Shown in pieces: positions 1-64,000 of a stretch of 64,000 nucleotides of DNA. The stretch spans positions 4,044-68,043 of the forward strand of contig CAJMGO010000004.1 of NCBI GenBank assembly GCA_905212975.1. The letters are read 5' to 3'. The translations under genes were made by a program, and so were the position numbers. Each line of letters starts with the position of its first letter. Positions within the stretch are counted from its first letter, which is position 1. Source of the DNA: an uncultured Bacillota bacterium. Its GTDB lineage: Bacteria > Bacillota_I > Bacilli_A > RF39 > UBA660. The notes beneath the pieces were generated by a model, which saw nothing but the letters and a program-made list of their open reading frames with translations, was not told where the DNA came from and searched no databases.

Positions 1-824
1 AAGAAGATACTGATAAAAAAGAAATACCACCACTTTTATTTAAAAAAAGTAATGGTGCATATCTTTATGCTTCAACAGATTTAGCAACACTTTTAGAAAG
101 AAAAAGAGATTATAATCCAGATCATGTACTTTATGTTACAGATTTAAGACAGGCACTTCATTTTGAACAAGTATTTAGAGTTTCAGATAAAGCAGGAATA
201 ATAAGCAAAGAAAAATTAGAACATCTTCCATATGGTACAGCAAATGGTCTTGATGGTAAACCATTTAAAACAAGAAATGGAGATAATCCAAAGCTTGAAA
301 ATTTATTTAATGAAGCAAAAGAAATTTTTAAATCAAAAAAAGAATCTAATTTAGATATGAGTGAATCAGATTTAGATAAAATAGTAAATAGTATTGTAAA
401 GTTTGCTGATTTACAAAACAATAGAGAAAGAGATTATATATTTGATATAAATAAATTTTCTGAGGTAGTTGGAAAAACTGGACCATATATTTTATATACA
501 TATCTTAGAATAAATAAAATAACAAAAAATGTTGACATAATATCAGATAATATTTATAATGATTCTGATAGAAATTTAAGATTAAAATTATTAGAATTAG
601 AACGTTCTGTAAAAAATGCATATATAAATAGAATGCCTAATTTTATAGCTGAATATTTATACGACTTATGTGTATGCGCTAATGCATTCTATCAAAATAA
701 TCATTTAAGTGATTTAGATGATGATACAAAAAGAAATGATTGGATGTATGTATTAAATTTAACTAATAAAGTTATAAAAGAAATGTTAAATCTATTAGTT
801 ATTGAAATACCTACAATAATGTAG
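1..824 (+). CDS. argS: Arginyl-tRNA synthetase, 3' portion (5' end lies outside the window)
   Basis: Frame 3 is open from nt 3. Translation LYASTDLATLLERKRDYNPDHVLYVTDLRQALHFEQVF matches the ArgRS catalytic core, followed by a DALR anticodon-binding domain. The protein ends in Met (IEIPTIM*), as is typical for ArgRS. Confidence 0.85.
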   Translation, partial: EDTDKKEIPPLLFKKSNGAYLYASTDLATLLERKRDYNPDHVLYVTDLRQALHFEQVFRVSDKAGIISKEKLEHLPYGTANGLDGKPFKTRNGDNPKLENLFNEAKEIFKSKKESNLDMSESDLDKIVNSIVKFADLQNNRERDYIFDINKFSEVVGKTGPYILYTYLRINKITKNVDIISDNIYNDSDRNLRLKLLELERSVKNAYINRMPNFIAEYLYDLCVCANAFYQNNHLSDLDDDTKRNDWMYVLNLTNKVIKEMLNLLVIEIPTIM

Positions 825-845
825 ATACTAGGGAGGAATTAACTT

Positions 846-1262
846 ATGAGTTTAAACAATTTAAAACAAGAAGACTTAGAAATAATGTCTAATACTGATA
901 TAGCTTACCACATTTTAAAAGAACATAATGCAATGACTACTGCTAATTTATTTAAAGAAATTTGTAATTTACTTGAATTAAGTGATGATGAATATGCAAA
1001 CAATATAGGAGATTTTTATACTGCACTAACAACAGATAAAAGATTTGTGCTTCTTGATACAAATGAATGGGATTTAAGAGATAAACATTCAGTTAAAATA
1101 GTAATGGAAGAAGAAGAGGAAGAAGAAGAGGAAACAGCTGATGAAGTTGAAGAATCAGCTGACGAAGATGACATTGATGAAGAAATGTTAGATGACGATT
1201 TGGATGATGATGATCTAGATGATTTATCAATAGTGAACGATGAAGAACTTGATGAAGAATAA
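846..1262 (+). CDS. rpoE: DNA-directed RNA polymerase delta subunit
   Basis: N-terminal HARE-HTH-like domain (NNIGDFYTALTTDKRFVLL resembles B. subtilis RpoE DRIAQFYTDLNIDGRFLAL) plus an extremely acidic poly-E/D C-terminal tail. RBS GGGAGGAA upstream. Confidence 0.85.
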   Translation: MSLNNLKQEDLEIMSNTDIAYHILKEHNAMTTANLFKEICNLLELSDDEYANNIGDFYTALTTDKRFVLLDTNEWDLRDKHSVKIVMEEEEEEEEETADEVEESADEDDIDEEMLDDDLDDDDLDDLSIVNDEELDEE

Positions 1263-1274
1263 GTTCTTTTTTTT
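1243..1274 (+). terminator. Rho-independent terminator of rpoE, overlapping its stop codon
   Basis: AAGAACTT-N10-AAGTTCTT hairpin followed by T7. Confidence 0.65.
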
Positions 1275-1278
1275 ATAT

Positions 1279-1303
1279 AAAAAAAATATGGAATTAACCA
1301 TAT
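1279..1303 (-). terminator. Terminator of the ZIP transporter gene (minus strand)
   Basis: ATATGG-aattaa-CCATAT hairpin followed by a U-run on the minus strand. Confidence 0.5.
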
Positions 1304-2101
1304 TTAACCTAAACCTACATCTAGTATCATCATTATAGAAAAACCAATTAAAGTAAATAGTGCCATTAAGTCTTTCTTTTTATTTGATTGACTTTCAGGT
1401 ATTAGTTCTTCAACAACTACATATATCATCGCTCCAGCAGCAAAAGCTAAAAGAAATGGAAGTAAAAATCTAACTTTTATAACTAATATAGCTCCAATAA
1501 TACTACTAATAGGCTCTACCAGTGCACTTAAACTTCCATAAATAAATGATTTTGTTCTAGAAAATCCCTCTCTTCTAAGAGGAACTGAAACAGCAGTTCC
1601 TTCAGGAAAATTTTGAAGTCCAATACCTAAAGCAAGCAAACATGCAGTACTAGTTGAAGCACCATCTAAACCATATGCAATAGAACCAAACGCAACACCA
1701 ACAGCTAATCCTTCTGGTATATTATGAAGAGTGATAGAAAACATAAGCATTAAACATCTTTTAAATTTAGTGTTTATTATCTTTTTCTTTTCACTTATCT
1801 TATCAAAAATTTTATCACCAATAAACAATAAAATTCCACCAAAAAGAAAACCAATAAGTGCAACAAGCCATGCAATCATATTTAAACTATTAGCCATTTC
1901 AATAGATGGAGAGAGAAGAGACCAAAATGATGCAGCAATCATTACTCCTGCAGAAAAGCCAAGCATTGCATCCATAATACTTTTATTTATTTTCTTAAAA
2001 AGAAATACAAATGAAGCACCAAATGCAGTAATACTAAATGTAAATAATCCAGCCATTAAAGCTTGAACTATGTGGTTTAATTCTAAAAACCAATTAAACA
2101 T
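1304..2101 (-). CDS. zupT: ZIP-family zinc transporter (ZupT-like)
   Basis: 265 aa polytopic membrane protein carrying the ZIP signature HNIPEGLAVGVAF and His-rich TM motifs. Confidence 0.8.
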   Translation of the reverse strand: MFNWFLELNHIVQALMAGLFTFSITAFGASFVFLFKKINKSIMDAMLGFSAGVMIAASFWSLLSPSIEMANSLNMIAWLVALIGFLFGGILLFIGDKIFDKISEKKKIINTKFKRCLMLMFSITLHNIPEGLAVGVAFGSIAYGLDGASTSTACLLALGIGLQNFPEGTAVSVPLRREGFSRTKSFIYGSLSALVEPISSIIGAILVIKVRFLLPFLLAFAAGAMIYVVVEELIPESQSNKKKDLMALFTLIGFSIMMILDVGLG

Positions 2102-2124
2102 AATATCACCTATATTCTAATTTA

Positions 2125-2571
2125 TTGTATGTAAAATATCTTAAATGGTTACTCTTGACAAAAAGTTCTAGGGGAGGGTACAATATAGAAAGAATAGTAG
2201 AAGAGGGTAACTATTTCTGTAGTGAAAATTCAATCTCTAGATTAGAAGGAAGAACAACATGTACTAATGGAAATGAAATAAATGCAAAAGTTGGATTTTT
2301 AAGAATGGGTGAAATGCTGTCTGGATATTCAGTTACAATGTTGACAAAAAATTATACCACAGAGTATTCTATTAAAGGTTTAAAAAGTTATTGGATTATT
2401 AATAAAGTAAGAAAAGATGCATATCAAATAAATAATGATGGTGTTACTATTGGGACGGATCCATCTGCTAAATATAATGCCGATACATCTATTCGCCCAG
2501 TTATAAAGGTAAAAAATGAAATTACTGTTATGGGTGGAAATGGTACATGGAATAATCCTTATGAAATATAA
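2125..2571 (+). CDS. Hypothetical protein; the true start is probably downstream of an internal sigma-A promoter
   Basis: ORF with no recognisable motifs. A near-consensus TTGACA-17-TACAAT promoter lies inside its 5' part (2155-2183), so the coding part may be only the last ~90 codons. Confidence 0.25.
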   Translation: MYVKYLKWLLLTKSSRGGYNIERIVEEGNYFCSENSISRLEGRTTCTNGNEINAKVGFLRMGEMLSGYSVTMLTKNYTTEYSIKGLKSYWIINKVRKDAYQINNDGVTIGTDPSAKYNADTSIRPVIKVKNEITVMGGNGTWNNPYEI

Positions 2572-2577
2572 TTTAAT

Positions 2578-2609
2578 AAAAAAAGTTATAACATTTATAA
2601 CTTTTTTTG
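2578..2609. terminator. Bidirectional terminator between convergent genes
   Basis: A-run, AGTTATAA-catt-TTATAACT, T-run. Confidence 0.6.
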
Positions 2610-3155
2610 TATATTATTATTATTATTTTTAAGATTATTTATATATTTTGTTAATATATTTATTAATGAATCAATACCTTTTTCTTTTGAACCTACTATA
2701 TTATATTCATTTATTTCTGATCCAGGAATAAATTGAATTAATTCAATATTTTCATGTTCTTCACTTAATAATTCCTCTGTCATTTGTAAATTAATAATAC
2801 CATCTTCAGCATAGTATATTCTATTTATATTTGGATTATTTTCTACATAATTACAAATTTGTTCCCATTTGCACAAATATGGATTATTGTATAGAGTATT
2901 ATTCTTATATATTTGATTATAACAATAGTTTGTATCTAATATAATATTTGTATCTTTTATATATTCTTGAATTTCATCTATGTACCTTTTTACAAATAAA
3001 TAATTATCTCCTGATATAAAATTAAAATATAGTATTTGATTATCACTTAGTTCTATTAGTTTATCTACTAATATTTTTATTTTTTCTTTTCTTAGGTTAA
3101 TATTTTCTTCATAACCATTAAATGTTCCTACAATATCACAAAAAAATACATTCAT
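2595..3155 (-). CDS. Hypothetical protein, possibly a HAD-like hydrolase fold with a degenerate motif I
   Basis: N-terminal FFCDIVGTF resembles HAD motif I (DxDGT) but lacks the second Asp. ISGDNY is GDxxND-like. Sits in an operon downstream of a TetR gene. Confidence 0.3.
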   Translation of the reverse strand: MNVFFCDIVGTFNGYEENINLRKEKIKILVDKLIELSDNQILYFNFISGDNYLFVKRYIDEIQEYIKDTNIILDTNYCYNQIYKNNTLYNNPYLCKWEQICNYVENNPNINRIYYAEDGIINLQMTEELLSEEHENIELIQFIPGSEINEYNIVGSKEKGIDSLINILTKYINNLKNNNNNIQKKL

Positions 3156-3170
3156 AATTTTTCTTCCTTT

Positions 3171-3731
3171 CTATAGATTATCTGGTATTAATTTATCTAA
3201 ATAATTTACTAAATCTTCTTTACTATATTTATTTTCATTTTTTAGCCATTCTATACCAACATTAAATACTGCACCTAAATAAAACTTTGAAATAATTTCA
3301 ACAGGTATAGTTTTATTTTTAAATTCTATATCATTTAATCTTTTTGTTACCTCATGATTCAATACATCATATATGATATCCATAGTAATACTATTTCTGT
3401 TATTTATCATAGCAGATATATATATATTCCTTTTTTCATCAATATGATTAAAGAAAAGTTTTATTAATTCAATATAATATTGTTTAGTATTATTTATATT
3501 TTTATTTTTCGATAATTCTTCAATAAGTGAATCCTTTAAAGTATTAATATATTCTTCTAATAATTCATATTTATCATTATAATGAGAATAAAATGTTGAT
3601 CTATTTATTAGAGCATGAGAACAAATATCTGATACTTTTATTTCTTCAAATTGTTTTTCTTTCATTAATTCAAGTAAAGTTGAATATAATATATTTTTAG
3701 TTTTAATAACACGTAAATCATTCTTTTCCAT
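3171..3731 (-). CDS. TetR/AcrR family transcriptional regulator
   Basis: N-terminal HTH LRVIKTKNILYSTLLELMKEKQFEEIKVSDICSHALINRSTFYSHY is the TetR_N signature. Divergent from the MMPL transporter gene. Confidence 0.8.
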   Translation of the reverse strand: MEKNDLRVIKTKNILYSTLLELMKEKQFEEIKVSDICSHALINRSTFYSHYNDKYELLEEYINTLKDSLIEELSKNKNINNTKQYYIELIKLFFNHIDEKRNIYISAMINNRNSITMDIIYDVLNHEVTKRLNDIEFKNKTIPVEIISKFYLGAVFNVGIEWLKNENKYSKEDLVNYLDKLIPDNL

Positions 3732-3789
3732 ATAACCACCACATTAATTATAAAATAGAAAATATGATTTGTAAAGATAATAAACACTA

Positions 3790-3850
3790 TGTAGCTTATT
3801 TATACATACGTTTTTAACAAAGTGTTGTTTATTTATACGTATTTTTTATT
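3790..3850. promoter_or_regulatory. Divergent promoter/operator region with two TTTATAC(A)TACGT half-sites, a candidate TetR operator
   Basis: Repeated TTTATACATACGT and TTTATACGTAT (palindromic core ATACGTAT) between the divergent TetR and MMPL genes. Confidence 0.3.
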
Positions 3851-3909
3851 ATGTTGGTGTATTTTTTTAGAAAAAAGAATACAATTCTTTTGATGAATGG
3901 AGGAATAAT

Positions 3910-6900
3910 ATGAAAAAGTTTTCAAATTTTGTGTGTAAAAACAGAATAGCAATTTTGATTGTTTGTTCATTTTTATTTGTATTTTCAATAATAGGTACTA
4001 AAATGACAAAAATCAATTATGATATTTTAGTTTACTTACCAAAAGATATTGAAACAGTAAAAGGTCAAGATATAATGACAGATGAATTTGGTATGGGTGC
4101 ATATTCTGTTGTTATGACTGATAATATGAGTTCTAAAGAAATTTTAGAATTGGAAGAAAAATTTAGAAATATTGATGGAGTAAGTAAAGTTATAAGTGCT
4201 TATGATGTAATAGGTACTAATATTCCAATAAATATGCTTCCAAATAATATAAGTTCAAAACTTAATAAAGATTCTACTGATTTGTTATTTGTTACATTCG
4301 ATGAATCTACATCATCTATTAAAACTATAGATGCTATAAGAGAAATGAAAAAAATAAACAAAGACGATGTTAGTATAAGTGGTATGAGTTCTATGGTATT
4401 AGATACTATGGATTTATCAGAAAGAGAAATATTTATATATGTTGTAATAGCTGTTATTTTATGCTTACTTGTTCTTGAACTTTCTTTGGATTCTTATTTA
4501 GTACCAGTATTATTGTTAGCAAATATTGGTATAGCTATTTTATATAATTTAGGATCAAATATTATATTTGGAGAAATATCTTATATAACAAAAGCATTGG
4601 TTGCCGTATTACAACTTGGTGTTACAACTGACTTTTCTATATTCTTATATCACTCATATGAAAATAAGAAGAAAGATATAAAAGATAAAAATGAAGCAAT
4701 GAGTGAAGCAATATGTGAAACATTTATATCAGTAACTGGTAGTTCACTTACAACAATTGTTGGATTTCTAGTTCTTTGTACAATGAATTTAACTCTTGGT
4801 AAAGATTTAGGGCTTGTAATGGCTAAAGGTGTATTTTTAGGAGTAGTATGTGTTTTAACTTTGTTCCCAAGTTTACTTCTTACATTTGATTCACTAATAG
4901 AGAAAACTAAACATAAAGCTATTAAATTTAGTTTTAAAGGAATAAATAAATTTGTAATTAAACATTATAAAGCAATATTTATTGTATTTATTATATTGCT
5001 TATACCACTTTATAAAGCAAATAGTAAGGTAAGTGTTTATTATAAAATTGATGAAAGTTTACCAAAAAATTTACATAGTATAGTAGCTAATGAAAAATTA
5101 AAAGAAAAATTTAATATAGTTTCTGCAGAAATTATATTAGTTGATAAAAATATGAAAGCATCTGATCAAGAAAAGATGGTATCAGAAATAGAATCATTAG
5201 ATGGCATTGATTTTGTATTATCATTTTCTAAAGTAGAAGAACTTGGTATAACAAGAAATATGTTAAGTGATGATTTATTAAAAGTATTTGAAAGTGATAA
5301 ATATCAAATGATGTTATTAAATTCTGAATATGATGTCGCTACAGATGAATTAAATAATCAAGTAGATAGTATTAATACAATAATAAAAAAATATGATAAA
5401 AATGCTATATTAGCTGGAGAAGGTCCGCTAATGAAAGATTTAGTTACAATAAGTGATGAAGATTTTAATAGTGTAAATACATCTTCTATATTCTTTATAT
5501 TAATAGTAATGTTATTTGTTCTAAAATCAGTATCACTTCCAATATTATTGATTTTAGCAATAGAAGCTGCAATATTTACAAATATGGGAATATCTTATTT
5601 TTCAGGTTCAGTACTTCCTTTTGTAGCGCCAATAGTTCTTGGAACAATTCAACTTGGAGCAACAATTGATTATGCAATTCTATTGACTACTAATTTTATT
5701 AATTTAAGAAAACAAGGAAATAACAAATTTGAAGCTATAGAAAAATCATTAGATTATTGTTCTAATTCGATATTTGTAAGTGGAATGTGTTTCTTTGCAG
5801 CAACATTTGGTGTTGGTTTATATTCTGATCTAGAAATGGTTGGATCATTATGTACATTAATATCTAGAGGTGCAATTATAAGTATGATAGTTGTTATAAC
5901 TGTACTTCCTTCAATATTATTAGTTTTTGATAAATTAATAATAAAAACTACTTTGGGTATGAAAGGAATGAATAAAATGAAAAAGAAAACAATAAATAAA
6001 GCGAAAAAAGTACTTGCTGCTTTTCTAATTACTTCATGTGCATTATTACCAAATGTATCTTATGCACTAACAAAAGAAGAAACTGTATATGCTAAATTAA
6101 ATAGTGATGGTAGTGTAAAATCTACTACTGTAAATGAACATCTAATAAATGATGAAAAATTAGATTCAATTATTGATTATTCAGATTTAGAGAATATTAC
6201 TAATACTAATAGTAATAATAAATTTAAATCAGAAAATACTCTTTTAACTTGGGATGCTAAAGGAGAAGATATATTTTATCAAGGTACAACAAAAAAACAA
6301 TTACCTATAACTGAATCTGTTACTTATAAATTAAATGGTGAAGAAAAAGATTTAAAAGACATATTAGGTAAAAGTGGGAATATTGAGATAAATATTACTT
6401 ACACAAATTTAGATAAACATAATAAATATATAAATGGAAGATATGAAAATTTATATACTCCTTTTGTTGTAGCTACATCTACAGTTATACCAGTAGAAAA
6501 TAATAGTGATGTAACAATAACTAATGGTAAGGTTGTAAATAATGGAAACTCTTATGTATTAGTAGGTTTATCATCACCAGGCCTTTATGAAAGTACTCGT
6601 ATAAATGATTTAAAAGATTTTAATAAAATAACTATAAAATATAATACTAAAAATTTTGAATTATCATCAATTTATTCAATTATTACTCCAAAATTAATAA
6701 GTAGTAAAGATATAAACAGTTTAGTTAACTTAAATTCTTTATACAGTAGTGTAGAATTATTACAATCTTCAATTGATAAAATAGAAGAAGGTTCAAAAAA
6801 AGCTTTAGATGGTATAACTAGTGTTGAAGATGGAAGTATTAAAATAAATGATAACTTAAAAATTGTATCACAAAAATTAGATGAAATAAAAAATGGTAGT

Positions 6901-7701
6901 ATTTCAGTAGATAATGGATTAGAACAAATAATACAACAATTAGATAAATCAAGTGAAGTTTTAAATAATAAAGAGACATTGCAAAATATTGAAAATATGA
7001 AATTATTAATATCAAAGAATGAAGAAGTTATAAAATCTCTTGAAACATCAACAAGTTCATTGAAAGAAAATTATACTAAATATGCTTTAGCAAATAAAAC
7101 ATATGAAGAAATATTAAATGCTCCAACAGAAATAGATTTATATAATATTAAATTTACTTATGAAAATACATATTCAAAAAATGTTGAAATGTTAACTCTT
7201 TTAAAAACAAATAATGAAGCTTTAAAAACATCTTTAAATACATTTAATGAAGTTAATACAAAAATAACTACAACAATAACAACATTAAAAACATATTTAA
7301 ACCAAATAAAAATAGGAACAAGTAAATTATCATCAGGTACTTCTCAATTAAGTAGTGGAATGACTACACTAAGTGGTAAGATGAATGAACTTACAGCTGG
7401 TACAACAAACCTTAAAAATGGAATGACTACTTTAAATGATGGAATAGTAACATTTAATAATGATGGTATAAAGAAATTATCAAGTATGAGTAATACATTA
7501 AAAACATACTCTACAAGAGTAAATTCACTAGTTAAATTAAGTGAAGAATATAAAACAATGAATTTAAGTGGTGATAATGAAGCTAGTAGTAAATTTATAC
7601 TTGTAATAGATGGTGAAAAGAAAGAAAACAAAGTAACTAAAAAAGAAGAATCAGCAAAAAAAGAAACCATTGCTGATAGAACAAAAAAATTATTTAAATA
7701 A
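3910..7701 (+). CDS. MMPL-family (RND-like) membrane transporter fused to a large C-terminal YhgE/Pip-like repeat domain
   Basis: 1263 aa. N-terminal ~700 aa has two 6-TM bundles typical of MMPL. The C-terminal ~550 aa is Ser/Thr/Asn-rich with repeated ...LSSGTSQLSSGMTTLSGKMNELTAGTTNLKNGMTTLNDG... motifs characteristic of YhgE/Pip (phage infection protein) domains. Confidence 0.7.
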   Translation: MKKFSNFVCKNRIAILIVCSFLFVFSIIGTKMTKINYDILVYLPKDIETVKGQDIMTDEFGMGAYSVVMTDNMSSKEILELEEKFRNIDGVSKVISAYDVIGTNIPINMLPNNISSKLNKDSTDLLFVTFDESTSSIKTIDAIREMKKINKDDVSISGMSSMVLDTMDLSEREIFIYVVIAVILCLLVLELSLDSYLVPVLLLANIGIAILYNLGSNIIFGEISYITKALVAVLQLGVTTDFSIFLYHSYENKKKDIKDKNEAMSEAICETFISVTGSSLTTIVGFLVLCTMNLTLGKDLGLVMAKGVFLGVVCVLTLFPSLLLTFDSLIEKTKHKAIKFSFKGINKFVIKHYKAIFIVFIILLIPLYKANSKVSVYYKIDESLPKNLHSIVANEKLKEKFNIVSAEIILVDKNMKASDQEKMVSEIESLDGIDFVLSFSKVEELGITRNMLSDDLLKVFESDKYQMMLLNSEYDVATDELNNQVDSINTIIKKYDKNAILAGEGPLMKDLVTISDEDFNSVNTSSIFFILIVMLFVLKSVSLPILLILAIEAAIFTNMGISYFSGSVLPFVAPIVLGTIQLGATIDYAILLTTNFINLRKQGNNKFEAIEKSLDYCSNSIFVSGMCFFAATFGVGLYSDLEMVGSLCTLISRGAIISMIVVITVLPSILLVFDKLIIKTTLGMKGMNKMKKKTINKAKKVLAAFLITSCALLPNVSYALTKEETVYAKLNSDGSVKSTTVNEHLINDEKLDSIIDYSDLENITNTNSNNKFKSENTLLTWDAKGEDIFYQGTTKKQLPITESVTYKLNGEEKDLKDILGKSGNIEINITYTNLDKHNKYINGRYENLYTPFVVATSTVIPVENNSDVTITNGKVVNNGNSYVLVGLSSPGLYESTRINDLKDFNKITIKYNTKNFELSSIYSIITPKLISSKDINSLVNLNSLYSSVELLQSSIDKIEEGSKKALDGITSVEDGSIKINDNLKIVSQKLDEIKNGSISVDNGLEQIIQQLDKSSEVLNNKETLQNIENMKLLISKNEEVIKSLETSTSSLKENYTKYALANKTYEEILNAPTEIDLYNIKFTYENTYSKNVEMLTLLKTNNEALKTSLNTFNEVNTKITTTITTLKTYLNQIKIGTSKLSSGTSQLSSGMTTLSGKMNELTAGTTNLKNGMTTLNDGIVTFNNDGIKKLSSMSNTLKTYSTRVNSLVKLSEEYKTMNLSGDNEASSKFILVIDGEKKENKVTKKEESAKKETIADRTKKLFK

Positions 7702-7727
7702 AAGACTTCTAAAAAAGTCTTTTTTTT
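7701..7727 (+). terminator. Terminator of the MMPL gene
   Basis: AAAGACTT-ctaaaa-AAGTCTTT followed by T8. Confidence 0.7.
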
Positions 7728-7735
7728 GCTATAAT
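7727..7735 (+). promoter_or_regulatory. Extended -10 promoter (TGCTATAAT) for the LRR/radical-SAM operon
   Basis: TGnTATAAT lies immediately after the upstream terminator and 19 nt before the AGGTGAG RBS and ATG at 7754. Confidence 0.5.
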
Positions 7736-7753
7736 CAATAATAGGTGAGAATT

Positions 7754-9016
7754 ATGTTTAATATTATATTTATAGTAGTTATTATTTTTATTATTGTAAA
7801 GCAGGTAAAATCTTCATCAAAAATAGATTCAAGTCCTGTTACAATGGGTAATATTAAAATACAAAATAGTTCACAATATACTCTTAATCCAATATATAAC
7901 TTAAATGATAAGCAATTACTTGAACAAATGGTAAGAAGTGAATTAAAAAAACAAAATGTTGAAAAGATAAAATTGAAATCCGTTGAGAATATTAAAATTA
8001 TATTAACTTGTATTTTTTCTTTATTAAATATTGTTTTTATTTGTTGTATATTTTTTCATACATTTTCTTATAAATATTTATTTGAAATTTTAAATATAAT
8101 AGTGTATATAATTATGATGAATAAAGTAAATACAGTAAGTTATTTAAAAAAACAAATTAAAGCAAGACCAGATGAAAAAATATCTTATATTATATCTTCA
8201 AAAGTTCAAGGCTCAGGTAAATCTTTACTATTTATAAGAATGATTATAATTATTGTTAGCTTTTTTTCAATTCTATTTTTTATAAAGCCACATACTTTTT
8301 ATGAAAAGACAGATGAAGGATATTATGTAAGATTTTATACATATGGAATCACTAATTTTGAAACAGTTACGATTCCATCTACATATAAAAATGAAAAAGT
8401 TATTGGAATAAGAGGAAAAGTATTCAGTAATATGAAACTTATAAAAGAAATTAATTTACCTGATTCTATTGAAGTTATAAGAGGAAGAGCATTTGAAAAT
8501 GACTATTCTTTGGAAAAGATTAATTTACCTAAAAATTTAACATATTTAGGTGGTAGTGCATTTAAGAATTGTAGCTCTCTTATATCAATAGAGATACCTA
8601 GTGGTGTTAAAGAAATAAATGGTAGTACTTTTGAAGGATGTTCAAGTTTAAAATATGTTAAATTACATGATAATATAACATCTATACATGGTTCAGTATT
8701 TAAAAATTGTTCAGATTTAGAAGAAATAAAATTACCAAAAAATATTACAGAAATAAGAGGTAATACTTTTGAAGAATGTACATCTCTTAAATCAATTGAT
8801 ATACCATATGGTGTTACAAGAATAGGTGGGCATGCATTTTACGGTTGTACTAATTTAAGGAGTGTTAAAGTTCCATCTACGGTTAAGGAAATAGGAAGTT
8901 CAGCATTTAGAAAGTGTCTTTCTTTAGATATTATTAATATCCCAGAAGATACAATTGTAAATGATAGAGCATTTAAAGAAAGTCCAACATTGGTATATAG
9001 GTATCAAGATGAGTAA
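7754..9016 (+). CDS. Membrane-anchored BspA-type leucine-rich-repeat (LRR_5) protein
   Basis: N-terminal ~200 aa contain about four hydrophobic TM segments. The C-terminal ~200 aa hold about eight tandem ~23 aa repeats (INLPxxLTYLGGSAFKNCSSL / IPSGVKEINGSTFEGCSSL ...). Start taken at ATG 7754 (RBS AGGTGAG) rather than the GTG at 7745. Confidence 0.65.
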   Translation: MFNIIFIVVIIFIIVKQVKSSSKIDSSPVTMGNIKIQNSSQYTLNPIYNLNDKQLLEQMVRSELKKQNVEKIKLKSVENIKIILTCIFSLLNIVFICCIFFHTFSYKYLFEILNIIVYIIMMNKVNTVSYLKKQIKARPDEKISYIISSKVQGSGKSLLFIRMIIIIVSFFSILFFIKPHTFYEKTDEGYYVRFYTYGITNFETVTIPSTYKNEKVIGIRGKVFSNMKLIKEINLPDSIEVIRGRAFENDYSLEKINLPKNLTYLGGSAFKNCSSLISIEIPSGVKEINGSTFEGCSSLKYVKLHDNITSIHGSVFKNCSDLEEIKLPKNITEIRGNTFEECTSLKSIDIPYGVTRIGGHAFYGCTNLRSVKVPSTVKEIGSSAFRKCLSLDIINIPEDTIVNDRAFKESPTLVYRYQDE

Positions 9017-10739
9017 TATGAAATTTATACATTTATTATATGTCCCAACTATGGCATGTAATATGAATTGTAAATATTGTTATTTGGAAGATAATACAAA
9101 AGATGAAATGAAACAATATAAAGCAATTGATACATTAAAATATGCAATAAATAAATTTAAAAATAATAATGTGATGCCATTTAATATTTCACTCCATGGA
9201 GGAGAAGTAACAACTCTAAGTAAAGAAGATTTTCATGATATTATAGAGTATATAAGTAACTATTATAAGGAAAATAAAAATTTAATAGAAGAAAATGGTT
9301 TTAGAGTTGGTACCCCACATATAAAAACAAACTTATATAATTTAGAAAAACATATAGATACAATAAAAGAATTTAATGTATCTATTAGTGGTAGTTTGGA
9401 TTTACCTTTTTCTTTACATGATGAATATAGAATTACAAAAGGTAATAATAAAACATTAGATAAAATCTTAAAAAATATTGAATTATTAAATAAATTAGAA
9501 AATAAGAAAAAGGTATCTGCTACTATATTTAAAGAACACTATAATAGAATCGATGAAATAATAGAAAATATAGAGTATTTAAATAAAAATACATGTTTAG
9601 ATATGAATGATTTTAATTTCATGATAGGATTTGATTATAATTCTAACGGGTTATTAACTCCACTTACAGAAGAAGAACAAGTAGATTTCTTTAATAAAAT
9701 GCATGAACACTTTGATAATACAGATTTAGATTCAGGTGTTAATGGGGCATGGTTTAATGAATTTGGACCAGATTATTGTACTAATTGTGATAATTGTGGA
9801 GAAAAATTCTTTTTACTTGAAAAAAATGGAGATATTTATTCTTGCGTAAGAGGTCAAAAACATAAAGAATTTTATTATGGAAATATTTACAATAATACGA
9901 TAGAAGAAATACTAAATAATGCTTATGAAAAAATTATGAAAGCACATAATATGCAAAAGATGAGTGAAGAATGTAAAAATTGTGAGTATTTATATATATG
10001 TAAAACAGGGTGCCCATTTGTTAAAAATATTTATAATTCTAATAAGTCTTATACTTGCAAACTACAAAAAGAATTATATAAAAAAAGAAATTATGAACCA
10101 ATTAATGATAAGTCTATAATGTATGATTATATGTGTAAGATGCATCCTGATATAGCAGATGAATTTATAGTTAAAAATAATAATGAACATAAAAATTTAG
10201 AAGATTTAATAAAGGAAGATATACATTTAAAATATATATATGATCCAAACTCATTTATCTTAAGTATTGATGGAAATGAATATAATTTAGAGTCACAAAT
10301 ATTAAAAAAATCAAGGGAAATAGTATATATAACTAATAAAAGTAAAGTTGTTTTATATATAAGAAAAAATATAATAAATGAAGAATGTGAATATCCAGAG
10401 AACAATTCTGTTTGGATTATGCTATTAAGTGGAGATACAGTACAATATGGTGATGAAAAAAGAGTGAAACAAAGACATATAATGACACATCAGATATATA
10501 AAGGTGTACTTAATCAAATAAAATGTAATAAAGATGATTTTTATTGCTATGATATTACAAATTTATTAAAAGAATATAGTATATATCTATCAAATACTAA
10601 TCCAAATAATATATTTTTTACAACAGCATCACTTAGGGATTATCATTATTTAAAACAAAAAAATAATGCATATTACCATATAGAAGCAATAAATTTACCT
10701 TTTCAAAATATAGAGTTTAATTATTTAGAATGGAAGTGA
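9009..10739 (+). CDS. Radical SAM / SPASM-domain enzyme with ~200 aa C-terminal extension of unknown function
   Basis: CNMNCKYC is a Cx3Cx2C radical-SAM cluster motif and GGEVTTL is a SAM-binding motif. The SPASM/twitch region shows GDIYSC...YYGNIY and CKNCEYLYICKTGC (Cx2Cx5Cx3C). The ATG overlaps the LRR gene stop (ATGAGTAA), indicating translational coupling. Residues ~380-576 have no recognisable motif. Confidence 0.8.
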   Translation: MSNMKFIHLLYVPTMACNMNCKYCYLEDNTKDEMKQYKAIDTLKYAINKFKNNNVMPFNISLHGGEVTTLSKEDFHDIIEYISNYYKENKNLIEENGFRVGTPHIKTNLYNLEKHIDTIKEFNVSISGSLDLPFSLHDEYRITKGNNKTLDKILKNIELLNKLENKKKVSATIFKEHYNRIDEIIENIEYLNKNTCLDMNDFNFMIGFDYNSNGLLTPLTEEEQVDFFNKMHEHFDNTDLDSGVNGAWFNEFGPDYCTNCDNCGEKFFLLEKNGDIYSCVRGQKHKEFYYGNIYNNTIEEILNNAYEKIMKAHNMQKMSEECKNCEYLYICKTGCPFVKNIYNSNKSYTCKLQKELYKKRNYEPINDKSIMYDYMCKMHPDIADEFIVKNNNEHKNLEDLIKEDIHLKYIYDPNSFILSIDGNEYNLESQILKKSREIVYITNKSKVVLYIRKNIINEECEYPENNSVWIMLLSGDTVQYGDEKRVKQRHIMTHQIYKGVLNQIKCNKDDFYCYDITNLLKEYSIYLSNTNPNNIFFTTASLRDYHYLKQKNNAYYHIEAINLPFQNIEFNYLEWK

Positions 10740-10743
10740 AAGT

Positions 10744-11106
10744 ATGTTTAAAGAACCAGAAACATATAATGATTTAATTAGAACAAAAAGGTGTTCTGAT
10801 TTAGCAAAATATTTTGATATACCTAAAGAAATACTAGAAGAAATATGGAATTTTTTATCTCAAAATCCAAAAAATAACGTATATGCATCAAGCAATAAAA
10901 TTAATTTATATACTAATAATAATTTGATAAAGGTTGAAACTTTACCAACTTCTTGTTCAAGTGTAAGTGGTATAAAAATATCAGATAAAGAATTTAAAAT
11001 ATATCCAATTTATACACCAAGTTCATCTAGAAATTATTATACATCAAGTGGCCGTTCTTCTAATAACAATAATAACAACAACAATAATAATAACAATAAT
11101 AACTAG
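10744..11106 (+). CDS. Hypothetical 120 aa protein with a Ser/Tyr-rich C-terminal region ending in a poly-Asn tail; candidate substrate or partner of the rSAM enzyme
   Basis: Starts 4 nt after the rSAM stop. The C-terminus is ...PIYTPSSSRNYYTSSGRSS(N)14, encoded by an imperfect (AAT/AAC)n trinucleotide repeat. Only 2 Cys. Confidence 0.5.
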   Translation: MFKEPETYNDLIRTKRCSDLAKYFDIPKEILEEIWNFLSQNPKNNVYASSNKINLYTNNNLIKVETLPTSCSSVSGIKISDKEFKIYPIYTPSSSRNYYTSSGRSSNNNNNNNNNNNNNN

Positions 11107-11108
11107 AC

Positions 11109-12125
11109 ATGATAAGAGTTTATGATAAAGCTCATTATAATAGATTAAATGAGTATAATGTAAAAATTAAAACTACATATAAAGATGATAAGTCATTACA
11201 TGTAGTGGATGATAATACAAAAAATGATATTGTTGATGGTATTAGATTAGAAAAAGAATATTATAAAGATAATAAATTAGTTTATAAAATAAAAGATTTT
11301 GATCCAAGAATTAAATATACATTTGTAACTAATAATGAAGATGATAAAATAATTAAATGCCCAAATTGTGGTATGAGTGATATTGGTAAAAATTTTAAAG
11401 AAGGATGTCCTTATTGTGGTACATATTATAATGTTGATTATGAAAATAAAAGTTTAGGCGCTAAATATCATTATGATAGAGCTATTAAAGAAAGCAAATA
11501 TTTATTTATAACTTTTGTTGTTGATTTAATTATGAGTTTTTTAATAATGTTTTGCTATATAAAAATAACAGGAAGAACTTTTAATGTTTATGATATATCA
11601 AAAATATTTATTTATACAATAATACTTGCTGCAGCTCTTTTTTATGTATTTTATATGCTAAATGCGTTTATTATAACTTTACCTGTAAAAATATATAAAG
11701 ATAAAATTAATAAACGTCAAATAGAGTTTTGGAACAGAATGAAAGATATAAATAAAAATACATTTTATAATAATCTTAATTATGAATTACAAAACTATTT
11801 TTATAAAGATATTCCAAATATAATTGATTATGATATTATTGATTATATAGAATTTAAGGAACAATATGATGAAAAGCATAATTTATATATATGTGTTAAA
11901 TTGAAATTGAGAATTGTAAAAATAGAAAATAATAAAATAATGTCTTATGAAGAGGTAAAGAATATTAAATTAGAAAAAAATGATGTAAAAATAGAACAAT
12001 TAAATAGTGGAATTAATGTAATAAAATGTAGAGGTTGTGGAGCATCAATCGATGTAACACAAAATGAATGTGAATATTGCGGTGTAAAGACAAATTATTT
12101 ACAAGAATGGTATCTAATAAAGTAA
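11109..12125 (+). CDS. Membrane protein with two CxxC-N-CxxC zinc-ribbon motifs flanking two TM helices
   Basis: CPNCG...CPYCG (res ~84-103) and CRGCG...CEYCG (C-terminal), with two hydrophobic helices in between. Starts 2 nt after the preceding stop. Confidence 0.55.
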   Translation: MIRVYDKAHYNRLNEYNVKIKTTYKDDKSLHVVDDNTKNDIVDGIRLEKEYYKDNKLVYKIKDFDPRIKYTFVTNNEDDKIIKCPNCGMSDIGKNFKEGCPYCGTYYNVDYENKSLGAKYHYDRAIKESKYLFITFVVDLIMSFLIMFCYIKITGRTFNVYDISKIFIYTIILAAALFYVFYMLNAFIITLPVKIYKDKINKRQIEFWNRMKDINKNTFYNNLNYELQNYFYKDIPNIIDYDIIDYIEFKEQYDEKHNLYICVKLKLRIVKIENNKIMSYEEVKNIKLEKNDVKIEQLNSGINVIKCRGCGASIDVTQNECEYCGVKTNYLQEWYLIK

Positions 12126-12164
12126 ATAAAAATCTTTGATATACTAAAGAAATAAAAAAAGAAG

Positions 12165-12191
12165 AAAGTACAAAATTATTGTACTTTTTTT
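12165..12191 (+). terminator. Terminator closing the LRR/rSAM operon
   Basis: AAAGTACAA-aattat-TTGTACTTT followed by T-run. Confidence 0.7.
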
Positions 12192-12249
12192 GTTAATTAT
12201 TAGAAAATATATATTAAATATTTATCATATATTTTAATAGGTGATATAA

Positions 12250-14154
12250 ATGTTTTTTAAAAATATACATTCAAGAATTAGAGTGGTACTTTTATTAATC
12301 ATAATGCTATTTTTATGTGTTATTATTAAGGTATTCTATATACAAGTTATAAGTTATAAAAAACTTTCTAATTTAGCTTATGATCTTTGGAATAGAAATC
12401 TTCCTATAGAAGCAGATAGAGGAAAAATATATGATAGAAATGGTGTTGTACTAGCTGATAACAAAACTACAGTTTCTCTTGTAATAATTCCAAATCAAGT
12501 AAAAGATAAAAAAGAAGTATCTGAAAAATTATCAGAAATATTAAATGTTAGTTATGATGAAATTTATGAACATGTAAGTAAAAAAACTTCTATCGAAAGA
12601 ATTCATCCGGAAGGAAGAAGATTATCTTTTTCTATAGCAGATAAAATAGATTCACTAAATTTAGATGGGGTATATCTCTTAAAGGAATCAGCTCGTACAT
12701 ATCCATATGATAAATTATTATCTCATGTACTTGGATATGTGGGAATAGATAATCAAGGACTTAGTGGTTTGGAACTTATGTATGAAGATTATTTAACAGG
12801 TAAGTATGGATCAATAAAATATGTATCTGATGCTAAGGGAAATAGAATGGAATTATCAGAAACATATGTAGAACCACAAGATGGTATGAATATAAATTTG
12901 ACAATAAATTTTGAAATACAGCAAGCATTAGAAAGAGAATTAGATAATGCAGTAAGTAGATACAATCCTGATCAAGCAATTGGTATAGTAATGAATCCAA
13001 ATACTGGAGAAATTTTAGCTATGTCATCTCGACCAAATTTTTCTCCAACTAATTATAAGGATTACTCAAAAGAAGAAATAAATAGAAATTTACCAATATG
13101 GGCAACATATGAACCAGGTTCAACTTTCAAAATAATAACACTCGCAACAGCACTAGAAGAAAAACTAATAGATTTAGATAAAGATACCTTTACAGATACA
13201 GGAAGTGTTAATGTAGCTGGTGCCAGAATAAAATGTTGGAAACATGGAGGTCATGGTACACAAACTTTATTGCAAGTTGTAGAGAATTCTTGCAATCCAG
13301 GTTTTGTATATATTGGACAAAAAATAGGAAAAGAGACTTTATTTAAGTATATTAAAAACTTTGGTTTTGGAAGTAAAACTGGTATTGATTTAAATGGAGA
13401 AAGTAAAGGAATTTTATTTAAAGAAGAAAATGTAGGACCTGTCGAACTTGCAACAACATCATTTGGTCAAGGAGTAAGTGTTACTCCAATGCAACAAGTA
13501 GTAGCTGTATCTGCAGCAATTAACGGTGGATATATTTATCAGCCTTATATAGTTAAAAGCATAAATGAACCTGAAACTAATTCAGTAATACTTGAAAATA
13601 AATCTAAAGTATTAAGAAAAGTAATAAGTGAAGAAACTAGTGAAAAAGTTAGATATGCACTTGAAAGTGTCGCAACGAATGGGTCTGGAAGAAATGCTTT
13701 TATAGAGGGATATAGAGTAGGTGGTAAGACAGGTACAGCACAAAAAGCAGTAAATGGATCTTATTTAGTAGGAAATTATATTACTTCATTCATTGGCTTT
13801 TTACCTGCCAATGATCCTAAAGTTGTAGTTTATGTAGCAATAGATAATGCTAAAGGTGTAACACAATATGGTGGTACTGTTGCAGCCCCTATAGCGCGTA
13901 ATTTAATGGTAAGTATTATAGATATATTAAATATAGAAAAACCAAGTGGTGGAAGTAGCAAAAAATATAATTGGTATGATAAGAAATATGCAACTGTAAA
14001 TGATGTAACAGGATTAAGTTTAAGTGATGCATTAAATTCTTTAAAACAATTTAAAGTTGAATATAAGGGGAATGGTGATACTGTTATCCATCAATCTCCA
14101 AAAGGTGGAGAATCAATATATGAAGGTGAAACAGTAATGCTTTATTTAAATTAG
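12250..14154 (+). CDS. Class B penicillin-binding protein (FtsI/SpoVD family) with C-terminal PASTA domain
   Basis: N-terminal TM, PBP dimerisation domain, transpeptidase motifs STFK, SCN and KTGT, and a C-terminal PASTA domain (VNDVTGLSLSDALNSLKQFKVEYKG...). Followed by mraY and a SEDS gene, as in the B. subtilis spoVD-...-mraY-...-spoVE cluster. Confidence 0.85.
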   Translation: MFFKNIHSRIRVVLLLIIMLFLCVIIKVFYIQVISYKKLSNLAYDLWNRNLPIEADRGKIYDRNGVVLADNKTTVSLVIIPNQVKDKKEVSEKLSEILNVSYDEIYEHVSKKTSIERIHPEGRRLSFSIADKIDSLNLDGVYLLKESARTYPYDKLLSHVLGYVGIDNQGLSGLELMYEDYLTGKYGSIKYVSDAKGNRMELSETYVEPQDGMNINLTINFEIQQALERELDNAVSRYNPDQAIGIVMNPNTGEILAMSSRPNFSPTNYKDYSKEEINRNLPIWATYEPGSTFKIITLATALEEKLIDLDKDTFTDTGSVNVAGARIKCWKHGGHGTQTLLQVVENSCNPGFVYIGQKIGKETLFKYIKNFGFGSKTGIDLNGESKGILFKEENVGPVELATTSFGQGVSVTPMQQVVAVSAAINGGYIYQPYIVKSINEPETNSVILENKSKVLRKVISEETSEKVRYALESVATNGSGRNAFIEGYRVGGKTGTAQKAVNGSYLVGNYITSFIGFLPANDPKVVVYVAIDNAKGVTQYGGTVAAPIARNLMVSIIDILNIEKPSGGSSKKYNWYDKKYATVNDVTGLSLSDALNSLKQFKVEYKGNGDTVIHQSPKGGESIYEGETVMLYLN

Positions 14155-14208
14155 AATAGTTTTAATATTCTAATTTTTTTTTACATATTATTTATTAGGT
14201 GATGTAAT

Positions 14209-15201
14209 ATGTTAATACTTACGAAGTCAGTTTTAATTTTAGTAATTAGTTTTATTTTATCAGTACTTATAGGACTTGTCTTAATTCCTATATTAAGAAA
14301 ATTTAAAGCAAGTCAATCATTAAGCATTTACCTAGAAGAACGTCATAAAAGTAAAAAAGGTACTCCGACAATGGGTGGATTAATATTTATAATTACACCT
14401 ATTATAGTTATTACCATATTATATTTACTTGGTAAAATAGAATTATCTTTTAATTTTGTCATAATAATTTTTACATTTTTAGCATATTCACTTATTGGTT
14501 TTATAGATGATTATTTAATAATAAAGAGGCATAATAATAAAGGTTTAACAGAAGGACAAAAATTTTTTATGCAAGTAATAGTTGCTGTTATATATTTTTA
14601 TCTATTTATGAAAGCAAATAATGAACCATTACTTTGGATACATGCTTTAAACTTAAAAGCTGATATTGGCTGGTTTTATGGATTATTTATACTATTTGTG
14701 CTTGTAGCTTCATCAAATGCAGTTAATCTAACAGATGGATTAGATGGTCTTGCAGGAGGTCTTTCTTTTATAGCTGTACTAACATTTGCAATTATAACAT
14801 ATTCTACAGGCTGGCTTTATGGATATGAAGAAATTGCCTTATTTTTATTTAGTATAAGTGGAGCAGTACTAGGATTTTTAGTATTTAATTCTAATCCAGC
14901 AAAAGTATTTATGGGTGATACTGGATCACTTTCTCTTGGAGCCTTACTTGGTTCAGTTGCAATTTTAACGAGGCATGAAATACTTCTTATAGTAATAGGC
15001 ATTGTATTTGTTATAGAAACTCTAACTTGTATTATTCAAATTATATATTATAAATTTACTCATAAAAGATTTTTCCCAATGACTCCTATACATCATACAT
15101 TTGAAAAAATAGGATGGGAAGAAAAAGACATTGTAAAATTATTTTGGATAATAGGATTAATAGGATCAACTATTGGAATTATATATGGGGTATGGATATG
15201 A
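14209..15201 (+). CDS. mraY: Phospho-N-acetylmuramoyl-pentapeptide transferase
   Basis: 10-TM protein with MraY motifs (KKGTPTMGGL, NAVNLTDGLDGLA, FMGDTGSLSLGA). Confidence 0.9.
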   Translation: MLILTKSVLILVISFILSVLIGLVLIPILRKFKASQSLSIYLEERHKSKKGTPTMGGLIFIITPIIVITILYLLGKIELSFNFVIIIFTFLAYSLIGFIDDYLIIKRHNNKGLTEGQKFFMQVIVAVIYFYLFMKANNEPLLWIHALNLKADIGWFYGLFILFVLVASSNAVNLTDGLDGLAGGLSFIAVLTFAIITYSTGWLYGYEEIALFLFSISGAVLGFLVFNSNPAKVFMGDTGSLSLGALLGSVAILTRHEILLIVIGIVFVIETLTCIIQIIYYKFTHKRFFPMTPIHHTFEKIGWEEKDIVKLFWIIGLIGSTIGIIYGVWI

Positions 15202-16283
15202 AAAAGGTTGACTATATTTTAGTTTTATCAGTAATAGCGCTTGCTACTTTTGGAGTTATTATGGTATATTCATCATCATATATATGGGCAGAATATAAAT
15301 TTAATGATCCATTTAAATATGTAAAAAATCAAGGCTTATTTTTAATAGTTGGAATAATATTTATGTTTATAATAAGTAAAATAAATTATAATATATATCA
15401 TAAATATTCAAACAAATTACTTATTCTTACAGTAATACTCTTAATACTTGTTTTAATACCTGGTATTGGAAGTGTTAGAAATGGAAGTCGTAGTTGGTTT
15501 GGAATAGGATCTTTTGGAATACAACCAAGTGAGTTGGCTAAAATATCTTTAATTATTTTTACAGCAAAATATTTAACTTTAAATAGAAAAGAGCTTAGAA
15601 GTATAAAAAGTGGAGTATTACCAATATTTTTAGTATGTTTATTTATATTTGGACTTATAATGCTACAACCAGATTTTGGTACAGGAGTAATAATTGTTAT
15701 GACAATAGTTGGAATGTTATTTGTAGGAGGAGTAAATTTTAATTTTTTTATACGTCTTGGAATACTTGGATTATGTGGTATATCAGGTCTTATCATAGCA
15801 GCTCCTTATAGATTAAAAAGAATACTTTCATTTTTAAATCCATGGAGTGATCCACTCGGTAGTGGATTTCAAATAATACAAAGTTTATATGCTATAGGGC
15901 CTGGAGGATTATTTGGATTTGGTTTTTTAAACTCAAGACAAAAGCATTTTTATCTTCCAGAGCCACAAACAGATTTTATATTTTCTATAATCTCAGAAGA
16001 ATTTGGGTTTATGGGTATAGTTATAGTTTCAACACTTTTTTTAATAATTATAATAAGAGGTATAAATATAGCCATAAAATGTAAAGATTTATTTGGTAAA
16101 TTACTATGTTTTGGAATTATATTTGGGCTTTCATTTCAAACACTATTAAATTTAATGGTAGTAACGGGATTAATTCCTGTTACAGGGGTTACTTTACCAT
16201 TTTTGAGCTATGGAGGTTCTAGTTTACTTATAACATTAGCAAGTATGGGAATTGTTTTAAATATAAGTAGGTATAGTAAATAA
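15198..16283 (+). CDS. SEDS-family peptidoglycan glycosyltransferase (FtsW/SpoVE)
   Basis: 362 aa polytopic protein with FtsW/RodA motifs (SELAKISLIIF, FGFGFLNS, LPFLSYGGSS). Start chosen at ATG 15198, overlapping the mraY stop. Confidence 0.85.
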   Translation: MKKVDYILVLSVIALATFGVIMVYSSSYIWAEYKFNDPFKYVKNQGLFLIVGIIFMFIISKINYNIYHKYSNKLLILTVILLILVLIPGIGSVRNGSRSWFGIGSFGIQPSELAKISLIIFTAKYLTLNRKELRSIKSGVLPIFLVCLFIFGLIMLQPDFGTGVIIVMTIVGMLFVGGVNFNFFIRLGILGLCGISGLIIAAPYRLKRILSFLNPWSDPLGSGFQIIQSLYAIGPGGLFGFGFLNSRQKHFYLPEPQTDFIFSIISEEFGFMGIVIVSTLFLIIIIRGINIAIKCKDLFGKLLCFGIIFGLSFQTLLNLMVVTGLIPVTGVTLPFLSYGGSSLLITLASMGIVLNISRYSK

Positions 16284-16303
16284 TGTTTTAAATTTATAAA
16301 AAT

Positions 16304-16329
16304 AAAGAATATGAGAAGTATTCTTTTTT
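16304..16329 (+). terminator. Terminator after the SEDS gene
   Basis: AAAGAATA-tgagaag-TATTCTTT followed by T-run. Confidence 0.65.
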
Positions 16330-16330
16330 A

Positions 16331-16361
16331 TTGACTCTCCATTTGACTGTAATGATATATT
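16331..16361 (+). promoter_or_regulatory. Promoter with 19-bp -35/-10 spacer (MerR-type architecture) upstream of the MerR gene
   Basis: TTGACT, a 19 nt spacer (containing a second TTGACT), then TGaTATATT (extended -10). Confidence 0.35.
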
Positions 16362-16445
16362 TTAACTGTAAAGAGGTGAATAATATTTAAATATAAAATT
16401 AATACGTGATATAATTTAATTAGTTAAAATTTAAAAGGAGGTCAT

Positions 16446-16823
16446 ATGTTATATAAAATAGGTGAGTTTTCAAATATGACAGGACTATCTGTGAAAACTT
16501 TAAGGTATTACGATGATATAGATTTATTTAAACCAATTGATGTAGATTTATTTACTGGGTATAGATATTATAGCACTGATCAAATTTATGATTTAGAGCT
16601 AATCAATGTATTAAAAAGTGTTGGATTTTCATTAGAAGAAATAAAAAATAATTGGGATTCTTTTACAGTAGATTTGTTTAATGAAAAAAAAGATGAATTA
16701 TTAAAAGATATAGAAATAAAACAAAAAGCAATAAAAAAAATAGATGAATTAAAAAGTAATTTAAATAATGGTAAAATTAGAAAAAGAAAGGAAAATACAA
16801 AGAAAGTTAAATCTTTGTATTAA
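16446..16823 (+). CDS. MerR family transcriptional regulator
   Basis: N-terminal MerR HTH (YKIGEFSNMTGLSVKTLRYYDDIDLFKP) with a C-terminal coiled-coil. Confidence 0.75.
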   Translation: MLYKIGEFSNMTGLSVKTLRYYDDIDLFKPIDVDLFTGYRYYSTDQIYDLELINVLKSVGFSLEEIKNNWDSFTVDLFNEKKDELLKDIEIKQKAIKKIDELKSNLNNGKIRKRKENTKKVKSLY

Positions 16824-16832
16824 GGTGATAAA

Positions 16833-17858
16833 ATGAATAATACAAGTTTATTAATAGGAAAAGCAAATAATAAAAATATAAGACACGAAATTAGTTGTAA
16901 TATAAATAATTCTATAACAAATCATGAGAATATATTAGTTTTTAGTGATAATGTATCTTATTATAGTGATTTTTTAAGAAAATTAAATGAAGAAGAATAT
17001 AATACCTATATATTAAATTTAAAAGATAGTTCTCATAGTAATGGATTTAATCCTTTTATTCTTCCATATAAATATTATAAATCTGGTAAAAAAGATAAAG
17101 CAGTTGAAATGTTAGAAAGCATTGGGCATGAGATTTGTAAGGAAAAGAATAGTAATTCAGATCCTTTTTGGGAGAATAGTGCTACATCATATTTTACGAC
17201 TTTAGCGCTTATTCTTTTTAAAGAAGGATCATATGATGAAATAAATCTAGGAAGTATACAAACTATGTTAACTCTTGGTGAAAAAGAATTTGAAGATACT
17301 AATTTAATTAAAAAGTATTTTAGTACCTTGGATATTATGGATCCTATTTATGTATTTGGATCTCAAGTTATATATTCTCCATCTGAAACTAGAGCAAGTA
17401 TTATATCGGTATTAAAACAAAAATTAAATTTATATTGTACAAAAGAAATTTTATTAAATAATTTATGTAATAACGAAATAGATTTATCTATTTTAAATAA
17501 TAAAACAGCAATTTTTATAATAAGTGATACTAAATATAATGGTATTTCTAATATACTAATAAATCAAATATTTAATCAAAATAAAGAATTTTCATATTAT
17601 ATAGATAAAATAGAAAAATTAAATAGTATTACTGAATTAGAAAATATGATTGATAATAATGAAAAAATATTTATTACGTCAAGTTCTAAGCAAGAAATTA
17701 GTGATATATATGGAAATAACTTAATAAATAATATAAATTATGTTAAAGATGTAAAAGAAGAGTATGAAATTTTAGATAAATGTAATATTAATTTACCAGA
17801 TACTAAAATTAATAAACATAATTATTTTAATATAGAGGATTTTATAAAAAAATGTTAA
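16833..17858 (+). CDS. VirD4/TraG-type coupling-protein-like soluble domain with degenerate P-loop
   Basis: Spacing and motifs resemble the T4CP core: ILVFSDNVSYYS matches the VVVTDPKGELY region, NGFNPF the NPLD motif, and DPFWENSATSYFTTLALIL the xxFWxxAxxLLxAL helix. Walker A is GKANNKN instead of GxxGSGKT and there are no TM segments. Confidence 0.4.
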   Translation: MNNTSLLIGKANNKNIRHEISCNINNSITNHENILVFSDNVSYYSDFLRKLNEEEYNTYILNLKDSSHSNGFNPFILPYKYYKSGKKDKAVEMLESIGHEICKEKNSNSDPFWENSATSYFTTLALILFKEGSYDEINLGSIQTMLTLGEKEFEDTNLIKKYFSTLDIMDPIYVFGSQVIYSPSETRASIISVLKQKLNLYCTKEILLNNLCNNEIDLSILNNKTAIFIISDTKYNGISNILINQIFNQNKEFSYYIDKIEKLNSITELENMIDNNEKIFITSSSKQEISDIYGNNLINNINYVKDVKEEYEILDKCNINLPDTKINKHNYFNIEDFIKKC

Positions 17859-17925
17859 AAAATTAAATTTATACTTTAAATCTACATAGAATATATTATT
17901 ATAGTGTAATATTGGGGGTAACACA

Positions 17926-18069
17926 TGAAAAAAATAGAAAAATTAAAAAAATTAAGGAATGCTTTATTATATTATAAAGCAAGTATTGAACATGATGAAC
18001 AGATTAATAATCAATTTGTTCAATATGAAAAAAGTAAAGAAAAAGTAAAAATTTTAACTTTATTTAAAT
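17926..18069 (+). CDS. Small hypothetical protein (47 aa), absent from the ORF track
   Basis: Strong RBS GGGGGT 6 nt before the ATG. Lys/Glu-rich. Confidence 0.25.
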
Positions 18070-18154
18070 AACAAAAGAACATTCATTAGAATGTTTTTTT
18101 TTGATGTTATAATTTGAAAAAAGTAATAAAAAGTGTTACAATTATGAAGTTGAG

Positions 18155-20242
18155 GTGATTACTTTGAAAAAAGGTAATAAATTTTTAAATTATATTAAAT
18201 CTTTCTTCAAAGATTTTTCAATTAATTTTGTTAAATGTATAAAGAAAATTATTAATTATTCAAAGACTAATATACTATTTTTTACATTTGTTATAACTTC
18301 TGTTATAAATTCAACTATGCTTAGATTATTTACAGTAAAGAATGGGTTAAGTATTAGTCCTGTTTTAGCTGATTTAACAGTAGTTATATTTATTGGATCT
18401 ATTTGCTATTTTTTAAAGCCAAAACACCAATTTAAATACTTGTTTATTATGTCGGTTATATTTTCTATAATTTGTATAATTAATTCTGTTTATTATACAA
18501 ATTATGTTTCTTTTTCATCTGTATCGTTATTAAAGGCTGCAGGTCAATTGGGAGGAGTAAAAGACTCAGTTACTGATTTGTTACAACCAAGAGATTTTTA
18601 TTATCTATTTCAAGTTGTAGCACTCTTATTTGTACATAAGTTTTTAAAACGTAAAGGTTATTATAAAAAGGTTGAAAAAATTGAAGTAGGTAGAATTAGA
18701 TTTTTAAACTCAATTGTTGGAGGACTTATTACTTTAGGTTTCTTTGTATCAACATTAACTAGTACAGATATAAGTAGATTAAGTAAACAATGGAATCCTG
18801 AATATATTGTTATGAAATATGGAATATATACATACCATATAAATGACTTAATTACAAATATTAAATCATCATTAAATCCTTTATTTGGATATGATAAAGC
18901 TGCAGCTCAGTTTAGAGAATTTTATTCACAGGATTCTGAAACTAAAACAAATGAATATACAAATTTATTACAAGGAAAAAATGTTATAGCAATACATGCA
19001 GAAAGTATGCAAAAATGGGTAATAAATACAACCATAAATGGGAAAGAAATAACTCCTAATTTAAATAAATTAGTTCGTGAAGGACTTTATTTTTCTAATT
19101 TTTATGCACAAGAAAGTACAGGAACAAGTAGTGATAGTGAATTTACATATGCATCCTCAATTTTACCAACTTCTAAAGGTACTGTTTTTGTAAATTATTA
19201 TGATAGAAAATATGTAACTTTACAAAATATGTTAAAAGAAAAAGGATATTATACTTTTAGTATGCATGGTAATAATTGTTCATTCTGGAATAGAAAGCTT
19301 GCATATGAAAGTATAGGTTATGAAAAATTTTATTGTTATACTAATGATTATGTAATTGATGATACTGTTGGTCTTGGACTTTCGGATAAATCATTCTTTA
19401 GACAATCAATTGATATATTAAAAAATATTAAACAAGAACATAAAAATTATTATGGAACAATGATTATGTTATCCAACCATACACCATTTAATAAAAATGG
19501 AGAACCTTTTTCAGATTTTGATGTAAGATATCACTTTCAAAAATTAAATGAAGAAACAGGTGAATATGAAGATGCATCTTGGGATTATTTGGAGGGAAGA
19601 AAGTTAGGATATTATATCCAATCAGTTCATTATGCTGATGAAGCACTAGGTGAATTAATTGAATATCTAGAGAATAATAATTTAATGGAAAATACTCTTT
19701 TAGTATTGTATGGTGATCATGATGCTAAAGTGAAAAAATCTGATTATAATTTTTATTATAATTTTAATCCAGAAACTGGTGAAATGTATGATAAAGATGA
19801 TGAAAGATATCATGAAGTTGATTATTATGACTATGAACTAAATAGAAAAGTACCACTTATAATGTGGACAACAGATAGTAAATTGAAAGATAAATTTAAA
19901 GGTGAAGTTACAAAAGTAATGGGAATGTATGATGTTCAACCAACACTTGCTAATATGTTAGGTGTTAAAAGTAAATATGCTTTAGGGCATGATATATTCT
20001 CAATTGATGAAAATGTAGTAGTATTTCCTGATGGTAACTGGTTAACAGATAAAATGTATTATAATAGAAGTAAAGACGAAGGAAAAATGCTAGATATAAA
20101 TGAAACAGTAGGAAGTGATTACATTAATTATTATAATGATTATTCAGATAAATTAATTACTGTTTCAAATTCAATAATAACATATGATTTAATATTAAAA
20201 ACAGAGGAACAAGAAAAAATACTAAATGAAGTTATTCCTTAA
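18155..20242 (+). CDS. ltaS: Lipoteichoic acid synthase family protein (LtaS-like sulfatase-fold)
   Basis: N-terminal 5-TM domain plus a ~420 aa extracellular alkaline-phosphatase/sulfatase-like domain (AESMQ..., SDSEFTYASS, GDHD). 695 aa. Confidence 0.75.
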   Translation: MITLKKGNKFLNYIKSFFKDFSINFVKCIKKIINYSKTNILFFTFVITSVINSTMLRLFTVKNGLSISPVLADLTVVIFIGSICYFLKPKHQFKYLFIMSVIFSIICIINSVYYTNYVSFSSVSLLKAAGQLGGVKDSVTDLLQPRDFYYLFQVVALLFVHKFLKRKGYYKKVEKIEVGRIRFLNSIVGGLITLGFFVSTLTSTDISRLSKQWNPEYIVMKYGIYTYHINDLITNIKSSLNPLFGYDKAAAQFREFYSQDSETKTNEYTNLLQGKNVIAIHAESMQKWVINTTINGKEITPNLNKLVREGLYFSNFYAQESTGTSSDSEFTYASSILPTSKGTVFVNYYDRKYVTLQNMLKEKGYYTFSMHGNNCSFWNRKLAYESIGYEKFYCYTNDYVIDDTVGLGLSDKSFFRQSIDILKNIKQEHKNYYGTMIMLSNHTPFNKNGEPFSDFDVRYHFQKLNEETGEYEDASWDYLEGRKLGYYIQSVHYADEALGELIEYLENNNLMENTLLVLYGDHDAKVKKSDYNFYYNFNPETGEMYDKDDERYHEVDYYDYELNRKVPLIMWTTDSKLKDKFKGEVTKVMGMYDVQPTLANMLGVKSKYALGHDIFSIDENVVVFPDGNWLTDKMYYNRSKDEGKMLDINETVGSDYINYYNDYSDKLITVSNSIITYDLILKTEEQEKILNEVIP

Positions 20243-20327
20243 AAAAGAAAAGAAGATGAACAACATCTTCTTTTTTGAATAAAATATATTGTCAAGAATA
20301 AAATATTTTGATATAATCTTCTTGTAT

Positions 20328-20401
20328 GGGTCTATAGCCAAGTGGTAAGGCGTGGGACTGCAACTCCCTGATCGTTGGTTCAAATCCGACTAGGCCCTCC
20401 A
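20328..20401 (+). tRNA. tRNA-Cys (GCA)
   Basis: Cloverleaf with acceptor GGGTCTA/TAGGCCC, anticodon loop CTGCAAC, T-loop GGTTCAAATCC, and encoded CCA. Confidence 0.85.
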
Positions 20402-20447
20402 TCGGGAAATCTGTTCGAACTTTTATAGTTTAGGGCTTAATATATAA

Positions 20448-20482
20448 AATATCAATTTCTAAATGAAGTTGATATTTTTTTT
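20448..20482 (+). terminator. Terminator after tRNA-Cys
   Basis: AATATCAA-N13-TTGATATT followed by T8. Confidence 0.6.
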
Positions 20483-20630
20483 GTTAAGAAAAGACAGATT
20501 TTATGATTAATATTGCAAGAAAACAAATGGAGTTATTAAAGAATAATAAATCATTTAATAATATTGAATACATTGAAAACAAAATTAATAACAAACAAAA
20601 GTTAACTTTATAACAACATTTTGAATATAG

Positions 20631-20666
20631 AAAAAACGATGGCTATTATAAGTCATCGCTTTTTTT
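20631..20666. terminator. Bidirectional terminator
   Basis: A-run, CGATG-N12-CATCG, T-run. It lies at the 3' end of the minus-strand membrane-protein gene. Confidence 0.5.
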
Positions 20667-20683
20667 AGAATATTTTTAAATTA

Positions 20684-21034
20684 CTAATTGAAAATGCCAA
20701 AAATACTTGCTAAAGCATTAATTATAAGTGAAAGTGGTATCATAGATGTAAGTATGGCTATTATACTAAATGATATCTTAAGAGATGTTTCTTTTTTTGA
20801 TTTTAATGCACATACTATATAAATAATTGCAAATACAAATAATAAAATATTGTCTATCCATAATAATGGACCATTAATATAATTGATTAAAAAGTTACTA
20901 ATATTATCTATATTTTGATCTATATAAGTTAGGTATGTAAAATTTAATATTGTAATCATTATACTTATAAATGTTAAAACTATTAAAGATATTTTTATAA
21001 ACTTTTCTACATCACTATTTAATATTTTTTTCAT
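20684..21034 (-). CDS. Small membrane protein (3-4 TM), unknown function
   Basis: 116 aa hydrophobic ORF with its own RBS (GGAGGATGA). Confidence 0.45.
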   Translation of the reverse strand: MKKILNSDVEKFIKISLIVLTFISIMITILNFTYLTYIDQNIDNISNFLINYINGPLLWIDNILLFVFAIIYIVCALKSKKETSLKISFSIIAILTSMIPLSLIINALASIFGIFN

Positions 21035-21144
21035 AAAATTATCATCCTCCTAGAATAAATATATACTATAATATTTGGTAAGTCAAGTTAGGTTTGACAG
21101 GGGTTAAGTTTTGTTATAAAATTGTTAATAGAATAGGTGATGTT

Positions 21145-21507
21145 ATGAAAAAAGGTTTTACTTTGATTGAATTGTTGGCTGTTATTACTATAATGGGTTT
21201 GCTTGCTGTTATTATGATACCTAAGATTTTAGAAAGAGTTGATAACGATAACCAAAAAGTAGATGAAGCAAAGGTTTCATTAATTAAAAGTGCGGCTGAT
21301 ACATATATATCCAAAAATATAAATGATTATCCAAATACATTAAATAATATTTATTGTATTTCTTTATCTGATCTTGATGATTCAGGACTTATAATGGTTG
21401 ATATATCTGATGTTATAGATAATGGTTATGCTTATGTTAAAGCTAGTATTAAAGAAAATGGTAATTTGTATTCTTTAACAGAAAAGTGTCAAGAAGTTAA
21501 AAATTAG
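21145..21507 (+). CDS. Type IV pilin / pseudopilin-like protein (class III signal peptide)
   Basis: MKKG|FTLIELLAVITIMGLLAVI is a prepilin peptidase cleavage/methylation motif. 120 aa with two C-terminal Cys (disulfide loop). RBS AGGTGA. No adjacent pilB/pilC genes. Confidence 0.7.
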   Translation: MKKGFTLIELLAVITIMGLLAVIMIPKILERVDNDNQKVDEAKVSLIKSAADTYISKNINDYPNTLNNIYCISLSDLDDSGLIMVDISDVIDNGYAYVKASIKENGNLYSLTEKCQEVKN

Positions 21508-21542
21508 TTGTAAATTTTATTTTATATTGCTATAATTAAATT

Positions 21543-21710
21543 ACTAGAGGAAGTTATAAAAGAAAAACCTACAAGTAAACGATTCGGGAACTTAATGAAT
21601 AGGTTGTGTTGAATGCTTAAATTTATTTAAGAATCCTAATATTTATTCTGTAGTGCCCACCTGGTAGAACAGGTTTTATCGTTTAGACTTCTTCTAGTTT
21701 TTTTTTTGTA
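21543..21710 (+). ncRNA. Candidate structured RNA or complex terminator between the pilin gene and ftsK
   Basis: ACTAGAGGAAGT (21543-21554) pairs with ACTTCTTCTAGT (21688-21699) with one G-U, enclosing ~135 nt with internal complementary stretches (AAACGAT/ATCGTTT, AAAACC/GGTTTT). It is followed by T10. Confidence 0.25.
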
Positions 21711-21748
21711 TTTATGTTATAATTGTCTTAATGATAGGAGGCATCATT

Positions 21749-24007
21749 ATGAGTAAGAAAAAAAAGAGAAAAGAAGAAGGTAAAACTCCTAAAAAATATT
21801 CTACAGAATTATTTGGTTTACTTCTTATAATAATTGCTCTTATAGGTTTTATTCCAAAAACAGGAATTATAGGTAATTTTATAAGTAGTTTTTCATCCTT
21901 TTTAGTTGGAATATGGTATGGTTTGTTTTTGATAGCTTTAATAGTTATTGGAATATATATGATTATAAAAAGAGAAAAACCAGACTTTTTTACATCAAAA
22001 CTTGTTGGGCTTTATATATTTATTTTAGGATTATTAGTTTTAACTCATACTAAATATATAAAAGATACTGATTTAAAAGGAATGGATATAATCAGTGAAA
22101 CTTTAAATCAATTTATGGCTTCTATATCATCAGGTAAAAGTCAATTAGGTGGTGGAATTATAGGAGCTGCATTTTCTTGCCTTTTTGTAACTCTTTTTGA
22201 TACAACAGGAACTACTATTGTAACATGGGCATTACTTATATGTGGTGTTGTTATGTTTACTGGAATGTCTATTATGGATATTTTAAAGAAAGGTGCTTCG
22301 AAGGTTAAAATAACAAAACATGAAAAGAAAGAAAAAGAAGAAAAAAATGAAGTTAGAGAAATTCATGACTTAAAAGAACTTGATGAAGTAAATGAACAAA
22401 GTGATAAAAGAACTGTTGTAACATCAATAGATGAGATAATAAATATTAATAATAATGCAAAGGAAGAAGTTAAACCAGATGTTATTTTAGAACCAAAAGA
22501 TGTTGTTGAAGAAATTGAACCTATAAATAAAAAAGGCTATGTTCTTCCTTCTAATAATCTTCTTTCTAAACCAAAACAAAAACAAGTAGAGAGTAAAGAT
22601 ACTATTGCTCATAATGTTACTGTACTTGAACAAGTTTTAAAGGATTTTGGTATAACTGGACATGTTGTTGCAATTAATCCTGGACCTACGGTTACTCAAT
22701 ATGAAGTAGAAGCTGCAAGTGGTACAAAAATGAGTAAAGTTTTAAGTATTCATAGGGAAATTGCTCTTGCTTTAGCTGCTAAAAATATTCGTATAGAAGC
22801 ACCTATACCTGGTAAATCAACTATAGGTATAGAAATACCTAATAAAGTTGTTTCTACTGTAACAGTAAGAGAAATTCTAGATAGTGTACCTCCTAAATAT
22901 AAAGATTCTAAATTGCTTACTACTTTAGGTAGAGATATAATGGGATCTCCTCAATATTGTGAGATTAATAAAACACCACACCTTTTGGTTGCTGGATCTA
23001 CTGGTAGTGGTAAATCAGTATGTATAAATAGTATGATTGTATCAATACTTATGCGTTCTAAACCTGATGAGGTAAAATTAGTATTAGTTGATCCAAAAAA
23101 GGTAGAACTTTCTATGTATAATGGAATTCCACATTTATTAACTCCTGTTGTAACTGATCCAAGAAAGGCTAATATAGCTTTAAAGAAGATTGTTACTGAA
23201 ATGGAAAATAGATATGATATGTTTAGTGATAGTGGTACTAAAAATATTGCTGGATATAATGAATATGTTGAAAAAGAAAATAAAAATAGAGATGAAAATC
23301 ATAAGATTAGAAAATTACCATTTATAGTTGTAATAATTGATGAACTTGCTGATTTAATGCTTGTTGCTGCAAAAGAGGTAGAAGATTCCATTATGCGTAT
23401 AACTCAAATGGCAAGAGCAGCTGGTATTCATTTGATTGTAGCGACTCAAAGACCTTCAACTGATGTAATTACTGGTGTTGTAAAAGCTAATATTCCATCT
23501 CGTATTTCATTTGCTGTTTCATCTAGTATAGATTCAAGAACAATTCTTGATATGACAGGTGCTGAAAAATTACTTGGTAAAGGTGATATGTTATTCTTAC
23601 CTCAAGGAGAAAATACTCCTATAAGAATTCAGGGTACTTTTATAAGTGATGAAGAAATAAAGAAAGTTGTAGATTATACTATAAATCAACAAAAAGCTCA
23701 TTACGATGAAACTTTTATAATGAGTGATGAAGAGATGCATGCTACAACTATGGTAAACGAAACAAGTAGTTCAAATCCTCATGAAAAAGATGCTACGGAA
23801 GAGCCTTTATATAATGAAATTGTTGAATTCGTTGTAACACAAGGTAAGGCAAGTGCTTCGCTTTTACAAAGAAGATTTAGACTTGGATATAATAGGGCAG
23901 CACGTGCAATTGATTTGTTAGAAGAACGTGGTATTGTAGGACCTCAAAATGGTTCTAAGCCAAGAGAGGTACTTATAAAACTTGAAAAAGAAGATAATGA
24001 TGATTAA
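21749..24007 (+). CDS. ftsK: DNA translocase FtsK/SpoIIIE
   Basis: N-terminal 4-TM domain, linker, motor domain (GSTGSGKSVCINSMIVSIL Walker A, VVIIDELADLM Walker B) and C-terminal gamma winged-helix domain. RBS AGGAGG. Confidence 0.9.
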   Translation: MSKKKKRKEEGKTPKKYSTELFGLLLIIIALIGFIPKTGIIGNFISSFSSFLVGIWYGLFLIALIVIGIYMIIKREKPDFFTSKLVGLYIFILGLLVLTHTKYIKDTDLKGMDIISETLNQFMASISSGKSQLGGGIIGAAFSCLFVTLFDTTGTTIVTWALLICGVVMFTGMSIMDILKKGASKVKITKHEKKEKEEKNEVREIHDLKELDEVNEQSDKRTVVTSIDEIININNNAKEEVKPDVILEPKDVVEEIEPINKKGYVLPSNNLLSKPKQKQVESKDTIAHNVTVLEQVLKDFGITGHVVAINPGPTVTQYEVEAASGTKMSKVLSIHREIALALAAKNIRIEAPIPGKSTIGIEIPNKVVSTVTVREILDSVPPKYKDSKLLTTLGRDIMGSPQYCEINKTPHLLVAGSTGSGKSVCINSMIVSILMRSKPDEVKLVLVDPKKVELSMYNGIPHLLTPVVTDPRKANIALKKIVTEMENRYDMFSDSGTKNIAGYNEYVEKENKNRDENHKIRKLPFIVVIIDELADLMLVAAKEVEDSIMRITQMARAAGIHLIVATQRPSTDVITGVVKANIPSRISFAVSSSIDSRTILDMTGAEKLLGKGDMLFLPQGENTPIRIQGTFISDEEIKKVVDYTINQQKAHYDETFIMSDEEMHATTMVNETSSSNPHEKDATEEPLYNEIVEFVVTQGKASASLLQRRFRLGYNRAARAIDLLEERGIVGPQNGSKPREVLIKLEKEDNDD

Positions 24008-24020
24008 TCTTCTTTTTTTT
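23988..24020 (+). terminator. Terminator overlapping the ftsK stop
   Basis: AAGAAGAT-N11-ATCTTCTT followed by T8. Confidence 0.6.
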
Positions 24021-24043
24021 GATATAATTAATATGGTGATTAT

Positions 24044-24928
24044 ATGAAGTATTTATCTGAATTTTTAAAATACATTGATTTAGAAAAAAACTATTCTAAT
24101 TATACTTTAATTAATTATAAAGATGATTTATCTTTTTATTTAGATTTTTTAAATAAAGAGAATATTGATGTGTTAGATAGTGATTATAAAGTAATTAGAA
24201 ATTATTTATCATATATGTATAATAAAAAATATAGTTCTAAAACTATAAGTAGACATATAAGTTCTCTTAGAAGCTTTTATAAATATATGTTAAAAGAAAA
24301 TTATATAGTTAAAAATCCTATGACTCTTATATCTAATCCAAAACAAGAAAGTAAACTACCTCATTTTTTATACTATAATGAACTTGAAACTATTTTAAAT
24401 ATTCCAGATAAAAGTACACCTTTAGGTCAAAGAGATAGTGTAATATTAGAGCTTTTATATTCAACTGGTATAAGAGTAAGTGAGCTAGTTAATATAAAAT
24501 TAAAAGATATAAATTTAAGTACAAGAAAAATTAGAATTTTAGGTAAAGGAAATAAGGAAAGAATAGTTTTATATGGAGAATATTTAAAAAACTTACTTGA
24601 TATATATTTAAATGATGGAAGGGAAAAATTAGTAAAGAATAATCAAGAGTATCTGGTTTTAAATAAAAATGGTAGTGGTCTTACAACTAGAGGAGTTAGA
24701 GTTATAATAGATAATATTTTAAAAAAAGGTGAAATAGATTTTCATATTAGTCCACACGTTTTAAGGCATACTTTCGCAACACATATGTTAGATAGTGGAG
24801 CTGATTTAAAAAGTGTTCAAGAATTATTAGGTCATGAGAATTTATCTACTACTCAAATTTATACTCATGTTTCAAATGAACGACTTAGAAAAGTATATTT
24901 ATCAACACATCCAAGAGCCAAAATGTAA
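24044..24928 (+). CDS. Tyrosine site-specific recombinase XerC/XerD family
   Basis: 294 aa with C-terminal catalytic motifs HVLRHTFATHML and LGHENLSTTQIYTHV (R-H-R-Y). The size and motifs fit chromosome-dimer-resolution Xer recombinases. Confidence 0.8.
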   Translation: MKYLSEFLKYIDLEKNYSNYTLINYKDDLSFYLDFLNKENIDVLDSDYKVIRNYLSYMYNKKYSSKTISRHISSLRSFYKYMLKENYIVKNPMTLISNPKQESKLPHFLYYNELETILNIPDKSTPLGQRDSVILELLYSTGIRVSELVNIKLKDINLSTRKIRILGKGNKERIVLYGEYLKNLLDIYLNDGREKLVKNNQEYLVLNKNGSGLTTRGVRVIIDNILKKGEIDFHISPHVLRHTFATHMLDSGADLKSVQELLGHENLSTTQIYTHVSNERLRKVYLSTHPRAKM

Positions 24929-24967
24929 TTAATATACTAAAATTGCCATAATAATAAAGGTGATATT

Positions 24968-25471
24968 ATGTATTATATTAATTACTTTTTTTTATACTCA
25001 ATTATTGGTCATATAATAGAATCTATAATTTATTTATTTTGTAGTGGTCATAGTGGTTTTTTATATGGCTATTGGACTCCTATATATGGTATAGGAATAA
25101 TTATAGTTTTAATTATTGATAAGTTTCTTAAAAAATTTAAACTTAGTAGATTTAAATATTTATTATTATTATTTTTAATATCTAGTATTTTACTTACTTT
25201 AATTGAATATTTAGGTGGTATTTTATTAAAAAGTTTATTTAATATAGTTTTATGGGATTATTCAAATCATAAATTTAATTTTGGAAAGTTTATTTCTCTT
25301 AAAATGTTAATTATATGGGGAATTAGTTCATTACTTTTTATTGTTTTTCTAAAAGGAAAAAGTGATAAAATAGTAAAAAAAATACCAAGAATAGTTTCTT
25401 GGATATTAATTATATTATTTTTTATAGATTTACTTTTAACTATTTTTATGAAAAGCAAAATATTCTTCTAA
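24968..25471 (+). CDS. Hypothetical 4-TM membrane protein (possibly DUF1113-like)
   Basis: 167 aa, hydrophobic, N-terminal YYINYFFLYSIIGHIIESIIY. No catalytic motif recognised. Confidence 0.4.
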   Translation: MYYINYFFLYSIIGHIIESIIYLFCSGHSGFLYGYWTPIYGIGIIIVLIIDKFLKKFKLSRFKYLLLLFLISSILLTLIEYLGGILLKSLFNIVLWDYSNHKFNFGKFISLKMLIIWGISSLLFIVFLKGKSDKIVKKIPRIVSWILIILFFIDLLLTIFMKSKIFF

Positions 25472-26083
25472 TGTTATATTATTTTCATATATATATTTTG
25501 ATATTTTTCCAACATATCTATAATGCCAAGGCTCATATTTAAATCCAGTTATATATTCTTTATCTTTAGGATATCTTAATATAAAACCATATTTATAAGC
25601 ATTTTCTTTTACCCAATTAAATTCAATAGAGTCTCCAAATAAATTATAATCATTATTACTTCCCATTATATCAACAGAAAGCCCTGTTTGATGTTCAGAA
25701 TGGCCTGGTCTTGCTGAACATTTATCAGCATATTCATATCCTTTTTCTTTTACATAATGTTCATATAATTTTTCCTGATATGAATAACTTCTGTATGCTG
25801 ATACAGCAATAATTTTATAACCATCTTTAAGAGCAGATTTAGCCATATCTTCAAATGCTAAAGCAGCTTTTTTTTCCATATATTTATCATCAAATGCGTA
25901 ATTTATATCTAACTTTTTTAAATCAGGAATAAAATTACTTCCAATGCGATTATTTTTATTTATAAGAGTTGTATAACTTATACTATCAATAGATTTTATA
26001 TTATGGTAAAAAAGGGGATTAGGAGTTATTTCATCTCCTATAAAAAGTAAGATAAATATAATTATAGTTATATATTTTTTCAT
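25436..26083 (-). CDS. D-alanyl-D-alanine carboxypeptidase, VanY / peptidase M15B family
   Basis: N-terminal membrane anchor. Zinc motifs GHSEHQTGLSVDI (SxHxxGxAxD) and EPWHYRYVG. Confidence 0.75.
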   Translation of the reverse strand: MKKYITIIIFILLFIGDEITPNPLFYHNIKSIDSISYTTLINKNNRIGSNFIPDLKKLDINYAFDDKYMEKKAALAFEDMAKSALKDGYKIIAVSAYRSYSYQEKLYEHYVKEKGYEYADKCSARPGHSEHQTGLSVDIMGSNNDYNLFGDSIEFNWVKENAYKYGFILRYPKDKEYITGFKYEPWHYRYVGKISKYIYENNITLEEYFAFHKNS

Positions 26084-26127
26084 AAAAAAACACCACTATA
26101 TAATATGCTTTAGTGATGTTTTTGTTT

Positions 26128-27060
26128 CTATTTATTTTCTACATAATATGCATAATATTCATCAAAAGTTATATTCTCATCATGTATTTTTTTAGCAGCT
26201 TTAACGCCTACATATCTCCAGTGAGCATCATTTGCTTCATATCCTGTTATTTTAACTTTATCACTAGGGTATCTTAAAATAAATCCATATTTGTAAGCAT
26301 TAGCTTTCATCCAAGATAAAATATTTCCTTCTTCATCCAAATTAATATCTATAGAGTATCCTGATTGATAGTCTGAAAATCCTGGCTTTGAAATAGATGT
26401 ATCATCATCTTCACCACCTTGGTTATTCCATAGAGCTTCTTGATCAGCATAACTTCTATAACTTAATTTTATTAATATATTTAGATTTTCTTCATGAGCA
26501 TCATTATATAAATCAATAAATGCATTGTAGGCATCTTCTCTTAAGTAATTTGTTCCATAACAATACCAATTTTTTACCTCTACTAAATCATCAAATTCAA
26601 CATTTTCATCTAATTTAGTATGTTTATTTATTAGTATTAATTCTTTATCCTCTACATTTGAATTTTTATAATTTTCATAATTTTTTTCATTTTGACCTAC
26701 ATTAACAAGAGCGATAATATTAGAAAGTTTTTCTTTATCATGTTTTTTATAATAATCTAAATATGCATCCATATTATTTTCTATAAAATATTTCTCTTTA
26801 ATTAATTTATATGCGACTGGGTTATAGTCAGCTTTTAAAAGATATTCTATATATTTATCATCTAATTTTAGTATTTCAGTTACTTCTTTATCATTATATC
26901 CAACTTTTTTTAATTTATAATTATTACTTTGTTTTTTATTATGTATAGAAACAAATACATTAATTAGAATAATAATAATTATTATTGATACAAGAATACC
27001 AATTGCTTTATATAATACATCTTTTTTTATTTTTCTTCTTTTTACTATCATATATTTCAC
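26128..27060 (-). CDS. VanY / M15B-like paralog with an altered first metal-binding motif
   Basis: Same fold signatures (GFSDYQSGYSIDI and DAHWRYVG), but the SxH His is replaced by Tyr. N-terminal TM anchor and a ~150 aa extra N-terminal domain. Confidence 0.6.
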   Translation of the reverse strand: MKYMIVKRRKIKKDVLYKAIGILVSIIIIIILINVFVSIHNKKQSNNYKLKKVGYNDKEVTEILKLDDKYIEYLLKADYNPVAYKLIKEKYFIENNMDAYLDYYKKHDKEKLSNIIALVNVGQNEKNYENYKNSNVEDKELILINKHTKLDENVEFDDLVEVKNWYCYGTNYLREDAYNAFIDLYNDAHEENLNILIKLSYRSYADQEALWNNQGGEDDDTSISKPGFSDYQSGYSIDINLDEEGNILSWMKANAYKYGFILRYPSDKVKITGYEANDAHWRYVGVKAAKKIHDENITFDEYYAYYVENK

Positions 27061-27150
27061 CTATAATAATTATACTATAAATAAAATAAAAAACAATTCC
27101 GAATATATATTTGCATTTTAGTAAATAATATATATATATGGAGGAATTAT

Positions 27151-27660
27151 ATGGAACTTTTATTTCTTTGTTTAAAAATATTTTTTGTTAGAATAATAGA
27201 TGTATCAATGGGAACAGTAGCGACTATATTAACTGTAAAAGGTAAAAAAATTTTAGCAAGTGTTATAGGATTTATTGAAATACTTTTATGGTTTTTAATA
27301 GTGAAAGAAGCACTAAATACAGATGAAACTAGTATTTTAATTGCTATATCATATGCTTTAGGTTTCGCAACAGGTACATATTTTGGTGGATATATATCAG
27401 AAAAATTTATAAGTGGTAATTTTGGTGTACAAGTTATAACTAGTAATAAAAAATTAATAAATATATTAAGAAAAGAAGGATTTGGATTAACAGCTATAGA
27501 TATATTAAGTGAAGATGAAGTAGAAAAATATATGTTATTTATTGAAATAGATAAAACTAAATTTATAAATCTTCGAAAAATTATAAAAAAATATGATAAA
27601 AATGCCTTTGTTGTAGTTAACGAAACTAAAGAAGTATATAATGGGTATTTTCAAAAATGA
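27151..27660 (+). CDS. UPF0316 / DUF2179-family small membrane protein
   Basis: FFVRIIDVSMGTVATILTVKGKKILASVIGFIEILLWFLIV resembles the conserved N-terminus of Firmicute UPF0316 proteins. 169 aa. Confidence 0.45.
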   Translation: MELLFLCLKIFFVRIIDVSMGTVATILTVKGKKILASVIGFIEILLWFLIVKEALNTDETSILIAISYALGFATGTYFGGYISEKFISGNFGVQVITSNKKLINILRKEGFGLTAIDILSEDEVEKYMLFIEIDKTKFINLRKIIKKYDKNAFVVVNETKEVYNGYFQK

Positions 27661-27708
27661 TATAGATTTATTTTTAAATTAGTTGTATAATAGTCCTGAA
27701 GTGATGGT

Positions 27709-28713
27709 ATGAAGAAGAGAAAGAATAAGAAGAAAATTATAATATTTTTATTTATAATATTATTATTGATTTTATATTTAATTATTTTATTTTTAAATTA
27801 TAAGAATGCAATTAACTTAAAAAGAAAAGCAGATGAAGTGCTAATTACAGTAGATAAAGATTTATCTATTACAAAAAAGTATAATGAATGTATTACGAAG
27901 AAATACACCGAATCTGATATGACAGATGAAATAAAAAATAAGATAGAAGAAATAGATAAATATATAAAGGAAAATTATGAAGCAAGTGTGTATTATGAAG
28001 ATATTAATACTGGTTTTAAATATACTTATAATGAAAATACAGTTTACTATGGTGCAAGTTTGATTAAACTAGTTGAAGCTATGTATATTTTTGATGAAGC
28101 AGAAAAGGGTAATATAGATATAAATGATACATTAACGTATACAGCCAAATATAAAAAAGCTTATAGTGATGGTATGGAAAAGCATAAAATAGGTGATGAT
28201 GTATCTATAAAAGAATTAATAAGTTATGCTATTATGTATAGTGATAATAGTGCTCATTTTATGCTAAGTGATTATATAGGTACTGATAATCTTAAGGCTT
28301 ATGGTAAAAAATTAGGTGCTAAATATACATTGTATGGAACTGACACTTTTGGTTCACAAACAGCATATGATACTAATATATATTTGAAACATGCTAACGA
28401 AATAATAGAAAATAGTAAAGAATATGGACCACTTTTAAAACAATATATGATGAATACTTATTATAATTCTCTTTATTTAACTGATAAAGATAGCAATAAT
28501 GTAGCGCATAAATATGGATGGTATAGTTATTATTATCATGATATTGGAATAGTATATGAAACAAGACCTTATTATATATCAATTTTAACTTTGCATGGAA
28601 ATGATGATTATGAAAAAGTTGTTAGAAATATACATAAAAAAGTAAATGAATTACATCATCTATATTATAAAAATAGACAACAAGTATGTAAAGATAAAAT
28701 ATATGGTAATTAA
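27709..28713 (+). CDS. Membrane-anchored class-A beta-lactamase-like serine hydrolase
   Basis: N-terminal TM, then S-L-I-K (SxxK), YSDNSA (SDN) and HKYGW (KxG) motifs in class-A order. Confidence 0.5.
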   Translation: MKKRKNKKKIIIFLFIILLLILYLIILFLNYKNAINLKRKADEVLITVDKDLSITKKYNECITKKYTESDMTDEIKNKIEEIDKYIKENYEASVYYEDINTGFKYTYNENTVYYGASLIKLVEAMYIFDEAEKGNIDINDTLTYTAKYKKAYSDGMEKHKIGDDVSIKELISYAIMYSDNSAHFMLSDYIGTDNLKAYGKKLGAKYTLYGTDTFGSQTAYDTNIYLKHANEIIENSKEYGPLLKQYMMNTYYNSLYLTDKDSNNVAHKYGWYSYYYHDIGIVYETRPYYISILTLHGNDDYEKVVRNIHKKVNELHHLYYKNRQQVCKDKIYGN

Positions 28714-28782
28714 ATTAGTTAAAAATTAAAAGTTAACTAATTTTTTTTAATTTATAACATATTCTTTTATTAGAGGTGAATT

Positions 28783-29931
28783 ATGAAGAAAGTATTATGT
28801 TTCTTATGTTTGTTTTTTATTGCATTTAGTGTAAAAGCAGAAGAGTCAAAAGTAGATTATACTTTAGCTCAAAATGCAGAAAGTGCTATATTGATTGAGG
28901 CATCAACTGGTAAAATATTATTTGAAAAAAATTCTCATGAAAAATTATCTCCAGCTTCTATGACCAAAATGATGAGTATGCTTCTAGTAATGGAAGCAAT
29001 AGAAAATGATGTTATAAAATGGGATGATATTATTACTGTATCACAAAGAGCTTCTTCTATGGGAGGAAGTCAAATACTTCTTGAAGTTGGAGAAAAAATG
29101 AGCGTAGAAGATTTATTTAAAGGTGTTGCTGTGGGTAGTGCAAATGATGCTGTTGTAGCACTTTCAGAAGCTGTAGCTGGAAGTGTTGAAGAATTTGTAG
29201 AAATGATGAATAAAAGGGCAAGTGAATTAGGTTTAACAGATACAAATTTTAAAAATCCACATGGACTTGATGAAGTAAATCATTATTCTTCAGCGCATGA
29301 TATGTCCATTATAGCTCGTGAGTTATTAAAACATGAAAAAGTATTGGAGTTTTCATCAATATATGAAGATTATTTAAGAAAAGGTACTGATCGTGAATTT
29401 TGGTTAGTTAATACAAATAAACTTGTTAGATTTAATCCTATTGTGGATGGATTAAAAACTGGTTATACAAAAACTGCAGGATACTGTTTAACAGCTACAG
29501 CTAATAAGAATAATATGAGACTTATATCAGTAGTAATGAAAGAACCAGATACTACTACAAGAAATAGTGAAGTAACAGAAATGTTAGATTATGGATATGC
29601 TAAATATAAATTAGAAAAAGTTGTAGATAAAAATGATGTATTAAAAGAAATAAAAATCTCTAAAGCAAAAGATGAAACTGTAAAGATTGTACCAGTTAAT
29701 GATGTAAATATAATAATGAATAAATCTACGAAGCTTGGAAATATTACATATGATTTAAATATAAATAAAATAACTGTACCCACTAAAAAAGGTACATGTG
29801 TTGGAAAATTAAGTATAAAAGAAAACAATAAAATTGTTGATACTATTAATGTAACTATAAAAGAAGATGTAACTAAAGTAAATATATTTAAACTTTATTT
29901 AAGAACATTAAAAGATATTATTACAGGATAA
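28783..29931 (+). CDS. D-alanyl-D-alanine carboxypeptidase (peptidase S11; DacB/DacF-like)
   Basis: Signal peptide. SMTK (SxxK), SANDA (SxN) and KTGYT (KTG) motifs, plus a C-terminal beta-sandwich domain. Confidence 0.8.
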   Translation: MKKVLCFLCLFFIAFSVKAEESKVDYTLAQNAESAILIEASTGKILFEKNSHEKLSPASMTKMMSMLLVMEAIENDVIKWDDIITVSQRASSMGGSQILLEVGEKMSVEDLFKGVAVGSANDAVVALSEAVAGSVEEFVEMMNKRASELGLTDTNFKNPHGLDEVNHYSSAHDMSIIARELLKHEKVLEFSSIYEDYLRKGTDREFWLVNTNKLVRFNPIVDGLKTGYTKTAGYCLTATANKNNMRLISVVMKEPDTTTRNSEVTEMLDYGYAKYKLEKVVDKNDVLKEIKISKAKDETVKIVPVNDVNIIMNKSTKLGNITYDLNINKITVPTKKGTCVGKLSIKENNKIVDTINVTIKEDVTKVNIFKLYLRTLKDIITG

Positions 29932-30012
29932 TATCTTTTTATAATACTTAGAATATTATTTTAGATATTTTTATCAATATAATGAATTATATGTTATAAT
30001 TATATATAGATT
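29911..30012 (+). repeat. Repeat copy 1: gene-end (KDIITG*) + 11-bp-stem terminator hairpin + promoter cassette
   Basis: AAAGATATTAT-TACAGG-ATAATATCTTT hairpin overlapping the dac stop, then ~75 bp that is >90% identical to 33431-33505. The cassette contains an extended -10 TGTTATAAT at about 29990. Confidence 0.8.
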
Positions 30013-30044
30013 AGATAGAATAATTTGAAAGTGAGACTTTTATT

Positions 30045-30698
30045 ATGAAGAAGAAAATAATAATCATTACTACTTTGATAATGTTAATATTAATAATTAT
30101 TATTTTATATACACTATATTATTTTAATTATATTCCACATAAAAAATATACAAATACAGATTTTAATATAAAAACTTATAAAAGCAATATTGATAAAGAT
30201 AATGACGGTATAGATGATCAAACAGATATATTAAATAATGCAAAAAATTATATAGAAAAAAAGCCTAAATATAGGAGTAAATATTATGAAACAGGTTATC
30301 CTGATGATGAATATGGAGTTTGTACTGATGTAGTAGCTTTTGCATTAAAAGATGCTGGATATGATTTAATGACCTTAGTAAATGAAGATATCAAAGCCAA
30401 TAAAGATTTATATGATATAAATGTTATTGATAAAAAAATAGACTTTAGAAGAGTTCAAAATTTAAAAATATATTTAGATAATAATGCTATAAGTCTTACT
30501 ACAGATATAAATAAAATAGATAAGTGGCAAGGTGGAGATATTGTTGTATTTAAAAAACATATCGGAATAGTGTCTGATAATAGAAATAAAAAAGGAATAA
30601 GTTTCATTATACATCATGCTAGTCCTTATCAAAGATATTATGAAGAAGATATTTTAGAATATAGAAAAGATATAGTTGGTCATTATAGAATTAGTTAA
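30045..30698 (+). CDS. Membrane-anchored hypothetical protein, possibly a papain-like (NlpC/P60 or DUF1287-type) hydrolase
   Basis: N-terminal TM. Conserved-looking Cys (YGVCTDVVAFAL) and downstream His (KKHIGIV, IIHHASP) in Cys...His order. Weak evidence. Confidence 0.3.
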   Translation: MKKKIIIITTLIMLILIIIILYTLYYFNYIPHKKYTNTDFNIKTYKSNIDKDNDGIDDQTDILNNAKNYIEKKPKYRSKYYETGYPDDEYGVCTDVVAFALKDAGYDLMTLVNEDIKANKDLYDINVIDKKIDFRRVQNLKIYLDNNAISLTTDINKIDKWQGGDIVVFKKHIGIVSDNRNKKGISFIIHHASPYQRYYEEDILEYRKDIVGHYRIS

Positions 30699-30743
30699 GA
30701 GTTTTAAAAAAATTAAAAAATAATAAATTGGAGATGGTGATAA

Positions 30744-33293
30744 ATGTATTCTAAAAGAAAAGAAGATATATTAAAAATTTTGAATAGTAATATTTCTGGA
30801 TTAGATAGTAAAGAAGCAAATAAAAGATTAAATGATTATGGAAAAAATATTATTTTAAATAAAAAGAGAAAACCATGGATTTTAAGATTTTTAAAACAAT
30901 TTAATGATACAATGATTATTATATTATTAGTAGTAGCATTGCTTTTATATTTTTATGGAATTTTCTATTCTCATGAGTATACTGATACTATTGTTATTCT
31001 TTTTGTAGTTTTTATAAATGCTATTGTTGGATTTGTACAAGAGGAAAAAGCAACATTAATATTAAATGATTTAAAAAAATATGAAACTAGTACTTGCAAA
31101 ATAAAAAGGGATAATAAAATTATTGTAATAAATACTAAAGAATTAGTTCCAGGAGATATAATCTATTTAGAATCTGGAGAAACAGTTCCTGCTGATATTA
31201 GAATATTATCTTGTGAAAATTTGAAAGTAGATGAATCTACTTTAACCGGAGAAAGTGTTCCTGTTTTAAAATGTGAAGATGTTTTAGAAGAAAATTTAAT
31301 TCTTCAAGAACAAAAAAACATGCTATTTTTAGAAACAAGCATTACAAGTGGAAAATGTACTGGTATAGTTGTAAGTACAGGAAAAAACAGTGAGATAGGC
31401 AAGATTGCATTATCACTTAATGAAGTTGATACATTAGAAACACCATTACAATTAAAAATAAAAGAGCTTTCTAAAAAGATAACAATAATAGTATTTATTA
31501 TTTTAATATTTATCTTTATTTTAGCTTTAATAAATAAGTATACAATACTTGAAATTATAATGCTATGTTCATCTCTTGCAGTAGCTGCTATTCCAGAAGG
31601 ATTACCAACTGTAATTACAATAACATTGTCCATTGGAATATCTAATTTAGCAAAAAAGAAAACAGTGGTAAAACAAATGCAAGCAGTAGAAACACTTGGA
31701 GCTATAGACATTATTTGCTCTGATAAAACTGGTACTATAACACAAAATAAAATGACTGTTAAAGAAGAATATGTGTTAGATGAAAATATGCTTAATTATA
31801 TATGTGCTCTTTGTAATGATGGCCTTATTTATAAAGATAAATATGTTGGTGATCCTACAGAAACATGTTTGTATGACTATCTATACAATAAAAAGATTGA
31901 TCCACTTAAATTAAGAAAAAAATGTAACAGAATATTAGATATACCATTTGATAGTGATAGAAAGATGTTTACTACCTTAAATAAAATAGATAATGATATA
32001 TATATATTATGTAAAGGTAGTATGGAATCTTTGATAGAAAAAGTAAATTTAACTAAAAGTGAGAAAAATGATATTTTAGATAAAGTTAAATGTTTATCTA
32101 AAGATGCTCTAAGGACTTTAGGATTTGCTTATAAAAAAATAGATTATATACCAAAAAATATTAAAGAGTTAGAAGAAGAGGAAAAAGATTTATCTTTTGC
32201 TGGTATTCTAGGAATGATAGATCCGCCTAGAAAAAGTGTTAAGAAAAGTGTCCTTTTATGTAAAAAAGCTGGAATTAGACCAATTATGATTACAGGAGAT
32301 TCTATAGATACAGCAACTGCTATTGCCAAAAATGTTGGAATAATAACTAATGATAATGAAGCAATAATTGGAAGTGAACTTGATAAATATAATGATAATG
32401 AATTAAAAGACATAGTAAAAAAATATTCAGTATATGCAAGAGTTAATCCATCACATAAACAAAGAATAGTTTTTGCTCTTCAAAATAGTGGAAAAATTGT
32501 AGCAATGACCGGAGATGGAGTAAATGATGCTCCAGCTATTAAAGATGCTCATGTTGGTGTAGGAATGGGTATTACTGGTACTGATGTTACAAAGTCAGCT
32601 TCTGACATAGTATTAATGGATGATTCTTTTTCAACAATAGTTGTAGCAGTTGAAGAGGGTAGAAGAATATATAATAATATCAGAAATAATATAGTATTTT
32701 CATTATCAAGTAATTTTGCTGAAATATTTACTATTATTATAGGGTTACTTACTAAAAAAACAATTTTATTGCCAATTTATATCTTATTTATTGATTTGGT
32801 AACAGATTCTATTCCAAGTATATGTTTATCTTTTGAAAAAAGTGAAAATGATATAATGAATAAAAAACCAAGAGGTATTGATAAACCATTATTTACATCT
32901 TTTATTAAATCTTGTATTGCATCTTCAGCTATAATAGAAACTGTATTTGTAGTTTTTACATATTTTATTAGTTTAAAAAATTATGGACAAGAAACAGCTA
33001 TGTCTTTAGCGCTTCTTTCAATGGTAATTCAAGAAATTGTTTATTCAATTTCTTGTAGAAATCTAAAACAATCAATTATTAAACAAGGAATATTTTCTAA
33101 TAAACCAATGAACTATGGAATATTATTGATACTTTTAATTGAACTTATAGTGTTTATTACTCCTATAGGTAAATTAATAAGTATTACATCAATAGATATT
33201 AGATTAATTTTAGCTGTATCTATCATAAATTTAATGTCAATATTTATTTATGAATTAATTAAACCATTATTAGTAAAATGGTTTAAAGATTAA
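30744..33293 (+). CDS. P-type ATPase, Ca2+-transporting (type IIA)
   Basis: 849 aa. Motifs DKTGTITQNKMT (phosphorylation site), TGES, MITGD and MTGDGVNDAPA, with a 10-TM architecture. Confidence 0.85.
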   Translation: MYSKRKEDILKILNSNISGLDSKEANKRLNDYGKNIILNKKRKPWILRFLKQFNDTMIIILLVVALLLYFYGIFYSHEYTDTIVILFVVFINAIVGFVQEEKATLILNDLKKYETSTCKIKRDNKIIVINTKELVPGDIIYLESGETVPADIRILSCENLKVDESTLTGESVPVLKCEDVLEENLILQEQKNMLFLETSITSGKCTGIVVSTGKNSEIGKIALSLNEVDTLETPLQLKIKELSKKITIIVFIILIFIFILALINKYTILEIIMLCSSLAVAAIPEGLPTVITITLSIGISNLAKKKTVVKQMQAVETLGAIDIICSDKTGTITQNKMTVKEEYVLDENMLNYICALCNDGLIYKDKYVGDPTETCLYDYLYNKKIDPLKLRKKCNRILDIPFDSDRKMFTTLNKIDNDIYILCKGSMESLIEKVNLTKSEKNDILDKVKCLSKDALRTLGFAYKKIDYIPKNIKELEEEEKDLSFAGILGMIDPPRKSVKKSVLLCKKAGIRPIMITGDSIDTATAIAKNVGIITNDNEAIIGSELDKYNDNELKDIVKKYSVYARVNPSHKQRIVFALQNSGKIVAMTGDGVNDAPAIKDAHVGVGMGITGTDVTKSASDIVLMDDSFSTIVVAVEEGRRIYNNIRNNIVFSLSSNFAEIFTIIIGLLTKKTILLPIYILFIDLVTDSIPSICLSFEKSENDIMNKKPRGIDKPLFTSFIKSCIASSAIIETVFVVFTYFISLKNYGQETAMSLALLSMVIQEIVYSISCRNLKQSIIKQGIFSNKPMNYGILLILLIELIVFITPIGKLISITSIDIRLILAVSIINLMSIFIYELIKPLLVKWFKD

Positions 33294-33400
33294 TAATTAT
33301 CTTTTTAATATTTAAATTAAATTTTATAAAATGAAATATAATTTTTGAATATACTAAAAGAATTTTATTCAAAATATGAAAGAATAAGTAATATAAAGTA

Positions 33401-33505
33401 AAAGATATTATTACAGGATAATATCTTTTTATAATACTTAGAATATTAATTTTAGATTTTTTATCAATATAATGAATTATATAGTATAATTATATATAGT
33501 ATAGA
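33401..33505 (+). repeat. Repeat copy 2: remnant gene end (..VKDIITG*) + hairpin + promoter cassette
   Basis: Identical 28-nt hairpin and downstream promoter-like DNA as in copy 1. Only ~9 codons of the gene end are retained upstream. Confidence 0.8.
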
Positions 33506-33539
33506 TAGATAAATAGTAATTTGTTTGTTAGGAGGAAAT

Positions 33540-34112
33540 ATGAAAAAGAAAGCAATTATAGTTTTAATGACCGTTGCACTAATTATAAGTTGCATCATAA
33601 TATTATTTTTATTAAACAGAAAATACTCATATGAAGATGAGAACACATTGTATTATATAGAATTTAAAAACGAAATATTGAGATTTGAAAGATATGATTA
33701 TTCAACAGGCCAAAATCAAGTTGTCGTTGTTCAAAAAAGTACTGATAAAGGAAAAACTTTTGAAAATGTAACAAAAGAACCAATAATATTAAGTATGGAA
33801 CCTAAATTAATTTTTTTAGATAAAAATTTAGGATTTGCAATTGCTAAATCAAACTTAACAAAGAACAATGATTATATGGGATTTAAAGTAACACAAGATG
33901 GTGGCAAAAGTTTTATAAATAGTAAAATAAACTACTATAATCCTAATATTGAAATTTTAACGGTGGAATCAACACCATATTTTGAAAATGATGTTTTGAA
34001 AGTTAAATGTTCAATTTATCAAGTTAGAGAAGATAAAAATGGATATGAAGATGTAGAATTAATATTCATAAGTATTGATAATGGATTAAGTTGGGATTTA
34101 GATGACAAATAG
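33540..34112 (+). CDS. Secreted/membrane-anchored hypothetical protein
   Basis: 190 aa with an N-terminal hydrophobic anchor. RBS AGGAGG. Driven by the duplicated promoter cassette. Confidence 0.5.
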   Translation: MKKKAIIVLMTVALIISCIIILFLLNRKYSYEDENTLYYIEFKNEILRFERYDYSTGQNQVVVVQKSTDKGKTFENVTKEPIILSMEPKLIFLDKNLGFAIAKSNLTKNNDYMGFKVTQDGGKSFINSKINYYNPNIEILTVESTPYFENDVLKVKCSIYQVREDKNGYEDVELIFISIDNGLSWDLDDK

Positions 34113-34139
34113 TAATTGTAAAGTGAGGTAAATATTATG

Positions 34140-34530
34140 TGACAGAATATAGAACAAGAAATTCAAAACTGTAAAAAAATGGTAAAATTACAATTTTTAT
34201 TATTTGTGCTTTAATTATGATTTTAGTTTTCTGTTTCATTTTATTTAAATCATTTATTGTTGAACTTGCAAAAAAAGACTATTATTATATTGGTATTACG
34301 GAAAATAATAGAAGTAAAATAATAGAATTATTAGAAGAAAGAAATATAGAATATTGTGAATCAATTTACAAGATTGAATTTATGTAAAATTTACCAGATG
34401 ATAAAAGTGGAGAAATTTATTGTTTAGATAAAAAAATATTTATTTTATTATTGATGATTCGATGATGAAAAATGATTTAGTAGATTATATTAAAAATAAT
34501 GGTGTACATACAAAAGAATAAATTGCAATT
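34140..34530 (+). pseudogene. Degraded gene remnant(s): frameshifted fragments of a small N-terminally anchored protein
   Basis: Short ORF pieces (MVKLQFLLFVL*; MILVFCFILFKSFIVELAKKDYYYIGITENN...; ...LPDDKSGEIYCLDKK...; MMKNDLVDYIKNNGVHTKE*) lie in different frames around an A7 tract. They resemble N-termini of the flanking small secreted proteins. Confidence 0.3.
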
Positions 34531-34548
34531 TACTAAATAGGAGGAAGT

Positions 34549-35118
34549 ATGAAAAAGAAACTTTTAATTATTTTAGGATTTATATTAGTGATTTTGATAG
34601 TTGCAGGATTTGTTACAAGTTATATTGATAGTGCAAGAGTTAGAAATAGTGTTGAACCAAAGTTTACAATCAAAATAGTAAGCGAAGATGGAAAGAAGGT
34701 TACATATTGGGGATTAGGATATAAAGTTGTTCTATATCCAAGTGTTAGTCCGAACGAACCATTTAAAAATAATCGTGGTGTAAAGTATGGTAGTTGGTTT
34801 ATGAAATATAGCTTAGATAGATATGATGAAATCAGAGATGAAATAGATAAAGAACTAGAAAAATATATGAGTCTTGTTAGTCCAAATTGTCAACAAGGAA
34901 ATGGTGGTCAATTAATTACTCATGAAACTCTAGTGTTTAATGGTGGAATGGATAAGGATGTGTTGTTAGATATAGATAATGAATCATATTGTGGTTTATA
35001 TGTAAAAACATCTTGTCCAAAAGATGGAATAAATGAATGGAAAATATATCTAAGTTGTAATGACTATGAAGATGAAGAATATATAGAGTGGGCAAAAAAA
35101 TTTGAGCCAAAGAAATAA
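34549..35118 (+). CDS. Secreted/membrane-anchored hypothetical protein
   Basis: 189 aa with an N-terminal TM and four Cys. RBS AGGAGG. Confidence 0.5.
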   Translation: MKKKLLIILGFILVILIVAGFVTSYIDSARVRNSVEPKFTIKIVSEDGKKVTYWGLGYKVVLYPSVSPNEPFKNNRGVKYGSWFMKYSLDRYDEIRDEIDKELEKYMSLVSPNCQQGNGGQLITHETLVFNGGMDKDVLLDIDNESYCGLYVKTSCPKDGINEWKIYLSCNDYEDEEYIEWAKKFEPKK

Positions 35119-35262
35119 AAACAAATTACAATTTATCTAATTGTTCGTAATATAATAATATAACAAACATTCAAGCAGAAAAATCTGCTTTTTTTATTTT
35201 GTAACTTAGTTGTAACATTGATTATAATATAATGTTATTGTGAAAAGGAGGAATTGTTAGTT

Positions 35263-35934
35263 ATGGAAATTTTGAAAGTAGATAATTTAACTAAAATTTA
35301 TGGTAAAGATACAACAAAAGTTGTTGCATTAGATCATGTTTCTTTTTCGGTAGAAAAAGGTGAATTTGTAGCAATAGTTGGTGCATCAGGATCTGGTAAA
35401 TCAACACTACTACATTTAATTGGAGGTGTTGATCGACCATCTTCTGGCAAGGTGTTTATTGATGGTAAAGATATATTTAATTTTAATGATGATAAACTTG
35501 CTATATTTAGAAGAAGACAGGTAGGATTAATATATCAATTCTATAATTTAATACCTATATTAAATGTAGAAGAAAATATAACACTGCCACTTTCTTTAGA
35601 TAATCGTGAGGTTGATAAAGAAAAATTGAACGATATGTTAAAACTGTTAGGATTACAAAATAGAAGAACACATCTTCCTAATGAATTATCTGGTGGACAA
35701 CAGCAAAGAACAAGTATTGGTCGTGCTTTAATTACTAATCCTACAATTATACTAGCTGATGAGCCAACTGGTAACTTGGATTCTAAATCAAGTGATGAAA
35801 TAGTTGCTCTACTAAAAAAATCAAATAAAGAACTTAATCAAACAATTATTATGATTACTCACAATATGGAAATTGCAAAAGTGGCTGATAGGATAATTAA
35901 AATTGAAGATGGAAAAATTGTTGAGGAGGTATAA
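35263..35934 (+). CDS. ABC transporter ATP-binding protein (MacB/FtsE-like)
   Basis: Walker A GASGSGKST, signature LSGGQQQR, Walker B ILADEPTGNLD. RBS AGGAGG. Confidence 0.85.
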   Translation: MEILKVDNLTKIYGKDTTKVVALDHVSFSVEKGEFVAIVGASGSGKSTLLHLIGGVDRPSSGKVFIDGKDIFNFNDDKLAIFRRRQVGLIYQFYNLIPILNVEENITLPLSLDNREVDKEKLNDMLKLLGLQNRRTHLPNELSGGQQQRTSIGRALITNPTIILADEPTGNLDSKSSDEIVALLKKSNKELNQTIIMITHNMEIAKVADRIIKIEDGKIVEEV

Positions 35935-35936
35935 TT

Positions 35937-38558
35937 ATGAGCTTACTTAACAAATTGACAATTAAAAATCTTAAATTGAATAAGAAAAGAACAGTCGTTA
36001 CTATTATTGGTATTATGCTATCAGTTGCTTTAATAACAGCTGTAGCATCTATATACTCTAGTGGTATAAAATCATTAATTAAATACGAAACATGCGAAAA
36101 AGGAAACTTTCATACTGCATTTTACAATGTCCCTGTTAGTGATATCGATATATTTGAAAACAATAGAAATATAGAAACTATCAATATTACTAAAAATGTT
36201 GGTTATGCTAAAATAGACTCTAAAAATGAATATAAACCTTACGCTTTTATAAAGGCATTTACTAAAGATTCTTTAAAAAATTTATCTGTTAAACTGGTGG
36301 ATGGAAGGCTTCCTGAAAATGAAAATGAAATAGTTATACCGACTCATTTAAAAACAAATGGTAGATTATTTTTAAATATTGGTGATTCTATTACTTTAGA
36401 TATAGGAAAAAGAATTGATAATAGTAATTATGAATTAAATCAAAATAATCCATATCAAAAAAATGATGAAGAAGTTGGTGAATCTATAGTTGAAACAACA
36501 TCAAAAACATATAAAATAGTTGGTATTATAGGAAGACCAGCTACAAATATAGAAGGTTATTCTGCACCAGGATATACATTTATAACTTATCTTGAAGAAA
36601 ATAAAATAAATGGAATTGTTGATGTATATGCAAGATTTTCAAAAGATGGTGTAAAAAACAGTTATGAAACTATTGCTAATATATTAGGTGTTGATGCAAA
36701 ATTATTTAAGAAAGTTAATGATAATGAGAAACAAGCGTCAAATAAAGAATTAAAAGAATATCTAAATCAAATGGATAAAGCAAAATATAGTGATATAAAT
36801 GTTAATTCCTATTTAATTGCTTTAGAAACAAATCCTATTTCAAATAGTGGTATTGGCGGTTTAGGTATTGTTGTAGGAATTGTAATAGGAATAATTGTAT
36901 TTACTTCAATATTTTGTATAAAAAATAGTTTTGATATTTCTATTACAGAGAAAATAAAGCAATATGGTATGTTAAGAAGTATTGGAGCAACTAAAAGACA
37001 AATTAAAAGAAATGTTTTTTATGAAGCTACAATATTAGGATTAATTGGTATTCCATTAGGACTATTACTTGGTTTTATAGCATCATATATACTTATTATC
37101 ATAAGTAATTATTATTTAAATGGTTCATTTGCAGAAGGTTTAAAATTAGTATTTTCTTTTTCTTGGTTGTCTGTTTTAGTAGCCATAATACTTGGTATTG
37201 TAACTATATACTTCTCTGCATTTAGAAGTGCAAAACGAGCATCTAAAGTATCACCAATAGATTCTATTAGAAATAGTGCTAATATTAAAATAAATCCTAA
37301 AAAGATTAAATCACCAAAATTAATAAAAAGTATATTTGGTGTGGGTGGCGAAATATCATTTAAAAACTTAAAAAGAAATAAGAAAAAATATAGAACTACA
37401 GTTATATCAATAGTTGTTTCTGTATTTATATTTATTGCTTTATCAGGATTTATGAAATTGGCATTTCAACAAGTAGATCATGAATTAGAGATATCTGATT
37501 TTAATATTTCATTATCTACAACTATCACAAATAATGAATCTTATAATAAATTTATAGAAACTACTAGATTAGATAATATAGAAGATTATACAATATTTAG
37601 AAATAGTGAAATATCTTTTACAGGGAATCATTATAACAAAGAATATGCTAAGTTTTTAAATTTAGCATTAGATGAAAATAAACCTACATATGCATCTATA
37701 ATTTCTATTGGAGAAGAACAGTTTAAAAAGTATGTTGATTCATTAGGCTTAAATTATAATGAAATTAAAAATAAAGCTATTCTTGTTGATAAGGGATATG
37801 TTTCTAACTATAATAAAAACAATAAGTTAACTACTAAATATATGAGAGTATTTAACTTTAATAAAGGTGACATCATTGACGCCACTATCACTGATAAAGA
37901 TAAAAAAATAAAAATAGAAATTGGAGCAGTTTCTGATGTTAAACCTTTTGGATTTAAAGGTGTCGATGGGCAATATTTACTTATTAGTGATGAAATGTTT
38001 GATGCTAATTTTAAATCTAAATCATTAGCAATATATTATAAATCAAATGATGCTGATAAATTACAAGATGATCTTGATGATTTCTTAAAAGGCGAAGATT
38101 ATAACATTAATAATGTAGATGAAAATGTTAAAATAATGAGTAACTTATTTACTTTAGTAGGAATATTTCTTTATGGATTTATAATTGTAATTTCATTAAT
38201 CGGTATAACTAATATTTTTAATACTATTACTACTAATATGGAACTACGAAAACAAGAATTTGCTATGTTAAAATCAGTTGGTATGACAACAAAAGAATTT
38301 AACAGGATGATTCGATTAGAAAGTTTATTTATGGGTATTAAATCTCTATTCTTTGGTGTACCTATTGGAATAGCATTATCATATATTATTTATCATTTCT
38401 TATCAGAAGAATCAGGAATACCTTATAAACTTCCTATTGTAGCAATATTAATTGCTATAGCAGTTGTATTTATACTTATTTCGTTAATTATGAAGTATTC
38501 TATGAGTAAAATAAATAAGCAAAATACTATTGAAACAATTAGAAATGAGAATATCTAA
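35937..38558 (+). CDS. ABC transporter permease with duplicated FtsX domains
   Basis: 873 aa with two FtsX modules (YGMLRSIGATKRQI and FAMLKSVGMTTKEF), each followed by TM helices, and large extracytoplasmic loops. Starts 3 nt after the ATPase stop. Confidence 0.8.
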   Translation: MSLLNKLTIKNLKLNKKRTVVTIIGIMLSVALITAVASIYSSGIKSLIKYETCEKGNFHTAFYNVPVSDIDIFENNRNIETINITKNVGYAKIDSKNEYKPYAFIKAFTKDSLKNLSVKLVDGRLPENENEIVIPTHLKTNGRLFLNIGDSITLDIGKRIDNSNYELNQNNPYQKNDEEVGESIVETTSKTYKIVGIIGRPATNIEGYSAPGYTFITYLEENKINGIVDVYARFSKDGVKNSYETIANILGVDAKLFKKVNDNEKQASNKELKEYLNQMDKAKYSDINVNSYLIALETNPISNSGIGGLGIVVGIVIGIIVFTSIFCIKNSFDISITEKIKQYGMLRSIGATKRQIKRNVFYEATILGLIGIPLGLLLGFIASYILIIISNYYLNGSFAEGLKLVFSFSWLSVLVAIILGIVTIYFSAFRSAKRASKVSPIDSIRNSANIKINPKKIKSPKLIKSIFGVGGEISFKNLKRNKKKYRTTVISIVVSVFIFIALSGFMKLAFQQVDHELEISDFNISLSTTITNNESYNKFIETTRLDNIEDYTIFRNSEISFTGNHYNKEYAKFLNLALDENKPTYASIISIGEEQFKKYVDSLGLNYNEIKNKAILVDKGYVSNYNKNNKLTTKYMRVFNFNKGDIIDATITDKDKKIKIEIGAVSDVKPFGFKGVDGQYLLISDEMFDANFKSKSLAIYYKSNDADKLQDDLDDFLKGEDYNINNVDENVKIMSNLFTLVGIFLYGFIIVISLIGITNIFNTITTNMELRKQEFAMLKSVGMTTKEFNRMIRLESLFMGIKSLFFGVPIGIALSYIIYHFLSEESGIPYKLPIVAILIAIAVVFILISLIMKYSMSKINKQNTIETIRNENI

Positions 38559-38620
38559 TATAAGGAGCGAAAAGCTCCTTATATTGTGGTATAATATTAT
38601 GTAATGAAAGGAGCTAATAT

Positions 38621-39277
38621 ATGAATATTTTGTTAATTGAAGATACAGAATCAATTATAAAAGGACTCACATACTCTTTTGAAAAAAATAACTATAATTT
38701 AAATGTAAAAACTACTATAAAAGATTCAAAAGAATATTTATTAAATAACTCCAACATTGATTTAATAATACTTGATATAACTTTACCAGATGGAAATGGA
38801 TTTAACTTATTTGAAAATACTATTAAGAATTTAAAAATTCCTACTATTTTTTTAACAGCTAAAGATGAAGAAGATGATATTGTTAAAGGATTAAATGTAG
38901 GTGCTGAAGATTATATAACTAAACCTTTTAGCTCTAAAGAATTACTTGCAAGAGTTAATAGAATATTATTAAGATCTAAAAAGAAAAATATTATTAAAGT
39001 AAAAGATATTTCTTACGATATGGATAAATTTGTTTTAATGAAAGATAATATTCCTATTGAACTAACTGCATTAGAATTAAAACTTGTAAATTTATTATTT
39101 AATAACTTAAATAAAGTAGTTAGTAGAAATGTTATATTAGATAAAATTTGGGATTGGACTGGTAATTATGTAGATGATCATACGGTTACCGTTTATTTCA
39201 AAAGAATTAGAGAAAAAATAGGAACAGATATTATTACTACTATTAAAGGAATGGGTTATAGGATTGATGAAGAATAA
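38621..39277 (+). CDS. OmpR-family response regulator
   Basis: Receiver domain (LLIEDTESI, phospho-accepting D in LIILDITLPDG) and a winged-helix output domain. 218 aa. Confidence 0.85.
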   Translation: MNILLIEDTESIIKGLTYSFEKNNYNLNVKTTIKDSKEYLLNNSNIDLIILDITLPDGNGFNLFENTIKNLKIPTIFLTAKDEEDDIVKGLNVGAEDYITKPFSSKELLARVNRILLRSKKKNIIKVKDISYDMDKFVLMKDNIPIELTALELKLVNLLFNNLNKVVSRNVILDKIWDWTGNYVDDHTVTVYFKRIREKIGTDIITTIKGMGYRIDEE

Positions 39278-40481
39278 AATTAAATTAAAACAGTATTTTA
39301 TTTCTACATTTATTGTATCAATATGTTTATTTGTTTCGTTCCTAACATTAAATATATATGAATACAATACTTATACTAAAAATTTTAATAATAAAATTGG
39401 TGCTATTATTAATGTAATCAAAGATAAGTATCCAGAAATAACGGATAAAGAAATTATTACAATTTTAAATAGTGATGAATTTGAATCTAATGATTTTTTT
39501 ATCAAATATGGAATTGATGTAGATAATAAATCAGTTCTTATTAAAAATGATAAAGACTATCATATGTTTTTAGTTATAAATATGTCTTTTTTAACAATAA
39601 CTATTATTATTTTAATGATTTTATATATTAGATATAATCATAAAAAAGAAAATGATATAAAGGATATTATTAAATGTATAGAAGAAATAAACAAAAAGAA
39701 CTATGAATTACAGATTGATTCGATATCAGAAGATGAATTATCAATTTTAAAAAATGAAATATATAAAACTACCATAATGTTAAAAGAATCAGCTGAAAAT
39801 TCTAACAAGGATAAAATAAATCTAAAAAAATCATTAGAAGATATTTCTCATCAATTAAAAACTCCACTTACTAGTATATTAGTAATGTTAGACAATATTA
39901 TTGAAGATCCTGATATGGATAAGTGTGTTAGAAATGATTTTATTAGAGATATAAAAAGAAATGTTACAAACATTAATTTTTTGGTACAAACACTTTTAAA
40001 GTTATCAAAGTTTGATGCTAATACAGTTTATTTTATAAAACAAGAAAATGATTTACAAAATATTGTTAAAGAATCCATTAAAAATGTTTCTACTTTATGT
40101 GATTTAAGAAACATTAATATTGAATTTAATACTAAAGGAAATTCTAAAATTGTATGTGATTCTAAATGGCAAATTGAAGCAATAACTAATATATTAAAAA
40201 ATGCTATAGATCACTCTAAAAATGCTTCAAAAGTAACAATTAATATAGAAGATAATAATGTATATTCAATGATTGAAATTATTGATACTGGTGATGGTAT
40301 TTCTAAAAAAGATATAGCACACATCTTTGAGAGATTTTATAAAGGTGAAAATGCTACATCTGATAGTATAGGTATTGGACTGGCTCTAGCAAAGACTATT
40401 ATTGAAGAAGATAACGGAAATGTTAGTGTTGAATCAAACAAACTAGGAACAAAATTCGTAATTAAATATTTTAAATTATAA
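39264..40481 (+). CDS. Sensor histidine kinase
   Basis: Two TM helices flanking an ~80 aa extracytoplasmic loop. H-box SHQLKTPLTSI. N, G1 and G2 boxes (NAIDHS, DTGDGIS, GIGLALAKTI). Overlaps the RR stop. Confidence 0.8.
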   Translation: MMKNKIKLKQYFISTFIVSICLFVSFLTLNIYEYNTYTKNFNNKIGAIINVIKDKYPEITDKEIITILNSDEFESNDFFIKYGIDVDNKSVLIKNDKDYHMFLVINMSFLTITIIILMILYIRYNHKKENDIKDIIKCIEEINKKNYELQIDSISEDELSILKNEIYKTTIMLKESAENSNKDKINLKKSLEDISHQLKTPLTSILVMLDNIIEDPDMDKCVRNDFIRDIKRNVTNINFLVQTLLKLSKFDANTVYFIKQENDLQNIVKESIKNVSTLCDLRNINIEFNTKGNSKIVCDSKWQIEAITNILKNAIDHSKNASKVTINIEDNNVYSMIEIIDTGDGISKKDIAHIFERFYKGENATSDSIGIGLALAKTIIEEDNGNVSVESNKLGTKFVIKYFKL

Positions 40482-40578
40482 TGCTCATAGTGTAGTAATA
40501 ATCCGAATAATCTAATTTAGAAAAAATGTGGTATAATTGAATAGATAGATAGTAATTTATTGAAATGGAGGATTGATT

Positions 40579-41034
40579 ATGAAAAAAATTTTAACTATTT
40601 TATTATGTGGGATTATAGTATTGGGAATGGCAGGATGTGGAAAAGCAAAAAATAAATTTGATATTGGAAATAAGTCTAATATTAAGATTTCACAAAATGA
40701 TGTTACAATGACTATTAAAGAGGGAACATTAACAAATAAAAGTGCAACTCTTGTTTTAACAAATAATAGTGATAAAAATTTCCAATATGGGGATCCTTAT
40801 GAAATAGAAATTAAAAAAGATGAAGAATGGCATAAAATAAATATTGAATTATATTTCGATATGCCAGCTTTTCAACTTTCAGCAAAAGAAAGTAAAGAAA
40901 TTGAACTCAATTGGGAAAATGGGTATGGTAAACTTGCAAATGGAACTTATAGAATTATAAAAGAAATTGACTATGAATATGAAGAAGAAAAATATGAAAC
41001 TTTCAATGTAGCAGTTGAATTTACTATTGAATAA
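40579..41034 (+). CDS. Lipoprotein, unknown function
   Basis: Signal peptide with lipobox LGMAGC. 151 aa. Confidence 0.55.
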   Translation: MKKILTILLCGIIVLGMAGCGKAKNKFDIGNKSNIKISQNDVTMTIKEGTLTNKSATLVLTNNSDKNFQYGDPYEIEIKKDEEWHKINIELYFDMPAFQLSAKESKEIELNWENGYGKLANGTYRIIKEIDYEYEEEKYETFNVAVEFTIE

Positions 41035-41068
41035 AAATTACAATTTGATAATTTGTTAGGAGGCTTAT

Positions 41069-41245
41069 ATGAAAAAATATATAAAATATTTAATAAATAT
41101 AGTTGTTTTTGAAATTATATATACTTTAGTAATGTATTTGTTTTCTAAAAGTATAAATTGGAAAATGGTTTTTGTTACAACAATAATATATGCTGTTTCT
41201 TATATAGTAACTGATTTGATATGTGATAAATTAAAAAAAGAATAA
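41069..41245 (+). CDS. Small 2-TM membrane protein (58 aa), absent from the ORF track
   Basis: Strong RBS AGGAGG 7 nt upstream of the ATG. Two hydrophobic helices. Confidence 0.35.
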   Translation: MKKYIKYLINIVVFEIIYTLVMYLFSKSINWKMVFVTTIIYAVSYIVTDLICDKLKKE

Positions 41246-41248
41246 ATT

Positions 41249-41327
41249 ATGAATTAAAAATATGAAGATTATAAAAAAAATAAAACAAAAAGAATATTAA
41301 AAGATATTATTACAGGATAATATCTTT
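41249..41327 (+). repeat. Repeat copy 3: gene-end remnant (..KTKRILKDIITG*) + terminator hairpin
   Basis: Same AAAGATATTAT-TACAGG-ATAATATCTTT hairpin at 41300-41327, preceded by a 23-codon ORF remnant ending KDIITG*. Confidence 0.7.
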
Positions 41328-41400
41328 TACTTTACACAGATAATTATTTTATTATTTAGTTTTTTGTTATTTTATACTATAATATGTATGGTGGTAAGAT

Positions 41401-42582
41401 ATGAAAAAAATAGTATTTGGTTTAATTATTTTTTTAACATTTATAAATGTTTCTGCGTTAGATATAAATTCAAAAAATGCAGTTCTTTATAATTTAAATG
41501 ATGATAACGTAATATATGAAAAATCTAAGGATGAAAAGATTCAAATAGCTAGTTTAACTAAGATAATGACATCTATTGTAGCTATTGAAAATATAGATAA
41601 TATAAATGATTATGTTACTCTTAAACAATCTGATTTTAAAGGATTAGAAGGGTATGCGAAAGCTGGATTTAATGTTGGCGATAAGGTAACGTATGAAGAT
41701 TTATTATATGGTATTATTTTACCAAGTGGTGCAGATGCTGTACAAGCTATTGCTAATAATGTATCTGGTAGTATTGATGACTTTGTTGAATTAATGAATA
41801 AAAAAGCAGTTGAGTTAAATTTAAAAAATACTCATTTTGATAATCCTATAGGTATGGATAGTGTTGAGAATTATTCTAGTGTAGATGATGTTGCTAAAAC
41901 TTTAAAATATGCATTAAAAAATAAAGATTTTAAAAAAATATTTACTACAAAAAAGTATACAACAACAAATGGTCTTGTTTTATCTAGTACACTAAGTGCC
42001 AAAGCAAAAGTTTTAAATAAAGATGCAAGTTACATATTAGGTTCTAAAACAGGAACAACTAATAAAGCTGGTCTTTGTTTAGCTAGTATAGCTTCCTTAA
42101 GTAATATTGATTATTTACTTGTAACTTGTGGAGCAAAAAATGGATCTTACCCATATAATTTAGAAGATGCATTAGATACTTATAATTATTATGATGAGAA
42201 CTATGAATATAAAACTTTAATAAGTAAAAATCAATTACTAAAAACTTTAAAAGTTAAAAAAAGTACAATTAAGAAATTAGATATATATTCTAATAAAAAT
42301 ATAAAAGTATATGTAAAAAAGAATATTGATTTAAATAACTTAGAATATAAATATGATGGATTAGATGTTATAGATTATAAATCAAAAGTAGGGGATAAAC
42401 TTGGCGTTATAACTGTTATGTATGAAGGAGAAGAATTATATACTTACGATGTTGTTTTAAATACTGAAATAAAGAAATTTCCTTATTATTTAATTTATAT
42501 TTCTATATTTGTATTTTTTATGTTAATAATTTATATAAAGAATAAAAAGAAAAAAAGAAGAATAAAAAGAAGAAAAAGATAG
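41401..42582 (+). CDS. D-alanyl-D-alanine carboxypeptidase family protein (S11), membrane-anchored by a C-terminal TM and poly-basic tail
   Basis: SLTK (SxxK), SGADA (SxN-like) and KTGTT (KTG). C-terminal TM followed by KKKKRRIKRRKR. Confidence 0.7.
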   Translation: MKKIVFGLIIFLTFINVSALDINSKNAVLYNLNDDNVIYEKSKDEKIQIASLTKIMTSIVAIENIDNINDYVTLKQSDFKGLEGYAKAGFNVGDKVTYEDLLYGIILPSGADAVQAIANNVSGSIDDFVELMNKKAVELNLKNTHFDNPIGMDSVENYSSVDDVAKTLKYALKNKDFKKIFTTKKYTTTNGLVLSSTLSAKAKVLNKDASYILGSKTGTTNKAGLCLASIASLSNIDYLLVTCGAKNGSYPYNLEDALDTYNYYDENYEYKTLISKNQLLKTLKVKKSTIKKLDIYSNKNIKVYVKKNIDLNNLEYKYDGLDVIDYKSKVGDKLGVITVMYEGEELYTYDVVLNTEIKKFPYYLIYISIFVFFMLIIYIKNKKKKRRIKRRKR

Positions 42583-42585
42583 AAT

Positions 42586-43497
42586 TTAATTTTCTATCTT
42601 TTTAATTGCATCTTTAATTATATCAACTGAGTTTTGTAATTTATTTGTTTCTTCTTCATTTAATTTAACATATATTCTTTTTTGTATACCTGATTTATTT
42701 ATTATAGAAGGTATTCCCATATATATATCATTTACTTCATCATATGCTGAAACAGCAAGTACTGTATTTTCATCACCTAATATAGCATTTGTTATTCTAG
42801 CTAAACACATACCAATTCCATAGAATGTAGCACCTTTTTTATTAATTATTTCATATGCAGCATTTCTAACATCTTTTTCTATTTCAGATAGTTCTTGATT
42901 ATTTAAAAAATCAGTTATATTTTGAAGACCTATATTAACATTACTCCATGGAACAAATTCTGAATCACCATGTTCTCCAATAACATACCCATGTACGTTT
43001 TTAGGATTAATATTTAGTTTTTCTCCAACTAAATAACGAAGTCTTGCTGTATCAAGACATGTACCAGAACCAATTACTCTATTGTGAGGTAATTTTGAAT
43101 ATTTAAATGTTAAATATGTCATAACATCAAGTGGGTTAGTAGCAATTAAAAATATACCATCAAATCCAGAAGACATTACATTATCTATAATAGATTTAAA
43201 TATTTTACTATTTTTATATATTAAATCCATTCTTGTTTCACCAGGTTCTTGATTTGCACCAGCAGCAATTACAATTAATGTAGCATCTTTACAATCAGAA
43301 TAATCTCCAGCTTTTATATCTATTTTAGAAGGACCTACTGCAAGACAATGATTTAAGTCCATTGCTTCTCCTTCTATTCTTGTTTTATTTAAATCAATTA
43401 AAACAAGTTCATTAACATATGTTCTTTGATTCAAAAGGGCATATGCATAACTCATTCCAACATTTCCACAACCTATTATTACAACTTTATTTTTCAT
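42586..43497 (-). CDS. ldh: L-lactate dehydrogenase
   Basis: NAD-binding VVIIGCGNVG, substrate/catalytic loop GEHGDSEFVPWS, 303 aa. Confidence 0.9.
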   Translation of the reverse strand: MKNKVVIIGCGNVGMSYAYALLNQRTYVNELVLIDLNKTRIEGEAMDLNHCLAVGPSKIDIKAGDYSDCKDATLIVIAAGANQEPGETRMDLIYKNSKIFKSIIDNVMSSGFDGIFLIATNPLDVMTYLTFKYSKLPHNRVIGSGTCLDTARLRYLVGEKLNINPKNVHGYVIGEHGDSEFVPWSNVNIGLQNITDFLNNQELSEIEKDVRNAAYEIINKKGATFYGIGMCLARITNAILGDENTVLAVSAYDEVNDIYMGIPSIINKSGIQKRIYVKLNEEETNKLQNSVDIIKDAIKKIEN

Positions 43498-43513
43498 AAA
43501 ATAAACCTCCTTT

Positions 43514-43614
43514 TAAGCATAATAGTAAATTAAAATACAACAAACTACTGCTATTACAACTAATGTGATAACTTTAAATGTAGTTTTTGCAATATTCTTT
43601 TTATATTGTTTCAT
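43514..43614 (-). CDS. Possible 33 aa micro-protein with one TM, upstream of ldh
   Basis: RBS GGTGAT. MKQYKKNIAKTTFKVITLVVIAVVCCILIYYYA*. Speculative. Confidence 0.2.
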
Positions 43615-43674
43615 TTTATCACCAAATTTATTATACCACATAAAGAAAAAAATTTACCCCCCTAAGGTAAATCT

Positions 43675-44223
43675 TTATATTAATCTTATTTCATCATCTG
43701 TAAAGAATGGTTTATTTTTATCTATTCTATCATAAAATAGAATTCCATTTAAATGATCTATTTCATGTTGAAAGGCTATAGATAAATCCTCTCTTGCTCG
43801 AATTGTTATTTTATTTCCATCAGTATCTAATCCTTCTACAGTAACACGTGCATATCTTGGTACATGGCCATCAACTTCTCTGTTAACACTAAGACATCCT
43901 TCTCCTGCTTCTGCAGCTATAATTTCTGTTGAATTACTAACTATTTTTGGATTTACTACAACATAGTTTTCAAATTTTCCTTCTTCATATTCATAGACAA
44001 TTACTATAATACGTTTTAAAATTCCAATTTGAGGGAAGGCTAAACCCATACCAGGGCGTAAATCATATTTTTTAGATAAATTTTCTATTTGACTATATTT
44101 TAAATTAAGTATTATTTGATTTATTGTTTCCTTTTCTTCTTTAGTAAGTGGTTCAGTTACTTCTTTAGAAATTTCTCTTAATATTTTATTTTTCTCATCT
44201 AATATTTTTAATTTTTTAAACAT
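43675..44223 (-). CDS. def: Peptide deformylase
   Basis: Motifs GMGLAFPQIG, EGCLS and HEIDHLNG. Start chosen at the Met preceded by GGTGATG. Confidence 0.85.
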   Translation of the reverse strand: MFKKLKILDEKNKILREISKEVTEPLTKEEKETINQIILNLKYSQIENLSKKYDLRPGMGLAFPQIGILKRIIVIVYEYEEGKFENYVVVNPKIVSNSTEIIAAEAGEGCLSVNREVDGHVPRYARVTVEGLDTDGNKITIRAREDLSIAFQHEIDHLNGILFYDRIDKNKPFFTDDEIRLI

Positions 44224-44300
44224 ATACATCACCAGTGAATATATTTTAGCACAAATTTAATTTAAAAACAATAAAAACCCTATAAAAATAGGGCTTTTAA

Positions 44301-44456
44301 TTAGTTGTTACGATTCCATGTTCCAGCACCAATTATGATTACAAGTAAAATAAATAGAACAAGGATTATAGCTGCTCCATATCCAGTACCGTATCCGTAA
44401 TTTCCTTGATTACAGCAAGCATTTCCGTATCCTTGATATCCTCCGTAGTAGTACAA
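44301..44456 (-). CDS. YjcZ-like sporulation micro-protein (Gly/Tyr-rich N-terminus plus hydrophobic C-terminus), TTG start
   Basis: (M)YYYGGYQGYGNACCNQGNYGYGTGYGAAIILVLFILLVIIIGAGTWNRNN*. RBS GGAGGGGA 6 nt upstream of the TTG. Matches the composition and architecture of the B. subtilis YjcZ family. Confidence 0.45.
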   Translation of the reverse strand: MYYYGGYQGYGNACCNQGNYGYGTGYGAAIILVLFILLVIIIGAGTWNRNN

Positions 44457-44598
44457 AAAAATCCCCTCCTTTTTCTAATATAGTCTACTCAAAAGATGTA
44501 AAATAGGTGATTGAATATGCCTAAATTATTTTAAAGAAATGTACTTTATCTTGAGAGTTATTTAATAGTGTGTTATTATATAAAATAGGAGTGAAAGT

Positions 44599-45753
44599 AT
44601 GAAAAAACTTAAAAATACACTTAAAGATATGGATAAAGTATTACTTATATGTACTGTTATATTATTTGTTTTTGGGCTTTTAAATATAGTAACAGCTTCT
44701 AGTCAAGTAGCAGTATTAAAGTATAATACGTCACTTTATAATTATTTTTTTAAACAAGCTGCAATACTTATTGGTAGTGTTATTATAAGTATATATATAA
44801 TTATGAAACCAACTAGAAATTATAGAGTATTTGGACTTGTTTTATTTATTGTAGTTGGCATTTTGAATGTAGCAGTTTTATTCATAGGACAAAATTGGAG
44901 TGGTAATCAGAACTGGATTGATTTTGGCTTTTTCAATTTACAACCAAGTGAACTTGCTAAACCAACAATGATAATTTTTTTAAGTGTTTTATTTGAAGCT
45001 TTTTATTTTAGATTAAGAAATCCAAATAAAGATCATAATAGTATGTTAGCTATTATATTATTTGCAGGATTATTTTTCCCATTAATGGTTTTTTTACAAA
45101 AAGATATGGGTACAATGATAATTTTATGTGTTATATTCTTTGTTATGTTTTTTGCAAGTCCAATATTAAAAAGTGATAAATTAAAAGTTCTGTTTCTTGT
45201 TTTGATATTAGGTGTAGTTGGTATATTTATAATTTTTGTTAATGCGGGTAAATTATTTTCAGAAAAACAACTTAATAGATTTAATTTTTTTGATCCATGT
45301 TCTAGATATGAAAGTGGTGGATATCAAATATGTAATGGATTTATAGCTATTAATTCTGGAGGATTATTTGGAGTAGGAATAGGTAATAGTACACAAAAAT
45401 CTTATATTCCAGAAGCTCATACAGATTCAGTATTTGCTATAATAGCAGAAGAATATGGGTTTATTTTTTCAAGTGTAATATTAATTTTGTATATTATTGT
45501 TTTATATAGAATACTTAAAATATCTAGTACATCTAAGACAATAAGAGGAAGATATATAGCATTTGGTATGTCTATATATATTTTCTGCCATATATTCATT
45601 AACTTAGGAGGATTATTTGGTATTATTCCTTTAACAGGTGTACCACTTCCATTTTTATCTTATGGAGGTTCATTTACTCTTTCTCTTTTCTGTTCTTTAG
45701 CAGTTATTCAGAGAATACATATAGAAAATAAAAATCAAAAAATAAAGGTTTAG
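44599..45753 (+). CDS. SEDS-family protein (RodA/FtsW)
   Basis: 384 aa, 10-TM. Motifs QPSELAKP, GGLFGVG, PEAHTDSVFAI and PLPFLSYGGS. Confidence 0.8.
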   Translation: MKKLKNTLKDMDKVLLICTVILFVFGLLNIVTASSQVAVLKYNTSLYNYFFKQAAILIGSVIISIYIIMKPTRNYRVFGLVLFIVVGILNVAVLFIGQNWSGNQNWIDFGFFNLQPSELAKPTMIIFLSVLFEAFYFRLRNPNKDHNSMLAIILFAGLFFPLMVFLQKDMGTMIILCVIFFVMFFASPILKSDKLKVLFLVLILGVVGIFIIFVNAGKLFSEKQLNRFNFFDPCSRYESGGYQICNGFIAINSGGLFGVGIGNSTQKSYIPEAHTDSVFAIIAEEYGFIFSSVILILYIIVLYRILKISSTSKTIRGRYIAFGMSIYIFCHIFINLGGLFGIIPLTGVPLPFLSYGGSFTLSLFCSLAVIQRIHIENKNQKIKV

Positions 45754-45827
45754 AACAAGTTTTTTATAAAACTTGTTTTTAATTCTTATTTTTTATGTTA
45801 AAATATGTTTAGTTAGTGGGTGAGTTT

Positions 45828-47105
45828 ATGGAAAGAGTTATACCATCAGATAAATTTATTGTTATAAATAAATCAATTTTAAATGATAGTGATAGAAAAA
45901 TTCTTTTCATGCTATATCAGCCTATAATAGGTCAATCATCAATTAGTCTATATTTTTCCCTTTGGGCATATTTAGATCAAAATGATATAACTTCATCTGA
46001 TTGGACACATCTACATCTTATAAATAATACTCAAATGGATCTAGATGAAATTATAAATTCTAGAGAAAAGTTAGAAGGTATAGGACTTTTAAAAACATAT
46101 GTTAAAAGAGGTATTACAAATGAATATGTATATGAATTGTATTCTCCTTTATCTGTTTATGAATTTTTGAATAATCCTGTTTTAAATATAAGTTTATATA
46201 ATAGTGTCGGTGAAACTGAGTTTGAAAGAATAGTTTCTTATTTTAAAATTCCAACTATAAATTTAGATGAATATGAAGATATAACTTCATCATTTAATGA
46301 TATATTTATGAGTATTGATTTTGATAGTTATAGACCTATATTAGGTGATTTAAGAGAAAATAAAAAGAACAAACTAAAAATATTATCTTCATTTAATTTA
46401 GAAAATACAATAAGTCTTATACCCGAAGAACTACTAGATACAAAATATGTTACAAATGAAATAAAAGATTTTTTATATAAATTGTCATTTATTTATAATT
46501 ATAATGATTCAGAAATGCTAGAATTGATTAAAAATTCAATTATAGATAAAAAAATAAGTAAAGAACTTTTAAAAGAAAATGCAAGAAAATATTATAAGTT
46601 TGAAAATCCTGATAAAGTGGTTGGAATTGTATATAAAAAGCAACCCGAACGTTTAAGAAAAGAATATGGGAACAGTAAAAAAGATAAAATAATATATCAA
46701 TTTGAAACAATGAGCCCATATGAATTTATATGTAATAAGCATGGTGGTGATAAACCGACTAAGCATGAAATAAATATATTAGAATATCTTCTTGATGATA
46801 TGAATTTAAATCCTGGAGTTGTAAATGTTATTATTGATTATGTACTTAAAATAAGCAATAATAAATTAAATAAAAATTTTGTTGATGCTGTAGCGACACA
46901 GTTTTCAAGAAGTAAAATAGAAACGGTAGAAGATGCTATGGCTTTAGCAAACCAAGAATATAAAAATAGAAATAAAACTAAAACAACAAAGAAAGTTAAA
47001 GTTTTAGAGAGTGTTCCAGAATGGGCAAAGCAAGAAAATGACATGAAGCAAGGTAGTGCTGAAGATATTAAAAAGATGGAAGAAATGCTAAGCAAATTTG
47101 AGTAG
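45828..47105 (+). CDS. dnaB: Replication initiation and membrane attachment protein (B. subtilis DnaB-type, DnaD-domain)
   Basis: N-terminus KFIVINKSILNDSDRKILFMLYQPIIGQSSISLYFSLW...KLEGIGLLKTYV aligns with B. subtilis DnaB (VVKSRSMLQDIDRQIITQLYQPLIG...KLEGIGLLKVYM). Confidence 0.8.
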   Translation: MERVIPSDKFIVINKSILNDSDRKILFMLYQPIIGQSSISLYFSLWAYLDQNDITSSDWTHLHLINNTQMDLDEIINSREKLEGIGLLKTYVKRGITNEYVYELYSPLSVYEFLNNPVLNISLYNSVGETEFERIVSYFKIPTINLDEYEDITSSFNDIFMSIDFDSYRPILGDLRENKKNKLKILSSFNLENTISLIPEELLDTKYVTNEIKDFLYKLSFIYNYNDSEMLELIKNSIIDKKISKELLKENARKYYKFENPDKVVGIVYKKQPERLRKEYGNSKKDKIIYQFETMSPYEFICNKHGGDKPTKHEINILEYLLDDMNLNPGVVNVIIDYVLKISNNKLNKNFVDAVATQFSRSKIETVEDAMALANQEYKNRNKTKTTKKVKVLESVPEWAKQENDMKQGSAEDIKKMEEMLSKFE

Positions 47106-47117
47106 GTGAATTGAAAT

Positions 47118-48041
47118 ATGAAAAATGTAATTGATTCAATTGATAAATATAATAAAAAAAAGAATCTTGAAACAGAATTATATAAAGCTTTTAATGAATC
47201 ATATAGTAACGATAAATTTAAACGCCTTGTAGATAAATTGAAATTAAATATAGAAGTATTATCTAAATATACAAGTGAGTTGGAAGAATCATCTATTGAA
47301 TATGATCATTGTTTAAATTGCAAGGGATTAATTGAATGTAAAAATAAAATATGTGGATATGCTTATTTACCAAATAAAAAAGATAAATCACTTTCTTTTG
47401 GATATAAGGCTTGTAAATTTAAGAATAAATATGAAAAGGAAAACTCATATAAAGATAATGTTTATGTATATAATGAACCGAAGGAAATAGCAAACGCTAG
47501 AATAAAGGATATATACAAAAAAGATGCGTCTAGATATCCTGTTATAACTTATCTTATGGATTTTCTAGAAAAGTATTTAAATGGTGAAAAGGTAAAAGGA
47601 ATATATTTAAGTGGAAGCTTTGGAAGTGGAAAAACATATTTAGTTTCTGCTGTGTTTAATGAACTTGCTAAAAATAATATAAAAAGTTCTATTGTATATT
47701 GGCCTGAATATATATCTTATTTAAAAACTTTATTTGGAAAAGAAGAATATATAACTGTACTAAATAAAGTAAAAAAGATACCTATTTTACTTATTGATGA
47801 TATAGGTGCTGAAGCAAATACTTCATGGGAAAGAGATGAGGTATTGGGACCAATACTTCAATATAGAATGCAAGATGAATTGCCAACATTTTTTACATCT
47901 AATTTAGATATAAATATGTTAGAACAACATCTTTCTAATAGTAAAGATGGAATAGAAGAAATAAAAGCTAAAAGAATAATTGAGAGGGTAAGACAGTTAA
48001 CTAGTGAATTTAATTTAGTTACAAAAAATTATAGGAAGTAA
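47118..48041 (+). CDS. dnaI: Primosomal helicase loader DnaI
   Basis: N-terminal zinc-binding domain (CLNCKGL...C), AAA+ Walker A GSFGSGKT and Walker B LLIDDIGAE. Confidence 0.8.
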   Translation: MKNVIDSIDKYNKKKNLETELYKAFNESYSNDKFKRLVDKLKLNIEVLSKYTSELEESSIEYDHCLNCKGLIECKNKICGYAYLPNKKDKSLSFGYKACKFKNKYEKENSYKDNVYVYNEPKEIANARIKDIYKKDASRYPVITYLMDFLEKYLNGEKVKGIYLSGSFGSGKTYLVSAVFNELAKNNIKSSIVYWPEYISYLKTLFGKEEYITVLNKVKKIPILLIDDIGAEANTSWERDEVLGPILQYRMQDELPTFFTSNLDINMLEQHLSNSKDGIEEIKAKRIIERVRQLTSEFNLVTKNYRK

Positions 48042-48053
48042 GGTTGGGCTTTT

Positions 48054-50699
48054 ATGGAAAATATAGTAAGAAAAATAGAAAAAATTAATTCAATTAATAA
48101 AAAAAGAATGTATTTATCAAAAAAAATACAACTATTAAATTATAATGATAAAATAAAACTTTTAAATGCCCTAATAGATAGTGCAACTACAAAGTATGAA
48201 AAACTAAGTAATTTGAAAAAACAATATGAAAAGTATTTAAAAACAAATAGAGTATTTAAATCTATTAGTGAAATAGAAAAATTTAAAGAAAACATAGATT
48301 TATATAAAGAAATTAAAGACTATATTGAGGTAGAACATAGTATTAAAATAAAAAATAAAAATTTATTATTTAAAATTAACGATACAGAAATTAAAAATAT
48401 TGATGTTATTCTTAATAGAAATACTTATGTTCTATTTGATAAGTTAAATTATGAATTTGATACAGATAAAAGGATTTTAATATTAATTCAATTAAAACAA
48501 ATATATTCAAAAGCAAATATCAAAATAAAAAAAGAAAATTTTGGATCTGAATATAAGACTTTTGAACGAATATATAGATATATAAATAATTTGATAAAAA
48601 TAGAGTATGAAATAAAGGATAAAATTAAAGCAAGTAAAAAAGAAATAATTGTTAAAAAGAAATATTATTATCCTGTATTGAAACTAAATGAAAAGCAAAT
48701 ATTAACCATTGATTTGAAAATTAATACGAATATATTAGAAACATTAAAAAAACTAGAAAATGAAACAGATATAAATAAAAGAATAAAACTATTAAATTTA
48801 TTGAAAAGTAAATGTATAGATATTTATTCCACACTAGAAAAGAATACTTCAAAAGAAATTTATAAATATGTAAAAGAAATTGAGGAATATTCTAATGAAG
48901 CTATAAAAATAGAACATAAAAAGAGAAAAAATATTTCAAAAAAGAATAGCAATGAAATAAATAATAATTCAAAATTGTCGAAAAAAGAGCTAGAAGTAGT
49001 TGATAAAATTAAAAATAATGATTGTTTAGACAGATATACTTTATTAGAAATTTTAACAGCATATAAGTATTTAGTTATGAATTATGTTAAAGACTATTCA
49101 ATAAGTATTCTTAATGTATCAAAGTATATATCTAACAAAATAATTGATGAAGAAATTAAAGATGATAAAGATATTGTTATGATAAATTCAATAAAAGATA
49201 CAATTAGATATAGATTACTTTCGTTAAATAAAAATGATGATAATGAATTGGAACGTTCTATATTAAAGGAATTGAGAATTGTATTTGATTTTATTTGTAA
49301 AAATTATAAAGAAGATACAAAAAGTACAGAACATGATTATAGATGTGATGTCATAAAATACTATTTAAAAGATGAAAATGGATATCCATATGTAAAAAAA
49401 ATAATTAATTATATGCCAGAAATAGTAAATGTTAGAGTAAAAGAACATAGTAATGAACATATAATTATAAATATATTAAAGGAATATATCTATAATTATA
49501 AAGAAATGTTAAAAGATAAAAATGGTTGTTTTATAAATCCAGATTATTTAAAACAAGTATATTTATTATTCATGAACAATAGTAATTTGAAGTTGAATTT
49601 TGAAGATAAAGTAACAATTGACTATATATTAGATGATTTTATACTTTATCTAGATAAAGAAATATATAAAGAAGATAGAAAAACCTTAGCAAAAAAAGAA
49701 GTAAGAAAATTAAAAAGTCAATATTTATATTATGAAAAGAAATTAAAATTTAGAAAAGTTGATGAAAGACAATTAAGATGGCAAACTGAGTTATTATCAA
49801 ATAATAGAACACATTGTTTGAAAAAAGACAATAGAGTAAATGTATTAGATGACTGTATCACATTAAATGGAATTAATGCTTATTCATTATCTCAAGATGG
49901 TGATAAGAGAAAACTTAAAATACATGTAATAGATACAAGTAAAATTGTCGCACCATATACATCAGTGGATAGTAAAATTTATAACTGCATGATTGAACAT
50001 GAAAAAATTAGTGAAAATATAAAAAGAAAATTAGCATTAAAATATAATGAAGAAAATCCTACAATTACATATGAATTTAATATTGAAAAAGGTAATTGTA
50101 TTACAGATTTTAAGATTTATAAAAGTAAAATCTTCATAGATGAGGAAAATAATACTTTATTGAAAAACTTAAGTCAATTATCCAAAAAAATTCTAGCTTC
50201 TAAGAATATTAAAGATTTCGAAAGCTATACAATTGATGAATCTATTGAAATATTACTTAATGAAGAATTTATAAATTATATTGATGAAAATAAACTACCA
50301 TTTATTTATTGTGGAAAAGAATATATAAATGATTATATAAATCATATGAATAATTTAAGTAATATATTTAATAGGTTGAATGTAATTGATTTTAAGAAGT
50401 TATACACTATTATTAGTAATAATGTAGGTGAATATAATTATTCTACAAAAGCATTCGAAGTTGATGGAACATATAATTTAAATTTAATAAATGACATTAA
50501 TTATTTATTTATTTTTAATCAACGATTAATTACAGATATTATTTTTAATAACCAAAAGCTTAAAGATAAATCAAAATATTTAAAAGAATGTGAAAAATTA
50601 GAGCATGAGTTAAATCTAAGTATTAATCATATTAAGCCAGAAGATATAGTATTTAAAAATAATGCTAAAAGGAATAAATTAAAACAATTTAATTTGTGA
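48054..50699 (+). CDS. Large (881 aa) Lys/Asn/Ile-rich hypothetical protein co-transcribed with dnaB-dnaI
   Basis: Begins 12 nt after the dnaI stop. No recognisable catalytic motifs. A short stretch (NVLDDCITLNG...KLKIHVIDTSKIV) loosely recalls the RNB-fold motif I, but catalytic Asp residues are absent. Confidence 0.5.
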   Translation: MENIVRKIEKINSINKKRMYLSKKIQLLNYNDKIKLLNALIDSATTKYEKLSNLKKQYEKYLKTNRVFKSISEIEKFKENIDLYKEIKDYIEVEHSIKIKNKNLLFKINDTEIKNIDVILNRNTYVLFDKLNYEFDTDKRILILIQLKQIYSKANIKIKKENFGSEYKTFERIYRYINNLIKIEYEIKDKIKASKKEIIVKKKYYYPVLKLNEKQILTIDLKINTNILETLKKLENETDINKRIKLLNLLKSKCIDIYSTLEKNTSKEIYKYVKEIEEYSNEAIKIEHKKRKNISKKNSNEINNNSKLSKKELEVVDKIKNNDCLDRYTLLEILTAYKYLVMNYVKDYSISILNVSKYISNKIIDEEIKDDKDIVMINSIKDTIRYRLLSLNKNDDNELERSILKELRIVFDFICKNYKEDTKSTEHDYRCDVIKYYLKDENGYPYVKKIINYMPEIVNVRVKEHSNEHIIINILKEYIYNYKEMLKDKNGCFINPDYLKQVYLLFMNNSNLKLNFEDKVTIDYILDDFILYLDKEIYKEDRKTLAKKEVRKLKSQYLYYEKKLKFRKVDERQLRWQTELLSNNRTHCLKKDNRVNVLDDCITLNGINAYSLSQDGDKRKLKIHVIDTSKIVAPYTSVDSKIYNCMIEHEKISENIKRKLALKYNEENPTITYEFNIEKGNCITDFKIYKSKIFIDEENNTLLKNLSQLSKKILASKNIKDFESYTIDESIEILLNEEFINYIDENKLPFIYCGKEYINDYINHMNNLSNIFNRLNVIDFKKLYTIISNNVGEYNYSTKAFEVDGTYNLNLINDINYLFIFNQRLITDIIFNNQKLKDKSKYLKECEKLEHELNLSINHIKPEDIVFKNNAKRNKLKQFNL

Positions 50700-50930
50700 T
50701 TGACAAATTAAAAATTAGTGGTAAAATTTAAGTAATAGTTTTGATTTGGACATGATTATTGAATAAAACTAATTTTAGCGATTTAGGAATGGTGAAAGCC
50801 TAAAAGTAAAATTTAATAATTACTACCAATGAACTGAACTCAAAAGAGTTTCCGGGTTATTCCGTTAAAAATATAAAAGTAAAAAAAAGGATGGTACCGT
50901 GCTTTCTGCACTCCTTAGTACTATTCTTTT
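50700..50930 (+). promoter_or_regulatory. T-box riboswitch leader (Thr specifier ACC) controlling the downstream small-ORF/thrS operon
   Basis: Conserved T-box sequence AGGATGGTACCGTG (50888-50901). Candidate specifier ACCA at 50824-50827. Terminator hairpin and T-run end at about 50925, just before RBS GGAGGAG. Confidence 0.6.
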
Positions 50931-50951
50931 TTGCGTTTTGGAGGAGTATGT

Positions 50952-51398
50952 ATGAACGTAAGTAGAAAAAACATTTTGGAAATAAGAGAGTTTATGTGGA
51001 ATTTTTTAAATCTTAAGTATGATGGAAAATTGAAGTTAACACATGAAGAGTTTTCAAATTATTTAATTATGAAAGGGAAAACACACTTAACACATGTTAA
51101 TTTTAAAAAAATAAAAAAAGAAGATATATTAAATGGTACATATATTTTAGTAAGAGATGATGTAGGCAAAATTATTCCGTATGAAAGGCCAATAAATCTT
51201 TCTATGTTATGCAATCAAATTAAACAAAATGAGGAAAAATTAAAGAGAGACTTAGTAAGAAAAAGATATCTGGAAGAACAAGGTTATAGAGAACTTCCAA
51301 ATGGGGAAGTATTATCGAATGATTTTTTCGAGGCAGAACCTTGTATTACACAAAAATTAAATAGAGTTAAGACTTTAATAAGAAGAGGAATAAGATAA
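50952..51398 (+). CDS. Hypothetical 148 aa protein between the T-box leader and thrS
   Basis: RBS GGAGGAG. No known motif. 17 nt upstream of thrS. Confidence 0.45.
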   Translation: MNVSRKNILEIREFMWNFLNLKYDGKLKLTHEEFSNYLIMKGKTHLTHVNFKKIKKEDILNGTYILVRDDVGKIIPYERPINLSMLCNQIKQNEEKLKRDLVRKRYLEEQGYRELPNGEVLSNDFFEAEPCITQKLNRVKTLIRRGIR

Positions 51399-51415
51399 GT
51401 AAAGAGGAGAATAAT

Positions 51416-53173
51416 ATGATTAATTTTAAAGAAAATGAAGATTTAAATAAATTAAATCATAGTTGTGCGCATTTACTTGCACATGCTATAAAACATTTAT
51501 ATCCAAATGCAAAGTTTTGGGTAGGCCCTGTTGTGGAAGAAGGATTTTATTATGATATTGATTTAGGTGATGATGTAATAAAAGAAGATGATTTACCTAA
51601 AATAGAGAAAGAAATGAAAAAAATCAGTAAGGACAATAAGTTAATTAAAAGAATAGAGCTTACTAAACAAAATGCATTAGAAATGTTTAAAGATGATCCA
51701 TATAAAATAGATTTAATTAGAAGAATGAATGAAAACGATACAGTAATTTCTGCATACCAACAAGGTGATTTTATTGATTTATGCAGAGGACCGCATATGA
51801 ATTCTACGAAAGATATGAAGTATTTTAAACTTGTAAAAGTAAGTGGAGCATATTGGAAAGGTGATTCAAAAAACAAAATGCTTCAAAGAATTTATGGCGT
51901 TTGTTTTGAAAAAGAAGAAGATTTGATGAACTATTTATCTTATCTTGAAGAAGCAAAGCTACGTGATCATAGAAAAATAGGTAAAGATCTAGATTTATTT
52001 ATGACTGATGATTTAGTTGGTAGGGGATTACCTATGTTTTTACCAAATGGATATATAATATGGCAAGAATTAGAAAATTATATAAAAAACAAAGAAAAAA
52101 GGCTTGGATATCAACATGTTATGACACCATGTGTTGGAAATGTAGAATTATATAAAACAAGTGGACATTGGGAACATTATAAAGAAAACATGTTTCCTGC
52201 AATGGAGGTCGATGGAGAAAGTTTTGTGTTAAGACCAATGAATTGTCCTCATCACATGATGATATATGCTAATAAATTACATTCATATAGGGATTTACCT
52301 ATAAGAATTGGTGAAATTGCTCATGATTTTAGATATGAATCAAGTGGTTCATTAAAAGGAATAGAAAGAGGAAGACATTTTTGCCAAAATGATGCACATT
52401 TATTTGTAACACCTGAACAAATAAAGGATGAATTTAAAAAAGTTGTTGATTTAATACTAGATACATATAAAGACTTTGGAATTAAAGACTATAGATTTGT
52501 TTTATCTCTTCGTGATTCAGAGGATAAAGAAAAGTATCATCAAGATGATGAAATGTGGGAAAAAGCAGAAAATGGACTTAGAGAGGTTCTAAATGAACTT
52601 GGTATTAATTATACTGAAGAAATAGGAGAGGCAGCTTTTTATGGCCCAAAGTTAGATGTTAATGTTAGACCTGCTGTTGGTAATGAATATACATTATCTA
52701 CTTGTCAATTAGATTTTTGTTTACCTGCTAAATTCGATTTAAAATATGTTGATAAGGATGGGTCAAAGAAAACACCTGTTGTATTACATAGAGCAATATT
52801 AGGTTCAATTGATAGGTTTATGGCTTATATTTTAGAGGAAACAAAAGGGAATCTTCCACTTTGGTTATCACCAGTACAAGTTAATATAATTCCTGTTAAT
52901 AATGAATATCATCTAGAATATTGTAACAAGTTACATGAAAAATTATTGGATGAAAATATAAGGGTTGAACTTGACAACAGAGATGAAAAATTATCATATA
53001 AAATACGTGAAAGTCAAACTCATAAAATTCCATTTACATTAATAATTGGCCAAAATGAAGTTGATAATAATTTAATAAGTTATAGAAAATTTGGTACCAC
53101 AGAAACAGTAACTATATCTATTGATGAACTTATAATATTACTAAAAAAAGCAATAAAAAATAAAGAATTATAA
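51416..53173 (+). CDS. thrS: Threonyl-tRNA synthetase lacking the N-terminal TGS (N1) domain
   Basis: Begins directly with the N2/editing-domain motif HSCAHLLAHAIKHLYPNAKFWVGPVVEEGFYYDID. Class II catalytic core (RGPH, FRYESSG, HRAILGSIDRF) and anticodon-binding domain. 585 aa versus ~640 for canonical ThrRS. Confidence 0.9.
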   Translation: MINFKENEDLNKLNHSCAHLLAHAIKHLYPNAKFWVGPVVEEGFYYDIDLGDDVIKEDDLPKIEKEMKKISKDNKLIKRIELTKQNALEMFKDDPYKIDLIRRMNENDTVISAYQQGDFIDLCRGPHMNSTKDMKYFKLVKVSGAYWKGDSKNKMLQRIYGVCFEKEEDLMNYLSYLEEAKLRDHRKIGKDLDLFMTDDLVGRGLPMFLPNGYIIWQELENYIKNKEKRLGYQHVMTPCVGNVELYKTSGHWEHYKENMFPAMEVDGESFVLRPMNCPHHMMIYANKLHSYRDLPIRIGEIAHDFRYESSGSLKGIERGRHFCQNDAHLFVTPEQIKDEFKKVVDLILDTYKDFGIKDYRFVLSLRDSEDKEKYHQDDEMWEKAENGLREVLNELGINYTEEIGEAAFYGPKLDVNVRPAVGNEYTLSTCQLDFCLPAKFDLKYVDKDGSKKTPVVLHRAILGSIDRFMAYILEETKGNLPLWLSPVQVNIIPVNNEYHLEYCNKLHEKLLDENIRVELDNRDEKLSYKIRESQTHKIPFTLIIGQNEVDNNLISYRKFGTTETVTISIDELIILLKKAIKNKEL

Positions 53174-53199
53174 AAAAAGGAGAAAAATCCTTTTTTTTG
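53174..53199 (+). terminator. Terminator after thrS
   Basis: AAAAAGGA-gaaaaa-TCCTTTTT followed by T-run. Confidence 0.5.
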
Positions 53200-53257
53200 T
53201 AATATTTAATCCTTTTTATCATAGTTTTAATTAGATATGCACTAGGGGAGGATACAA

Positions 53258-53764
53258 ATGATAAATAAAAAGAATTTATGGTTTTTGACATTATTTAGTT
53301 TAATTTTAGTATTGAGTGTGTATTATGTTACAATGCCAACAGAATTATTGATAACAAATAATTCTAATTTTGTAACTAAAGATACTAGTGAAGAGGATAC
53401 AAAAGTTTCTATAGAAGAAAATGAAGTAATAACAGCTTTAAAAGTTGCTGATGATGAAGAATATTTAAAAGAATTAGATACATTAAAATTAGTATTAATG
53501 GACAATAAGTCAAGTGTTGAAGAAAAAAATGATGCATTTGATAAAATGAAAGATTTAAATACAAATAAGAATAAAGAAGAAGAGTTGGAAAATTTGATAG
53601 AATCTTCATATAAATTAAAATCTTTTATAAAAATAAAAAATAATCAAGTTAAAGTTGTTATATCTGGTAGTGAACATGATACAACACTAGCTAACAATAT
53701 AATGAATACAATTCAAGAAAAATTTGAAACAAAAATGTATGTAACTGTACAGTTTAGTGCTTAA
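53258..53764 (+). CDS. SpoIIIAH-like sporulation protein
   Basis: N-terminal LWFLTLFSLILVLSVYYVTMP matches B. subtilis SpoIIIAH VWLLTMLSLVVVLSVYYIMSP. Acidic linker. C-terminal VKVVISGSEHDTTLANNIMNTIQEKFETKMYVTVQF resembles the SpoIIIAH C-terminus. Confidence 0.6.
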   Translation: MINKKNLWFLTLFSLILVLSVYYVTMPTELLITNNSNFVTKDTSEEDTKVSIEENEVITALKVADDEEYLKELDTLKLVLMDNKSSVEEKNDAFDKMKDLNTNKNKEEELENLIESSYKLKSFIKIKNNQVKVVISGSEHDTTLANNIMNTIQEKFETKMYVTVQFSA

Positions 53765-53790
53765 AGTTCATAAATATATGAACTTTTTTT
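53763..53790 (+). terminator. Terminator after the SpoIIIAH-like gene
   Basis: AAGTTCAT-aaatat-ATGAACTT followed by T7. Confidence 0.65.
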
Positions 53791-53800
53791 TAGTAAAAAA

Positions 53801-53833
53801 ACATACACATTGTATATTTAAATACATACAATA
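53801..53833 (+). promoter_or_regulatory. Candidate sigma-K-type promoter for gerE
   Basis: ACATAC...CATACAATA: the -10 fits the sigma-K consensus CATA---TA, with an AC-rich -35 about 18 nt upstream. gerE is sigma-K dependent in B. subtilis. Confidence 0.3.
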
Positions 53834-53879
53834 ATATGAATAAAAATATAATCCATCATCTTAGAAAGAGAGGGAGTTT

Positions 53880-54086
53880 ATGAAAAAAAGCATATTAACA
53901 AAAAGAGAAAAAGAAGTCTTTGAATTGTTAATACAAAATAATACAACTGTTCAAATTTCTGAAAAATTAAAAATTAGTGAAAAAACAGTTAGAAATCATA
54001 TATCAAATGCTATGCAAAAGCTTGGAGTCAAAGGCAGAGCAAGTGCTGTTGTAGAATTACTTAAACTTGGTGAAATTACACTATAA
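53880..54086 (+). CDS. gerE: Sporulation transcription regulator GerE (LuxR-type HTH)
   Basis: 68 aa. TKREKEVFELLIQNNTTVQISEKLKISEKTVRNHISNAMQKLGVKGRASAVVELLKLGEI is nearly identical in pattern to B. subtilis GerE. Confidence 0.9.
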   Translation: MKKSILTKREKEVFELLIQNNTTVQISEKLKISEKTVRNHISNAMQKLGVKGRASAVVELLKLGEITL

Positions 54087-54110
54087 AATCGCATTAAAGC
54101 GGTTTTTTTT
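54083..54110 (+). terminator. Terminator after gerE
   Basis: AAAATCGC-attaaa-GCGGTTTT followed by T-run. Confidence 0.5.
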
Positions 54111-54134
54111 CATACTATTAATTAAAGAGGTGAA

Positions 54135-55091
54135 ATGGTGTTAAAAAAGAGGATACTAAATAGAATTATAATTACATCGGCTACGTTATTTACTTTATTT
54201 TTACTTACTTTAATGCCTAAAACTAATGTATTAGAAGTTGAAAAAAAATTGGAATATGTTGATTATACTTTAGAAAGTAATGTCATTTATTTAATTGATC
54301 AATATGATTACGTTTCAAGAACAACTGTCGCCCTTGAACATAATGAGAAAATAGATCAAAAAGCAAAGGAATTATTAGAGCTTCTAATAATTTCAGGAAA
54401 AGAAGAAAGCAAAATTCCAAGTGGTTTCAAACCAGTAATTCCAAGTGATACAAAAATATTGAGCGTTGAATATGTCGAAGGTACAATTAAGGTAAATTTT
54501 TCGATTGAATTTTTAAATATAGAAGAATTTAACGAAAGCAAAGTAATAGAATCAATTGTGTATACATTAACATCCATAGAAAATGTAAAAAATGTTATAA
54601 TATATGTAAATGGTGATGTACTAACAAAGCTGCCATCTGGGAAAATTCTTCCAACATCATTAGATAGAGGCTATGGAATTAATAAAGAATATGATATTAC
54701 AACTTACAAAAATATTGATAAAATAACAATATATTATTTAAGTAAATATAATGATAATATTTATTATGTACCAGTTACTAAGTATATTGATGGTGGTAGT
54801 GATAAAATAGATGTAATTGTTCAAGAATTATCTAAGGGTTCATTATATCATAACAATTTAATAAGCTATCTAAATAATAATACTAAAATATTAAATAAGA
54901 AAAATGATAATAGCAGTATATATTTAACATTTAATGAAAATATTTTTGATAATATTGATACGTATAATATACTAGAAGAGGTTATTAACACAATAAGTTT
55001 ATCAATTGGTGATAATTATGATGTTGATGAAGTTATATTTAATTATAATGGAAAAGAAATTTATAAAAGTGTTATAAAAACTATTGAATAA
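54135..55091 (+). CDS. gerM: GerM-like sporulation/germination protein (GerMN domains)
   Basis: N-terminal TM anchor. YYVPVTKYIDGGSDKIDVIVQELSKGS matches B. subtilis GerM YYVPVTKRIDNSEKDDITAAINELAKGPS. Confidence 0.7.
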   Translation: MVLKKRILNRIIITSATLFTLFLLTLMPKTNVLEVEKKLEYVDYTLESNVIYLIDQYDYVSRTTVALEHNEKIDQKAKELLELLIISGKEESKIPSGFKPVIPSDTKILSVEYVEGTIKVNFSIEFLNIEEFNESKVIESIVYTLTSIENVKNVIIYVNGDVLTKLPSGKILPTSLDRGYGINKEYDITTYKNIDKITIYYLSKYNDNIYYVPVTKYIDGGSDKIDVIVQELSKGSLYHNNLISYLNNNTKILNKKNDNSSIYLTFNENIFDNIDTYNILEEVINTISLSIGDNYDVDEVIFNYNGKEIYKSVIKTIE

Positions 55092-55137
55092 AAGAAATTT
55101 TTATTGTATAATTGTCTTGTTCAGTTAGAACAGGAAT

Positions 55138-55214
<77 letters not shown>

Positions 55215-55224
55215 TAATGAAAAT

Positions 55225-55250
55225 AACCGTTGAAATTCAACGGTTTTTTT
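55225..55250 (+). terminator. Terminator after tRNA-Arg
   Basis: CCGTTG-aaatt-CAACGG followed by T7. Confidence 0.65.
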
Positions 55251-55261
55251 GTTTATTGCTC

Positions 55262-55318
55262 TTGATTAGGATTCGAACAACACGACCATAAAGAAGTGCA
55301 ATTTCTATCCAGCTTCTA
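55262..55318 (-). other. Inverted partial copy (D-loop to T-arm) of tRNA-Arg(TCT): a pseudo-tRNA remnant
   Basis: The minus-strand read GCTGGATAGA..ACTTCTTT..GGTCG..GTTCGAATCC shares D-loop, anticodon-loop (TCT) and T-loop blocks with the tRNA-Arg 50 bp upstream. It lacks the acceptor stem and CCA. It overlaps the stop of the REase-like gene. Confidence 0.4.
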
Positions 55319-56069
55319 AATAGTGAATTTTATCAAATAATAGGGAAATGAAATTTTTTTTAATAGTAAATTCTAAACTTTTGTTACTATATGTTCCAAT
55401 CTTATCACCACTTTTAATAAGTCTAGCAACAATACTTATTTCTATAATTCCTCTTTCTAATAAATTTAAAAAAGTTTCAAATGATTTTAGTTTATATAAT
55501 TCTAGTGAATAATACCTATAATAAATAACATCATCAATAATTTTTTTACTAGCCCTTATTAAAGCTAGTTTATTTAATTTTAGGCATAAATGATCTTTTA
55601 ATTTGTCTAAGTAAACAAAGGATTCTCTTTCAATTAGTTCATTATTTTTATTGTAAACACATAATATTAATATTTCACTTTTTTTATCAATTTCAAATTT
55701 AAATTTAAAATTATTATTTACGCAACATGGATTCTTACAATTAAGTGTTGCAATAAAAATATTTTTATCACTTATATCTTTATCTGGATATCCATATTTT
55801 TCAATTATTCTATTAATTTCAGGAAATGTCGGGCCATCAAAAGCAGTATTAAATAAATGTAAAGGATATCGGCTAAATCGTGTCGAACATTTTATTTCTA
55901 TATCTTTGTAATCAGGAAAAAACATTGAATCAATTTTTTTATTAATTTCATTTTCAAATGTTAATCCAACATTACCATAACTTTTATATTTACTTTTTAT
56001 CCAACCTTTATTATTTATTTTACAAAATTCATTTATTAAACTTTTCATATTTTCATCCATAATAATCAC
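55305..56069 (-). CDS. Orphan PD-(D/E)xK nuclease, type II restriction-endonuclease-like (MvaI/BcnI-like?)
   Basis: 254 aa, no TM. Candidate active site FPDYKDIEIKCS (PD...D/E-x-K). No methyltransferase gene adjacent. Followed by a 370-bp ORF-less AT-rich tract. Confidence 0.35.
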   Translation of the reverse strand: MIIMDENMKSLINEFCKINNKGWIKSKYKSYGNVGLTFENEINKKIDSMFFPDYKDIEIKCSTRFSRYPLHLFNTAFDGPTFPEINRIIEKYGYPDKDISDKNIFIATLNCKNPCCVNNNFKFKFEIDKKSEILILCVYNKNNELIERESFVYLDKLKDHLCLKLNKLALIRASKKIIDDVIYYRYYSLELYKLKSFETFLNLLERGIIEISIVARLIKSGDKIGTYSNKSLEFTIKKNFISLLFDKIHYLEAG

Positions 56070-56429
56070 CTCAAATTAAATTTTAGAGTATTAACATAAC
56101 TAAATCAAATGACTGTTTTTGTTATTTCGAATATTTAATAAATATGAAATATATTTTTTTAACATTAATAAATTTGATTTTGAACTTTATAATTATAAAA
56201 AGTAATTTTTTTGTATATAATTAGTTTTTTTTATTTATTTGTGAATTATTATTATATTGGACATAAAATAATTAAAATTAGATATGTGTTAATTATGTTG
56301 CCTTTTATTGCTTTATAAAAATGTATTAATTATTATAAAATATTTTGATTTTGAATATTTATATTACAAAATATTATAATTAAGATTAGTTTAAAGAGCA
56401 TCCTTTCATTCTATGGCGGTCATAGGGCA

Positions 56430-56455
56430 CAAAAAAACTAGTCATAAGACTAGTG
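56430..56455 (-). terminator. Terminator of the minus-strand tRNA operon
   Basis: ACTAGTC-ataa-GACTAGT perfect hairpin followed (on the minus strand) by U7. Confidence 0.65.
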
Positions 56456-56465
56456 GTAAACAAAG

Positions 56466-56552
56466 TGGTGCAGGTGAAGGGACTTGAACCCCCATGTCGT
56501 AAGACACTAGATCCTAAGTCTAGCGCGTCTGCCAATTTCGCCACACCTGCAC
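56466..56552 (-). tRNA. tRNA-Leu (TAG)
   Basis: Minus-strand read GTGCAGGTGTGGCGAAATTGGCAGACGCGCTAGACTTAGGATCTAGTG..(long variable arm)..GGTTCAAGTCCCTTCACCTGCACCA. Anticodon loop CTTAGGA. Confidence 0.85.
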
Positions 56553-56556
56553 AAGA

Positions 56557-56633
56557 TGGTGGACCCTATAGGACTCGAACCTATGACCGCCCGGTTATGA
56601 GCCGGATGCTCTAACCAACTGAGCTAAGGGTCC
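56557..56633 (-). tRNA. tRNA with CAT anticodon (elongator Met or Ile2-lysidine)
   Basis: Minus-strand read GGACCCTTAGCTCAGTTGGTTAGAGCATCCGGCTCATAACCGGGCGGTCATAGGTTCGAGTCCTATAGGGTCCACCA. Confidence 0.8.
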
Positions 56634-56774
56634 ATATATGCATTTAGCACTCTTTAATAATAGCATAACCGGGCAAATTATGCAATAATTTTTAAAGAAA
56701 TTTATAAAAAATATATACATTTTATATTTAATAAGTATTTTTTTTAAATAATTTTATACTATTAAATATCTATA

Positions 56775-56786
56775 TAATATGTTATA
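56775..56786 (+). promoter_or_regulatory. Extended -10 promoter (TGTTATAAT) upstream of cysS
   Basis: ATATGTTATAAT lies 22 nt before RBS GGTGAAGG. No T-box consensus was found in this leader. Confidence 0.4.
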
Positions 56787-56808
56787 ATTTACTAGAAGGT
56801 GAAGGTTT

Positions 56809-58233
56809 ATGAAATTGTACAACACATTATCGAGAAAAATAGAGGAATTTATTCCTAGAGATGGAAAACATGTAAAAATGTATACTTGTGGTCCTACAGT
56901 ATATCATTATGCACATATAGGTAATCTTAGAACATATATAATGGAAGATATTTTGGAAAAAAGTTTAAATTATATTGGTTATAATGTTCAAAGATGTATG
57001 AACATAACTGATGTTGGACATTTATCTAGTGATGCTGATACAGGTGAAGATAAAATGGTAAAAGGCGCTAAAAGAGAACACAAAACGGTTTTAGAAATAG
57101 CCAAATATTATACACAATGTTTTTTTAATGATTTGAAAAAACTAAATGTAAAAAAACCAGATATTATAGTACCTGCAACTTCATGTATTGATGAATACAT
57201 CAATATGATTGAAAAATTATTAAATGATGATTATGCATATAAAGCAGGGGGAAATATATATTTTGATACTTCCAAGTTAAAAGAGTATTATGTTCTTACT
57301 AATCATTCAGAAGATTCTTTGATTGAAGCTGTAAGAAATGATGTTGAAATTGATTCGAATAAAAAAAATAAAAATGATTTTGTTCTTTGGTTTACTAAGT
57401 CTAAATTTGAAGATCAACAACTAAAATGGGATAGTCCTTGGGGAATTGGTTATCCTGGATGGCACATAGAGTGTTCTTGCATTTCATTAAAATATTTAGG
57501 CGAATATTTGGATATTCATTGTGGTGGTGTTGATAATATATTTCCACATCATACTAATGAAATAGCTCAATCTGAAAGCTATTTGGGACATAAATGGTGT
57601 AATTATTGGTTTCATAGTGAACATTTAAATGATCAAACTGGTAAAATGAGCAAATCTAAAGAAAATTTTTTGACAATTTCATTACTTGAAGAAAAAGGTT
57701 ATAATCCAATTGTTTATAGGCTATTTTGTCTACAATCACATTATAGAAAACAGTTATTATTTTCGTATGATGCTTTAGATCAAATTTCTAATACATACAA
57801 TAAACTATTAAATAAGATTAAAACAATAAAGGAAAATTTATCAGGTGAATTAAATGGTGATAAAATAATATATTATCAAAATAATTTTACAAAAGCACTT
57901 GAAAATGATTTAAATACTTCATCTGCTATTACAGTATTATATGATGTAATTAAGGATGAAGATTTATCTAATAATTCAAAAATATATTTAATAGGAGATT
58001 TTGACAAAGTATTATCTTTAGATTTATTAAATGATAAAGATAATAAAGAGGATAGCATTGATATAGAATTAAAAAAATATATAGAAAATAAAATTAATTT
58101 AAGAAAACAAGCAAAAGAAGATAAAAATTATGAATTAGCGGATAATATACGAAAAGAATTAGCAAGTAAAGGTATTTATATAAAAGATACAAGAGAAGGT
58201 ACAATATATGAAATAAAGACTATTAATCAATAG
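56809..58233 (+). CDS. cysS: Cysteinyl-tRNA synthetase
   Basis: Class I motifs HIGN (YAHIGNLRTY) and KMSKS (KMSKSKENF), zinc-binding Cys, C-terminal DALR-2-like domain. 474 aa. Confidence 0.9.
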   Translation: MKLYNTLSRKIEEFIPRDGKHVKMYTCGPTVYHYAHIGNLRTYIMEDILEKSLNYIGYNVQRCMNITDVGHLSSDADTGEDKMVKGAKREHKTVLEIAKYYTQCFFNDLKKLNVKKPDIIVPATSCIDEYINMIEKLLNDDYAYKAGGNIYFDTSKLKEYYVLTNHSEDSLIEAVRNDVEIDSNKKNKNDFVLWFTKSKFEDQQLKWDSPWGIGYPGWHIECSCISLKYLGEYLDIHCGGVDNIFPHHTNEIAQSESYLGHKWCNYWFHSEHLNDQTGKMSKSKENFLTISLLEEKGYNPIVYRLFCLQSHYRKQLLFSYDALDQISNTYNKLLNKIKTIKENLSGELNGDKIIYYQNNFTKALENDLNTSSAITVLYDVIKDEDLSNNSKIYLIGDFDKVLSLDLLNDKDNKEDSIDIELKKYIENKINLRKQAKEDKNYELADNIRKELASKGIYIKDTREGTIYEIKTINQ

Positions 58234-58543
58234 TCTTTATTTCATATACATTATTTATATCTATCATATTACTAGAAAACTCGTATGTATAATAAACATT
58301 CTTTTTAGGTAATATAATTCTATTAGGTTTTAAATCTTTATATTTAAAAAGAATATTATTATTTTTATCACACATAATGATATCTAAATTTTGCAAGCAA
58401 AAAAAGGTATGAATACTATTACACTTTTTAAATCTGTAGCAAGTCTTAGTTTTTTTTCTTAAAAACATCATTCCTTTAAATTTTGAAAATAAGTTTTTAC
58501 AATTTTTAACATCATATTTTTTATTGTTTATAATTACATTCAT
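58223..58543 (-). CDS. DUF192-family small protein
   Basis: 106 aa. GMMFLRK and YYTYEF fit DUF192 (COG1430) conserved positions (GxMFR ... YVLE). Confidence 0.45.
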   Translation of the reverse strand: MNVIINNKKYDVKNCKNLFSKFKGMMFLRKKTKTCYRFKKCNSIHTFFCLQNLDIIMCDKNNNILFKYKDLKPNRIILPKKNVYYTYEFSSNMIDINNVYEIKTID

Positions 58544-58649
58544 TTAAATCACTAAAACAATAATATCACATAAAAAAACATTTGACAAATATATAAAAAA
58601 AGTATAATATGTTATTAGAAAGAATACTTGAAATCAGGAGGAATGTTAC

Positions 58650-58847
58650 ATGAAAAAATTAAGCAATAAAGGTCAAGCATTAGTTGAATATTTACTTATT
58701 ATAGCTGTTATAAGCGTTGTAGTTGTGGCAGTAGTTAAATTATTGGGTGGTTATTTACAAGATTCTATGACAAAATCTTCTTGCAATTTAGTTGGAAAAA
58801 CTTATGTTGAAGGAAATAAACCAGGTGAGGGAAGTTGTGTAGATTAA
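58650..58847 (+). CDS. flp: Flp/Fap family pilin
   Basis: 65 aa. MKKLSNKGQALVEYLLIIAVISVVVVAV carries the Flp prepilin motif (G|xxxxEY). RBS AGGAGGAA. Confidence 0.8.
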   Translation: MKKLSNKGQALVEYLLIIAVISVVVVAVVKLLGGYLQDSMTKSSCNLVGKTYVEGNKPGEGSCVD

Positions 58848-58851
58848 AATA

Positions 58852-58883
58852 GAAATATTACTTGAGTATTTCTTTTTTTTTTG
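58852..58883 (+). terminator. Terminator/attenuator after flp
   Basis: AGAAATA-N9-TATTTCT followed by T9, typical after a major pilin gene. Confidence 0.65.
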
Positions 58884-58916
58884 GTATAATTTGTATGATA
58901 ATAGGGAGGGTTGATT

Positions 58917-59258
58917 ATGAAGAATAATAGAGGTCAAGCTTTAGTTGAATTTATAATGATTTTGCCTATTTTGATATTATTTATTATGGCAGTATTTGAT
59001 TTTGCCAATATTTTGCTAAAAAAAAATGAAATGAATGATATTTTAAATGATGTTGTTTCTTTATATGAAAACAATAAAAAAGATAAAATCCAATCGTTTG
59101 TGACAGAGAATGGTGTTGAGTTTTTTATTGATGAAAAAGATGAGTTTTTAACAATAACTATTTCAAAAAAAATTGATATAAATACACCTGGATTATCTAA
59201 TATACTAGGAAATCCTTATAAAATAGAAGAAAGCAGGACAATTTATAAAAATGAATAA
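58917..59258 (+). CDS. tadE: TadE-like pseudopilin
   Basis: MKNNRGQALVEFIMILPILILFIMAVFDF is the TadE/TadG N-terminal motif. RBS GGGAGGG. Confidence 0.65.
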   Translation: MKNNRGQALVEFIMILPILILFIMAVFDFANILLKKNEMNDILNDVVSLYENNKKDKIQSFVTENGVEFFIDEKDEFLTITISKKIDINTPGLSNILGNPYKIEESRTIYKNE

Positions 59259-59622
59259 TAGAGGACAAACATTAACTATATTTATTATTTTAATACCAGT
59301 ATTATTTATGTTACTTGGAGTTATTATTGATATATCGTATGCTACATATGAAAAAAGAAATGTTGAAAATAATATAAAGTATACTGTTAGAACATCTTTT
59401 AGTAAAAATTTAGATGAAGAACAAACGATTGAATTAATTAAAAAAAATATTAAAAACATTGAAGATTATAAAGTTTATTATGATAATGGTGATTTATATG
59501 TATATATAAAAACTAAAGTAAATGGTATATTTAGTAATTTATTTAGTAATCCTATAAAAAATATTGAGGTAACATACAAAGGTACATTTGATGGAGATAA
59601 TATTATTGTAGAAAGGGGATAA
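59251..59622 (+). CDS. TadE/TadF-like pseudopilin
   Basis: MNNRGQTLTIFIILIPVLFMLLGVIIDIS. Overlaps the previous gene by 8 nt. Confidence 0.65.
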   Translation: MNNRGQTLTIFIILIPVLFMLLGVIIDISYATYEKRNVENNIKYTVRTSFSKNLDEEQTIELIKKNIKNIEDYKVYYDNGDLYVYIKTKVNGIFSNLFSNPIKNIEVTYKGTFDGDNIIVERG

Positions 59623-59624
59623 TT

Positions 59625-60386
59625 ATGGCAATAAAACAAGCAAAGGTATTTACAATTTCTTCTGTTAAAGGGGGAGTAGGAAAAACTATTACAACAATTA
59701 ATTTAGCAGGTATATTTGAACATGAAAACAAAAAGGTTCTAATAATGGATTTAGATATGTATGCTGGTGCTGTATCACTTTATTTGAATATGGAGAATAA
59801 TACTGACATATTTAAATTAGTTGATGATTTGAGAGAAAACAGGTTTACTAAAATAGAGGATTATGTTGAAAAATATGATGAATATATTGATGTTCTTCCT
59901 TCTCCTCGTGATCCAAGACTTGCTAATAAAATTGGTATTAAATATTTAAATATTGTTATTGCCAAATTAAAATCAAGATATGACGTAATATTAATAGATA
60001 CAAATCATACATTAGATGAAATTAATTTGACTGCATTAGATCAAAGTGATAAAGCTTTATATATAATAAATAATGATTTAGCTGATACTAAAAATATGCG
60101 ATCACTTATGAATATTTATTACAATATGGATATGAAAAATTATGTTGTAGTACTTAATTATTCCAATAGACAAAATAAAAAATATTTTACCGAATATGAT
60201 TTAAAACATATGATTAATAATTCTATAGATTATATTATTCCTGAATCTATGTATGTGAAAAAAATTGAAAAATATTTACTTGATGGAAATATTTTAACTT
60301 TAGATAAAAGATTTGTAAAAAAGAATAAAAAGGGAGTACAAGTATTAGAAAAAATTGCTAATAATTTAGTACGTGAAGATAAGTAG
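59625..60386 (+). CDS. cpaE: CpaE/TadZ-like ParA/MinD-family ATPase
   Basis: Deviant Walker A SSVKGGVGKTITTINLA. 253 aa. Confidence 0.7.
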   Translation: MAIKQAKVFTISSVKGGVGKTITTINLAGIFEHENKKVLIMDLDMYAGAVSLYLNMENNTDIFKLVDDLRENRFTKIEDYVEKYDEYIDVLPSPRDPRLANKIGIKYLNIVIAKLKSRYDVILIDTNHTLDEINLTALDQSDKALYIINNDLADTKNMRSLMNIYYNMDMKNYVVVLNYSNRQNKKYFTEYDLKHMINNSIDYIIPESMYVKKIEKYLLDGNILTLDKRFVKKNKKGVQVLEKIANNLVREDK

Positions 60387-61718
60387 GTGATGAATGTGGC
60401 TAGAAAATTTATAGATGAATTTGATGTTAAATTTGATGAGAGTGATTATAGTATTATAAAAGACTATGATGCATTTGAAAATAAGGAATTACTTGATCAA
60501 TTAAGAACAAAAATTATTCAAAATTTAATTGATAATAATTTAACAGCAAAAGGTACAATGGATGATTTTGTTAAAACTGAGATAGATAAAACATTAGAAG
60601 GATATGATTTGTCTGATATTGAAAGAAGCTATATTTATAATCTTATCGATAATGAAATTAACGGGTATGGACCATTATCTGAATTACTTGAAGATAAAGA
60701 TATAACTGAAATTATGGTTAATGGTAAAGACCAAATATATATAGAACTAAATGGTGAGATTATTAAAGACGATGGGATTTCTTTTATAAATGATGACCAT
60801 ATTATAAGAACTATACAAAGAATGATTCAACCACTTGGTAGAACAATAGATACAACAAATCCTATGGTTGATGCTAGACTTGAAGATGGATCGCGTTTGA
60901 ATGCTGTTATTCCACCACTTTCCTTAAAAGGGCCAGTTCTTACAATTCGTAAATTTAAACCAGAACTTGCTAATATAGAGGACTTTCTTAGAAATGGGAC
61001 TTTAACCCCATATATGGCAAGATTTTTGGAAGCTTGTGTTAAGGCAAAACTAAATATAATTATATGTGGAGGTACTGGTGGAGGTAAAACAACATTACTT
61101 AATGTTTTATCTTCATTTATTGGTAGTGATGAAAGAATTATTACTATTGAGGATGCTGCAGAATTAAAACTTAATCAGGAACATGTTATTTCACTTGAAA
61201 CTAGACTTACAAATTATGAGGGTGAAGGTGCTATAACTATTAGAGATTTAGTTATTAATTCACTTCGTATGAGACCTGATAGAATTATTGTAGGTGAAGT
61301 ACGTGGTAAGGAAGCTTTTGATATGCTACAAGCAATGAACACAGGACATAGTGGTAGTTTAACTACAATGCATGCAAATGGGCCAATAGATGCACTTAAT
61401 AGACTTGAAACAATGATTCTTATGGCTGGAATGGAAATACCTGTTAAAGCTTTAAGAGAATACATTGAAAATGCAATTAATATAGTTGTACATATTCAAA
61501 GACTTTCAGATGGTAAGAGAAAAATTACAAGTATATGTGAAGTTGATGGATTTAAAGATGATGTAATTAATTTAAATGAAATTTTCTCATTCAAACAAGA
61601 TGGTTTAACTTCAAATGGTGAAGTTATGGGTGAGTTTGTAATGAGTAAAAAAGTACCAGAAGTGTATAAGAAAATTAAAAGAGCTGGTATTGATGATATA
61701 GATGATATTTTTGAATAG
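60387..61718 (+). CDS. tadA: Tad secretion ATPase TadA/CpaF (VirB11 family)
   Basis: Walker A GGTGGGKTTLLN, Asp box, Walker B and His box (HANGP). 443 aa. Exact start uncertain (GTG 60387 or ATG 60390). Confidence 0.85.
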   Translation: MMNVARKFIDEFDVKFDESDYSIIKDYDAFENKELLDQLRTKIIQNLIDNNLTAKGTMDDFVKTEIDKTLEGYDLSDIERSYIYNLIDNEINGYGPLSELLEDKDITEIMVNGKDQIYIELNGEIIKDDGISFINDDHIIRTIQRMIQPLGRTIDTTNPMVDARLEDGSRLNAVIPPLSLKGPVLTIRKFKPELANIEDFLRNGTLTPYMARFLEACVKAKLNIIICGGTGGGKTTLLNVLSSFIGSDERIITIEDAAELKLNQEHVISLETRLTNYEGEGAITIRDLVINSLRMRPDRIIVGEVRGKEAFDMLQAMNTGHSGSLTTMHANGPIDALNRLETMILMAGMEIPVKALREYIENAINIVVHIQRLSDGKRKITSICEVDGFKDDVINLNEIFSFKQDGLTSNGEVMGEFVMSKKVPEVYKKIKRAGIDDIDDIFE

Positions 61719-61730
61719 GTGGTGAATAAT

Positions 61731-63236
61731 ATGGAAAAAGATAATTTTAGTTTATATGAATTAACTGAATATGGAAATGAACCATTAATTATAACATATA
61801 AACCTGTATCTTCTTCTTATAAGTATACATATGAAGTGTATAAAGATGGTAAAATTATTTCATCATCTACTGTAACAAATAGAAAACCTGTAGATATTGC
61901 TTTAGATGACTCAGGAATTTATCAAATAATAGTAACATCTTACGATAGGTGGGATCATATAACTAAATATGAAAGTGGTATGTATAAACTTGATTTGTCT
62001 AGTCCACATATCATATCTGATTCAGTTATTAATTTGGAACAAACATCTTCTATATCTATGGATATGTTTAAATCAAATATAAGAGTAGAAGATAATATTG
62101 ATAAAGATTTATATGATGATATAAAGTGTGATTTTGATAAATATAATTTTTCTAAGTCTGGATTGTATAAAGTTGATTGTTCTGTAAGTGATAAAGCAGG
62201 AAATACAACATCTACGGTTTTAAATTTTAATGTTAAAAAAAGTACTAAGGTACAATATCAAATTACACTATCATTAATTTTATTATTTATATTTATTTTA
62301 CTTATATTGTTTATAAGATATAGAAAAGCAATAGCTTTAGAGAAAAAAATATCAAAATATACAGTAGAACCATTAAAAAATAAGGAAGATACTTTATTTG
62401 AAAAAGGAAAAATATTATATATTAAGATAATTGATAAAGTATCAGAAATTTTTAATAAATCAGAAATATTAAATAGAATGTCTAAAAAGTATGAAAAATA
62501 TATTAGAATTAGTTCTTTTAAAAATTCTATGGATATAATCTCAAGTAAATTTATTATAGGTATGATTTGTATGATTTTATCAATTTTTTCTAAAACTATT
62601 CAATTTGAAGTAATAAATTTACCAGAACTATTAATATCTTTTATAATTGGTAATTTTATTCCAAATATTTATTATTTTGTGAAATATAAAATGTATAGAA
62701 ATAGACTTGAAAATGATTTACTACAAGCAATAATTATTATGAATAATGCATTTAAATCAGGAAGAAGTATAAGTCAAGCAATTGAACTTGTCACTAAAGA
62801 ATTAAAAGGGCCAATAGCCGAAGAGTTTAAAAAAATGAGCTTAGAACTTTCTTTTGGACTTTCTATTGATGTTGTTTTTAAAAGATTTGGTGAGAGAGTT
62901 AAAATAGATGAGATTAATTATTTAACTTCATCTCTTTCAATATTAAATAAAACAGGTGGTAATATAATTAAAGTATTTTCATCTATCGAGAAAACTTTGT
63001 TTAATAAGAAAAAATTAAAGTTAGAATTATCATCATTAACAGGTAGTTCTAAATTGATAGTATATGCGTTATTTATAATTCCTTTATTATTTATTGTGTT
63101 TATTAGTGTTATATCACCATCTTATTTTGAACCTTTATATACAACACTACTAGGAAGAGCTTTGTCTATTTTAATATTTATAATTTATATTATTTATGTA
63201 TTTTTTGTTAGAAAAATTATGAAAGTTAGGATGTGA
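61731..63236 (+). CDS. tadB: TadB-like inner-membrane platform protein (T2SSF domain) with unusual ~190 aa N-terminal beta-rich extension
   Basis: The C-terminal ~300 aa have the TadB/GspF TM-cytoplasmic-TM layout (ELSFGLSIDVVFKRFGERV). The N-terminal 190 aa have no signal peptide and are Ser/Thr/Lys-rich with an Ig-like character (SGLYKVDCSVSDKAGNTTST), preceding the first TM. RBS AGGTGG. Confidence 0.65.
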   Translation: MEKDNFSLYELTEYGNEPLIITYKPVSSSYKYTYEVYKDGKIISSSTVTNRKPVDIALDDSGIYQIIVTSYDRWDHITKYESGMYKLDLSSPHIISDSVINLEQTSSISMDMFKSNIRVEDNIDKDLYDDIKCDFDKYNFSKSGLYKVDCSVSDKAGNTTSTVLNFNVKKSTKVQYQITLSLILLFIFILLILFIRYRKAIALEKKISKYTVEPLKNKEDTLFEKGKILYIKIIDKVSEIFNKSEILNRMSKKYEKYIRISSFKNSMDIISSKFIIGMICMILSIFSKTIQFEVINLPELLISFIIGNFIPNIYYFVKYKMYRNRLENDLLQAIIIMNNAFKSGRSISQAIELVTKELKGPIAEEFKKMSLELSFGLSIDVVFKRFGERVKIDEINYLTSSLSILNKTGGNIIKVFSSIEKTLFNKKKLKLELSSLTGSSKLIVYALFIIPLLFIVFISVISPSYFEPLYTTLLGRALSILIFIIYIIYVFFVRKIMKVRM

Positions 63237-63240
63237 TTTT

Positions 63241-63939
63241 ATGTTTAAAGATGACTTTCTTATTCGCTTATATACTAAAAAAAGTGTAGAAGTTGTAAAT
63301 AAAAAGGTTTCACTTTTAGGTGATAATTTTAAAATGTCTATTTCTAAATATATGACTATAAGATTACTGTTTTGCATATTTTCATTTTTAATTACTGTAT
63401 ATTTATTTAATTTTGGATATGTAATAGCGCCAGTTATTTGCGTGTTAGCATACTATCTTTTTACTTATGTCACTCTTGATAGAGAGGTAAAAAAAAGAGG
63501 TAGAAAACTTGATAGAGAAGCTTTAGAATTTTTTGAAATATTGACACTTACACTTGAATCAGGTAGAAATTTGGAACATGCTCTTGAAATAACTGTATTT
63601 AATGTTGATAGTGAATTATCAGGTGAATTTAAAAAAACTTTATTTGAGATTAAATTTGGTAAATCTTTAGTAGAAGCATTAGAGGCAATGAAAAAGAGAA
63701 TACCAAGTGAAACAATAAATAACATAATTTTAAACATAACACAGACAAACGTTTTTGGAAATAGTATTTTAGAAACAATGTACAATCAGATAGATTTTTT
63801 AAGAGACAAACAAATATTAGAAATAAAAGGTCAAATTAATAAGATACCAAATAAAATTAGTATTATATCTGTTTTATTTATGGTCCCACTTATTCTACTT
63901 TTAGTTTTAGGACCGGTCGTAATAAATTATTTAAATTAG
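63241..63939 (+). CDS. tadC: TadC-like inner-membrane platform protein (T2SSF domain)
   Basis: 232 aa with TM, cytoplasmic domain (LEFFEILTLTLESGRNLEHALE) and TM. Follows tadB by 4 nt. Confidence 0.7.
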   Translation: MFKDDFLIRLYTKKSVEVVNKKVSLLGDNFKMSISKYMTIRLLFCIFSFLITVYLFNFGYVIAPVICVLAYYLFTYVTLDREVKKRGRKLDREALEFFEILTLTLESGRNLEHALEITVFNVDSELSGEFKKTLFEIKFGKSLVEALEAMKKRIPSETINNIILNITQTNVFGNSILETMYNQIDFLRDKQILEIKGQINKIPNKISIISVLFMVPLILLLVLGPVVINYLN

Positions 63940-63947
63940 GAGGTTTT

Positions 63948-64000
63948 ATGTATCATTTTATAGGAATAAAAGGTACGGGCATGAGTGCTCTTGCAATAGT
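63948..64000 (+). CDS. murC: UDP-N-acetylmuramate--L-alanine ligase, 5' end only
   Basis: MYHFIGIKGTGMSALAI matches the MurC N-terminal hFIGIgGiGMSaLA motif. RBS AGGAGG. Confidence 0.6.
   Translation, partial: MYHFIGIKGTGMSALAI

Follow-up and report, generated by a model that had tools for sequence, protein, structure and literature searches.

A Thr-specific T-box leader precedes an unannotated, fast-evolving gene and a threonyl-tRNA synthetase gene without N1/TGS domain in gut Bacilli

Within the stretch of 64,000 nucleotides analysed here (the window), positions 50700-53173 hold a promoter-like site, a threonine T-box leader, an ORF of 148 aa (ORF148) and the gene of a 585-aa threonyl-tRNA synthetase (ThrRS), in this order. 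Judged from their sequences, the promoter, the Thr-specific T-box with its ACU specifier, ORF148 and thrS form a bicistronic operon. ORF148 is a real protein-coding gene, a member of an unannotated, clade-restricted and fast-evolving family, and the synthetase looks like a normal enzyme capable of editing, from a gut Bacilli clade in which N1/TGS was lost long ago. As the best explanation of the whole locus, we see about an even chance that ORF148 is a dispensable nucleic-acid-binding factor co-expressed with ThrRS. The features of the locus are collected in Table 1.

Table 1. Features of the thrS locus, in coordinates of the window
Feature	Position	Strand	Description
Sigma-70-type promoter-like site	50700..50727	+	TTGACA, 16-nt spacer, extended -10 TG-TAAAAT
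Thr-specific T-box leader	50732..50932	+	Stem I, Stem II/IIA-B region, Stem III, antiterminator/terminator; Rfam RF00230
Specifier codon ACU (Thr)	50822..50824	+	followed by purine A50825 and helix strand CCAA 50826-50829; Rfam structural alignment
T-box core and antiterminator	50888..50915	+	AGGAUGGUACCGUGC...GCACUCCU; AGGA/UCCU helix, 7-nt bulge UGGUACC, GUGC/GCAC hairpin
Intrinsic terminator	50889..50932	+	GGAUGGUAC (50889-50897) pairs with GUACUAUUC (50918-50926) around a small hairpin; U-run 50927-50932
ORF148 ribosome-binding site	50940..50946	+	GGAGGAG, read from sequence, 5 nt before ATG
ORF148, 148-aa basic protein	50952..51398	+	ATG start; family unannotated, between T-box and thrS
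thrS ribosome-binding site	51402..51409	+	AAGAGGAG, 6 nt before ATG at 51416
thrS, threonyl-tRNA synthetase, 585 aa	51416..53173	+	N2 editing domain, class II core, anticodon-binding domain; without N1/TGS
Weak hairpin and U-run 3' of thrS	53172..53198	+	AAAAAAAGGAgaaaaaUCCUUUUUUUU; folds at -9.9 kcal/mol

The host is an uncultured gut bacterium and is very AT-rich. The promoter-like site agrees with the consensus at 11 of 12 positions and carries the TG extension; it is conserved in relatives, its -35 hexamer shows no variation among six aligned leaders, and the site is probably active as a promoter. A T-box leader had been placed in 50700-50930 by a preliminary description of this DNA, and it was recovered there: searched alone, the leader matches the complete RF00230 model (model positions 1-219, window positions 50732-50918, plus strand) with 69.6 bits and E = 7e-15, below the gathering score of 93. 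Whole-window Rfam scans, in both gathering and E-value modes, missed the T-box, the match being lost to filters. Homologous T-boxes in relatives are confirmed by Rfam at 43-89 bits, and a sub-gathering score is a trait of this AT-rich clade. Mean column identity of the leader across relatives is 87%, and the T-box core GGATGGTACCGTG (50889-50901) is found once in the 64 kb, with 0.04 occurrences expected. In the cmscan alignment, AGCGA and GGUGAAA of Stem I fit the consensus AGAGA (AG bulge) and GGUGNRA (distal loop); these two elements and the specifier loop are conserved across the clade. The 7-nt bulge contains UGGN and is the predicted binding site of the tRNA acceptor end.

The specifier had been read as ACC(A). 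Its threonine specificity stands, and the codon itself is corrected to ACU, with C50826-C50827 paired within a UUGG/CCAA helix at the base of the specifier loop; since ACU and ACC are both threonine codons, the assignment of the amino acid is unaffected. The specifier stretch UUACUACC is near-invariant across the clade, and relatives keep ACU followed by a variable base (ACUCCC at locus L025). A scan of the window and of 14 loci found no tRNA-Thr gene.

The intrinsic terminator consists of a 9-bp lower stem and a 4-bp upper stem followed by U6. It is present in the MFE fold and reaches -16.1 kcal/mol, against -8.2 kcal/mol for the antiterminator alone. At least 8 of the 9 pairs are found in 35 of 81 loci compared with 5 of 2000 shuffles, and covariation across relatives supports the pairing, with compensatory changes at two loci (L010 and L016). 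A helix that sequesters the SD (ACUCCUU with GGAGGAGU) was weighed as a translational platform and set aside because the terminator and its U-run are more stable and backed by covariation. Given the known T-box mechanism, the leader would by default form the intrinsic terminator, whose stem takes up the T-box core itself; uncharged tRNA-Thr, held by the specifier and the UGGU bulge, would stabilize the weaker antiterminator, and transcription would then continue into ORF148 and thrS. How close the two genes lie, 17 nt apart here and overlapping in many relatives, points to translational coupling. The hairpin downstream of thrS, missing from the consensus terminator scan because its G-C pairs are too few, probably marks the end of the operon.

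The preliminary description had thrS begin 17 nt after the 148-aa ORF, open with the N2 editing motif HSCAHLL and lack N1/TGS, leaving it some 55-60 residues short. These points are borne out: the ORF148 stop at 51398 and the thrS start at 51416 are separated by 17 nt, and HSCAHLL runs from residue 15. The protein scores 701 bits with TIGR00418 (cut-off 384), and PF00587, PF03129 and PF07973 (class II core, HGTP anticodon-binding and tRNA_SAD) all match, with no match to TGS (PF02824) in the Pfam scan. Residue 7 aligns with residue 67 of the Staphylococcus aureus enzyme (645 aa; 732 bits over residues 67-639) and residue 2 with residue 60 of the Escherichia coli enzyme (642 aa), which puts the N-terminal loss at about 60 residues. 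Both editing motifs, HSCAH and DLCRGPH, are intact. The short N-terminus characterizes the clade as a whole: it recurs in each of the 120 closest ThrRS homologues and in 80 related genomes. ThrRS N-termini are alike with or without ORF148, and no ThrRS residue marks the presence of ORF148, the top associations each covering only about half of the family-bearing loci.

The first cistron had been described as a protein with no recognisable domain, which agrees with our searches: neither ORF148 nor its family members belong to any family in Pfam, NCBIfam, PHROG or PADLOC scans, and public sources hold no name for these proteins. The only PADLOC hit is Cas11b (E = 0.008, 14 bits), which is no defence family match; the best PHROG hit (E = 0.014) is no phage family match; no relative was found in IMG/VR, and BFVD gave nothing significant. 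The ORF is conserved in relatives, far more widely than the word-indexed homologue search suggests, as the latter returns 6 clusters only and understates the family. Recovered through a survey of thrS loci and iterative HMMs, the family comprises 386 representatives (50% identity) at E <= 1e-3 among 1.84 billion, 135 of them at E <= 1e-10. In codon comparisons ORF148 is under purifying selection, with dN/dS about 0.12-0.15: against locus L003, dN = 0.27 with saturated dS (dN/dS ~0.12), and against locus L001 the ratio is 0.15. The protein evolves about 7 times faster than ThrRS. Residues H31, G62, V67, D69 and Y77 are invariant in 18 diverse members, P80 being nearly so, and the invariant residues persist across family sequences with about 20% identity; no stretch of the family alignments is conserved well enough to support a metagenome locus search. 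The pI is 9.6 for ORF148, with a family median of 9.0. An alternative start, TTG at 50931, sits within the terminator U-run. A role as a Thr-rich leader peptide was rejected because threonine accounts for only 6 of 148 residues.

An AF2 model from a 23-sequence alignment (pLDDT 79) shows three helices and a hairpin, a long helix, a second hairpin and a final helix; an alignment of 7 near-identical sequences had given a pLDDT of only 60. According to the later model, the N-domain would resemble a winged helix and be followed by a long helix and a helical, basic C-terminus. Foldseek matches are weak (best E = 0.6) and are mostly winged helices of the MarR, PadR, ORC and TFIIE types. Profile matches are also weak for the DDRGK1 winged helix (E = 0.36), where the motif G.I.LV.D..G..IPY..P aligns with EGTITGVIDDRGKFIYITP, and for the Skn-1/Maf basic region. 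Sequence profile searches of the PDB with 18 and 100 sequences returned nothing significant (best E = 0.12), and neither these nor Foldseek revealed significant similarity of ORF148 to anything of known function.

The position of the family is strict. Among 93 loci and the window, all 40 matches to the family HMM share the strand of thrS and are found immediately 5' of it; the distance from ORF stop to thrS start is mostly -47 to +18 nt, and an overlap with the thrS start is common. The position holds whether dnaB-dnaI or rpsB-tsf lies upstream, the dnaB-dnaI ... thrS neighbourhood being the same as in Bacillus subtilis. Most loci were fetched through thrS, so that family copies elsewhere in those genomes would go unseen; among members looked up through the ORF itself, all those with informative context (6/6) precede a TGS-less thrS. 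The slot between T-box and thrS is itself variable. Of 88 loci, 32 have a member of the ORF148 family there, 8 an MBL-fold hydrolase, 29 some other or unknown ORF (a NUDIX protein among them) and 19 nothing, and in about 14 related Bacilli genomes the T-box directly adjoins thrS with no partner gene. The other slot ORFs are unrelated to the ORF148 family by profile-profile comparison, the slot states are interleaved on the ThrRS tree, and many close relatives that share this ThrRS have no ORF148. ORF148 looks dispensable, given its absence in many relatives, the empty or replaced slot, its fast evolution and the lack of ThrRS co-adaptation.

Two accounts of ORF148 lose most of their ground on this evidence. 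That it is not a functional protein at all, but a spurious ORF or a spacer that affects thrS expression only through being translated, would suit an AT-rich sequence with no known domain and very fast divergence; we give it next to no chance in view of the dN/dS values, the residues that stay invariant at about 20% identity, the strong RBS, the 386 representatives and a pLDDT of 79 reached from only 23 sequences. The proposal of the preliminary description, a detached or replacement N1/TGS module that supplies in trans what the truncated ThrRS lacks, draws on the adjacency and apparent co-regulation of ORF148 with an N1-less ThrRS, and on the fact that all family members seen accompany a TGS-less ThrRS. 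PF02824, however, matches neither ORF148 nor 17 other family members, and TGS/beta-grasp is absent from the AF2 model, which is helical with two hairpins. Moreover, relatives share the short ThrRS N-terminus without any partner, an outcome that the preliminary description had itself named as refuting the link: it is identical where the slot is empty, in roughly 14 genomes, and where unrelated genes fill it, and 120 of the 120 closest ThrRS homologues are without TGS against a handful of ORF homologues in the word-indexed search. The proposal is thus largely refuted already and very improbable; the lost N1 domain would not be substituted by ORF148.

The nucleic-acid-binding factor that we prefer would be made together with ThrRS when tRNA-Thr charging falls, its candidate targets being tRNA-Thr, the thrS transcript or ThrRS. 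Nearly as likely, though still tentative, is a passenger gene: the slot would be a permissive site in small compact genomes, and ORF148 would be one among several unrelated genes to have settled in it, merely co-transcribed and with no threonine-related function. The diverse contents of the slot in the 88 loci, the lack of homology between clusters of slot genes by profile-profile comparison, the interleaved slot states, the fast evolution of ORF148 and the lack of ThrRS co-adaptation to its presence all suit a passenger. Against it, one family holds the exact position while ThrRS diverges by about 28% and the family itself to below 20% identity, in different upstream neighbourhoods, commonly overlapping the thrS start and under purifying selection; a passenger would also be expected to have copies at other loci, and none was seen in a sampling biased towards thrS. 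As to the other proposal of the preliminary description, a novel ThrRS accessory factor, strict positional linkage speaks for some link to ThrRS, while the dispensability of ORF148 and its fast evolution argue against a link that is obligatory. A stronger form of this link, with the family serving the N1-less ThrRS as a dedicated partner, induced by threonine starvation and binding tRNA-Thr, the thrS transcript or ThrRS, is unlikely; such a partner would adjust charging or editing, or pass the T-box signal on to other genes, in the way known for tryptophan from anti-TRAP. Distinctly unlikely is an anti-TRAP-like regulatory output of the T-box, whereby uncharged tRNA-Thr would induce ORF148 as a trans-acting DNA- or RNA-binding regulator, for example of threonine uptake or synthesis genes. 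The winged-helix-like predicted fold and basic C-terminus are in its favour, and B. subtilis anti-TRAP (rtpA), induced through a Trp T-box, offers a precedent (PMC10327191; PMC2494555), but ORF148 has no significant match to any regulator family and no known target sites, a dedicated regulator is not usually lost so often among close relatives, and a trans-acting regulator needs no strict adjacency to, or overlap with, thrS.

T-box control of thrS, and ThrRS itself, are textbook knowledge. What is new is an unnamed family with hundreds of representatives and one known address, the gap between the Thr T-box and thrS in common uncultured gut Bacilli, and the finding that this gap is a variable slot with different genes in different relatives. 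New as well are the T-boxes of this clade, which escape standard Rfam annotation and in many of which the core itself is a pairing partner in the terminator. Should ORF148 act on ThrRS or tRNA-Thr, a system regarded as controlled by RNA alone would gain a protein component; as a dedicated partner, ORF148 would be the first protein to serve specifically as a cofactor or output of a thrS operon under T-box control. Should it be a passenger, the locus illustrates how operons of essential genes gain and lose cargo when genomes are reduced. In both cases the attractive notion of a split ThrRS can be given up.

Several known systems resemble parts of this locus. The N-terminal half of ORF148, for which a winged helix is a candidate fold, has the predicted order of winged-helix domains (MarR/PadR; DDRGK1, PCI-like), three helices and then a beta-hairpin wing. 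Among the non-synthetase proteins described under T-box control are anti-TRAP and the streptococcal 'tRNA-ligase related hypotheticals' (PMC2494555; PMC10327191). Anti-TRAP (rtpA/yczA) of B. subtilis is a small protein switched on by uncharged tRNA through a T-box (PMC10327191). Like ORF148, it is small, T-box-controlled and neither a synthetase nor a biosynthetic enzyme; unlike ORF148, it is a 53-residue zinc-binding TRAP binder with no adjacent aaRS gene, and no relation in sequence or fold was found between the two. The streptococcal genes downstream of T-boxes, such as spr1471 (Thr), appear in Table 2 of Wels et al. 2008 (PMC2494555); going by the description in that table, they are, like ORF148, uncharacterised ORFs under a T-box with an aaRS gene. 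The synthetase shares N2 HxxxH and DxCRGPH, the class II core and the anticodon-binding domain with canonical ThrRS (E. coli 1QF6, S. aureus 1NYQ/1NYR), and differs in having no residues equivalent to 1-60 (N1/TGS). With the T-boxes of thrS/thrZ in B. subtilis and other Firmicutes (RF00230), finally, the leader shares the Thr specifier in the Stem I specifier loop, the AG bulge, the distal-loop motifs, the core with its UGGN bulge, a competing antiterminator and terminator followed by a U-run, and the control of thrS. It departs from them in its ACU specifier and sub-gathering Rfam score, in a terminator whose 5' arm is the T-box core instead of the 3' half of the antiterminator, and in the extra protein-coding cistron that stands between the leader and thrS.

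Control of thrS by a T-box is classical, and in the window (G+C 23.9%) such a leader precedes both a 148-aa ORF, ORF148, and thrS. A preliminary description had outlined this locus, and all the elements it listed within 50700-53200 were recovered, including the T-box core GGATGGTACCGTG (a single occurrence over the 64 kb, where 0.04 would be expected); its specifier, however, had to be corrected. In the Rfam alignment, Stem I contains a helix UUGG/CCAA beneath the specifier loop, which sets the Thr codon as ACU (50822-50824), followed by A50825, whereas the ACC read earlier would take two paired C residues. The sequence UUACUACC is nearly invariant over about 35 relatives, and one surveyed thrS locus, L025, has ACUCCC, keeping ACU alone.

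Features of the thrS operon and of associated loci (window coordinates unless a surveyed locus is named)
Feature	Position	Strand	Basis
Promoter-like site, TTGACA-16-TG-TAAAAT	50700-50727	+	motif
T-box, full-length Rfam match	50732-50918	+	69.6 bits, E = 7e-15, below GA 93
Terminator, U-run at end	up to 50932	+	folding
RBS GGAGGAG	50940-50946	+	sequence
ORF148, 148 aa	50952-51398	+	sequence
Second RBS	51402-51409	+	sequence
thrS	51416-53173	+	family/domain matches
Weak hairpin and U-run	53172-53198	+	folding
6S RNA (RF00013)	21538-21704	+	56.9 bits, over gathering threshold
881-aa ORF between dnaI and T-box promoter	48054-50699	+	
254-aa ORF	55305-56069	-	
L033, family-like ORF 5' of T-box and slot ORF	3114-3596 and 3615-3799		
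L038, ORF148 family variant	3027-3998		
L039, ORF148 family variant	3034-3999		

The predicted antiterminator comprises AGGA/UCCU, a bulge UGGUACC and a hairpin GUGC/GCAC (-8.2 kcal/mol). In the predicted terminator (-16.1 kcal/mol), GGAUGGUAC (50889-50897) pairs with GUACUAUUC (50918-50926), right before U6; 35 of the 81 loci can form at least 8 of these 9 pairs, compared with 5 of 2000 shuffles, and a compensatory A-T change is present in L010 and a C-G change in L016. Two terminator designs occur among the thrS T-boxes of the clade. In one (35/81 loci: the window at 50889-50932, L010, L013, L016, L025, L041, L073, L075 and others), the partner of the T-box core GGAUGGNAC is the strand preceding the U-run, with a small upper hairpin enclosed between them; in the other, canonical one (L011, L021, L039), a strand further downstream pairs with the 3' half of the antiterminator. 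By the established T-box mechanism, uncharged tRNA-Thr would stabilise the antiterminator and permit read-through. Scans of the window and of 14 loci found no tRNA-Thr gene to compare with the specifier. All thrS T-boxes of the clade score under the Rfam gathering threshold of 93, at 43-89 bits (window, L010, L019, L033, L037, L062, L089), and that of the window was lost to Infernal filters when the whole 64 kb was searched, so that routine annotation misses these riboswitches.

Upstream of the leader, the 881-aa ORF found no match when searched against Pfam, NCBIfam, PHROGs and PADLOC; it has an 879-aa relative in L002 and is missing in L001, where the leader directly follows dnaI. In L008 and L009, strains 99% identical, gene calling divides it in two (371 + 507 aa). 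For the 254-aa ORF, the annotation of its counterpart in the near-identical locus L008 gives a restriction endonuclease domain of the MvaI/BcnI type (PF15515).

The encoded ThrRS (585 aa; 701 bits against TIGR00418) contains the tRNA_SAD, class II core and anticodon-binding domains, with the N2 editing motifs HSCAH and DLCRGPH intact. The loss of N1/TGS proposed earlier is borne out: a domain search returned no TGS match, and in alignments residue 7 falls opposite residue 67 of the S. aureus enzyme, and residue 2 opposite residue 60 of the E. coli one. This short form is not peculiar to the window, as TGS is absent from each of the 120 best homologues (identity down to 80%; 583-588 aa), and the start residue is common to all 80 related genome loci (N-termini MINIKE(D/N)E.L..LNHSCAHL). 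Labels on the related genome records vary among uncultured gut Bacilli, Erysipelotrichaceae or Tenericutes MAGs, and 'Clostridium sp. CAG:524/1193/302'. A ThrRS without TGS that shares 72-73% identity with the one in the window also occurs in Lachnospiraceae-labelled records, including cultured Coprococcus hominis; these loci (L061, L065, L067-L070, L077, L079-L081, L087) have a different T-box core, AGGTGGAACCGTG, and their thrS may be a second, horizontally acquired copy. The N1 domain has been described as a regulator of ThrRS editing (PMC5909460).

ORF148 itself has no name in public sources and, as anticipated, no recognisable domain: it found no match among the Pfam, NCBIfam, PHROG and PADLOC families. 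A word-indexed search retrieved only six close clusters, each lying after the same conserved leader and before the same short thrS. Most of 80 surveyed thrS loci have an ORF between T-box core and thrS, and an iterative HMM search joined 32 of these slot ORFs to ORF148 (E = 1e-26 to 1e-60); the gene is conserved in relatives. Exhaustive profile search of 1.84 billion representatives gave 386 matches with E <= 1e-3, of which 135 reach E <= 1e-10; most are 145-200 aa long. Family members share an N-terminal block (ISL.KFL.RY...LTH.D..LFP.LKR.SF...G.I.LV.D..G..IPY..P) and, for the most part, a C-terminal one (YDY..MSIYEL..LL...ARREL.KRG..KKYKR). H31, G62, V67, D69 and Y77 are invariant and P80 nearly so in 18 diverse members; over 100 members D69 remains invariant, and F14, H31, G62, V67, Y77 and L120 nearly so. 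With a dN/dS of about 0.12-0.15, ORF148 is a real gene, and its protein changes some seven times faster than ThrRS (window vs L003: dN = 0.27 against 0.04 for thrS). Among architectural variants, P0207 carries the N-terminal module twice in tandem, and those of L038 and L039 (~320 aa) have a ~150-residue insertion between the two blocks.

An AF2 model from a 23-sequence alignment (pLDDT 79, pTM 0.51) runs through helices 11-19, 31-40 and 56-60, a hairpin (64-78), a long helix (83-109), a second hairpin (112-122) and a helix (132-144). Winged-helix regulators dominate the weak, non-significant Foldseek matches. Profile matches, likewise weak and non-significant, place the hairpin motif on the winged helix of DDRGK1 and the C-terminal block on the ancillary helix and basic region of Skn-1/Maf. 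From these fold hints and a basic pI of 9.6, we can reasonably infer that the protein may bind nucleic acids.

In the window and 93 loci, all 40 family matches share the strand of thrS and sit directly 5' of it. One weak match, in L033 (E = 1e-6), lies 5' of the T-box, and a 65-aa ORF occupies the slot; L027, L064 and L086 resemble L033, and this layout may represent a rearrangement or a decay of the usual one. Most loci were retrieved through thrS, so family copies elsewhere in the genome would escape notice; lookup via the ORF itself, which avoids this sampling bias, again found a TGS-less thrS downstream of it, whether the upstream genes were dnaB-dnaI or rpsB-tsf. Such strict positional conservation, together with purifying selection, favours some connection with the expression or the function of thrS, and ORF148 may be a ThrRS accessory factor, one of the possibilities raised in the preliminary description. 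The other, a detached or replacement N1 module, does not hold on sequence or predicted fold, nor in the comparison which that description itself had proposed: the short ThrRS also occurs without a partner. Its N-terminus is the same in all loci, with or without a family ORF, and the ThrRS positions with the strongest association with the ORF are each confined to about half of the loci that carry the family.

The main rival, which we consider possible though somewhat doubtful, is that ORF148 is a passenger in a permissive slot. Of 88 loci placed on the ThrRS tree, 32 carry the family, 8 an MBL-fold hydrolase (L036, L037, L060, L072, L073, L076, L078, L085) and 29 other ORFs, such as a NUDIX protein with an uncharacterized 260-aa one, or uncharacterized ORFs of 82, 140 or 155 aa; 19 slots are empty, about 14 of them at loci of the Bacilli type, where 55-80 nt separate the T-box from thrS. 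The NUDIX pair was seen in L052 and L056, ORFs of 82-95 aa in L023, L074, L083 and L089, and ORFs of 140 aa in L062 and L088; several uncharacterized slot ORFs also have basic C-terminal tails. An Rfam T-box was confirmed in one locus per tested slot category, bar the NUDIX/260-aa category, where a search of L055 returned no T-box match. The slot states are interleaved on the tree. The non-family ORFs show no detectable kinship with the family, so that the first cistron is variable cargo; frequent loss, replacement and fast divergence argue for a dispensable gene. Dispensability is also part of the reading we favour, to which we give about an even chance: ORF148 would be a non-essential, probably nucleic-acid-binding protein, regulator-like variants included, co-induced and probably translationally coupled with ThrRS at low tRNA-Thr charging. 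From the stop codon of the family ORF to the start of thrS the distance is mostly -47 to +18 nt, and a fall in charging would induce ORF148 and ThrRS together.

The locus is best filed as a T-box thrS operon variant with an extra, family-specific first cistron. In streptococci, hypothetical genes under T-boxes beside aminoacyl-tRNA synthetase genes have been tabulated, including a Thr case (PMC2494555, Table 2); these uncharacterised genes resemble ORF148 in placement. Anti-TRAP, a small regulatory protein driven by a T-box, provides a precedent for this leader type being able to drive such a protein (PMC10327191).
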